Notes under the pieces: model-generated
Told to the model about the DNA's origin: nothing
Databases searched by the model: none
What the model saw: only the letters and a program-made list of their open reading frames with translations
Program-made: the position numbers and the translations under genes
In this document: one piece after another, positions 1 through 64,000 of the stretch
Numbering within the stretch: position 1 is the stretch's first letter
How the letters are laid out: the number at the start of each line of letters is the position of its first letter
Assembly (NCBI GenBank): GCA_977017575.1
Contig: CDRNVI010000203.1
Coordinates: 62,001-126,000, forward strand
Direction of reading: 5' to 3'
Source of the DNA: Paramoeba atlantica
Lineage: Eukaryota > Protista > Discosea
DNA length: 64,000 nt

Positions 1-281
1 CAATGTTTTCATTTCATTCATAACATTTTCACGTTAACTTCGTTCAACTAACTTGAATTTTATTAAAATTATGATTCATAAAATAATTTTTTCATTGCTA
101 AAAATAGAATCGCAATGGAAATTATTATGAAACAAGTTTTAATAATTCAAACTTAAGTTTGAACTCGAGTTATAAAATTTTAATAACATTAATATATACT
201 TTTAAATAACTTCTATAATTAATTCAAAAGAGAATTTATAATTATGAACTTATAAAACTATATTTAATGATTTAAAAATTT

Positions 282-410
282 AATAACTTGTTCTAATGTT
301 TTCAATGTAATACGATATTTACGATATATGATCTTCTTTGTTCCAAAATCAGATGTTGATTATCGTACATTCTTATTACATGAAAACAAAGAACAGCTAC
401 GGATAAGAAC
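282..410 (-). ncRNA. Scaffold hairpin with variable arms, cassette A, minus strand (candidate small-RNA precursor)
   Basis: 298-387 is a reverse-complement copy of the scaffold. On the minus strand the arms GTAGCTGTTCTTT / ATTAGAACAAGTTATT pair with G-U wobbles. Present in all A units (1,4,5,6,7,9,10,11). Confidence 0.55.
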
Positions 411-805
411 TGAAATGCCTTCCATATACCGAGATACTTTAAATTGATTATAGATAAATTTTCTAAAATATTTAATTACAAAAATAATTTAAAATATTAT
501 TTACAAAACTTATAAATATAATCAATAAAAGTATACGTTATAAAGGAGCGCATAGTTCCTATCACTTTTAAATACGCTATTTTCCTTGATAAAAAAAATC
601 ACTGGAAAATTAGCAGTCTTTAAAGAACTTCGATACAAAAAAGTATCTTGACAATCTCTGTTGTTTTTGTTACAAAAAAATAGTAAATAACTTCAAACAT
701 ATATACAAAATTAAACGTGTATAAAAAAAGAAAAACATACACTTTGATACATTCAATCAAAAAAGATCTCAATCATGTATCATTAACTTTAGCATATATG
801 TAAGA

Positions 806-957
806 AGTTCCTTGGTGATTAATTCTTTTACGGTTTTCATGTAATAAACATGTACGATAATCAACATCTGATTTTAACTCAAAGCAGAGTAATCATCGTT
901 AAATATCGTACAAAAGTTATTACAAAGAAAACTGCTAAGAATTATCATCAGGAAATT
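806..957 (+). ncRNA. Scaffold hairpin with variable arms, cassette A, plus strand
   Basis: Scaffold 833-932. The 5' arm AGTTCCTTGGTGATTAATTCTTTTACG pairs with the 3' arm TGCTAAGAATTATCATCAGGAAATT (TTCC/GGAA, TGGTGAT/ATCATCA, AATTCTT/AAGAATT). Confidence 0.65.
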
Positions 958-1244
958 GCACTAAGATTTCCTTCAGAAATTCAAGTACAAATATCCGCTT
1001 AACTTATAAAAAGATATAAGTAGCTTCTATATATATTTTTTTATCGAAAAAACGATAAATAAATAAAGATCATGATAAGATTTCTACGAAATTCAATCAT
1101 GAAGCATACACTATAGTGTATGCAAATTATTACAAAAATAATAATTTTAAAATTTTTTTCTTCGTAATTCAAAGAAGAATTTACTTGAAAAAAAATATAA
1201 ATTTTAATGTTTTCGTGTTTAACTACAACTTAAATTTATATATA

Positions 1245-1698
1245 TTTCGTTAAATTAAGAGAATAATTAAACGAAACTGTTACTCGGCAAAAATAAGGGA
1301 ATTTTTGAGTAACAGACCGTTCAAATTGAAAACAAAAAAACAATTTGCACGGCAATTCTTGGGGTTTTTACGCCTCACGGCTTCGTGATCGGACTAAAGA
1401 GCAGTAGCGAGAGCAAGAAAGTTTGCAGGGGTAGTTGAGTTAGCTATTCCCGGTGGTAGCTAACCTCGATTCCTTAGTCTTTAGTTGTGGTAATTTGGGA
1501 TAGCGAAGTAAAATTTTTAAAGTTCGCTATCGACAATTACTATTCTCTTTCATCTTTTGGCGTGCATTGCTAATTGATCCCAATAGACAATCACATTCAG
1601 AAACGATCGTAGCTTTACCTATATGTATGTAAAATATCATACATAAGAATCAATAAGATCTGTTTCGTCTCCTCTTTTTTCTTTTAAAATAGCAGGAC
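1245..1698 (+). ncRNA. ~450 nt multi-helix structured RNA of unknown class with group I-like core motifs; one per unit
   Basis: Helices include CTGTTACTC/GAGTAACAG, CAAATTG/CAATTTG, TGCACG/CGTGCA, GTTAGCTA/TAGCTAAC, GATAGCGAA/TTCGCTATC, TATGTATG/CATACATA and GAAAC/GTTTC. Three compensatory pair changes occur between unit variants. G-U pairs favour the + strand. Confidence 0.7.
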
Positions 1699-2081
1699 TA
1701 ATCTATATTATATAATTATTATTCAACTTTTTTAATTATATTTTATCTGCTTGAACACCATAGTTCGATAAAAAATAAATAAAAAGATGAATAAATAACT
1801 AAAAAATAAAGATAGACAAGAACAAGAATAGTTTAGTTTAATTCCGTGTTAAATCCTCAATCCTTAAGTCGGATTTGTCACTCCATATACGATCAAACTT
1901 TATTTACTTAAATTTTTACAAAGATAGTAAAATTAAAAGTATAAAGATGATCTAGCTCACCAGTTTTATTTAAATTAAAATCTTACACAATGATTTTATA
2001 TTTATAAACTACTCGCTTCCATCGACCCTCGACTTTGTTGAAGTTTAAGTTTTTGAGTTTACGATATTAAAGAGAAAAAAA

Positions 2082-2227
2082 ATATTATTGCGCTCTATTG
2101 GTGGGGCTTTCGTTAGATTATTAAAAGCTCAACGTCATTGTTCGCGTTTTACGTTACACTCCACAAGCTAAACAAGTGCGTTCTGCCTTAATAATCACTA
2201 CCCCTCACCAAAAGGTCGCAATAATAT
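2082..2227. ncRNA. ~146 nt closed multibranch fold-back element; one per unit
   Basis: An 11 bp terminal stem ATATTATTGCG/CGCAATAATAT encloses GGTG-GGG/CCC-T-CACC, GATTATT/AATAATC and AACGT/ACGTT. Confidence 0.4.
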
Positions 2228-2590
2228 ATGTTTTTAGCGTTTAAGATCTGGAGACCATTTTCAAAATAGAAAATGTCAATCGCTTTTTTCTTACGCAAGT
2301 ACGTCAAAAAAATCGTTTTTCTCCATGAGCTAAAACGAGTTAGTTCGATCGGGTGTTTTTTGATGCTTTTTTTGGATCGCAGCTTCAACAAAAAAAAATT
2401 TCCACTGCTGTTTTCCAACAAAGAAAATTATAAAAAAATAATTTTGTTGTTGTCAAATACGATCTTTTAAAATATAAAATTTTTTTTATCGTTATAAATT
2501 TTATTCCAACATAAATTTGTTGGAAAAGTAACAGTAAAAAGTTGTTAATGAAAAAAAATAAATTCATTAACAACAACGTTGATGAAAAAT

Positions 2591-3065
2591 AACAATCAAC
2601 GCTGTTAAATTTCCAACAAAATAATGTCAGAAAAAAATTTCTGCCGAAATAATTTAGCTGATTAAATTTTTATCACGACAAAAATATTTTTTTGTTGATC
2701 AATTAAATCGTTATTAACAAAAAAGTTATAACGCTGTTAATTTTCCAACATAAAAATTTTTTATCTCTCAAAAAATATTTTTTGATGTTCAAAGTTATCG
2801 TTTGATAACAAAAAAGTTATAACGCTGTAACTTTTCCAACAAAAAAATTTTTTTTCGTGTTAAAAATTATTTTTGATCAATAAAAATTATTTTCGATGTT
2901 CAAATTCATCGTTTGATAACAAAAAAGTTATAACGCTGTTAATTTTCCATCAAAAATTATTTTTTTTGCTTCAAAAATTTTTTTTAACATAAAAATTTAT
3001 GATGATGATTACAAAACCAGTGTTGCAACTCAAAAAAGTTGTTTAACACTGTGAATTTTCCATCA
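2591..3065 (+). repeat. Internal degenerate sub-repeat (AACAAAAAAGTTATAACGCTGTTAATTTTCCA) with ~90-110 bp spacing
   Basis: Core copies at 2716, 2807 and 2918; degenerate copies near 2591 and 3027. Same layout in every unit. Confidence 0.85.
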
Positions 3066-3429
3066 ACATCATAATTTTTATTTAAAAATTTTAATCAAAA
3101 TCAATTTTATAAACATTTTTTGTAAAAAAATTAAAATTTTTACTGGAAAATTACGGTGAGATGCATAAAAATTAGATTTAAACATAAATTTATGCAAACT
3201 ACCGTTTAATTTCCAACAAAATTTAAATTTTTTTCATTCAAAAATAGATTTTTTTAATTTTTCGCTGACAAAATTGAAAAAAAATTGAATTTTCATTCAA
3301 AAAGTTGTAAAATTGAGTCTCAGGATGAAAAAGTGGAAAAAGACCACATTTTATCAATTCGACGCTAAATTAGCAAAAAATTTCAATTTCTACACCTAAA
3401 TGACTGTAGAAATTGGTGTTTTCCTACAA

Positions 3430-4160
3430 TTTTGTGGAAATCCCTGACAAACACTGCTAAATTTCCAACAAAAAGTCAATTTGCAGGTGCTGCCCGTGGA
3501 TTTTCCAACAAAATACTAGCAAAACTACTCAAAATGCTATTTTTCCGGCAGAAAACCGTCAAAATCTGCTTTTTCTGGGCAGGAATGACAAAAACGGCCC
3601 AAAAAAGGCCCTGTCATTTTGCCCAAAAACGCAGTATTTTTTCCTGTTCTGGCCTGCAAATTAGCGGATGTCCAAGTGCCCCAAAAAAAGTGACTTGCAC
3701 TCCGAGCCGACTCGAAAAGTCGTATTTTCCGGCAGAAACGAAAAAATATGCCACATTTTGTCCGACGATTATTTACAACTTTTTCTCGCATCCCATCATA
3801 GCGATTTTGCGGATCTGCAGGTTGGGAGGGAGCCAACTGCATTTTTTGGCCGTTTTGAACCCGTTTTGTAAAAAATCGCATATATAAACTCCTTAATTTC
3901 CCCTCAGAAATCTGCCACTTTTGGAGACCAAAAAGTGTTTTGCAGAATCTAAAGTGGAAAATAGGAGTTTTTTGACCCGATTTTGTGAACAAAACTGGCA
4001 TCAAAAACTATTCCAAATGCTCCAATCCGAATTTCAGCTATTGAACACTAAAAATGCTGAAAATCGCTATTTCGCACTGGAATTCCGCCAAAACTCCTTT
4101 TCAATGCGTATTTTGGGCGAGAAAACCGTCGATTTTATAATTTTTAAACTTTTTTTTGTA
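3430..4160. repeat. GC-richer, inverted-repeat-rich segment of the unit (possibly MITE/fold-back derived)
   Basis: Nested imperfect inverted repeats (GGGCAGGAATGACA/TGTCATTTTGCCC, TGCAG-GTTGG/CCAAC-TGCA, GCGATTTT/AAAATCGC), direct repeats of TTTTCCGGCAGAAA and TTTCCAACAAAA, and frequent short A/T tracts. Confidence 0.5.
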
Positions 4161-4425
4161 TAATTTATCATTTTTAGCGCGGATTTCTATAATTTCTCGC
4201 ATAATTTATTAGTTTTATAGCGTTGTAGTTAAAATTTTCATAATTTTATCATCAAAGTCATCATTTTTCTATAATTTCAAACAAAATTATTAAAAAAAAT
4301 GTTGTCTCAGACGAAAAAATTGCATGAAAGTTGTTAAACAACACTAAAACTAAAAAAATATCCCGCAGAAATTAAAAAACCGTGATAAAAATTTATAAAT
4401 TCAAAAGAAAAATTTAAAAATCTTA

Positions 4426-4486
4426 AAAATTTATGATGAAATCATCTTCTTTGTACCAAAATCAGATGTAAACATCAAAAAATTTT
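4426..4486 (-). ncRNA. Truncated (apical-only) copy of the scaffold hairpin; one per unit
   Basis: ATCATCTTCTTTGTACCAAAATCAGATGT (4441-4469) is identical to the apical part of the cassette B minus scaffold but is closed by a different stem (GATG/CATC plus A/T tracts). Confidence 0.45.
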
Positions 4487-4819
4487 TTTAAAATCACTAG
4501 TTGAAACCATCGTCTATGGTTTCTTTTGTTAATGATCAATGTTTTCATTTCATTCATAACATTTTCACGTTAACTTCGTTCAACTAACTTGAATTTTATT
4601 AAAATTATGATTCATAAAATAATTTTTTCATTGCTAAAAATAGAATCGCAATGGAAATTATTATGAAACAAGTTTTAATAATTCAAACTTAAGTTTGAAC
4701 TCGAGTTATAAAATTTTATAAATTTAAATTATAATTTCAATCATTTCTATAATTAATTCAATAGAGAATTTATAATTATGAAACTATGAAACTATATTTA
4801 ATGATTTAAAATTTAATAA

Positions 4820-4951
4820 TCCCTGTATGTGTTCTTTATGTTTTCAATGTCTGATGATATGTTCGATATATCATCTTCTTTGTACCAAAATCAGATGTTG
4901 ATTATCGTACATTCTTATTACATGAAAACAAAAAAGAACATACAACAGGGA
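4820..4951 (-). ncRNA. Scaffold hairpin with variable arms, cassette B, minus strand
   Basis: Scaffold 4840-4929. Minus-strand arms TCCCTGTTGTATGTTCTTTTTT / ATAAAGAACACATACAGGGA pair. Second copy in unit 3 (+4656). Confidence 0.65.
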
Positions 4952-5074
4952 AATACTAAGATACTTTAATAACTATTATGTATATAAATTGATCGAATAT
5001 ATAATTACAAAAATAATTTAAAATATTCAATAATATTAAATATATATAGTTATTAAAGTGATCTTGTATCCTAG

Positions 5075-5217
5075 TTCATGTCGATTCTTTTAGGTTTTCA
5101 TGTAATAAGAATGTACGATAATCAACATCTGATTTTGACTCAAAGTAGAGTAATCATCGTTAAATATCAGTACAAAACTTATTACAAAGAAAACAACTAA
5201 TAAAGCATCGACATGAA
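5075..5217 (+). ncRNA. Scaffold hairpin with variable arms, cassette B, plus copy 1
   Basis: Scaffold 5094-5194. Arms TTCATGTCGATTCTTTTAG / AACTAATAAAGCATCGACATGAA include a perfect 11 bp TTCATGTCGAT/ATCGACATGAA. Confidence 0.7.
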
Positions 5218-5437
5218 ATTCTGCTAAGATTTCTACGAAATTCAAGCAGAAAATTACACTAAGATTTCCTATAGAAATTCAAGTGTAAACAAACATTAGT
5301 ATTGCAAAAACAATCTATGTTTGTATTAAAAAAAACACATCTAGAACAATATAATATAAATCAATAAAAATATTTAATTACAAAAATAATATAAAATATA
5401 ATTTATAAATTTATTATTAAAATGATCTAGATGAACA

Positions 5438-5580
5438 TATTCCTGGGTATTCTAATGTGGTTTTCATGTAATAAACATGTACGATAATCAACATCTGATT
5501 TTGACTCAAAGTAGAGTAATCATCGTTAAATATCGTATAAAGTTTATTAATAATAAAACCACAAAGGAATCCAAGGAATA
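5438..5580 (+). ncRNA. Scaffold hairpin with variable arms, cassette B, plus copy 2
   Basis: Scaffold 5460-5559. Arms TATTCCTGGGTATTCTAATGTG (22 nt) / CACAAAGGAATCCAAGGAATA (21 nt) pair with mismatches and a U-G wobble. Confidence 0.7.
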
Positions 5581-8500
5581 ATTATGCTAAGATTTATACT
5601 AAATTCAAGCATAAGATTGCACTAAGATTTCCTTCAGAAATTCAAGTGCAAATATCCGCTCAACTTATAAAATATAAGTGGCGTCTATATATTTAATCAT
5701 TACAAAAATAATGAATTAAATAGATCATGATAAGATTTTTTACAAAAATTCAATCATGAAGCATACACTATAGTGTATGCAAATTATTACAAAAATAATA
5801 ATTTTAAAATTTTTTCTTCGAAATTCAAAGAAGAATTTATTCGAAAAAAATATAAATTTTAATGTTTACGTGTTTAACTACAACTTAAATTTATATATAT
5901 TTCGTTAAATTAAGAGAATAATTAAACGAAACTGTTACTCGGCAAAAATAAGGGAATTTTTGAGTAACAGACCGTTCAAATTGAAAACAAAAAAACAATT
6001 TGCACGGCAATTCTTGGGGTTTTTACGCCTCACGGCTTCGTGATTGGACTAAAGAGCAGGAGCGAGAGCAAGAAAGTTTGCAGGGGTAGTTGAGTTAGCT
6101 ATTCCCGGTGGTAGCTAACCTCGATTCCTTAGTCTTTAGTTGTGATAATTTGGGATAGCGAAGTAAAATTTTTAAAGTTCGCTATCGACAATTATTGTTC
6201 TCTTTCATCTTTTGGCGTGCATTGCTAATTGATCCCAATAGACAATCACATTCAGAAATGATCGTTGCTATCCCTATATGTATGTAAAATATCATACATA
6301 AGAATCAATAAGATCTATTTCGTCTCCTCTTTTTTCTTTTAAAATAGCAGGACTAATCTATATTATATAGTTATTATTCAACTTTTTTAATTATATTTTA
6401 TCTGCTTGAACACCATAGTTCGATAAAAAATAAATAAAAAGATGAATAAATAACTAAAAAATAAAGATAGACAAGAACAAGAATAGTTTAGTTTAATTCC
6501 GTGTTAAATCCTCAATCCTTAAGTCGGATTTGTCACTCCATATACGATCAAACTTTATTTACTTAAATTTTTACAAAGATAGTAAAATTAAAAGTATAAA
6601 GATGATCTAGCTCACCAGTTTTATTTAAATTAAAATCTTACACAATGATTTTATATTTATAAACTACTCGCTTCCATCGACCCTCGACTTTGTTGAAGTT
6701 TGAGTTTTTGAGTTTACGATATTAAAGAGAAAAAAAATATTATTGCGCTCTATTGGTGGGGCTTTCGTTAGATTATTAAAAGCTCAACGTCATTGTTCGC
6801 GTTTTACGTTACACTCCACAAGCTAAACAAGTGCGTTCTGCCTTAATAATCACTACCCCTCACCAAAAGGTCGCAATAATATATGTTTTTAGCGTTTAAG
6901 ATCTGGAGACCATTTTCAAAATAGAAAATGTCAATCGCTTTTTTCTTACGCAAGTACGTCAAAAAAATCGTTTTTCTCCATGAGCTAAAACGAGTTAGTT
7001 CGATCGGGCTTTTTTTGATGCTTTTTTTGGATCGCAGCTTCAACAAAAAAAAATTTCTGCTGCTGTTTTCCAACAAAGAAAATTATAAAAAAATAATTTT
7101 GTTGTTGTCAAATACGATCTTTTAAAATATAAAATTTTTTTTATCGTTATAAATTTTATTCCAACATAAATTTGTTGGAAAAGTAACAGTAAAAAGTTGT
7201 TAATGAAAAAAAATAAATTCATTAACAACAACGTTGATGAAAAATATCAATCAACGCTGTTAAATTTCCAACAAAATAATGTCAGAAAAAAATTTCTGCC
7301 GAAATAATTTAGCTGATTAAATTTTTATCACGACAAAAATATTTTTTTGTGGATCAATTAAATCGTTATTAACAAAAAAGTTATAACGCTGTTAATTTTC
7401 CAACCTAAAAATTTTTTATCTCTCAAAAAATATTTTTTGATGTTCAAAGTTATCGTTTGATAACAAAAAAGTTATAACGCTGTAACTTTTCCAACAAAAA
7501 AAATTTTTTTTCGTGTTAAAAATTATTTTTGATCAATAAAAATTATTTTCGATGTTCAAATTCATCGTTTGATAACAAAAAAGTTATAACGCTGTTAATT
7601 TTCCATCAAAAATTATTTTTTTTGCTTCAAAAATTTTTTTTAACATAAAAATTTATGATGATGATTACAAAACCAGTGTTGCAACTCAAAAAAGTTGTTT
7701 AACACTGTGAATTTTCCATCAACATCATAATTTTTATTTAAAAATTTTAATCAAAATCAATTTTATAAACATTTTTTGTAAAAAAATTAAAATTTTTACT
7801 GGAAAATTACGGTGAGATGCATAAAAATTAGATTTAAACATAAATTTATGCAAACTACCGTTTAATTTCCAACAAAATTTAAATTTTTTTCATTCAAAAA
7901 TAGATTTTTTTAATTTTTCGCTGACAAAATTGAAAAAAAATTGAATTTTCATTCAAAAAGTTGTAAAATTGAGTCTCAGGATGAAAAAGTGGAAAAAGAC
8001 CACATTTTATCAATTCGACGCTAAATTAGCAAAAAATTTCAATTTCTACACCTAAATGACTGTAGAAATTGGTGTTTTCCTACAATTTTGTGGAAATCCC
8101 TGACAAACACTGCTAAATTTCCAACAAAAAGTCAATTTGCAGGTGCTGCCCGTGGATTTTCCAACAAAATACTAGCAAAACTACTCAAAATGCTATTTTT
8201 CCGGCAGAAAACCGTCAAAATCTGCTTTTTCTGGGCAGGAATGACAAAAACGGCCCAAAAAAGGCCCTGTCATTTTGCCCAAAAACGCAGTATTTTTTCC
8301 TGTTCTGGCCTGCAAATTAGCGGATGTCCAAGTGCCCCAAAAAAAGTGACTTGCACTCCGAGCCGACTCGAAAAGTCGTATTTTCCGGCAGAAACGAAAA
8401 AATATGCCACATTTTGTCCGACGATTATTTACAACTTTTTCTCGCATCCCATCATAGCGATTTTGCGGATCTGCAGGTTGGGAGGGAGCCAACTGCATTT

Positions 8501-11500
8501 TTTGGCCGTTTTGAACCCGTTTTGTAAAAAATCGCATATATAAACTCCTTAATTTCCCCTCAGAAATCTGCCACTTTTGGAGACCAAAAAGTGTTTTGCA
8601 GAATCTAAAGTGGAAAATAGGAGTTTTTTGACCCGATTTTGTGAACAAAACTGGCATCAAAAACTATTCCAAATGCTCCAATCCGAATTTCAGCTATTGA
8701 ACACTAAAAATGCTGAAAATCGCTATTTCGCACTGGAATTCCGCCAAAACTCCTTTTCAATGCGTATTTTGGGCGAGAAAACCGTCGATTTTATAATTTT
8801 TAAACTTTTTTTTGTATAATTTATCATTTTTAGCGCGGATTTCTATAATTTCTCGCATAATTTATTAGTTTTATAGCGTTGTAGTTAAAATTTTCATAAT
8901 TTTATCATCAAAGTCATCATTTTTCTATAATTTCAAACAAAATTATTAAAAAAAATGTTGTCTCAGACGAAAAAATTGCATGAAAGTTGTTAAACAACAC
9001 TAAAACTAAAAAAATATCCCGCAGAAATTAAAAAACCGTGATAAAAATTTATAAATTCAAAAGAAAAATTTAAAAATCTTAAAAATTTATGATGAAATCA
9101 TCTTCTTTGTACCAAAATCAGATGTAAACATCAAAAAATTTTTTTAAAATCACTAGTTGAAACCATCGTCTATGGTTTCTTTTGTTAATGATCAATGTTT
9201 TCATTTCATTCATAACATTTTCACGTTAACTTCGTTCAACTAACTTGAATTTTATTAAAATTATGATTCATAAAATAATTTTTTCATTGCTAAAAATAGA
9301 ATCGCAATGGAAATTATTATGAAACAAGTTTTAATAATTCAAACTTAAGTTTGAACTCGAGTTATAAAATTTTATAAATTTAAATTATAATTTCAATCAT
9401 TTCTATAATTAATTCAATAGAGAATTTATAATTATGAAACTATGAAACTATATTTAATGATTTAAAATTTAATAATCCCTGTATGTGTTCTTTATGTTTT
9501 CAATGTCTGATGATATGTTCGATATATCATCTTCTTTGTACCAAAATCAGATGTTGATTATCGTACATTCTTATTACATGAAAACAAAAAAGAACATACA
9601 ACAGGGAAATACTAAGATACTTTAATAACTATTATGTATATAAATTGATCGAATATATAATTACAAAAATAATTTAAAATATTCAATAATATTAAATATA
9701 TATAGTTATTAAAGTGATCTTGTATCCTAGTTCATGTCGATTCTTTTAGGTTTTCATGTAATAAGAATGTACGATAATCAACATCTGATTTTGACTCAAA
9801 GTAGAGTAATCATCGTTAAATATCAGTACAAAACTTATTACAAAGAAAACAACTAATAAAGCATCGACATGAAATTCTGCTAAGATTTCTACGAAATTCA
9901 AGCAGAAAATTACACTAAGATTTCCTATAGAAATTCAAGTGTAAACAAACATTAGTATTGCAAAAACAATCTATGTTTGTATTAAAAAAAACACATCTAG
10001 AACAATATAATATAAATCAATAAAAATATTTAATTACAAAAATAATATAAAATATAATTTATAAATTTATTATTAAAATGATCTAGATGAACATATTCCT
10101 GGGTATTCTAATGTGGTTTTCATGTAATAAACATGTACGATAATCAACATCTGATTTTGACTCAAAGTAGAGTAATCATCGTTAAATATCGTATAAAGTT
10201 TATTAATAATAAAACCACAAAGGAATCCAAGGAATAATTATGCTAAGATTTATACTAAATTCAAGCATAAGATTGCACTAAGATTTCCTTCAGAAATTCA
10301 AGTGCAAATATCCGCTCAACTTATAAAATATAAGTGGCGTCTATATATTTAATCATTACAAAAATAATGAATTAAATAGATCATGATAAGATTTTTTACA
10401 AAAATTCAATCATGAAGCATACACTATAGTGTATGCAAATTATTACAAAAATAATAATTTTAAAATTTTTTCTTCGAAATTCAAAGAAGAATTTATTCGA
10501 AAAAAATATAAATTTTAATGTTTACGTGTTTAACTACAACTTAAATTTATATATATTTCGTTAAATTAAGAGAATAATTAAACGAAACTGTTACTCGGCA
10601 AAAATAAGGGAATTTTTGAGTAACAGACCGTTCAAATTGAAAACAAAAAAACAATTTGCACGGCAATTCTTGGGGTTTTTACGCCTCACGGCTTCGTGAT
10701 TGGACTAAAGAGCAGGAGCGAGAGCAAGAAAGTTTGCAGGGGTAGTTGAGTTAGCTATTCCCGGTGGTAGCTAACCTCGATTCCTTAGTCTTTAGTTGTG
10801 ATAATTTGGGATAGCGAAGTAAAATTTTTAAAGTTCGCTATCGACAATTATTGTTCTCTTTCATCTTTTGGCGTGCATTGCTAATTGATCCCAATAGACA
10901 ATCACATTCAGAAATGATCGTTGCTATCCCTATATGTATGTAAAATATCATACATAAGAATCAATAAGATCTATTTCGTCTCCTCTTTTTTCTTTTAAAA
11001 TAGCAGGACTAATCTATATTATATAGTTATTATTCAACTTTTTTAATTATATTTTATCTGCTTGAACACCATAGTTCGATAAAAAATAAATAAAAAGATG
11101 AATAAATAACTAAAAAATAAAGATAGACAAGAACAAGAATAGTTTAGTTTAATTCCGTGTTAAATCCTCAATCCTTAAGTCGGATTTGTCACTCCATATA
11201 CGATCAAACTTTATTTACTTAAATTTTTACAAAGATAGTAAAATTAAAAGTATAAAGATGATCTAGCTCACCAGTTTTATTTAAATTAAAATCTTACACA
11301 ATGATTTTATATTTATAAACTACTCGCTTCCATCGACCCTCGACTTTGTTGAAGTTTGAGTTTTTGAGTTTACGATATTAAAGAGAAAAAAAATATTATT
11401 GCGCTCTATTGGTGGGGCTTTCGTTAGATTATTAAAAGCTCAACGTCATTGTTCGCGTTTTACGTTACACTCCACAAGCTAAACAAGTGCGTTCTGCCTT

Positions 11501-14500
11501 AATAATCACTACCCCTCACCAAAAGGTCGCAATAATATATGTTTTTAGCGTTTAAGATCTGGAGACCATTTTCAAAATAGAAAATGTCAATCGCTTTTTT
11601 CTTACGCAAGTACGTCAAAAAAATCGTTTTTCTCCATGAGCTAAAACGAGTTAGTTCGATCGGGCTTTTTTTGATGCTTTTTTTGGATCGCAGCTTCAAC
11701 AAAAAAAAATTTCTGCTGCTGTTTTCCAACAAAGAAAATTATAAAAAAATAATTTTGTTGTTGTCAAATACGATCTTTTAAAATATAAAATTTTTTTTAT
11801 CGTTATAAATTTTATTCCAACATAAATTTGTTGGAAAAGTAACAGTAAAAAGTTGTTAATGAAAAAAAATAAATTCATTAACAACAACGTTGATGAAAAA
11901 TATCAATCAACGCTGTTAAATTTCCAACAAAATAATGTCAGAAAAAAATTTCTGCCGAAATAATTTAGCTGATTAAATTTTTATCACGACAAAAATATTT
12001 TTTTGTGGATCAATTAAATCGTTATTAACAAAAAAGTTATAACGCTGTTAATTTTCCAACCTAAAAATTTTTTATCTCTCAAAAAATATTTTTTGATGTT
12101 CAAAGTTATCGTTTGATAACAAAAAAGTTATAACGCTGTAACTTTTCCAACAAAAAAAATTTTTTTTCGTGTTAAAAATTATTTTTGATCAATAAAAATT
12201 ATTTTCGATGTTCAAATTCATCGTTTGATAACAAAAAAGTTATAACGCTGTTAATTTTCCATCAAAAATTATTTTTTTTTGCTTCAAAAATTTTTTTTAA
12301 CATAAAAATTTATAATGATGATTACAAAATAAGTGTTGCAACTCAAAAAAGTTGTTTAACACTGTTAATTTTCCATCAACATCATAATTTTTATTTAAAA
12401 ATTTTAATCAAGCTCAATTTTATAAACATTTTTTGTAAAAAAATTAAAATTTTTACTGGAAAATTACGGTGAGATGCATAAAAATTAGATTTAAACATAA
12501 ATTTATGCAAACTACCGTTTAATTTCCAACAAAATTTAAATTTTTTTCATTCAAAAATAGATTTTTTTAATTTTTCGCCGACAAAATTGAAAAAAAATTG
12601 AATTTTCATTCAAAAAGTTGTAAAATTGAGTCTCAGGATGAAAAAGTGGAAAAAGACCACATTTTATCAATTCGACGCTAAATTAGCAAAAAATTTCAAT
12701 TTCTACACCTAAATGACTGTAGAAATTGGTGTTTTCCTACAATTTTGTGGAAATCCCTGACAAACACTGCTAAATTTCCAACAAAAAGTCAATTTGCAGG
12801 TGCTGCCCGTGGATTTTCCAACAAAATACTAGCAAAACTACTCAAAATGCTATTTTTCCGGCAGAAAACCGTCAAAATCTGCTTTTTCTGGGCAGGAATG
12901 ACAAAAACGGCCCAAAAAAGGCCCTGTCATTTTGCCCAAAAACGCAGTATTTTTTCCTGTTCTGGCCTGCAAATTAGCGGATGTCCAAAGCCCCCAAAAA
13001 AAGTGACTTGGACTCCGAGCCGACTCGAAAAGTCGTATTTTCCGGCAGAAACGAAAAAATATGCCACATTTTGTCCGACGATTATTTACAACTTTTTCTC
13101 GCATCCCATCATGGCGATTTTGCGGATCTGCAGGTTGGGAGGGAGCCAACTGCATTTTTTGGCCGTTTTGAACCCGTTTTGTAAAAAATCGCATATATAA
13201 ACTCCATAATTTCCCCTCAGAAATCTGCCACTTTTGGAGGCCAAAAAGTGTTTTGCAGAATCTCGAGGGCAAAATAGGAGTTTTTTGACCCGATTTTGTG
13301 AACAAAACTGGCATCAAAAACTATTCCAAATGCTCCAATCCGAATTTCAGCTATTGAACACTAAAAATGCTGAAAATCGCTATTTCGCACTGGAATTCCG
13401 CCAAAACTCCTTTTCAATGCGTATTTTGGGCGAGAAAACCGTCGATTTTATAATTTTTAAACTTTTTTTTGTATAATTTATCATTTTTAGCGCGGATTTC
13501 TATAATTTCTCGCATAATTTATTAGTTTTATAGCGTTGTAGTTAAAATTTTCATAATTTTATCATCAAAGTCATCATTTTTCTATAATTTCAAACAAAAT
13601 TATTAAAAAAAATGTTGTCTCAGACGAAAAAATTGCATGAAAGTTGTTAAACAACACTAAAACTAAAAAAATATCCCGCAGAAATTAAAAAACCGTGATA
13701 AAAATTTATAAATTCAAAAGAAAAATTTAAAAATCTTAAAAATTTATGATGAAATCATCTTCTTTGTACCAAAATCAGATGTAAACATCAAAAAATTTTT
13801 TTAAAATCACTAGCTGAAACCATCGTCTATGGTTTCTTTTGTTAATGATCAATGTTTTCATTTCATTCATAACATTTTCACGTTAACTTCGTTCAACTAA
13901 CTTGAATTTTATTAAAATTATGATTCATAAAATAATTTTTTCATTGCTAAAAATAGAATCGCAATGGAAATTATTATGAAACAAGTTTTAATAATTCAAA
14001 CTTAAGTTTGAACTCGAGTTATAAAATTTTAATAACATTAATATATACTTTTAAATAACTTCTATAATTAATTCAAAAGAGAATTTATAATTATGAACTT
14101 ATAAAACTATATTTAATGATTTAAAAATTTAATAACTTGTTCTAATGTTTTCAATGTAATACGATATTTACGATATATGATCTTCTTTGTTCCAAAATCA
14201 GATGTTGATTATCGTACATTCTTATTACATGAAAACAAAGAACAGCTACGGATAAGAACTGAAATGCCTTCCATATACCGAGATACTTTAAATTGATTAT
14301 AGATAAATTTTCTAAAATATTTAATTACAAAAATAATTTAAAATATTATTTACAAAACTTATAAATATAATCAATAAAAGTATACGTTATAAAGGAGCGC
14401 ATAGTTCCTATCACTTTTAAATACGCTATTTTCCTTGATAAAAAAAATCACTGGAAAATTAGCAGTCTTTAAAGAACTTCGATACAAAAAAGTATCTTGA

Positions 14501-17500
14501 CAATCTCTGTTGTTTTTGTTACAAAAAAATAGTAAATAACTTCAAACATATATACAAAATTAAACGTGTATAAAAAAAGAAAAACATACACTTTGATACA
14601 TTCAATCAAAAAAGATCTCAATCATGTATCATTAACTTTAGCATATATGTAAGAAGTTCCTTGGTGATTAATTCTTTTACGGTTTTCATGTAATAAACAT
14701 GTACGATAATCAACATCTGATTTTAACTCAAAGCAGAGTAATCATCGTTAAATATCGTACAAAAGTTATTACAAAGAAAACTGCTAAGAATTATCATCAG
14801 GAAATTGCACTAAGATTTCCTTCAGAAATTCAAGTACAAATATCCGCTTAACTTATAAAAAGATATAAGTAGCTTCTATATATATTTTTTTATCGAAAAA
14901 ACGATAAATAAATAAAGATCATGATAAGATTTCTACGAAATTCAATCATGAAGCATACACTATAGTGTATGCAAATTATTACAAAAATAATAATTTTAAA
15001 ATTTTTTTCTTCGTAATTCAAAGAAGAATTTACTTGAAAAAAAATATAAATTTTAATGTTTTCGTGTTTAACTACAACTTAAATTTATATATATTTCGTT
15101 AAATTAAGAGAATAATTAAACGAAACTGTTACTCGGCAAAAATAAGGGAATTTTTGAGTAACAGACCGTTCAAATTGAAAACAAAAAAACAATTTGCACG
15201 GCAATTCTTGGGGTTTTTACGCCTCACGGCTTCGTGATCGGACTAAAGAGCAGTAGCGAGAGCAAGAAAGTTTGCAGGGGTAGTTGAGTTAGCTATTCCC
15301 GGTGGTAGCTAACCTCGATTCCTTAGTCTTTAGTTGTGGTAATTTGGGATAGCGAAGTAAAATTTTTAAAGTTCGCTATCGACAATTACTATTCTCTTTC
15401 ATCTTTTGGCGTGCATTGCTAATTGATCCCAATAGACAATCACATTCAGAAACGATCGTAGCTTTACCTATATGTATGTAAAATATCATACATAAGAATC
15501 AATAAGATCTGTTTCGTCTCCTCTTTTTTCTTTTAAAATAGCAGGACTAATCTATATTATATAATTATTATTCAACTTTTTTAATTATATTTTATCTGCT
15601 TGAACACCATAGTTCGATAAAAAATAAATAAAAAGATGAATAAATAACTAAAAAATAAAGATAGACAAGAACAAGAATAGTTTAGTTTAATTCCGTGTTA
15701 AATCCTCAATCCTTAAGTCGGATTTGTCACTCCATATACGATCAAACTTTATTTACTTAAATTTTTACAAAGATAGTAAAATTAAAAGTATAAAGATGAT
15801 CTAGCTCACCAGTTTTATTTAAATTAAAATCTTACACAATGATTTTATATTTATAAACTACTCGCTTCCATCGACCCTCGACTTTGTTGAAGTTTAAGTT
15901 TTTGAGTTTACGATATTAAAGAGAAAAAAAATATTATTGCGCTCTATTGGTGGGGCTTTCGTTAGATTATTAAAAGCTCAACGTCATTGTTCGCGTTTTA
16001 CGTTACACTCCACAAGCTAAACAAGTGCGTTCTGCCTTAATAATCACTACCCCTCACCAAAAGGTCGCAATAATATATGTTTTTAGCGTTTAAGATCTGG
16101 AGACCATTTTCAAAATAGAAAATGTCAATCGCTTTTTTCTTACGCAAGTACGTCAAAAAAATCGTTTTTCTCCATGAGCTAAAACGAGTTAGTTCGATCG
16201 GGCTTTTTTTGATGCTTTTTTTGGATCGCAGCTTCAACAAAAAAAAATTTCTGCTGCTGTTTTCCAACAAAGAAAATTATAAAAAAATAATTTTGTTGTT
16301 GTCAAATACGATCTTTTAAAATATAAAATTTTTTTTATCGTTATAAATTTTATTCCAACATAAATTTGTTGGAAAAGTAACAGTAAAAAGTTGTTAATGA
16401 AAAAAAATAAATTCATTAACAACAACGTTGATGAAAAATATCAATCAACGCTGTTAAATTTCCAACAAAATAATGTCAGAAAAAAATTTCTGCCGAAATA
16501 ATTTAGCTGATTAAATTTTTATCACGACAAAAATATTTTTTTGTGGATCAATTAAATCGTTATTAACAAAAAAGTTATAACGCTGTTAATTTTCCAACCT
16601 AAAAATTTTTTATCTCTCAAAAAATATTTTTTGATGTTCAAAGTTATCGTTTGATAACAAAAAAGTTATAACGCTGTAACTTTTCCAACAAAAAAAATTT
16701 TTTTTCGTGTTAAAAATTATTTTTGATCAATAAAAATTATTTTCGATGTTCAAATTCATCGTTTGATAACAAAAAAGTTATAACGCTGTTAATTTTCCAT
16801 CAAAAATTATTTTTTTTTGCTTCAAAAATTTTTTTTAACATAAAAATTTATAATGATGATTACAAAATAAGTGTTGCAACTCAAAAAAGTTGTTTAACAC
16901 TGTTAATTTTCCATCAACATCATAATTTTTATTTAAAAATTTTAATCAAGCTCAATTTTATAAACATTTTTTGTAAAAAAATTAAAATTTTTACTGGAAA
17001 ATTACGGTGAGATGCATAAAAATTAGATTTAAACATAAATTTATGCAAACTACCGTTTAATTTCCAACAAAATTTAAATTTTTTTCATTCAAAAATAGAT
17101 TTTTTTAATTTTTCGCCGACAAAATTGAAAAAAAATTGAATTTTCATTCAAAAAGTTGTAAAATTGAGTCTCAGGATGAAAAAGTGGAAAAAGACCACAT
17201 TTTATCAATTCGACGCTAAATTAGCAAAAAATTTCAATTTCTACACCTAAATGACTGTAGAAATTGGTGTTTTCCTACAATTTTGTGGAAATCCCTGACA
17301 AACACTGCTAAATTTCCAACAAAAAGTCAATTTGCAGGTGCTGCCCGTGGATTTTCCAACAAAATACTAGCAAAACTACTCAAAATGCTATTTTTCCGGC
17401 AGAAAACCGTCAAAATCTGCTTTTTCTGGGCAGGAATGACAAAAACGGCCCAAAAAAGGCCCTGTCATTTTGCCCAAAAACGCAGTATTTTTTCCTGTTC

Positions 17501-20500
17501 TGGCCTGCAAATTAGCGGATGTCCAAAGCCCCCAAAAAAAGTGACTTGGACTCCGAGCCGACTCGAAAAGTCGTATTTTCCGGCAGAAACGAAAAAATAT
17601 GCCACATTTTGTCCGACGATTATTTACAACTTTTTCTCGCATCCCATCATGGCGATTTTGCGGATCTGCAGGTTGGGAGGGAGCCAACTGCATTTTTTGG
17701 CCGTTTTGAACCCGTTTTGTAAAAAATCGCATATATAAACTCCATAATTTCCCCTCAGAAATCTGCCACTTTTGGAGGCCAAAAAGTGTTTTGCAGAATC
17801 TCGAGGGCAAAATAGGAGTTTTTTGACCCGATTTTGTGAACAAAACTGGCATCAAAAACTATTCCAAATGCTCCAATCCGAATTTCAGCTATTGAACACT
17901 AAAAATGCTGAAAATCGCTATTTCGCACTGGAATTCCGCCAAAACTCCTTTTCAATGCGTATTTTGGGCGAGAAAACCGTCGATTTTATAATTTTTAAAC
18001 TTTTTTTTGTATAATTTATCATTTTTAGCGCGGATTTCTATAATTTCTCGCATAATTTATTAGTTTTATAGCGTTGTAGTTAAAATTTTCATAATTTTAT
18101 CATCAAAGTCATCATTTTTCTATAATTTCAAACAAAATTATTAAAAAAAATGTTGTCTCAGACGAAAAAATTGCATGAAAGTTGTTAAACAACACTAAAA
18201 CTAAAAAAATATCCCGCAGAAATTAAAAAACCGTGATAAAAATTTATAAATTCAAAAGAAAAATTTAAAAATCTTAAAAATTTATGATGAAATCATCTTC
18301 TTTGTACCAAAATCAGATGTAAACATCAAAAAATTTTTTTAAAATCACTAGCTGAAACCATCGTCTATGGTTTCTTTTGTTAATGATCAATGTTTTCATT
18401 TCATTCATAACATTTTCACGTTAACTTCGTTCAACTAACTTGAATTTTATTAAAATTATGATTCATAAAATAATTTTTTCATTGCTAAAAATAGAATCGC
18501 AATGGAAATTATTATGAAACAAGTTTTAATAATTCAAACTTAAGTTTGAACTCGAGTTATAAAATTTTAATAACATTAATATATACTTTTAAATAACTTC
18601 TATAATTAATTCAAAAGAGAATTTATAATTATGAACTTATAAAACTATATTTAATGATTTAAAAATTTAATAACTTGTTCTAATGTTTTCAATGTAATAC
18701 GATATTTACGATATATGATCTTCTTTGTTCCAAAATCAGATGTTGATTATCGTACATTCTTATTACATGAAAACAAAGAACAGCTACGGATAAGAACTGA
18801 AATGCCTTCCATATACCGAGATACTTTAAATTGATTATAGATAAATTTTCTAAAATATTTAATTACAAAAATAATTTAAAATATTATTTACAAAACTTAT
18901 AAATATAATCAATAAAAGTATACGTTATAAAGGAGCGCATAGTTCCTATCACTTTTAAATACGCTATTTTCCTTGATAAAAAAAATCACTGGAAAATTAG
19001 CAGTCTTTAAAGAACTTCGATACAAAAAAGTATCTTGACAATCTCTGTTGTTTTTGTTACAAAAAAATAGTAAATAACTTCAAACATATATACAAAATTA
19101 AACGTGTATAAAAAAAGAAAAACATACACTTTGATACATTCAATCAAAAAAGATCTCAATCATGTATCATTAACTTTAGCATATATGTAAGAAGTTCCTT
19201 GGTGATTAATTCTTTTACGGTTTTCATGTAATAAACATGTACGATAATCAACATCTGATTTTAACTCAAAGCAGAGTAATCATCGTTAAATATCGTACAA
19301 AAGTTATTACAAAGAAAACTGCTAAGAATTATCATCAGGAAATTGCACTAAGATTTCCTTCAGAAATTCAAGTACAAATATCCGCTTAACTTATAAAAAG
19401 ATATAAGTAGCTTCTATATATATTTTTTTATCGAAAAAACGATAAATAAATAAAGATCATGATAAGATTTCTACGAAATTCAATCATGAAGCATACACTA
19501 TAGTGTATGCAAATTATTACAAAAATAATAATTTTAAAATTTTTTTCTTCGTAATTCAAAGAAGAATTTACTTGAAAAAAAATATAAATTTTAATGTTTT
19601 CGTGTTTAACTACAACTTAAATTTATATATATTTCGTTAAATTAAGAGAATAATTAAACGAAACTGTTACTCGGCAAAAATAAGGGAATTTTTGAGTAAC
19701 AGACCGTTCAAATTGAAAACAAAAAAACAATTTGCACGGCAATTCTTGGGGTTTTTACGCCTCACGGCTTCGTGATCGGACTAAAGAGCAGTAGCGAGAG
19801 CAAGAAAGTTTGCAGGGGTAGTTGAGTTAGCTATTCCCGGTGGTAGCTAACCTCGATTCCTTAGTCTTTAGTTGTGGTAATTTGGGATAGCGAAGTAAAA
19901 TTTTTAAAGTTCGCTATCGACAATTACTATTCTCTTTCATCTTTTGGCGTGCATTGCTAATTGATCCCAATAGACAATCACATTCAGAAACGATCGTAGC
20001 TTTACCTATATGTATGTAAAATATCATACATAAGAATCAATAAGATCTGTTTCGTCTCCTCTTTTTTCTTTTAAAATAGCAGGACTAATCTATATTATAT
20101 AATTATTATTCAACTTTTTTAATTATATTTTATCTGCTTGAACACCATAGTTCGATAAAAAATAAATAAAAAGATGAATAAATAACTAAAAAATAAAGAT
20201 AGACAAGAACAAGAATAGTTTAGTTTAATTCCGTGTTAAATCCTCAATCCTTAAGTCGGATTTGTCACTCCATATACGATCAAACTTTATTTACTTAAAT
20301 TTTTACAAAGATAGTAAAATTAAAAGTATAAAGATGATCTAGCTCACCAGTTTTATTTAAATTAAAATCTTACACAATGATTTTATATTTATAAACTACT
20401 CGCTTCCATCGACCCTCGACTTTGTTGAAGTTTAAGTTTTTGAGTTTACGATATTAAAGAGAAAAAAAATATTATTGCGCTCTATTGGTGGGGCTTTCGT

Positions 20501-23500
20501 TAGATTATTAAAAGCTCAACGTCATTGTTCGCGTTTTACGTTACACTCCACAAGCTAAACAAGTGCGTTCTGCCTTAATAATCACTACCCCTCACCAAAA
20601 GGTCGCAATAATATATGTTTTTAGCGTTTAAGATCTGGAGACCATTTTCAAAATAGAAAATGTCAATCGCTTTTTTCTTACGCAAGTACGTCAAAAAAAT
20701 CGTTTTTCTCCATGAGCTAAAACGAGTTAGTTCGATCGGGCTTTTTTTGATGCTTTTTTTGGATCGCAGCTTCAACAAAAAAAAATTTCTGCTGCTGTTT
20801 TCCAACAAAGAAAATTATAAAAAAATAATTTTGTTGTTGTCAAATACGATCTTTTAAAATATAAAATTTTTTTTATCGTTATAAATTTTATTCCAACATA
20901 AATTTGTTGGAAAAGTAACAGTAAAAAGTTGTTAATGAAAAAAAATAAATTCATTAACAACAACGTTGATGAAAAATATCAATCAACGCTGTTAAATTTC
21001 CAACAAAATAATGTCAGAAAAAAATTTCTGCCGAAATAATTTAGCTGATTAAATTTTTATCACGACAAAAATATTTTTTTGTGGATCAATTAAATCGTTA
21101 TTAACAAAAAAGTTATAACGCTGTTAATTTTCCAACCTAAAAATTTTTTATCTCTCAAAAAATATTTTTTGATGTTCAAAGTTATCGTTTGATAACAAAA
21201 AAGTTATAACGCTGTAACTTTTCCAACAAAAAAAATTTTTTTTCGTGTTAAAAATTATTTTTGATCAATAAAAATTATTTTCGATGTTCAAATTCATCGT
21301 TTGATAACAAAAAAGTTATAACGCTGTTAATTTTCCATCAAAAATTATTTTTTTTTGCTTCAAAAATTTTTTTTAACATAAAAATTTATAATGATGATTA
21401 CAAAATAAGTGTTGCAACTCAAAAAAGTTGTTTAACACTGTTAATTTTCCATCAACATCATAATTTTTATTTAAAAATTTTAATCAAGCTCAATTTTATA
21501 AACATTTTTTGTAAAAAAATTAAAATTTTTACTGGAAAATTACGGTGAGATGCATAAAAATTAGATTTAAACATAAATTTATGCAAACTACCGTTTAATT
21601 TCCAACAAAATTTAAATTTTTTTCATTCAAAAATAGATTTTTTTAATTTTTCGCCGACAAAATTGAAAAAAAATTGAATTTTCATTCAAAAAGTTGTAAA
21701 ATTGAGTCTCAGGATGAAAAAGTGGAAAAAGACCACATTTTATCAATTCGACGCTAAATTAGCAAAAAATTTCAATTTCTACACCTAAATGACTGTAGAA
21801 ATTGGTGTTTTCCTACAATTTTGTGGAAATCCCTGACAAACACTGCTAAATTTCCAACAAAAAGTCAATTTGCAGGTGCTGCCCGTGGATTTTCCAACAA
21901 AATACTAGCAAAACTACTCAAAATGCTATTTTTCCGGCAGAAAACCGTCAAAATCTGCTTTTTCTGGGCAGGAATGACAAAAACGGCCCAAAAAAGGCCC
22001 TGTCATTTTGCCCAAAAACGCAGTATTTTTTCCTGTTCTGGCCTGCAAATTAGCGGATGTCCAAAGCCCCCAAAAAAAGTGACTTGGACTCCGAGCCGAC
22101 TCGAAAAGTCGTATTTTCCGGCAGAAACGAAAAAATATGCCACATTTTGTCCGACGATTATTTACAACTTTTTCTCGCATCCCATCATGGCGATTTTGCG
22201 GATCTGCAGGTTGGGAGGGAGCCAACTGCATTTTTTGGCCGTTTTGAACCCGTTTTGTAAAAAATCGCATATATAAACTCCATAATTTCCCCTCAGAAAT
22301 CTGCCACTTTTGGAGGCCAAAAAGTGTTTTGCAGAATCTCGAGGGCAAAATAGGAGTTTTTTGACCCGATTTTGTGAACAAAACTGGCATCAAAAACTAT
22401 TCCAAATGCTCCAATCCGAATTTCAGCTATTGAACACTAAAAATGCTGAAAATCGCTATTTCGCACTGGAATTCCGCCAAAACTCCTTTTCAATGCGTAT
22501 TTTGGGCGAGAAAACCGTCGATTTTATAATTTTTAAACTTTTTTTTGTATAATTTATCATTTTTAGCGCGGATTTCTATAATTTCTCGCATAATTTATTA
22601 GTTTTATAGCGTTGTAGTTAAAATTTTCATAATTTTATCATCAAAGTCATCATTTTTCTATAATTTCAAACAAAATTATTAAAAAAAATGTTGTCTCAGA
22701 CGAAAAAATTGCATGAAAGTTGTTAAACAACACTAAAACTAAAAAAATATCCCGCAGAAATTAAAAAACCGTGATAAAAATTTATAAATTCAAAAGAAAA
22801 ATTTAAAAATCTTAAAAATTTATGATGAAATCATCTTCTTTGTACCAAAATCAGATGTAAACATCAAAAAATTTTTTTAAAATCACTAGCTGAAACCATC
22901 GTCTATGGTTTCTTTTGTTAATGATCAATGTTTTCATTTCATTCATAACATTTTCACGTTAACTTCGTTCAACTAACTTGAATTTTATTAAAATTATGAT
23001 TCATAAAATAATTTTTTCATTGCTAAAAATAGAATCGCAATGGAAATTATTATGAAACAAGTTTTAATAATTCAAACTTAAGTTTGAACTCGAGTTATAA
23101 AATTTTAATAACATTAATATATACTTTTAAATAACTTCTATAATTAATTCAAAAGAGAATTTATAATTATGAACTTATAAAACTATATTTAATGATTTAA
23201 AAATTTAATAACTTGTTCTAATGTTTTCAATGTAATACGATATTTACGATATATGATCTTCTTTGTTCCAAAATCAGATGTTGATTATCGTACATTCTTA
23301 TTACATGAAAACAAAGAACAGCTACGGATAAGAACTGAAATGCCTTCCATATACCGAGATACTTTAAATTGATTATAGATAAATTTTCTAAAATATTTAA
23401 TTACAAAAATAATTTAAAATATTATTTACAAAACTTATAAATATAATCAATAAAAGTATACGTTATAAAGGAGCGCATAGTTCCTATCACTTTTAAATAC

Positions 23501-26500
23501 GCTATTTTCCTTGATAAAAAAAATCACTGGAAAATTAGCAGTCTTTAAAGAACTTCGATACAAAAAAGTATCTTGACAATCTCTGTTGTTTTTGTTACAA
23601 AAAAATAGTAAATAACTTCAAACATATATACAAAATTAAACGTGTATAAAAAAAGAAAAACATACACTTTGATACATTCAATCAAAAAAGATCTCAATCA
23701 TGTATCATTAACTTTAGCATATATGTAAGAAGTTCCTTGGTGATTAATTCTTTTACGGTTTTCATGTAATAAACATGTACGATAATCAACATCTGATTTT
23801 AACTCAAAGCAGAGTAATCATCGTTAAATATCGTACAAAAGTTATTACAAAGAAAACTGCTAAGAATTATCATCAGGAAATTGCACTAAGATTTCCTTCA
23901 GAAATTCAAGTACAAATATCCGCTTAACTTATAAAAAGATATAAGTAGCTTCTATATATATTTTTTTATCGAAAAAACGATAAATAAATAAAGATCATGA
24001 TAAGATTTCTACGAAATTCAATCATGAAGCATACACTATAGTGTATGCAAATTATTACAAAAATAATAATTTTAAAATTTTTTTCTTCGTAATTCAAAGA
24101 AGAATTTACTTGAAAAAAAATATAAATTTTAATGTTTTCGTGTTTAACTACAACTTAAATTTATATATATTTCGTTAAATTAAGAGAATAATTAAACGAA
24201 ACTGTTACTCGGCAAAAATAAGGGAATTTTTGAGTAACAGACCGTTCAAATTGAAAACAAAAAAACAATTTGCACGGCAATTCTTGGGGTTTTTACGCCT
24301 CACGGCTTCGTGATCGGACTAAAGAGCAGTAGCGAGAGCAAGAAAGTTTGCAGGGGTAGTTGAGTTAGCTATTCCCGGTGGTAGCTAACCTCGATTCCTT
24401 AGTCTTTAGTTGTGGTAATTTGGGATAGCGAAGTAAAATTTTTAAAGTTCGCTATCGACAATTACTATTCTCTTTCATCTTTTGGCGTGCATTGCTAATT
24501 GATCCCAATAGACAATCACATTCAGAAACGATCGTAGCTTTACCTATATGTATGTAAAATATCATACATAAGAATCAATAAGATCTGTTTCGTCTCCTCT
24601 TTTTTCTTTTAAAATAGCAGGACTAATCTATATTATATAATTATTATTCAACTTTTTTAATTATATTTTATCTGCTTGAACACCATAGTTCGATAAAAAA
24701 TAAATAAAAAGATGAATAAATAACTAAAAAATAAAGATAGACAAGAACAAGAATAGTTTAGTTTAATTCCGTGTTAAATCCTCAATCCTTAAGTCGGATT
24801 TGTCACTCCATATACGATCAAACTTTATTTACTTAAATTTTTACAAAGATAGTAAAATTAAAAGTATAAAGATGATCTAGCTCACCAGTTTTATTTAAAT
24901 TAAAATCTTACACAATGATTTTATATTTATAAACTACTCGCTTCCATCGACCCTCGACTTTGTTGAAGTTTAAGTTTTTGAGTTTACGATATTAAAGAGA
25001 AAAAAAATATTATTGCGCTCTATTGGTGGGGCTTTCGTTAGATTATTAAAAGCTCAACGTCATTGTTCGCGTTTTACGTTACACTCCACAAGCTAAACAA
25101 GTGCGTTCTGCCTTAATAATCACTACCCCTCACCAAAAGGTCGCAATAATATATGTTTTTAGCGTTTAAGATCTGGAGACCATTTTCAAAATAGAAAATG
25201 TCAATCGCTTTTTTCTTACGCAAGTACGTCAAAAAAATCGTTTTTCTCCATGAGCTAAAACGAGTTAGTTCGATCGGGCTTTTTTTGATGCTTTTTTTGG
25301 ATCGCAGCTTCAACAAAAAAAAATTTCTGCTGCTGTTTTCCAACAAAGAAAATTATAAAAAAATAATTTTGTTGTTGTCAAATACGATCTTTTAAAATAT
25401 AAAATTTTTTTTATCGTTATAAATTTTATTCCAACATAAATTTGTTGGAAAAGTAACAGTAAAAAGTTGTTAATGAAAAAAAATAAATTCATTAACAACA
25501 ACGTTGATGAAAAATATCAATCAACGCTGTTAAATTTCCAACAAAATAATGTCAGAAAAAAATTTCTGCCGAAATAATTTAGCTGATTAAATTTTTATCA
25601 CGACAAAAATATTTTTTTGTGGATCAATTAAATCGTTATTAACAAAAAAGTTATAACGCTGTTAATTTTCCAACCTAAAAATTTTTTATCTCTCAAAAAA
25701 TATTTTTTGATGTTCAAAGTTATCGTTTGATAACAAAAAAGTTATAACGCTGTAACTTTTCCAACAAAAAAAATTTTTTTTCGTGTTAAAAATTATTTTT
25801 GATCAATAAAAATTATTTTCGATGTTCAAATTCATCGTTTGATAACAAAAAAGTTATAACGCTGTTAATTTTCCATCAAAAATTATTTTTTTTTGCTTCA
25901 AAAATTTTTTTTAACATAAAAATTTATAATGATGATTACAAAATAAGTGTTGCAACTCAAAAAAGTTGTTTAACACTGTTAATTTTCCATCAACATCATA
26001 ATTTTTATTTAAAAATTTTAATCAAGATCAATTTTATAAACATTTTTTGTAAAAAAATTAAAATTTTTACTGGAAAATTACGGTGAGATGCATAAAAATT
26101 AGATTTAAACATAAATTTATGCAAACTACCGTTTAATTTCCAACAAAATTTAAATTTTTTTCATTCAAAAATAGATTTTTTTAATTTTTCGCCGACAAAA
26201 TTGAAAAAAAATTGAATTTTCATTCAAAAAGTTGTAAAATTGAGTCTCAGGATGAAAAAGTGGAAAAAGACCACATTTTATCAATTCGACGCTAAATTAG
26301 CAAAAAATTTCAATTTCTACACCTAAATGACTGTAGAAATTGGTGTTTTCCTACAATTTTGTGGAAATCCCTGACAAACACTGCTAAATTTCCAACAAAA
26401 AGTCAATTTGCAGGTGCTGCCCGTGGATTTTCCAACAAAATACTAGCAAAACTACTCAAAATGCTATTTTTCCGGCAGAAAACCGTCAAAATCTGCTTTT

Positions 26501-29500
26501 TCTGGGCAGGAATGACAAAAACGGCCCAAAAAAGGCCCTGTCATTTTGCCCAAAAACGCAGTATTTTTTCCTGTTCTGGCCTGCAAATTAGCGGATGTCC
26601 AAAGCCCCCAAAAAAAGTGACTTGGACTCCGAGCCGACTCGAAAAGTCGTATTTTCCGGCAGAAACGAAAAAATATGCCACATTTTGTCCGACGATTATT
26701 TACAACTTTTTCTCGCATCCCATCATGGCGATTTTGCGGATCTGCAGGTTGGGAGGGAGCCAACTGCATTTTTTGGCCGTTTTGAACCCGTTTTGTAAAA
26801 AATCGCATATATAAACTCCATAATTTCCCCTCAGAAATCTGCCACTTTTGGAGGCCAAAAAGTGTTTTGCAGAATCTCGAGGGCAAAATAGGAGTTTTTT
26901 GACCCGATTTTGTGAACAAAACTGGCATCAAAAACTATTCCAAATGCTCCAATCCGAATTTCAGCTATTGAACACTAAAAATGCTGAAAATCGCTATTTC
27001 GCACTGGAATTCCGCCAAAACTCCTTTTCAATGCGTATTTTGGGCGAGAAAACCGTCGATTTTATAATTTTTAAACTTTTTTTTGTATAATTTATCATTT
27101 TTAGCGCGGATTTCTATAATTTCTCGCATAATTTATTAGTTTTATAGCGTTGTAGTTAAAATTTTCATAATTTTATCATCAAAGTCATCATTTTTCTATA
27201 ATTTCAAACAAAATTATTAAAAAAAATGTTGTCTCAGACGAAAAAATTGCATGAAAGTTGTTAAACAACACTAAAACTAAAAAAATATCCCGCAGAAATT
27301 AAAAAACCGTGATAAAAATTTATAAATTCAAAAGAAAAATTTAAAAATCTTAAAAATTTATGATGAAATCATCTTCTTTGTACCAAAATCAGATGTAAAC
27401 ATCAAAAAATTTTTTTAAAATCACTAGCTGAAACCATCGTCTATGGTTTCTTTTGTTAATGATCAATGTTTTCATTTCATTCATAACATTTTCACGTTAA
27501 CTTCGTTCAACTAACTTGAATTTTATTAAAATTATGATTCATAAAATAATTTTTTCATTGCTAAAAATAGAATCGCAATGGAAATTATTATGAAACAAGT
27601 TTTAATAATTCAAACTTAAGTTTGAACTCGAGTTATAAAATTTTAATAACATTAATATATACTTTTAAATAACTTCTATAATTAATTCAAAAGAGAATTT
27701 ATAATTATGAACTTATAAAACTATATTTAATGATTTAAAAATTTAATAACTTGTTCTAATGTTTTCAATGTAATACGATATTTACGATATATGATCTTCT
27801 TTGTTCCAAAATCAGATGTTGATTATCGTACATTCTTATTACATGAAAACAAAGAACAGCTACGGATAAGAACTGAAATGCCTTCCATATACCGAGATAC
27901 TTTAAATTGATTATAGATAAATTTTCTAAAATATTTAATTACAAAAATAATTTAAAATATTATTTACAAAACTTATAAATATAATCAATAAAAGTATACG
28001 TTATAAAGGAGCGCATAGTTCCTATCACTTTTAAATACGCTATTTTCCTTGATAAAAAAAATCACTGGAAAATTAGCAGTCTTTAAAGAACTTCGATACA
28101 AAAAAGTATCTTGACAATCTCTGTTGTTTTTGTTACAAAAAAATAGTAAATAACTTCAAACATATATACAAAATTAAACGTGTATAAAAAAAGAAAAACA
28201 TACACTTTGATACATTCAATCAAAAAAGATCTCAATCATGTATCATTAACTTTAGCATATATGTAAGAAGTTCCTTGGTGATTAATTCTTTTACGGTTTT
28301 CATGTAATAAACATGTACGATAATCAACATCTGATTTTAACTCAAAGCAGAGTAATCATCGTTAAATATCGTACAAAAGTTATTACAAAGAAAACTGCTA
28401 AGAATTATCATCAGGAAATTGCACTAAGATTTCCTTCAGAAATTCAAGTACAAATATCCGCTTAACTTATAAAAAGATATAAGTAGCTTCTATATATATT
28501 TTTTTATCGAAAAAACGATAAATAAATAAAGATCATGATAAGATTTCTACGAAATTCAATCATGAAGCATACACTATAGTGTATGCAAATTATTACAAAA
28601 ATAATAATTTTAAAATTTTTTTCTTCGTAATTCAAAGAAGAATTTACTTGAAAAAAAATATAAATTTTAATGTTTTCGTGTTTAACTACAACTTAAATTT
28701 ATATATATTTCGTTAAATTAAGAGAATAATTAAACGAAACTGTTACTCGGCAAAAATAAGGGAATTTTTGAGTAACAGACCGTTCAAATTGAAAACAAAA
28801 AAACAATTTGCACGGCAATTCTTGGGGTTTTTACGCCTCACGGCTTCGTGATCGGACTAAAGAGCAGTAGCGAGAGCAAGAAAGTTTGCAGGGGTAGTTG
28901 AGTTAGCTATTCCCGGTGGAAGCTAACCTCGATTCTTTAGTCTTTAGTTGTGGTAATTTGGGATAGTGAAGTAAAATTTTTAAAGTTCACTATCGACAAT
29001 TACTATTCTCTTTCATCTTTTGGCGTGCATTGCTAATTGATCCCAATAGACAATCACATTCAGAAATGATCGTTGCTATCCCTATATGTATGTAAAATAT
29101 CATACATAAGAATCAATAAGATCTATTTCGTCTCCTCTTTCATCCTTTTAACATAGCAAGACTAATCTATATTATATAATTATTATTCAACTTTTTTAAT
29201 TATATTTTATCTGCTTGAACACCATAGTTCGATAAAAAATAAATAAAAAGATGAATAAATAACTAAAAAATAAAGATAGACAAGAACAAGAATAGTTTAG
29301 TTTAATTCCGTGTTAAATCCTCAATCCTTAAGTCGGATTTGTCACTCCATATACGATCAAACTTTATTTACTTAAATTTTTACAAAGATAGTAAAATTAA
29401 AAGTATAAAGATGATCTAGCTCACCAGTTTTATTTAAATTAAAATCTTACACAATGATTTTATATTTATAAACTACTCGCTTCCATCGACCCTCGACTTT

Positions 29501-32282
29501 GTTGAAGTTTAAGTTTTTGAGTTTACGATATTAAAGAGAAAAAAAATATTATTGCGCTCTATTGGTGGGGCTTTCGTTAAATTATTAAAAGCTCAACGTC
29601 ATTGTTCGCGTTTTACGTTACACTCCACAAGCTAAACAAGTGCGTTCTGCCTTAATAATCACTACCCCTCACCAAAAGGTCGCAATAATATATGTTTTTA
29701 GCGTTTAAGATCTGGAGACCATTTTCAAAATAGAAAATGTCAATCGCTTTTTTCTTACGCAAGTACGTCAAAAAAATCGTTTTTCTCCATGAGCTAAAAC
29801 GAGTTAGTTCGATCGGGCTTTTTTTGATGCTTTTTTTGGATCGCAGCTTCAACAAAAAAAAATTTCCGCTGCTGTTTTCCAACAAAGAAAATTATAAAAA
29901 AATAATTTTGTTGTTGTCAAATACGATCTTTTAAAATATAAAATTTTTTTTATCGTTATAAATTTTATTCCGACATAAATTTGTTGGAAAAGTAACAGTA
30001 AAAAGTTGTTAATGAAAAAAAAATAAATTCATTAACAACAACGTTGATGAAAAATAACAATCAACGCTGTTAAATTTCCAACAAAATAATGTCAGAAAAA
30101 AATTTCTGCCGAAATAATTTAGCTGATTAAATTTTTATCACGACAAAAATATTTTTTTGTTGATCAATTAAATCGTTATTAACAAAAAAGTTATAACGCT
30201 GTTAATTTTCCAACATAAAAATTTTTTATCTCTCAAAAAATATTTTTTGATGTTCAAAGTTATCGTTTGATAACAAAAAAGTTATAACGCTGTAACTTTT
30301 CCAACAAAAAAAATTTTTTTTCGTGTTAAAAATTATTTTTGATCAATAAAAATTATTTTCGATGTTCAAATTCATCGTTTGATAACAAAAAAGTTATAAC
30401 GCTGTTAATTTTCCATCAAAAATTATTTTTTTTGCTTCAAAAATTTTTTTTAACATAAAAATTTATAATGATGATTACAAAATAAGTGTTGCAACTCAAA
30501 AAAGTTGTTTAACACTGTTAATTTTCCATCAACATCATAATTTTTATTTAAAAATTTTAATCAAAATCAATTTTATAAACATTTTTTGTAAAAAAATTAA
30601 AATTTTTACTGGAAAATTACGGTGAGATGCATAAAAATTAGATTTAAACATAAATTTATGCAAACTACCGTTTAATTTCCAACAAAATTTAAATTTTTTT
30701 CATTCAAAAATAGATTTTTTTAATTTTTCGCCGACAAAATTGAAAAAAAATTGAATTTTCATTCAAAAAGTTGTAAAATTGAGTCTCAGGATGAAAAAGT
30801 GGAAAAAGACCACATTTTATCAATTCGACGCTAAATTAGCAAAAAATTTCAATTTCTACACCTAAATGACTGTAGAAATTGGTGTTTTCCTACAATTTTG
30901 TGGAAACTCCTGACAAACACTGCTAAATTTCCAACAAAAAGTCAATTTGCAGGTGCTGCCCGTGGATTTTCCAACAAAATACTAGCAAAACTACTCAAAA
31001 TGCTATTTTTCCGGCAGAAAACCGTCAAAATCTGCTTTTTCTGGGCAGGAATGACAAAAACGGCCCAAAAAAGGCCCTGTCATTTTGCCCAAAAACGCAG
31101 TATTTTTTCCTGTTCTGGCCTGCAAATTAGCGGATGTCCAAGTGCCCCAAAAAAAGTGACTTGGACTCCGAGCCGACTCGAAAAGTCGTATTTTCCGGCA
31201 GAAACGAAAAAATATGCCACATTTTGTCCGACGATTATTTACAACTTTTTCTCGCATCCCATCATAGCGATTTTGCGGATCTGCAAGTTGGGAGGGAACC
31301 AACTGCATTTTTTGGCCGTTTTGAACCCGTTTTGTAAAAAATCGCATATATAAACTCCATAATTTCCCCTCAGAAATCTGCCACTTTTGGACGCCAAAAA
31401 GTGTTTTGCAGAATCTCGAGGGCAAAATAGGAGTTTTTTGACCCGATTTTGTGAACAAAACTGGCATCAAAAACTATTCCAAATGCTCCAATCCGAATTT
31501 CAGCTATTGAACACTAAAAATGCTGAAAATCGCTATTTCGCACTGGAATTCCGCCAAAACTCCTTTTCAATGCGTATTTTGGGCGAGAAAATCGTGAATT
31601 TTATAATTTTTAAACTTTTTTTTGTATAATTTATCATTTTTAGCGCGGATTTGTATAATTTCTCGCATAATTTATTAGTTTTATAGCGTTGTAGTTAAAA
31701 TTTTCATAATTTTATCATCAAAGTCATCATTTTTCTATAATTTCAAACAAAATTATTAAAAAAAATGTTGTCTCAGACGAAAAAATTGCATGAAAGTTGT
31801 TAAACAACACTAAAACTAAAAAAATATCCCGCAGAAATTAAAAAACCGTGATAAAAATTTATAAATTCAAAAGAAAAATTTAAAAATCTTAAAAATTTAT
31901 GATGAAATCATCTTCTTTGTACCAAAATCAGATGTAAACATCAAAAAATTTTTTTAAAATCACTAGTTGAAACCATCGTCTATGGTTTCTTTTGTTAATG
32001 ATCAATGTTTTCATTTCATTCATAACATTTTCACGTTAACTTCGTTCAACTAACTTGAATTTTATTAAAATTATGATTCATAAAATAATTTTTTCATTGC
32101 TAAAAATAAAACCGCAATGGAAATTATTATGAAACAAGTTTTAATAATTCAAACTTAAGTTTGAACTCGAGTTATAAAATTTTAATAACATTAATATATA
32201 CTTTTAAATAACTTCTATAATTAATTCAAAAGAGAATTTATAATTAAGAACTTATAAAACTATATTTAATGATTTAAAACTT

Positions 32283-32410
32283 AATAACTTGTTGTAATGT
32301 TTTCAATATAATAATATATTTACGATATATTATCTTCTTTGTTCCAAAATCAGATGTTGATTATCGTACATTCTTATTACATGAAAACATAACAACATAA
32401 AGAATACAAT
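32283..32410 (-). ncRNA. Scaffold hairpin with variable arms, cassette C, minus strand
   Basis: Scaffold 32299-32388. Arm pairing is shorter (TGTTGTTAT/ATTACAACA). Second copy in unit 12 (+18221). Confidence 0.5.
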
Positions 32411-32534
32411 AGGCACTCCTTACATTTAAATGCCCTTAATATAATTTATCGATATATTTAATTACACAAATAATTTAAAATATAATTTATAAAATATTAA
32501 TAAAGTTCATGTAAAATGTAAGAAGTTACCCTAG

Positions 32535-32678
32535 TTTTCCTGGTATTGTGAGTATGTTTTCATGTAATAAACATGTACGATAATCAACATCTGATTTTGA
32601 CTCAAAGCAGAGTAATCATCGTTAAATATCGTTACAAAGTTATTACAAATAAAACATAAATCACTAATAACAGGAAAA
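32535..32678 (+). ncRNA. Scaffold hairpin with variable arms, cassette C, plus copy 1
   Basis: Scaffold 32556-32655. Arms TTTTCCTGGTATTGTGAGTAT / ATAAATCACTAATAACAGGAAAA pair imperfectly. Confidence 0.7.
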
Positions 32679-32890
32679 TATTAAATACAAAAATATTTAA
32701 TAAACTTCGATGCAAAAAAGCATCTTGACAATCTCTGTGTTTTTGTTAAAAAAAATAGCGTAAAACTACAAAACCATATATATAAAATGAAAAGTGTATA
32801 AAAAAGAAAAGCATACACTTTGATACATTCAATCGAAAAATATCTCAATCATGTATCATTAATTTTAGTATATATGGTAGGAGTTTTACC

Positions 32891-33030
32891 TTTACAGTGC
32901 TATTAGTCATGTTTTCATGTAATAAGAATGTACGATAATCAACATCTGATTTGCACTCAAAGTAGAGTAATCATCGTTAAATATCAGTACAAAGTCATTA
33001 CAAGAAAACTAAAGATTAAAGCACTGTAAA
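32891..33030 (+). ncRNA. Scaffold hairpin with variable arms, cassette C, plus copy 2
   Basis: Scaffold 32911-33009. Arms TTTACAGTGCTATTAGTCAT / TAAAGATTAAAGCACTGTAAA include a perfect 11 bp TTTACAGTGCT/AGCACTGTAAA. Confidence 0.7.
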
Positions 33031-36000
33031 ATTGCACTAAGATTTCCTTCAGAAATTCAAGTGCAAATATCCGCCCAACTTATAAAATATAAGTGGCGTC
33101 TATATATATTTTTTTATCGAAAAAAACGATAAATAAATAAAGATCATGATAAGATTTCTACGAAATTCAATCATGAAGCATACACTATAGTGTATGCAAA
33201 TTATTACAAAAATAATAATTTTAAAATTTTTTCTTCGAAATTCAAAGAAGAATTTATTCGAAAAAAATATAAATTTTAATGTTTTCGTGTTTAACTACAA
33301 CTTAAATTTATATATATTTCGTTAAATTAAGAGAATAATTAAACGAAACTGTTACTCGGCAAAAATAAGGGAATTTTTGAGTAACAGACCGTTCAAATTG
33401 AAAACAAAAAAACAATTTGCACGGCAATTCTTGGGGTTTTTACGCCTCACGGCTTCGTGATTGGACTAAAGAGCAGGAGCGAGAGCAAGAAAGTTTGCAG
33501 GGGTAGTTGAGTTAGCTATTCCCGGTGGTAGCTAACCTCGATTCCTTAGTCTTTAGTTGTGGTAATTTGGGATAGCGAAGTAAAATTTTTAAAGTTCGCT
33601 ATCGACAATTACTATTCTCTTTCATCTTTTGGCGTGCATTGCTAATTGATCCCAATAGACAATCACATTCAGAAACGATCGTAGCTTTACCTATATGTAT
33701 GTAAAATATCATACATAAGAATCAATAAGATCTGTTTCGTCTCCTCTTTTTTCTTTTAAAATAGCAGGACTAATCTATATTATATAATTATTATTCAACT
33801 TTTTTAATTATATTTTATCTGCTTGAACACCATAGTTCGATAAAAAATAAATAAAAAGATGAATAAATAACTAAAAAATAAAGATAGACAAGAACAAGAA
33901 TAGTTTAGTTTAATTCCGTGTTAAATCCTCAATCCTTAAGTCGGATTTGTCACTCCATATACGATCAAACTTTATTTACTTAAATTTTTACAAAGATAGT
34001 AAAATTAAAAGTATAAAGATGATCTAGCTCACCAGTTTTATTTAAATTAAAATCTTACACAATGATTTTATATTTATAAACTACTCGCTTCCATCGACCC
34101 TCGACTTTGTTGAAGTTTAAGTTTTTGAGTTTACGATATTAAAGAGAAAAAAAATATTATTGCGCTCTATTGGTGGGGCTTTCGTTAGATTATTAAAAGC
34201 TCAACGTCATTGTTCGCGTTTTACGTTACACTCCACAAGCTAAACAAGTGCGTTCTGCCTTAATAATCACTACCCCTCACCAAAAGGTCGCAATAATATA
34301 TGTTTTTAGCGTTTAAGATCTGGAGACCATTTTCAAAATAGAAAATGTCAATCGCTTTTTTCTTACGCAAGTACGTCAAAAAAATCGTTTTTCTCCATGA
34401 GCTAAAACGAGTTAGTTCGATCGGGCTTTTTTTGATGCTTTTTTTGGATCGCAGCTTCAACAAAAAAAAATTTCTGCTGCTGTTTTCCAACAAAGAAAAT
34501 TATAAAAAAATAATTTTGTTGTTGTCAAATACGATCTTTTAAAATATAAAATTTTTTTTATCGTTATAAATTTTATTCCAACATAAATTTGTTGGAAAAG
34601 TAACAGTAAAAAGTTGTTAATGAAAAAAAATAAATTCATTAACAACAACGTTGATGAAAAATATCAATCAACGCTGTTAAATTTCCAACAAAATAATGTC
34701 AGAAAAAAATTTCTGCCGAAATAATTTAGCTGATTAAATTTTTATCACGACAAAAATATTTTTTTGTGGATCAATTAAATCGTTATTAACAAAAAAGTTA
34801 TAACGCTGTTAATTTTCCAACCTAAAAATTTTTTATCTCTCAAAAAATATTTTTTGATGTTCAAAGTTATCGTTTGATAACAAAAAAGTTATAACGCTGT
34901 AACTTTTCCAACAAAAAAAATTTTTTTTCGTGTTAAAAATTATTTTTGATCAATAAAAATTATTTTCGATGTTCAAATTCATCGTTTGATAACAAAAAAG
35001 TTATAACGCTGTTAATTTTCCATCAAAAATTATTTTTTTTTGCTTCAAAAATTTTTTTTAACATAAAAATTTATAATGATGATTACAAAATAAGTGTTGC
35101 AACTCAAAAAAGTTGTTTAACACTGTTAATTTTCCATCAACATCATAATTTTTATTTAAAAATTTTAATCAAGCTCAATTTTATAAACATTTTTTGTAAA
35201 AAAATTAAAATTTTTACTGGAAAATTACGGTGAGATGCATAAAAATTAGATTTAAACATAAATTTATGCAAACTACCGTTTAATTTCCAACAAAATTTAA
35301 ATTTTTTTCATTCAAAAATAGATTTTTTTAATTTTTCGCCGACAAAATTGAAAAAAAATTGAATTTTCATTCAAAAAGTTGTAAAATTGAGTCTCAGGAT
35401 GAAAAAGTGGAAAAAGACCACATTTTATCAATTCGACGCTAAATTAGCAAAAAATTTCAATTTCTACACCTAAATGACTGTAGAAATTGGTGTTTTCCTA
35501 CAATTTTGTGGAAATCCCTGACAAACACTGCTAAATTTCCAACAAAAAGTCAATTTGCAGGTGCTGCCCGTGGATTTTCCAACAAAATACTAGCAAAACT
35601 ACTCAAAATGCTATTTTTCCGGCAGAAAACCGTCAAAATCTGCTTTTTCTGGGCAGGAATGACAAAAACGGCCCAAAAAAGGCCCTGTCATTTTGCCCAA
35701 AAACGCAGTATTTTTTCCTGTTCTGGCCTGCAAATTAGCGGATGTCCAAAGCCCCCAAAAAAAGTGACTTGGACTCCGAGCCGACTCGAAAAGTCGTATT
35801 TTCCGGCAGAAACGAAAAAATATGCCACATTTTGTCCGACGATTATTTACAACTTTTTCTCGCATCCCATCATGGCGATTTTGCGGATCTGCAGGTTGGG
35901 AGGGAGCCAACTGCATTTTTTGGCCGTTTTGAACCCGTTTTGTAAAAAATCGCATATATAAACTCCATAATTTCCCCTCAGAAATCTGCCACTTTTGGAG

Positions 36001-39000
36001 GCCAAAAAGTGTTTTGCAGAATCTCGAGGGCAAAATAGGAGTTTTTTGACCCGATTTTGTGAACAAAACTGGCATCAAAAACTATTCCAAATGCTCCAAT
36101 CCGAATTTCAGCTATTGAACACTAAAAATGCTGAAAATCGCTATTTCGCACTGGAATTCCGCCAAAACTCCTTTTCAATGCGTATTTTGGGCGAGAAAAC
36201 CGTCGATTTTATAATTTTTAAACTTTTTTTTGTATAATTTATCATTTTTAGCGCGGATTTCTATAATTTCTCGCATAATTTATTAGTTTTATAGCGTTGT
36301 AGTTAAAATTTTCATAATTTTATCATCAAAGTCATCATTTTTCTATAATTTCAAACAAAATTATTAAAAAAAATGTTGTCTCAGACGAAAAAATTGCATG
36401 AAAGTTGTTAAACAACACTAAAACTAAAAAAATATCCCGCAGAAATTAAAAAACCGTGATAAAAATTTATAAATTCAAAAGAAAAATTTAAAAATCTTAA
36501 AAATTTATGATGAAATCATCTTCTTTGTACCAAAATCAGATGTAAACATCAAAAAATTTTTTTAAAATCACTAGCTGAAACCATCGTCTATGGTTTCTTT
36601 TGTTAATGATCAATGTTTTCATTTCATTCATAACATTTTCACGTTAACTTCGTTCAACTAACTTGAATTTTATTAAAATTATGATTCATAAAATAATTTT
36701 TTCATTGCTAAAAATAGAATCGCAATGGAAATTATTATGAAACAAGTTTTAATAATTCAAACTTAAGTTTGAACTCGAGTTATAAAATTTTAATAACATT
36801 AATATATACTTTTAAATAACTTCTATAATTAATTCAAAAGAGAATTTATAATTATGAACTTATAAAACTATATTTAATGATTTAAAAATTTAATAACTTG
36901 TTCTAATGTTTTCAATGTAATACGATATTTACGATATATGATCTTCTTTGTTCCAAAATCAGATGTTGATTATCGTACATTCTTATTACATGAAAACAAA
37001 GAACAGCTACGGATAAGAACTGAAATGCCTTCCATATACCGAGATACTTTAAATTGATTATAGATAAATTTTCTAAAATATTTAATTACAAAAATAATTT
37101 AAAATATTATTTACAAAACTTATAAATATAATCAATAAAAGTATACGTTATAAAGGAGCGCATAGTTCCTATCACTTTTAAATACGCTATTTTCCTTGAT
37201 AAAAAAAATCACTGGAAAATTAGCAGTCTTTAAAGAACTTCGATACAAAAAAGTATCTTGACAATCTCTGTTGTTTTTGTTACAAAAAAATAGTAAATAA
37301 CTTCAAACATATATACAAAATTAAACGTGTATAAAAAAAGAAAAACATACACTTTGATACATTCAATCAAAAAAGATCTCAATCATGTATCATTAACTTT
37401 AGCATATATGTAAGAAGTTCCTTGGTGATTAATTCTTTTACGGTTTTCATGTAATAAACATGTACGATAATCAACATCTGATTTTAACTCAAAGCAGAGT
37501 AATCATCGTTAAATATCGTACAAAAGTTATTACAAAGAAAACTGCTAAGAATTATCATCAGGAAATTGCACTAAGATTTCCTTCAGAAATTCAAGTACAA
37601 ATATCCGCTTAACTTATAAAAAGATATAAGTAGCTTCTATATATATTTTTTTATCGAAAAAACGATAAATAAATAAAGATCATGATAAGATTTCTACGAA
37701 ATTCAATCATGAAGCATACACTATAGTGTATGCAAATTATTACAAAAATAATAATTTTAAAATTTTTTTCTTCGTAATTCAAAGAAGAATTTACTTGAAA
37801 AAAAATATAAATTTTAATGTTTTCGTGTTTAACTACAACTTAAATTTATATATATTTCGTTAAATTAAGAGAATAATTAAACGAAACTGTTACTCGGCAA
37901 AAATAAGGGAATTTTTGAGTAACAGACCGTTCAAATTGAAAACAAAAAAACAATTTGCACGGCAATTCTTGGGGTTTTTACGCCTCACGGCTTCGTGATC
38001 GGACTAAAGAGCAGTAGCGAGAGCAAGAAAGTTTGCAGGGGTAGTTGAGTTAGCTATTCCCGGTGGTAGCTAACCTCGATTCCTTAGTCTTTAGTTGTGG
38101 TAATTTGGGATAGCGAAGTAAAATTTTTAAAGTTCGCTATCGACAATTACTATTCTCTTTCATCTTTTGGCGTGCATTGCTAATTGATCCCAATAGACAA
38201 TCACATTCAGAAACGATCGTAGCTTTACCTATATGTATGTAAAATATCATACATAAGAATCAATAAGATCTGTTTCGTCTCCTCTTTTTTCTTTTAAAAT
38301 AGCAGGACTAATCTATATTATATAATTATTATTCAACTTTTTTAATTATATTTTATCTGCTTGAACACCATAGTTCGATAAAAAATAAATAAAAAGATGA
38401 ATAAATAACTAAAAAATAAAGATAGACAAGAACAAGAATAGTTTAGTTTAATTCCGTGTTAAATCCTCAATCCTTAAGTCGGATTTGTCACTCCATATAC
38501 GATCAAACTTTATTTACTTAAATTTTTACAAAGATAGTAAAATTAAAAGTATAAAGATGATCTAGCTCACCAGTTTTATTTAAATTAAAATCTTACACAA
38601 TGATTTTATATTTATAAACTACTCGCTTCCATCGACCCTCGACTTTGTTGAAGTTTAAGTTTTTGAGTTTACGATATTAAAGAGAAAAAAAATATTATTG
38701 CGCTCTATTGGTGGGGCTTTCGTTAGATTATTAAAAGCTCAACGTCATTGTTCGCGTTTTACGTTACACTCCACAAGCTAAACAAGTGCGTTCTGCCTTA
38801 ATAATCACTACCCCTCACCAAAAGGTCGCAATAATATATGTTTTTAGCGTTTAAGATCTGGAGACCATTTTCAAAATAGAAAATGTCAATCGCTTTTTTC
38901 TTACGCAAGTACGTCAAAAAAATCGTTTTTCTCCATGAGCTAAAACGAGTTAGTTCGATCGGGCTTTTTTTGATGCTTTTTTTGGATCGCAGCTTCAACA

Positions 39001-42000
39001 AAAAAAAATTTCTGCTGCTGTTTTCCAACAAAGAAAATTATAAAAAAATAATTTTGTTGTTGTCAAATACGATCTTTTAAAATATAAAATTTTTTTTATC
39101 GTTATAAATTTTATTCCAACATAAATTTGTTGGAAAAGTAACAGTAAAAAGTTGTTAATGAAAAAAAATAAATTCATTAACAACAACGTTGATGAAAAAT
39201 ATCAATCAACGCTGTTAAATTTCCAACAAAATAATGTCAGAAAAAAATTTCTGCCGAAATAATTTAGCTGATTAAATTTTTATCACGACAAAAATATTTT
39301 TTTGTGGATCAATTAAATCGTTATTAACAAAAAAGTTATAACGCTGTTAATTTTCCAACCTAAAAATTTTTTATCTCTCAAAAAATATTTTTTGATGTTC
39401 AAAGTTATCGTTTGATAACAAAAAAGTTATAACGCTGTAACTTTTCCAACAAAAAAAATTTTTTTTCGTGTTAAAAATTATTTTTGATCAATAAAAATTA
39501 TTTTCGATGTTCAAATTCATCGTTTGATAACAAAAAAGTTATAACGCTGTTAATTTTCCATCAAAAATTATTTTTTTTTGCTTCAAAAATTTTTTTTAAC
39601 ATAAAAATTTATAATGATGATTACAAAATAAGTGTTGCAACTCAAAAAAGTTGTTTAACACTGTTAATTTTCCATCAACATCATAATTTTTATTTAAAAA
39701 TTTTAATCAAGATCAATTTTATAAACATTTTTTGTAAAAAAATTAAAATTTTTACTGGAAAATTACGGTGAGATGCATAAAAATTAGATTTAAACATAAA
39801 TTTATGCAAACTACCGTTTAATTTCCAACAAAATTTAAATTTTTTTCATTCAAAAATAGATTTTTTTAATTTTTCGCCGACAAAATTGAAAAAAAATTGA
39901 ATTTTCATTCAAAAAGTTGTAAAATTGAGTCTCAGGATGAAAAAGTGGAAAAAGACCACATTTTATCAATTCGACGCTAAATTAGCAAAAAATTTCAATT
40001 TCTACACCTAAATGACTGTAGAAATTGGTGTTTTCCTACAATTTTGTGGAAATCCCTGACAAACACTGCTAAATTTCCAACAAAAAGTCAATTTGCAGGT
40101 GCTGCCCGTGGATTTTCCAACAAAATACTAGCAAAACTACTCAAAATGCTATTTTTCCGGCAGAAAACCGTCAAAATCTGCTTTTTCTGGGCAGGAATGA
40201 CAAAAACGGCCCAAAAAAGGCCCTGTCATTTTGCCCAAAAACGCAGTATTTTTTCCTGTTCTGGCCTGCAAATTAGCGGATGTCCAAAGCCCCCAAAAAA
40301 AGTGACTTGGACTCCGAGCCGACTCGAAAAGTCGTATTTTCCGGCAGAAACGAAAAAATATGCCACATTTTGTCCGACGATTATTTACAACTTTTTCTCG
40401 CATCCCATCATGGCGATTTTGCGGATCTGCAGGTTGGGAGGGAGCCAACTGCATTTTTTGGCCGTTTTGAACCCGTTTTGTAAAAAATCGCATATATAAA
40501 CTCCATAATTTCCCCTCAGAAATCTGCCACTTTTGGAGGCCAAAAAGTGTTTTGCAGAATCTCGAGGGCAAAATAGGAGTTTTTTGACCCGATTTTGTGA
40601 ACAAAACTGGCATCAAAAACTATTCCAAATGCTCCAATCCGAATTTCAGCTATTGAACACTAAAAATGCTGAAAATCGCTATTTCGCACTGGAATTCCGC
40701 CAAAACTCCTTTTCAATGCGTATTTTGGGCGAGAAAACCGTCGATTTTATAATTTTTAAACTTTTTTTTGTATAATCTATCATTTTTAGCGCGGATTTCT
40801 ATAATTTCTCGCATAATTTATTAGTTTTATAGCGTTGTAGTTAAAATTTTCATAATTTTATCATCAAAGTCATCATTTTTCTATAATTTCAAACAAAATT
40901 ATTAAAAAAAATGTTGTCTCAGACGAAAAAATTGCATGAAAGTTGTTAAACAACACTAAAACTAAAAAAATATCCCGCAGAAATTAAAAAACCGTGATAA
41001 AAATTTATAAATTCAAAAGAAAAATTTAAAAATCTTAAAAATTTATGATGAAATCATCTTCTTTGTACCAAAATCAGATGTAAACATCAAAAAATTTTTT
41101 TAAAATCACTAGCTGAAACCATCGTCTATGGTTTCTTTTGTTAATGATAAATGTTTTCATTTCATTCATAACATTTTCACGTTAACTTCGTTCAACTAAC
41201 TTGAATTTTATTAAAATTATGATTCATAAAATAATTTTTTCATTGCTAAAAATAGAATCGCAATGGAAATTATTATGAAACAAGTTTTAATAATTCAAAC
41301 TTAAGTTTGAACTCGAGTTATAAAATTTTAATAACATTAATATATACTTTTAAATAACTTCTATAATTAATTCAAAAGAGAATTTATAATTATGAACTTA
41401 TAAAACTATATTTAATGATTTAAAAATTTAATAACTTGTTCTAATGTTTTCAATGTAATACGATATTTACGATATATGATCTTCTTTGTTCCAAAATCAG
41501 ATGTTGATTATCGTACATTCTTATTACATGAAAACAAAGAACAGCTACGGATAAGAACTGAAATGCCTTCCATATACCGAGATACTTTAAATTGATTATA
41601 GATAAATTTTCTAAAATATTTAATTACAAAAATAATTTAAAATATTATTTACAAAACTTATAAATATAATCAATAAAAGTATACGTTATAAAGGAGCGCA
41701 TAGTTCCTATCACTTTTAAATACGCTATTTTCCTTGATAAAAAAAATCACTGGAAAATTAGCAGTCTTTAAAGAACTTCGATACAAAAAAGTATCTTGAC
41801 AATCTCTGTTGTTTTTGTTACAAAAAAATAGTAAATAACTTCAAACATATATACAAAATTAAACGTGTATAAAAAAAGAAAAACATACACTTTGATACAT
41901 TCAATCAAAAAAGATCTCAATCATGTATCATTAACTTTAGCATATATGTAAGAAGTTCCTTGGTGATTAATTCTTTTACGGTTTTCATGTAATAAACATG

Positions 42001-45000
42001 TACGATAATCAACATCTGATTTTAACTCAAAGCAGAGTAATCATCGTTAAATATCGTACAAAAGTTATTACAAAGAAAACTGCTAAGAATTATCATCAGG
42101 AAATTGCACTAAGATTTCCTTCAGAAATTCAAGTACAAATATCCGCTTAACTTATAAAAAGATATAAGTAGCTTCTATATATATTTTTTTATCGAAAAAA
42201 CGATAAATAAATAAAGATCATGATAAGATTTCTACGAAATTCAATCATGAAGCATACACTATAGTGTATGCAAATTATTACAAAAATAATAATTTTAAAA
42301 TTTTTTTCTTCGTAATTCAAAGAAGAATTTACTTGAAAAAAAATATAAATTTTAATGTTTTCGTGTTTAACTACAACTTAAATTTATATATATTTCGTTA
42401 AATTAAGAGAATAATTAAACGAAACTGTTACTCGGCAAAAATAAGGGAATTTTTGAGTAACAGACCGTTCAAATTGAAAACAAAAAAACAATTTGCACGG
42501 CAATTCTTGGGGTTTTTACGCCTCACGGCTTCGTGATCGGACTAAAGAGCAGTAGCGAGAGCAAGAAAGTTTGCAGGGGTAGTTGAGTTAGCTATTCCCG
42601 GTGGTAGCTAACCTCGATTCCTTAGTCTTTAGTTGTGGTAATTTGGGATAGCGAAGTAAAATTTTTAAAGTTCGCTATCGACAATTACTATTCTCTTTCA
42701 TCTTTTGGCGTGCATTGCTAATTGATCCCAATAGACAATCACATTCAGAAACGATCGTAGCTTTACCTATATGTATGTAAAATATCATACATAAGAATCA
42801 ATAAGATCTGTTTCGTCTCCTCTTTTTTCTTTTAAAATAGCAGGACTAATCTATATTATATAATTATTATTCAACTTTTTTAATTATATTTTATCTGCTT
42901 GAACACCATAGTTCGATAAAAAATAAATAAAAAGATGAATAAATAACTAAAAAATAAAGATAGACAAGAACAAGAATAGTTTAGTTTAATTCCGTGTTAA
43001 ATCCTCAATCCTTAAGTCGGATTTGTCACTCCATATACGATCAAACTTTATTTACTTAAATTTTTACAAAGATAGTAAAATTAAAAGTATAAAGATGATC
43101 TAGCTCACCAGTTTTATTTAAATTAAAATCTTACACAATGATTTTATATTTATAAACTACTCGCTTCCATCGACCCTCGACTTTGTTGAAGTTTAAGTTT
43201 TTGAGTTTACGATATTAAAGAGAAAAAAAATATTATTGCGCTCTATTGGTGGGGCTTTCGTTAGATTATTAAAAGCTCAACGTCATTGTTCGCGTTTTAC
43301 GTTACACTCCACAAGCTAAACAAGTGCGTTCTGCCTTAATAATCACTACCCCTCACCAAAAGGTCGCAATAATATATGTTTTTAGCGTTTAAGATCTGGA
43401 GACCATTTTCAAAATAGAAAATGTCAATCGCTTTTTTCTTACGCAAGTACGTCAAAAAAATCGTTTTTCTCCATGAGCTAAAACGAGTTAGTTCGATCGG
43501 GCTTTTTTTGATGCTTTTTTTGGATCGCAGCTTCAACAAAAAAAAATTTCTGCTGCTGTTTTCCAACAAAGAAAATTATAAAAAAATAATTTTGTTGTTG
43601 TCAAATACGATCTTTTAAAATATAAAATTTTTTTTATCGTTATAAATTTTATTCCAACATAAATTTGTTGGAAAAGTAACAGTAAAAAGTTGTTAATGAA
43701 AAAAAATAAATTCATTAACAACAACGTTGATGAAAAATATCAATCAACGCTGTTAAATTTCCAACAAAATAATGTCAGAAAAAAATTTCTGCCGAAATAA
43801 TTTAGCTGATTAAATTTTTATCACGACAAAAATATTTTTTTGTGGATCAATTAAATCGTTATTAACAAAAAAGTTATAACGCTGTTAATTTTCCAACCTA
43901 AAAATTTTTTATCTCTCAAAAAATATTTTTTGATGTTCAAAGTTATCGTTTGATAACAAAAAAGTTATAACGCTGTAACTTTTCCAACAAAAAAAATTTT
44001 TTTTCGTGTTAAAAATTATTTTTGATCAATAAAAATTATTTTCGATGTTCAAATTCATCGTTTGATAACAAAAAAGTTATAACGCTGTTAATTTTCCATC
44101 AAAAATTATTTTTTTTTGCTTCAAAAATTTTTTTTAACATAAAAATTTATAATGATGATTACAAAATAAGTGTTGCAACTCAAAAAAGTTGTTTAACACT
44201 GTTAATTTTCCATCAACATCATAATTTTTATTTAAAAATTTTAATCAAGATCAATTTTATAAACATTTTTTGTAAAAAAATTAAAATTTTTACTGGAAAA
44301 TTACGGTGAGATGCATAAAAATTAGATTTAAACATAAATTTATGCAAACTACCGTTTAATTTCCAACAAAATTTAAATTTTTTTCATTCAAAAATAGATT
44401 TTTTTAATTTTTCGCCGACAAAATTGAAAAAAAATTGAATTTTCATTCAAAAAGTTGTAAAATTGAGTCTCAGGATGAAAAAGTGGAAAAAGACCACATT
44501 TTATCAATTCGACGCTAAATTAGCAAAAAATTTCAATTTCTACACCTAAATGACTGTAGAAATTGGTGTTTTCCTACAATTTTGTGGAAATCCCTGACAA
44601 ACACTGCTAAATTTCCAACAAAAAGTCAATTTGCAGGTGCTGCCCGTGGATTTTCCAACAAAATACTAGCAAAACTACTCAAAATGCTATTTTTCCGGCA
44701 GAAAACCGTCAAAATCTGCTTTTTCTGGGCAGGAATGACAAAAACGGCCCAAAAAAGGCCCTGTCATTTTGCCCAAAAACGCAGTATTTTTTCCTGTTCT
44801 GGCCTGCAAATTAGCGGATGTCCAAAGCCCCCAAAAAAAGTGACTTGGACTCCGAGCCGACTCGAAAAGTCGTATTTTCCGGCAGAAACGAAAAAATATG
44901 CCACATTTTGTCCGACGATTATTTACAACTTTTTCTCGCATCCCATCATGGCGATTTTGCGGATCTGCAGGTTGGGAGGGAGCCAACTGCATTTTTTGGC

Positions 45001-48000
45001 CGTTTTGAACCCGTTTTGTAAAAAATCGCATATATAAACTCCATAATTTCCCCTCAGAAATCTGCCACTTTTGGAGGCCAAAAAGTGTTTTGCAGAATCT
45101 CGAGGGCAAAATAGGAGTTTTTTGACCCGATTTTGTGAACAAAACTGGCATCAAAAACTATTCCAAATGCTCCAATCCGAATTTCAGCTATTGAACACTA
45201 AAAATGCTGAAAATCGCTATTTCGCACTGGAATTCCGCCAAAACTCCTTTTCAATGCGTATTTTGGGCGAGAAAACCGTCGATTTTATAATTTTTAAACT
45301 TTTTTTTGTATAATCTATCATTTTTAGCGCGGATTTCTATAATTTCTCGCATAATTTATTAGTTTTATAGCGTTGTAGTTAAAATTTTCATAATTTTATC
45401 ATCAAAGTCATCATTTTTCTATAATTTCAAACAAAATTATTAAAAAAAATGTTGTCTCAGACGAAAAAATTGCATGAAAGTTGTTAAACAACACTAAAAC
45501 TAAAAAAATATCCCGCAGAAATTAAAAAACCGTGATAAAAATTTATAAATTCAAAAGAAAAATTTAAAAATCTTAAAAATTTATGATGAAATCATCTTCT
45601 TTGTACCAAAATCAGATGTAAACATCAAAAAATTTTTTTAAAATCACTAGCTGAAACCATCGTCTATGGTTTCTTTTGTTAATGATAAATGTTTTCATTT
45701 CATTCATAACATTTTCACGTTAACTTCGTTCAACTAACTTGAATTTTATTAAAATTATGATTCATAAAATAATTTTTTCATTGCTAAAAATAGAATCGCA
45801 ATGGAAATTATTATGAAACAAGTTTTAATAATTCAAACTTAAGTTTGAACTCGAGTTATAAAATTTTAATAACATTAATATATACTTTTAAATAACTTCT
45901 ATAATTAATTCAAAAGAGAATTTATAATTATGAACTTATAAAACTATATTTAATGATTTAAAAATTTAATAACTTGTTCTAATGTTTTCAATGTAATACG
46001 ATATTTACGATATATGATCTTCTTTGTTCCAAAATCAGATGTTGATTATCGTACATTCTTATTACATGAAAACAAAGAACAGCTACGGATAAGAACTGAA
46101 ATGCCTTCCATATACCGAGATACTTTAAATTGATTATAGATAAATTTTCTAAAATATTTAATTACAAAAATAATTTAAAATATTATTTACAAAACTTATA
46201 AATATAATCAATAAAAGTATACGTTATAAAGGAGCGCATAGTTCCTATCACTTTTAAATACGCTATTTTCCTTGATAAAAAAAATCACTGGAAAATTAGC
46301 AGTCTTTAAAGAACTTCGATACAAAAAAGTATCTTGACAATCTCTGTTGTTTTTGTTACAAAAAAATAGTAAATAACTTCAAACATATATACAAAATTAA
46401 ACGTGTATAAAAAAAGAAAAACATACACTTTGATACATTCAATCAAAAAAGATCTCAATCATGTATCATTAACTTTAGCATATATGTAAGAAGTTCCTTG
46501 GTGATTAATTCTTTTACGGTTTTCATGTAATAAACATGTACGATAATCAACATCTGATTTTAACTCAAAGCAGAGTAATCATCGTTAAATATCGTACAAA
46601 AGTTATTACAAAGAAAACTGCTAAGAATTATCATCAGGAAATTGCACTAAGATTTCCTTCAGAAATTCAAGTACAAATATCCGCTTAACTTATAAAAAGA
46701 TATAAGTAGCTTCTATATATATTTTTTTATCGAAAAAACGATAAATAAATAAAGATCATGATAAGATTTCTACGAAATTCAATCATGAAGCATACACTAT
46801 AGTGTATGCAAATTATTACAAAAATAATAATTTTAAAATTTTTTTCTTCGTAATTCAAAGAAGAATTTACTTGAAAAAAAATATAAATTTTAATGTTTTC
46901 GTGTTTAACTACAACTTAAATTTATATATATTTCGTTAAATTAAGAGAATAATTAAACGAAACTGTTACTCGGCAAAAATAAGGGAATTTTTGAGTAACA
47001 GACCGTTCAAATTGAAAACAAAAAAACAATTTGCACGGCAATTCTTGGGGTTTTTACGCCTCACGGCTTCGTGATCGGACTAAAGAGCAGTAGCGAGAGC
47101 AAGAAAGTTTGCAGGGGTAGTTGAGTTAGCTATTCCCGGTGGTAGCTAACCTCGATTCCTTAGTCTTTAGTTGTGGTAATTTGGGATAGCGAAGTAAAAT
47201 TTTTAAAGTTCGCTATCGACAATTACTATTCTCTTTCATCTTTTGGCGTGCATTGCTAATTGATCCCAATAGACAATCACATTCAGAAACGATCGTAGCT
47301 TTACCTATATGTATGTAAAATATCATACATAAGAATCAATAAGATCTGTTTCGTCTCCTCTTTTTTCTTTTAAAATAGCAGGACTAATCTATATTATATA
47401 ATTATTATTCAACTTTTTTAATTATATTTTATCTGCTTGAACACCATAGTTCGATAAAAAATAAATAAAAAGATGAATAAATAACTAAAAAATAAAGATA
47501 GACAAGAACAAGAATAGTTTAGTTTAATTCCGTGTTAAATCCTCAATCCTTAAGTCGGATTTGTCACTCCATATACGATCAAACTTTATTTACTTAAATT
47601 TTTACAAAGATAGTAAAATTAAAAGTATAAAGATGATCTAGCTCACCAGTTTTATTTAAATTAAAATCTTACACAATGATTTTATATTTATAAACTACTC
47701 GCTTCCATCGACCCTCGACTTTGTTGAAGTTTAAGTTTTTGAGTTTACGATATTAAAGAGAAAAAAAATATTATTGCGCTCTATTGGTGGGGCTTTCGTT
47801 AGATTATTAAAAGCTCAACGTCATTGTTCGCGTTTTACGTTACACTCCACAAGCTAAACAAGTGCGTTCTGCCTTAATAATCACTACCCCTCACCAAAAG
47901 GTCGCAATAATATATGTTTTTAGCGTTTAAGATCTGGAGACCATTTTCAAAATAGAAAATGTCAATCGCTTTTTTCTTACGCAAGTACGTCAAAAAAATC

Positions 48001-51000
48001 GTTTTTCTCCATGAGCTAAAACGAGTTAGTTCGATCGGGCTTTTTTTGATGCTTTTTTTGGATCGCAGCTTCAACAAAAAAAAATTTCTGCTGCTGTTTT
48101 CCAACAAAGAAAATTATAAAAAAATAATTTTGTTGTTGTCAAATACGATCTTTTAAAATATAAAATTTTTTTTATCGTTATAAATTTTATTCCAACATAA
48201 ATTTGTTGGAAAAGTAACAGTAAAAAGTTGTTAATGAAAAAAAATAAATTCATTAACAACAACGTTGATGAAAAATATCAATCAACGCTGTTAAATTTCC
48301 AACAAAATAATGTCAGAAAAAAATTTCTGCCGAAATAATTTAGCTGATTAAATTTTTATCACGACAAAAATATTTTTTTGTGGATCAATTAAATCGTTAT
48401 TAACAAAAAAGTTATAACGCTGTTAATTTTCCAACCTAAAAATTTTTTATCTCTCAAAAAATATTTTTTGATGTTCAAAGTTATCGTTTGATAACAAAAA
48501 AGTTATAACGCTGTAACTTTTCCAACAAAAAAAATTTTTTTTCGTGTTAAAAATTATTTTTGATCAATAAAAATTATTTTCGATGTTCAAATTCATCGTT
48601 TGATAACAAAAAAGTTATAACGCTGTTAATTTTCCATCAAAAATTATTTTTTTTGCTTCAAAAATTTTTTTTAACATAAAAATTTATAATGATGATTACA
48701 AAATAAGTGTTGCAACTCAAAAAAGTTGTTTAACACTGTTAATTTTCCATCAACATCATAATTTTTATTTAAAAATTTTAATCAAAATCAATTTTATAAA
48801 CATTTTTTGTAAAAAAATTAAAATTTTTACTGGAAAATTACGGTGAGATGCATAAAAATTAGATTTAAACATAAATTTATGCAAACTACCGTTTAATTTC
48901 CAACAAAATTTAAATTTTTTTCATTCAAAAATAGATTTTTTTAATTTTTCGCCGACAAAATTGAAAAAAAATTGAATTTTCATTCAAAAAGTTGTAAAAT
49001 TGAGTCTCAGGATGAAAAAGTGGAAAAAGACCACATTTTATCAATTCGACGCTAAATTAGCAAAAAATTTCAATTTCTACACCTAAATGACTGTAGAAAT
49101 TGGTGTTTTCCTACAATTTTGTGGAAACTCCTGACAAACACTGCTAAATTTCCAACAAAAAGTCAATTTGCAGGTGCTGCCCGTGGATTTTCCAACAAAA
49201 TACTAGCAAAACTACTCAAAATGCTATTTTTCCGGCAGAAAACCGTCAAAATCTGCTTTTTCTGGGCAGGAATGACAAAAACGGCCCAAAAAAGGCCCTG
49301 TCATTTTGCCCAAAAACGCAGTATTTTTTCCTGTTCTGGCCTGCAAATTAGCGGATGTCCAAGTGCCCCAAAAAAAGTGACTTGGACTCCGAGCCGACTC
49401 GAAAAGTCGTATTTTCCGGCAGAAACGAAAAAATATGCCACATTTTGTCCGACGATTATTTACAACTTTTTCTCGCATCCCATCATAGCGATTTTGCGGA
49501 TCTGCAAGTTGGGAGGGAACCAACTGCATTTTTTGGCCGTTTTGAACCCGTTTTGTAAAAAATCGCATATATAAACTCCATAATTTCCCCTCAGAAATCT
49601 GCCACTTTTGGACGCCAAAAAGTGTTTTGCAGAATCTCGAGGGCAAAATAGGAGTTTTTTGACCCGATTTTGTGAACAAAACTGGCATCAAAAACTATTC
49701 CAAATGCTCCAATCCGAATTTCAGCTATTGAACACTAAAAATGCTGAAAATCGCTATTTCGCACTGGAATTCCGCCAAAACTCCTTTTCAATGCGTATTT
49801 TGGGCGAGAAAATCGTGAATTTTATAATTTTTAAACTTTTTTTTGTATAATTTATCATTTTTAGCGCGGATTTGTATAATTTCTCGCATAATTTATTAGT
49901 TTTATAGCGTTGTAGTTAAAATTTTCATAATTTTATCATCAAAGTCATCATTTTTCTATAATTTCAAACAAAATTATTAAAAAAAATGTTGTCTCAGACG
50001 AAAAAATTGCATGAAAGTTGTTAAACAACACTAAAACTAAAAAAATATCCCGCAGAAATTAAAAAACCGTGATAAAAATTTATAAATTCAAAAGAAAAAT
50101 TTAAAAATCTTAAAAATTTATGATGAAATCATCTTCTTTGTACCAAAATCAGATGTAAACATCAAAAAATTTTTTTAAAATCACTAGTTGAAACCATCGT
50201 CTATGGTTTCTTTTGTTAATGATCAATGTTTTCATTTCATTCATAACATTTTCACGTTAACTTCGTTCAACTAACTTGAATTTTATTAAAATTATGATTC
50301 ATAAAATAATTTTTTCATTGCTAAAAATAAAACCGCAATGGAAATTATTATGAAACAAGTTTTAATAATTCAAACTTAAGTTTGAACTCGAGTTATAAAA
50401 TTTTAATAACATTAATATATACTTTTAAATAACTTCTATAATTAATTCAAAAGAGAATTTATAATTAAGAACTTATAAAACTATATTTAATGATTTAAAA
50501 CTTAATAACTTGTTGTAATGTTTTCAATATAATAATATATTTACGATATATTATCTTCTTTGTTCCAAAATCAGATGTTGATTATCGTACATTCTTATTA
50601 CATGAAAACATAACAACATAAAGAATACAATAGGCACTCCTTACATTTAAATGCCCTTAATATAATTTATCGATATATTTAATTACACAAATAATTTAAA
50701 ATATAATTTATAAAATATTAATAAAGTTCATGTAAAATGTAAGAAGTTACCCTAGTTTTCCTGGTATTGTGAGTATGTTTTCATGTAATAAACATGTACG
50801 ATAATCAACATCTGATTTTGACTCAAAGCAGAGTAATCATCGTTAAATATCGTTACAAAGTTATTACAAATAAAACATAAATCACTAATAACAGGAAAAT
50901 ATTAAATACAAAAATATTTAATAAACTTCGATGCAAAAAAGCATCTTGACAATCTCTGTGTTTTTGTTAAAAAAAATAGCGTAAAACTACAAAACCATAT

Positions 51001-54000
51001 ATATAAAATGAAAAGTGTATAAAAAAGAAAAGCATACACTTTGATACATTCAATCGAAAAATATCTCAATCATGTATCATTAATTTTAGTATATATGGTA
51101 GGAGTTTTACCTTTACAGTGCTATTAGTCATGTTTTCATGTAATAAGAATGTACGATAATCAACATCTGATTTGCACTCAAAGTAGAGTAATCATCGTTA
51201 AATATCAGTACAAAGTCATTACAAGAAAACTAAAGATTAAAGCACTGTAAAATTGCACTAAGATTTCCTTCAGAAATTCAAGTGCAAATATCCGCCCAAC
51301 TTATAAAATATAAGTGGCGTCTATATATATTTTTTTATCGAAAAAAACGATAAATAAATAAAGATCATGATAAGATTTCTACGAAATTCAATCATGAAGC
51401 ATACACTATAGTGTATGCAAATTATTACAAAAATAATAATTTTAAAATTTTTTCTTCGAAATTCAAAGAAGAATTTATTCGAAAAAAATATAAATTTTAA
51501 TGTTTTCGTGTTTAACTACAACTTAAATTTATATATATTTCGTTAAATTAAGAGAATAATTAAACGAAACTGTTACTCGGCAAAAATAAGGGAATTTTTG
51601 AGTAACAGACCGTTCAAATTGAAAACAAAAAAACAATTTGCACGGCAATTCTTGGGGTTTTTACGCCTCACGGCTTCGTGATTGGACTAAAGAGCAGGAG
51701 CGAGAGCAAGAAAGTTTGCAGGGGTAGTTGAGTTAGCTATTCCCGGTGGAAGCTAACCTCGATTCTTTAGTCTTTAGTTGTGGTAATTTGGGATAGTGAA
51801 GTAAAATTTTTAAAGTTCACTATCGACAATTACTATTCTCTTTCATCTTTTGGCGTGCATTGCTAATTGATCCCAATAGACAATCACATTCAGAAATGAT
51901 CGTTGCTATCCCTATATGTATGTAAAATATCATACATAAGAATCAATAAGATCTATTTCGTCTCCTCTTTCATCCTTTTAACATAGCAAGACTAATCTAT
52001 ATTATATAATTATTATTCAACTTTTTTAATTATATTTTATCTGCTTGAACACCATAGTTCGATAAAAAATAAATAAAAAGATGAATAAATAACTAAAAAA
52101 TAAAGATAGACAAGAACAAGAATAGTTTAGTTTAATTCCGTGTTAAATCCTCAATCCTTAAGTCGGATTTGTCACTCCATATACGATCAAACTTTATTTA
52201 CTTAAATTTTTACAAAGATAGTAAAATTAAAAGTATAAAGATGATCTAGCTCACCAGTTTTATTTAAATTAAAATCTTACACAATGATTTTATATTTATA
52301 AACTACTCGCTTCCATCGACCCTCGACTTTGTTGAAGTTTAAGTTTTTGAGTTTACGATATTAAAGAGAAAAAAAATATTATTGCGCTCTATTGGTGGGG
52401 CTTTCGTTAAATTATTAAAAGCTCAACGTCATTGTTCGCGTTTTACGTTACACTCCACAAGCTAAACAAGTGCGTTCTGCCTTAATAATCACTACCCCTC
52501 ACCAAAAGGTCGCAATAATATATGTTTTTAGCGTTTAAGATCTGGAGACCATTTTCAAAATAGAAAATGTCAATCGCTTTTTTCTTACGCAAGTACGTCA
52601 AAAAAATCGTTTTTCTCCATGAGCTAAAACGAGTTAGTTCGATCGGGCTTTTTTTGATGCTTTTTTTGGATCGCAGCTTCAACAAAAAAAAATTTCCGCT
52701 GCTGTTTTCCAACAAAGAAAATTATAAAAAAATAATTTTGTTGTTGTCAAATACGATCTTTTAAAATATAAAATTTTTTTTATCGTTATAAATTTTATTC
52801 CGACATAAATTTGTTGGAAAAGTAACAGTAAAAAGTTGTTAATGAAAAAAAAATAAATTCATTAACAACAACGTTGATGAAAAATAACAATCAACGCTGT
52901 TAAATTTCCAACAAAATAATGTCAGAAAAAAATTTCTGCCGAAATAATTTAGCTGATTAAATTTTTATCACGACAAAAATATTTTTTTGTTGATCAATTA
53001 AATCGTTATTAACAAAAAAGTTATAACGCTGTTAATTTTCCAACATAAAAATTTTTTATCTCTCAAAAAATATTTTTTGATGTTCAAAGTTATCGTTTGA
53101 TAACAAAAAAGTTATAACGCTGTAACTTTTCCAACAAAAAAAATTTTTTTTCGTGTTAAAAATTATTTTTGATCAATAAAAATTATTTTCGATGTTCAAA
53201 TTCATCGTTTGATAACAAAAAAGTTATAACGCTGTTAATTTTCCATCAAAAATTATTTTTTTTGCTTCAAAAATTTTTTTTAACATAAAAATTTATAATG
53301 ATGATTACAAAATAAGTGTTGCAACTCAAAAAAGTTGTTTAACACTGTTAATTTTCCATCAACATCATAATTTTTATTTAAAAATTTTAATCAAAATCAA
53401 TTTTATAAACATTTTTTGTAAAAAAATTAAAATTTTTACTGGAAAATTACGGTGAGATGCATAAAAATTAGATTTAAACATAAATTTATGCAAACTACCG
53501 TTTAATTTCCAACAAAATTTAAATTTTTTTCATTCAAAAATAGATTTTTTTAATTTTTCGCCGACAAAATTGAAAAAAAATTGAATTTTCATTCAAAAAG
53601 TTGTAAAATTGAGTCTCAGGATGAAAAAGTGGAAAAAGACCACATTTTATCAATTCGACGCTAAATTAGCAAAAAATTTCAATTTCTACACCTAAATGAC
53701 TGTAGAAATTGGTGTTTTCCTACAATTTTGTGGAAACTCCTGACAAACACTGCTAAATTTCCAACAAAAAGTCAATTTGCAGGTGCTGCCCGTGGATTTT
53801 CCAACAAAATACTAGCAAAACTACTCAAAATGCTATTTTTCCGGCAGAAAACCGTCAAAATCTGCTTTTTCTGGGCAGGAATGACAAAAACGGCCCAAAA
53901 AAGGCCCTGTCATTTTGCCCAAAAACGCAGTATTTTTTCCTGTTCTGGCCTGCAAATTAGCGGATGTCCAAGTGCCCCAAAAAAAGTGACTTGGACTCCG

Positions 54001-54186
54001 AGCCGACTCGAAAAGTCGTATTTTCCGGCAGAAACGAAAAAATATGCCACATTTTGTCCGACGATTATTTACAACTTTTTCTCGCATCCCATCATAGCGA
54101 TTTTGCGGATCTGCAAGTTGGGAGGGAACCAACTGCATTTTTTGGCCGTTTTGAACCCGTTTTGTAAAAAATCGCATATAGAAACA

Positions 54187-54775
54187 TGAGAGGGGAGCAG
54201 AATCAATAGAGAAAACAAGAGAAAAGAAAGAGAAACAGAAACTCTGGATCAAAACCTTTATGGAAAAGATCCCCAGCCAACACAAACAGAACAAGAAAAC
54301 AACAACAAAAAAACAGAAAAGCAAGAAGAAGAACAACAAAAGGAATCACAACTGAGAAGAGCACAGAATCGCTGAAACTCAACTCAAATCGGAATCCCAA
54401 GTCTACACAGCAACTAAAGAAGGAAGAAAACAACAAAAGATGATAACAACAAAAGAAGAGAACAGAAAGCAAGCAAGGCAAGCCAAAAGATCACAAAGGA
54501 AAGCAAAGAGAGAGAGAGAAAGCAACAAGAAAGCAGAAAGAAAGCAAAAGGTGGCAAAGTGGCAAGAAAAAAGGGCAAAAACGTGAATGTGAAAACTGAA
54601 TAAAAGGAGTGCTAAAAATCTCATGATTTTGGCTAAAATTACGATAAAATGGCACGCAGCTGTCTGTGAGGCTCAGGGCTCTCCGAAAGGACCAAAACTC
54701 ATGATAAAAGGTATCAAGGAAGCTTAGGGAAGGCTCAGGGAAGCTCAAGGAACTGAAAAGGCACTGAAAGGCACA
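54187..54775. mobile_element. Possible LTR-like fragment at the array boundary
   Basis: Purine-rich segment starting TG(AGAGGGG) 6 bp after the last exact array match and possibly ending ...GGCACA. Composition resembles the 58711 repeat. No target-site duplication and no second copy in the window; the right end is a guess. Confidence 0.25.
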
Positions 54776-55289
54776 ACTTCTGTGTTGGAAGCAGGTTTCA
54801 CCTCAATAAATTGTCATTTTGTTGAAATTGGATTTGGAGTAAAGGATTGAAATTTTGTTAGAATTGTTGGAGTGATTGAATAGAAAGTATTTAATAGAAA
54901 GTTTAGTTTTATAGAACTGATTAAAAATCGTAATTTGGTTGGGTTTGAAAAGATTAAGAAAGTGGAAGTTGAATTATTGTTTGTGGAGTTGAAAATATTT
55001 TATAAAAAGTTAGTTTTTGTTGAGAAAAAAATAGATTAAATTAAATTTGAATGACTTAAAGTATTGGTGGTAGTTGATTTTAAATAAAAAGATAGGAATT
55101 TGTTACTTCTTCTTCAAATGGAACAAAGGTGGAATTTGATTGAAAAAACTAAAGTAGTAATTGTTGAATTATAGATTTGTTTTGATCTATTGAATAGGAG
55201 GAAGTAGAATTAGAGTAGAATTGTTGAACATAGTCAAATGTTGGTTTTGAAATCATTGGTTCAAAAGTTAGTGAATTAGTGTTTAATTG

Positions 55290-57960
55290 TAATTGTTTCA
55301 TTTTTATTGAAGGAGAGTGGAGTATTAATGAACTGAAGATAGGTTTTTCAGGTTGTAAGAATTGGTTAGTTTTAGTTGATAAAAGAGATTGTTGAAGTTT
55401 TGATGATTAGGAAAGTGGGAAATCTTGTAGAGATGAGGTTGCTGATAATGAGTGATCAGTTTTCTTATTTATGTTGGCTTTTTTTTACTTTTTTTTATTT
55501 GAAAGGGAATTAAAAATGTAATCTTCTAAATGATTGTGTTGTGTGGAATGTAGGGAAGGTTTTAAAGTTTGTTTCTTATTATTTTAAGAATGTGTAATCT
55601 GAGGTTGCTTGGGGATCATCAAGGAAAGAGGAGAGGTTTCTTGGGCTGATTTTTCTTTCTTTTTATGCTTTGGCATTTCCTTTCCTTGCTAAAACTCCTT
55701 TGAGGCTTTTTGGTTGGTTGATTTTTGCTAAGAGAAATGATAATCAGTGTTCAAAGTCTTGATAAAAAAGTAATCAAAACTTGGAAAAAGAGAATCCACT
55801 CTATTCAATTAAATATTTTCTTTAATCAATAGTGTTGAGTAAATGAATTCAAAAACATTTCTTGAATTGAGTGATTTGAAGGGGTTTAACTTCTCTAAAA
55901 TTATTTAACTAGTTGTAGGGAAATTATTTTCTTAAATAGAAATGAAAACTTCATTCAGCAATGAATCAAAGAGTTTTTTTTTACTCAAAACCAGCAAATA
56001 ATTTTTTAGAAGTAGAAGTGGATAGAGTTAGTGATGTTAATGGATTCTATGGTTCATCATAAGAATTACTTCCAACAAAAAGATTTCTTTGATTTTGAAA
56101 GAGTAAGTAGAGTTGGAGCAAGCAAAAATATCTTTGTTTCTCCTAACTACAGAGGGTTTCAACTTAACCAACAAGTAGTTTCTTTTCATTGAAGATAAGA
56201 GGCCTTAAAAGAGGAGAGAAAGTTTTGTTATTTTACAAATTCTATAATTTTCTAGGATCCAAATACCAAAAGGAACTTTCTTCAAGAACCTCTTCTCAAA
56301 TCCAGAACTGAGGGTGGTAAATTGAAGACTCATCAATTCCTGAGCTAACTTTCCAGTAAATTGATGAAAAAAAGTAACCTTCTTTTTTGTTTGTTTACTA
56401 AAGTTAAAATATTTTTTTTTCTTAGAGTTAATTTGAGGAGAGTTTGTATCCACTTTTATTATAGTTTTGAAGGTGGGGGAGATTCATACCAACTATGATA
56501 TTCACTTCAAAAAATCCAATAGGAATCACCACAATAATTTGAGTATTTAACATAACTGGGGTAAAATGCTATGTTGCAATCACAATAATTGAACCCTATG
56601 ATTTTTTTGTTGTTGAAAAATTTTAAAAAGAAGTGGTGATTAAATATTTCAAATGTAATTTATAGAGTAAGTAGGGCAAAAAATTTGAGGAATTTAAGAA
56701 AAATGGATTGCTTTCAAAACACTTATAAGATTTTACAAGAATTGAACATTTCTTAGGAAAACTTATCAAAGCAAATCTAATTGAAAATTTGGAATTTAAA
56801 AATTGAAGAAAGTGAAGGAAATCATAGTATTTTTGAGTTTAAAGAAAGTAGAGTTCATTTTTGAGGCTATTTTCTCACATTTGATCACATGATTACATGT
56901 TGAATGCATTCCTATTTGAATTGTTACTTCTAGGAGATTCCTTCCAAAGCTCAAAGAAAGGCCTTTACCTCTTTTGATTTTGCTTTTTTGATGAAAGGAT
57001 TGAAAATCTTTTAGTTTGACAATGAATTAGAAGGGGAGTTAAATAACAAATGGGATTGGAAAGGTTGACTTCAAATTTATTTAGAATTAAATGATAAATT
57101 CAAAATTTTGGAACAACTTTCAGATCAATCAGATGGGTTTTTGAAGCACTTGAATTTATTGGTTGAGGAAAATCTTTTAAATGTCTTTTCTGGGAATTTA
57201 TACATTTCATCTCAGAGTGGTCATAATAACATATTTTTTTACTCTCAGGTAGCTTCAGAAGAGGAGATTTATGAAATGTTAATTTTTCAATCTTTGCTTC
57301 TCTCTTTGAACCTCCTTCTATCAAAATATAAACAAAATACTCAGGAGTGAAACTTCATAGCTTTTGGACTTTATGAAATTCAAAACTCTTTAATGGAGAA
57401 TATCACTTGATGAAATGGATAATTAGATTAAAACAGAATTCAAACTTTTTTGTAAAACAAATTGGAATGTATAAGAAATTTTAAATAACTTGGAAGAAAA
57501 CAGGAAAAAATATGAGAGTTCAACTTCTAATGAAATATACTCAACAAATTTGGATTAGAAGAGATCATGGAACCTTCCTCCATAAAGATGCTTCAAACTT
57601 CAGTTTGTTATTTTGCTAATATTTGAGTTTTGATTGGAGGGAAAGTGATTGTAGTATTGGTTTCTTAAACTTCAAATTCTTTGGAAAAATTCACCAAAAT
57701 CTGCAATAACTCTTCATACTTGTTATTACTTTTACATGAGTTTGCCACTTGATTTAGGGTTGAAAATGATGGGTGTGTCTTTTATTAATCATAAAAAAAA
57801 TCAAATCCTTTGAAAAACTAAATAAAAAGAAAGCAACACACAAACCAAAGCTCTTAAAAAAATTGATTAAAGTGAAATTGATAAAAAACTTTTAAATTTT
57901 ATTTCTCATCACCATTTTCTTTCAAGAAAATTTCAATTTCAAGATTATACATTTATGTGA
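55290..57960 (-). pseudogene. Coding-like minus-strand region with in-frame TAA/TAG/TGA (pseudogene, or gene in a non-standard genetic code); weak C2-domain-like segment
   Basis: The frame of ORF 57100..57324 continues without frameshift to ~55990. With TAR read as Q it gives ...IGFFEVNIIVGMNLP...ESSFWYLDPRKLQNLQNNKTFSPLLRPLIFNEKKLLVGQVETLCSQEKQRYFCLLQLYLLFQNQRNLFVGSNSYDEPQNPL... A +1 shift in an A9 run at ~55980 resumes LFDSLLNEVFISIQENNFPTTSQIILEKLNPF. Boundaries are approximate. Confidence 0.45.
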
Positions 57961-58710
57961 GGAAAAAGTCTTCTTGAGCAGCTTAAATCAATTTTAAGTC
58001 TATTATCACTTTATTTCTTTGATTTAAATTTATTTAAATTGCTTGAATTTCTTATGGAATATTCAAAGAGATTTGATATTAATTTGCTAAAAAAAAATTG
58101 TATTGAAAATGAAGTCCAGTTGTAAGAACTTTAATGTTTAAATTTGCAAAACTTTGTTGATTACTCTGATAGAAGTGTATACAATTCAAGTAATGGATTT
58201 GCTCCCTAGCTTTTGTTGCTCAAGGTTGCAAATTCCCAAACTAATAATATGTATCTGTTGTGTAAGCTTCCAGAATATGAAAATAAATTCATCAGATAGA
58301 ACCTATCTCTTCTCTCCAATCCATAAAGCTTTCCTTCCAAGAACCAATTTTTTTTTCAAAATTAATGGTGACTGTTTCATGATTTAACCCTTTTGAGGGA
58401 TCACTTGTTAGCATTTGAAAACATTTTCAAAAAGTAATTTACAATAATATTGTGGATGGTTGATTTGGATTGTAATAAAAGATTTTTTTGATATTCTTCA
58501 ATACTTGCTGCATTTGAGTGCTCATGTATCATTCCAATTTTCAATTTCCATCATTATCAACTTAGAATTAAAAAGAAATTTTGCATTTAGAAAATACAAA
58601 GACCAGCAACTTCAATAATTTGGTTTTCAATGAGTAATTCTTTTTTTTTTTTTGAAGCAAACTTTATTCAATTAGTAGTTTTTAATTTAAGCCATTTGAA
58701 TTACATTAAA

Positions 58711-58903
58711 TGTGAAGTGGCCAGGAGTTTGGAGAAGGAAAGAGTGGGCAGGTGAAGGAAAGAAGGAAAGGGAAGAAAGGGAAAAGAAAGAAAGAGAAAA
58801 GTCAAGAGCAAATCATGGGAAAGATTGGTGGCGCATTGCAAGGGGAAACCAACCAAGTAAGTTTATTCCTTTTACCAACAAACAAAAGAAGTATTCATAT
58901 GGG
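58711..58903. repeat. Direct repeat copy 1 (LTR-like; true right end not determinable)
   Basis: 193 bp colinear with 63808-64000 with 5 substitutions (~97%). Confidence 0.9.
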
Positions 58904-61900
58904 ACAACAAATATAACAAGTGTGGAATTGACAAGAAGCAAAACAGAATGAAAGACAAAAACACACAAGAAAAAGGACACGGTGGAGAGATTAAATCACA
59001 GATAAATGTTATAGAACACAGGATTAATTGACATAAAGATTATATAAAATAGACAAATAAGATGGTGTGAAAATATTAAGGAAACAACTTGATTTCAGAG
59101 TGAGAACTGGGTGGGAAGAGCTCAGATGAGAGAGACAGGAATACATGCAGAATCAGAACAGTTTGTACAGTCTTACAAATGTTCATCAGGGATATTCACA
59201 CAACAGGGGAGCACAGTGGTGTACAAAGAGAAACAGATTAATTTGCACAACATGGAATCAGTTCACACCAGAATTCTGACATATCCTTTCAAATGAATAT
59301 GTTTCACATAAATCAGAAGAAGGAATTTCACAACACATCAGAAATCAAGAACAATTAAAGCAAAGCAGCAAGACAAATGGGATTTACATTTAACACAGCA
59401 AATCAAAATGAAACGTACAGACAAAGACCCATCATTGAACCAAATATCAAGCCATCAAGAAAATCAAAATAAATCACAAAATCACAAGAACAAAGATCAG
59501 TCGAACAGAATAGAAAAACATAAGGGATTGGTGCAGAAGCAATTAATAATCCAAAACATATTACTTTGAAGCAAAAGAGGGATCGACACAAGAGCACAAG
59601 AGATAATCAGAGAACTTAAGGCATGGACATAGAGAACAAGACAGAAAAATTCAATTCAGGAATTCAAAAATAATACAACCCAGAAAAGAAGAAATCGATC
59701 CAACAAAAACAGCAGGGAAAAGGAAGAGAGGGATTTGTGTTCACTACTGGAGACACAGGTGGTGCATTGAATTCTCAGAAATGCTATGTTCACTCATCAT
59801 TGAGTGAGGATTGGAAGGAAGAAAGGATAAGTGTTCAACAGGAATCACTATTGCATAGTTCCTCTGGGTATGCTACATTTACTCATCATTGAGAGAGGAA
59901 GGTGCTGAAGATGTTGAAAAGAAGAATCTTTCAGAGAGAAGCAAAACAAGTCATCATAAGATGAATCAGTGAGATTGAGAGTAGAAAATCAAAATGATTT
60001 CAACAGAAACAAAGAAATCAAAAGTCCAGCAGAAATTATTAAGGTGTCACAAGCTTCAGAGATGATTGGGAACGGTCAAGAAGGACATTGGACAGAGAGC
60101 AACAGGAATGAAGTGCAACAACAACAAAAAAGACAAAAAAAGATCATCCAGAATAGTGCTGAAAACATGGTTCAGAGGCAAAGCATTCCAGGTATGCATT
60201 TCCAAAATTCAGGGGATGAATTTTCAAAGATAAATCACACATCACGTATGTAGAAACAAATATGTTGTCACACAAAGGATAAATGTTGATCAAATCAACA
60301 AATGTTACAATTGCATTGAGATTTGAGAAGAGAGGTGAGAAGAACACAAGCCGAAAGAAGAACATTGAGGAAAAATATCATGGGGCCAGTGAAAATCCAT
60401 TGCAAGGGTGAGAAAAACAAAGACTCAGAGAATCAGAGAAAATAAAACTCAGAACTCCCTTGAAAGAACAAAGACGAGGCAATGGAGTCACAAAAGAACA
60501 AAGAGGGGACATGAGAACTCCCTTCAAAGGTAACAGGTGTCTCAAAAGCAAAGTAACATTGGAGGGCATTGTCTAAGGGATTGCAAAGACAAAAGCAGTC
60601 ATCAAATTGCAGGCAGAACAGAAAAAAATGGGATAGCAATCTCCAAAAATGATGATAACATCGAAACAGGGGAAGAAGGAACAATATTCACAATCAACCA
60701 TAAAACAAGAGAGAATTGGAGAGCAAGAACCAGATCAAAAGATTAAATTGCACAACAATAATTTGACGAGAATAAACTATAGGGAATAACAAAGGAAATC
60801 GAATAATACCAAAATGTTTTTAGGTGAAGCCAAGAAATTAGTCACGAGTCACACGAACACTCCCTTCCAATTTGATATTTTGATCTCATCACAATAAGGG
60901 CATTTCAAAACAAGAGAAAGTATTAACCATCAAATCGCAAAACCGAATCGACAGAGGAAATCCAAAATCAACTTATCAAAGACCAAGAAAAGACTTAATT
61001 CCAATAAATCAACCAATAATTAGAATAGGGTGTAAATGGTGCAAGATGCTCAATGGAACTTGCTGAAAATAAAGCCATTACAAATCAAATTCAAGAATCG
61101 GCGTCATTACCAGAGAATAAACAAAAACATGAGACTATGACAGAGGAAAATGCGAATCGAGGTTTCTCAAAGAGAAAAGAAATTTAGAACAGAGAGTATC
61201 AATGACAAGAGAGAAGCATCAGCGATCAAGTCAACTTCAAAACAAACAGATCAAATTAGAAAGGTCATAACTTGAGGGAAAGTGCAGTAACCAAAATCAA
61301 AACAGCTTCAGGGGTGGTACATCCAAAATTACACAAACACAATTTTTTAATGGAACACCCTTCCAACACCAAAATGGGTTTCAAAATTCAAGTAGGAGTA
61401 TCCGAGAGGGGAATCCAAGTGAAAATAAAGTCCAGAATTGAAATCACAAAAGGTAAGAGGAAGGTATAAATCCGACAATTTCAAAGCAAGGAAGGAAATC
61501 AGGAGAATTTCCATCATCAACCAGAAACAAAAGAACAAAAAGAATTGTCCCAAGGCATCAATCCAAGAATGACAAATTCAGAATGACATTGTCACAAGAA
61601 AAACAAGGAGATGGAATCAATTATTTCTTCAATAAAATCAACACAGGGATGAATTCAATCAGAAATAAGAGTTCAAATTCATGGGCAGGGAATTTGAGAT
61701 AACAAGGCGAAAAATCCAAAGAGGTTAACAACAGAGTACATTTAGATTCAAGAAGTACAAATTCAATCCAGAATTACTTTGAAGATATCAGGAATTTTTA
61801 AAAACATCATCAAGACAGAGGGAAAAATCCAATCAAGCTTTGAGGAAACAAAACAAAACGAGAAATCGTCAAGCATAAAAATAATCCAGTCAGGCAAATC

Positions 61901-63807
61901 CACAATCACAAATTCACAATCAGAAGTGGCAGTTGAGGAACAAAAATCCGAAAATACAAATCCACGAATCCAAAATGAGATAGAAATGAGTATTAAAACT
62001 ACACAACCATCACTCAATCAATACAAATGATAACAAACATTCATTGAATCAAGAGAAAAAGCTTGATCAAGGCTCAACTCAAAATCAACAATAAAATAAT
62101 CATCAAAATGCAGTTTGTAAGCATGAGGCGAACATCAACAAAGACCAATCGAAATAACAGAAGGAATCACGAAAATTTTCGAATAGAACCAACAATCACA
62201 ATATCCAACACAAAGAAGAGATTGAGAAACACAAAGAGGCATTGAGAAATGTTGACAAACAAAACTCAAGTCAAGATTATACAAGGAAACAGTGCTGTGT
62301 AAGCTGAAGTTGTCCAGAATATTAATTCCAAACGATATGCTGTTCTGAAAGCATAACCAAAGACAAATAACCAAAACAAACAATGAGCAAGAGGACTGAA
62401 TTGATTTACCAACAAAAATGAAGCATGGAAATCAACAAGAGATCGTCTCGAGCAAATCAAAGACAGAGAAAATCCATAAAACAGGAATAGAACCAAAAGA
62501 ACAGTTAGACAAAACAAAGAACAAAGTCAAAACAGAGTGTCATGACAGGCAAAGAAAGACATCAACAAATACAAGAATAATCTCCAAGGAACAAGAAAAA
62601 TAACATGAATCTTCCATGACATAAGGAGAAAAACAAAAACAGGTGTGATCAGAACTGTGCTTATCGAAAAACCATGTGCTAGGTCAAAGACGGCTGCCAG
62701 AAATATAATTCAAAACAGTGCACACCAGTATAAAATCGTAAGCTGAAAGCTAAAAAGCTGGTGCCTTGTCAGGGCTGATAGAAGGGGGGAGAATAAGTGA
62801 TAATGGGATCGCTGAGGATAGAAGAGAAGGTGTGTCCACATAAATCAAAAGGAGAGGGATAAAAGAGAATGACCAGCTCCGTATCACGAAAACAAACAAA
62901 AAAATGTCAATCATCCACACCAAGAGTGCCAAAAAATCAATAACCAGGATCATCTATAAGAAAGATCCAAAAACCAAAATGGGAAGCTTAATCGTAGCCA
63001 TAAAACCAAAAATGACAAACAAAATTGTTGTTCAAAACATAAAATCCAAACAGGAAAAACATTCCACAAAAGAAGGATCAAAAATACTGTAGACGTGTCG
63101 CGAACACAATAAACAGACGAGACATGCACTTCATAAAATGAGAAATTATTGAAAACATCTCAAGACAGAAGCAAAACCAACAAATAAACGTACCAAGAGA
63201 TTCAGCAAGATGAACAAATAACAGAATGATCATTGAGAGCAATGAACAAAATGTAAAGGGCAAAGTGAGACAATGAGGGACAAAGTCTCGATCCAAAAGT
63301 ACAAAAACAAGAGACCGAAAATGAAACAAACAGACTTAAGGTGTAGAAGTATGAGAACAAGGATCAGAGGCACAAAGAAATTTTCCGAGAAGAATTTCTT
63401 CACTCAAAACGAGACCAAAAGAACTTGATTTCCTTGGTTCGAAACAAAGAACAAGAATCGAAAAATGGTTTCCAATTTTGATGCTCAGTTCACAGAACAA
63501 CAAACAGACTTTCTCAAAGAGGAAGAAAACAAGAAAACAAAAAACAAACGAACGAGAAAACAATCGAGATTCACAAACACCAGAATCACAATCGTGAGAA
63601 TTGGCCAAAAACCGTGACCATGACCCAAGAATACAAAACGCGAAAAATGAGTTTTCAACATGAAGAAAAAAACATGCGAAAAGAAAACGAAAAAGAACGG
63701 AGAGGACAGTGATGCGAAATCGCTGCTTCCAGAAAACAAAGACGAAAGAGGAGGAAGGATAAACTTTCAAAAAACAAAACTTAGGCCAGAAGCCTAAACT
63801 CTTAATC

Positions 63808-64000
63808 TGTGAAGTGGCCAGGAGTTTGGAGAAGGAAAGAGTGGGCAGGTGAAGGAAAAAAGGAAAGGAAAGAAAGGGAAAAGAAAGAAAGAGAAAAGTC
63901 AAGAGCAAATCATGGGAAAGATTGGCGGCGCATCGCAAGGGGAAACCAACCAAGTAAGTTTATTCCTTTTACCAACAAACAAAAAAAGTATTCATATGGG
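63808..64000. repeat. Direct repeat copy 2 (LTR-like; truncated by window end)
   Basis: Matches 58711-58903; similarity begins exactly at TG. Confidence 0.9.

Follow-up and report, generated by a model that had tools for sequence, protein, structure and literature searches.

Compensated base pairs and invariant loops in a conserved block of a very abundant satellite-type repeat in the Paramoeba atlantica assembly

The question raised by this locus is whether a short block of a gene-free, highly amplified tandem repeat is kept as a folded molecule and, if so, whether that molecule is RNA or DNA. The block lies in the window, a stretch of 64,000 nucleotides (contig C203, positions 62001-126000) of an assembly of 45.7 Mb in 248 contigs. 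An earlier note, made from the letters of the window, took positions 1245-1698 for a structured RNA of about 450 nt, on the grounds of three double substitutions that preserve base pairing between near-identical units. As described below, the pairing is real and selected, and the boundaries, the strand and the nature of the molecule require a more qualified answer.

Most of the window is occupied by the array in which the block recurs.

Positions 1-54186, + strand: tandem array of 12 head-to-tail units of 4,538-4,656 bp

These 12 units are part of ~25 on the same contig, where three main unit types are interspersed, and the G+C content of the array (~25%) lies far below that of the other partitions of the assembly (34-50%). 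The 454-base stretch 1245-1698 occurs 40 times in the assembly, always within arrays (contigs C203, C233 and C245-C248), and contig C162 has two more copies, 86-87% identical, within another tandem repeat (14,868 bp). Searches by BLAST, with a covariance model and with the upstream block return the same 40 array copies and no dispersed ones, and a covariance model of the hairpins at 1484-1600 finds nothing in the whole genome beyond these 40. No convincing reading frame was found in the unit or in the tail that follows the array under genetic codes 1, 4, 6 and 10, and a tRNA scan found no tRNA. In the public run X1, 640,456 of 3.48 million contig records (~18%) fall on one unit (1-5843); the records of this run on 1-5843 also contain thousands of low-support internal 'joints' with sides of 21-26 letters. 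On the minus strand, the segment 3400-4120 is a relatively G+C-richer part of the unit (33-36%), in which A- and T-tracts recur by eye every ~10-11 bases, resembling intrinsically bent DNA.

The only diverged relative of the block, the copy on contig C162 (hereafter the paralogue), defines which part of the unit is conserved.

Positions 1066-1666, + strand: conserved module, the sole long stretch common to the unit and the 14,868-bp repeat
Positions 1066-1204, + strand: upstream conserved block with small perfect hairpins, ~2% of sites differing from the paralogue
Positions 1205-1232, + strand: hypervariable patch between two conserved blocks, in which ~12 of 28 bases (~40%) differ in the paralogue
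Positions 1233-1393, + strand: invariant 5′ domain, the same in all 40 copies and different at one base in the paralogue
Positions 1670-1685, + strand: pyrimidine- and T-rich tract that follows the last helix and is changed in units 7 and 12; homology to the paralogue stops just before it

Overall identity between the module and the paralogue is 87%, and the divergence is very patchy: the segment 1394-1483 is ~30% different and the segment 1484-1600 is 14% different. Since the block common to the two repeats runs from 1066 to 1660, the extent 1245-1698 and the idea of one discrete RNA of ~450 nt are not borne out. Nor are the differences between units few in this region, as had been assumed, because 20 variable sites fall in 1390-1715 and only 3 in ~840 flanking bases. 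The T-rich tract that had been placed at 1675-1685 is present in the commonest unit type and altered in units 7 and 12. The 5′ domain contains hairpins at 1277-1315, 1317-1352 and 1375-1388, but these do not vary at all, so that they hold no covariation information and are silent on structure. Just downstream of the hypervariable patch, a run of TATATATA occupies 1236-1244. The 14,868-bp repeat itself, with a G+C content of 10-41%, is a mosaic of modules that are common to the 4.5-kb unit and stand in another order. It contains a copy of the segment 1822-2039 with 99% identity, placed 3.8 kb upstream of the sequence that matches 1066-1660 at 87%, and each of its units has a 130-bp piece (1818-1950) three times.

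The helical elements of the 3′ part of the module are as follows.

Positions 1439-1464, + strand: hairpin GTTAGCTA/TAGCTAAC with conserved loop TTCCCGGTGG at 1447-1456, 5 of 8 pairs broken in the paralogue
Positions 1488-1542, + strand: two-part hairpin of 8 and 9 bp with a 3x3 internal loop and a 15-nt apical loop at 1508-1522
Positions 1562-1594, + strand: 13-bp hairpin that keeps three bulges (1565, 1573 and 1587)
Positions 1600-1666, + strand: closing 9-bp helix (1600-1608/1657-1666) around a hairpin at 1619-1647

Each of the three double substitutions that prompted the earlier note is recovered in a MAFFT alignment of the 12 units: C-G becomes T-A at 1504/1526 in units 7 and 12 (across units 1-12, the C/T column at 1504 reads CCCCCCTCCCCT and the G/A column at 1526 reads GGGGGGAGGGGA), G-C becomes A-T at 1490/1540 in units 2 and 3, and C-G becomes T-A at 1604/1662 in units 2, 3, 7 and 12. 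The corresponding positions in other units (28967/28989, 51797/51819, 6145/6195 and 6259/6317) agree with the unit offsets, and all three changes fall in real helices, namely 1488-1495/1535-1542 together with 1499-1507/1523-1531, and 1600-1608/1657-1666. Within 1484-1600 the paralogue contributes four further compensated pairs, one in hairpin 1488-1542 (1491/1539, T-A to C-G) and three in hairpin 1562-1594 (1563/1593, T-A to C-G; 1564/1592, G-C to A-T; 1568/1589, T-A to C-G), as well as one change from G-C to G.T (1505.1525). Hairpin 1488-1542 thus has compensatory pairs at 1490/1540, 1491/1539 and 1504/1526, and G.U pairs at 1489.1541 (fixed), 1488.1542 (in units 2 and 3) and 1505.1525 (in the paralogue).

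Extending the alignment to the paralogue, as had been proposed, leaves every internal stem pair in 1484-1600 unbroken, but the hairpin at 1439-1464, whose closing pair is already opened in units 7 and 12, is lost. The fold of the surrounding domain (1394-1483) is lost with it in the paralogue copy (-16.6 vs -32 kcal/mol). The closing helix persists there with its register shifted (G1604 pairs with C1661), and a 10-nt deletion has shortened its inner hairpin. A long-range helix, 1257-1265/1543-1551, appears in the minimum-energy fold; it was rejected, being without covariation and in competition with the base of hairpin 1488-1542.

In a curated structure of nine helices and 78 pairs, compared among the 12 units and the paralogue, seven pairs, located in four helix segments, are changed on both sides and still pair. 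All of these comparisons come from one genome and cover about four distinct sequence types only. Shuffles give 2.3 +/- 1.2 such pairs, and none of 500 reaches seven; when the structure is slid by 1-3 columns, 0-1 double-changed pairs remain. Counted by lineage, at least eight compensations were not reached in any of 200,000 random placements of the observed numbers of substitutions (P<5e-6), and at least three lineages (unit types B and C and the paralogue) acquired compensations independently.

The kind of change is as informative as its number. All seven compensations are transition-transition, whereas at unpaired sites of this stretch 12 transversions are counted against 5 transitions (P=0.0002 for seven of seven; by Fisher test, P=0.0009 by site and P=0.025 with each pair counted once). 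Transversions in stems are depleted, with three observed and 8.9 expected (P=0.02). Compensation by transitions only is the pattern expected if the change must go through a tolerated G.U (or G.T) intermediate. Consistent with a constraint on the fold, in hairpins 1488-1542 and 1562-1594 variable sites number 0 of 28 in loops and bulges, 14 of 60 in stems and 5 of 29 in linkers (P=0.004, 0.05). In hairpin 1562-1594 the compensated pairs flank a retained bulge, an arrangement that is not explicable by one copying event; on the + strand, an intermediate in which the 3′ arm changes first has an energy of -8.0 kcal/mol, compared with -7.7 for the parent and -2.5 for the intermediate in which the 5′ arm changes first.

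The transition-only spectrum, the invariant loops and the bulge between compensated pairs point to selection on the fold of the three helices 1488-1542, 1562-1594 and 1600-1608/1657-1666, and we take it as shown that these helices are kept by selection. The same three observations speak against the re-matching of arms by template switching as the whole story, and argue that the block is a folded single strand under selection rather than a set of passively copied palindromes. The inference of a selected secondary structure in the earlier note therefore stands, now on seven compensatory pairs in three helices, and helices with covariation support, the mark of a structured non-coding RNA in general, are present in the block.

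Which strand folds is less clear. The robust helices contain four G.U and no A.C pairs when read on the + strand (4:0, P=0.06). The preference of wobble pairs for this strand, which had been claimed for the structure in general, holds for hairpin 1488-1542, in which the + strand is better by 4-5 kcal/mol; for the other two elements the minus strand has a slight advantage. Compared with shuffles, the folding of either strand is much more favourable (z-scores of -5.3 on the + and -4.5 on the minus strand), and the strand evidence for + is weak. A unit-wide count of G.T versus A.C mismatches was discarded as a strand test, since it is swamped by chance AT-rich stems and is uninformative.

Public sequence collections are silent on a transcript. 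None of the public runs recorded as RNA contains the stretch, and one presumed RNA run, whose species label is shared with three DNA runs, has next to none of its words. Four public contig runs cover the whole unit evenly, as DNA would. Nearly identical sequence is found in four studies under four organism labels, and its near-identity adds no evolutionary depth. Two conserved 20-22-mers, looked for as exact words in collections of metagenomes and prokaryote genomes, gave no hits, and hence no homologues from other species in those collections.

The block fits no known RNA family. Searches of the window and contig C162 against Rfam gave no match at gathering score, and at E<=10, including a search with the 681-base block alone, only noise (12-26 bits, with cut-offs of 38-150) was obtained, so that none of the families suggested earlier (group I intron, RNase P, RNase MRP, SRP, U3 and telomerase RNA) is matched, and neither are self-cleaving ribozymes or snoRNAs. 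Stable tetraloop motifs are absent from the block, and the kinetoplastid spliced-leader word is absent from the window. Inspection by eye for H/ACA and C/D boxes gave an ACA after hairpin 1562-1594 that runs into the stem and is missing from the paralogue, and this identity was rejected.

A possible model takes the block 1066-1666 for the functional core of the 4.5-kb satellite-type repeat, which is very abundant; the 3′ half of the block (~1484-1666) would work as a folded single strand. Changes in the stems would step through transitions that can pass via G.U wobble pairs, and the three helices would present invariant loops, presumably as putative protein-binding sites, while the invariant 160-base domain at 1233-1393 may carry a sequence-specific function. 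If the folded molecule is RNA, it might start near 1233-1275 and end near the T-rich tract at ~1670-1685. We tentatively prefer to regard the + strand as a candidate non-coding transcript, or as a domain of a longer transcript of the repeat, although this assignment is possible rather than probable. Its possible cellular roles include a repeat- or heterochromatin-associated RNA, a processing signal and a primer-like transcript. The nested architecture, in which the helices are imperfect, bulges are conserved and a closing helix surrounds an inner hairpin, counts for RNA. Against a transcript count the negative results from RNA runs and Rfam, the thin strand evidence and the failure of 1394-1483 to be kept in the paralogue. 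Palindromes with co-varying stems occur throughout the unit, including its hypervariable part, so that the maintenance of hairpins may be a property of the DNA, which also argues against RNA. We give little credence to the speculation that the repeat came to occupy a large share of the DNA in the amoeba-kinetoplastid consortium because the block encodes a new structured RNA that is highly expressed, or because it acts as a single-strand element of the origin type.

The close rival of a transcript, itself somewhat unlikely, is that the hairpins act at the level of DNA, single-stranded or as cruciforms, and are recognized by proteins in the manner of replication-origin or centromere-type dyads, with no need of a stable RNA. 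The covariation, the transition bias and the loop conservation apply equally to such elements, G.T also being the least harmful mismatch in DNA. A DNA-level element would account for the missing RNA signal and for the extreme abundance of the repeat in run X1, and the favourable folding of both strands, the co-varying palindromes all through the unit and the sharing of the block by two different repeat families are in keeping with it. However, in a cruciform the fixed G.T pairs 1489.1541 and 1286.1306 would turn into G.T/A.C mismatches, and DNA dyads do not usually have retained bulges, a 3x3 internal loop or a long-range closing helix. The block also has no known origin motif, the universal minicircle sequence is absent from the array, and origin or centromere activity is hypothetical.

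We consider it improbable that the fold is a functionless by-product, in which decaying satellite palindromes have their arms re-matched by template switching or intra-strand repair. The unit has no genes and abounds in palindromes, of which many show matched changes in its hypervariable part, stems change at least as fast as linkers, the module is confined to arrays, and transcript evidence is absent from the public runs, all as such a process would have it. Nevertheless, template switching copies any mutation type, and the spacers of neutral palindromes should drift fastest. The seven compensations are instead all transition pairs on a transversion-rich background in which stem transversions are depleted, the loops and bulges are invariant, and bulges between compensated pairs are retained. 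Moreover, the 160-base 5′ domain is near-identical, to one base, across repeat families that are 14-30% different next door. Neutral palindromes maintained by template switching are disfavoured on these grounds.

The location of the repeat bears on a further reading, namely that the array is bulk kinetoplast DNA of a Perkinsela-like kinetoplastid, with the block as its conserved region (origin or promoter), as the missing mitochondrial rRNA or as a guide-RNA scaffold. A kinetoplastid is present in the assembly in the form of contigs of 46-50% G+C with very long reading frames, and a spliced-leader-like word, ATACAGTTTCTGTACTT, which we take to be one base off the prokinetoplastid spliced-leader word, occurs at 11 dispersed loci on contigs of this composition (C3, C10, C14, C23, C42, C51, C58, C60 and C99). 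The 25% G+C of the array and its abundance fit kinetoplast DNA, as does the presence of the block in two repeat classes, which would be expected of a minicircle conserved region. The kinetoplast DNA of Perkinsela is AT-rich, amounts to ~120-250 Mb and is largely undescribed, and its rRNAs have never been found (PMC4669381, PMC6334171, PMC7859406).

The junction at the right end of the array speaks against this location.

Positions 54187-54806, + strand: dispersed repeat beginning with TG, the first ~617 bp of the non-array tail, at a precise array/repeat junction

The array is interrupted at unit position ~3890 by this dispersed repeat of ~617 bp, at least 28 copies of which lie on other contigs, all starting at the same first base as 54,187. 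Those contigs have 34-44% G+C, reach 450 kb and carry ordinary Q-rich eukaryotic genes, such as one for a DnaJ-RRM protein, and the rest of the 10-kb tail (to 64000) is a mosaic of dispersed, LTR-like repeats known from contigs C140-C234. From 54187 onward the tail is also present on contig C207, at 99.99% identity but with a different left flank. Because a random chimeric join would not hit the terminus of a repeat, a nuclear chromosomal satellite is favoured over kinetoplast DNA, and this satellite probably belongs to the AT-richer genome in the assembly, i.e. that of the amoeba host. This reading of the junction calls for caution, in that the assembly does contain chimeric contigs and the abundance and AT content fit kinetoplast DNA. 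At C233:26000-35638 the array breaks at unit position ~1640 and runs straight into alphaproteobacterial rimP, nusA, infB and truB genes of 55% G+C, a junction that is most likely an assembly chimera.

The motifs that a kinetoplast element should carry are also missing. At up to two mismatches the array contains no universal minicircle sequence (GGGGTTGGTGTA, CSB-3), which led us to reject a minicircle conserved region; short CSB-like words, recognized by eye, stand in reverse order, and one is altered in the paralogue. A mitochondrial rRNA (9S/12S) was rejected likewise, since the window contains no 530-loop or peptidyl-transferase motif (ACCTCGNTGT at up to one mismatch, GCCAGCNNNNGCGGT at up to two), and since the domain 1394-1483, ~30% different and unfolded in the paralogue, shows that the molecule is not conserved whole, unlike an rRNA. 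The kinetoplast reading is therefore quite improbable.

Mitochondrial sequences of another kind were encountered in the assembly. At least 12 contigs of 20-42 kb (within C108-C135) carry an ordinary, unedited mitochondrial gene set in which cox3 lies directly upstream of cox1, cob is ~21 kb away and TGA encodes Trp. As the mitochondrial genes of Perkinsela are edited and differently arranged, these contigs are probably host mitochondrial DNA. A cox1 of the kinetoplastid type was not found in the assembly. At C215:29000-38999, a reading frame begins as the N-terminus of a bacterial-type cytochrome oxidase subunit I and abruptly becomes NHL repeats; it adjoins B-box zinc-finger genes and is either a chimeric contig or a remnant of a transfer.

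A relic of a mobile-element RNA (SINE-like, or a retrotransposon leader or 3′ stem-loop) that was once selected for retrotransposition and later amplified as a satellite is highly unlikely. The block does recall a SINE in passing from an invariant head through a variable body to conserved 3′ stem-loops and a T-rich end, the two repeat families combine the same modules in different orders, and LTR-like repeats adjoin the array. However, sequence, covariance-model and upstream-block searches place all 40 copies inside tandem arrays, a primer-binding site or tRNA 3′ end match for TGGTAGCTAACCTCGATTCC is at chance level (two non-array hits and five control hits), the head is not tRNA-, 7SL- or 5S-like, and compensation is still ongoing among the current array variants.

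Satellite repeats are usually regarded as filler without structure, and here a block within a satellite bears the statistical marks of a functional RNA, namely compensated pairs, transitions along the wobble path and frozen loops. If the block is transcribed, it would represent a new RNA family of a little-known protist, with gene copies that number in the thousands. If the block acts as DNA, it would be a candidate origin- or centromere-type element and a possible explanation of the runaway abundance of the repeat. The junction at 54187 bears on where this hyper-abundant DNA is located, and points to a chromosome rather than to the kinetoplast of the Perkinsela-like symbiont. The 120-250 Mb of mitochondrial DNA in that symbiont are an open puzzle (PMC6334171). 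Should the repeat lie in this giant kinetoplast after all, the block would be the first element with a function to be recognized in its unexplained bulk DNA.

Several known systems resemble parts of this picture. Kinetoplast minicircles, with their conserved region, and the tandem-repeat guide-RNA molecules of bodonids share with the present repeat a conserved block in different high-copy AT-rich repeats and variable cassettes elsewhere in the unit; they differ in that GGGGTTGGTGTA is absent here, the CSB-like words are misordered and the array adjoins a dispersed repeat of nuclear type. Satellite DNAs that encode structured RNAs are represented by the hammerhead-ribozyme satellites of newts, schistosomes and cave crickets, which are likewise tandem, very abundant and protein-free and contain a compact conserved folded domain. 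In contrast to these satellites, the present unit measures 4.5 kb rather than a few hundred bases, matches no ribozyme model and is transcribed only putatively. Dyad-symmetric (non-B-form) centromeric satellites are similarly abundant and dense in inverted repeats, with their symmetry maintained, whereas the helices of the block are not perfect, carry bulges and fixed G.T pairs and have loops that never vary; a centromeric identity is only hypothetical. The vertebrate mitochondrial OriL and the ori/rep elements of yeast mitochondria are stem-loop origins that act in single-stranded DNA, and the yeast elements are amplified in tandem in hypersuppressive petites. Although the present block has no sequence similarity to them, comprises several hairpins and a 160-base invariant domain and is probably located on a chromosome, it is like these origins in being a G+C-richer hairpin block in AT-rich, hyper-amplified DNA, with compensatory evolution of its stems and a strand-specific fold.
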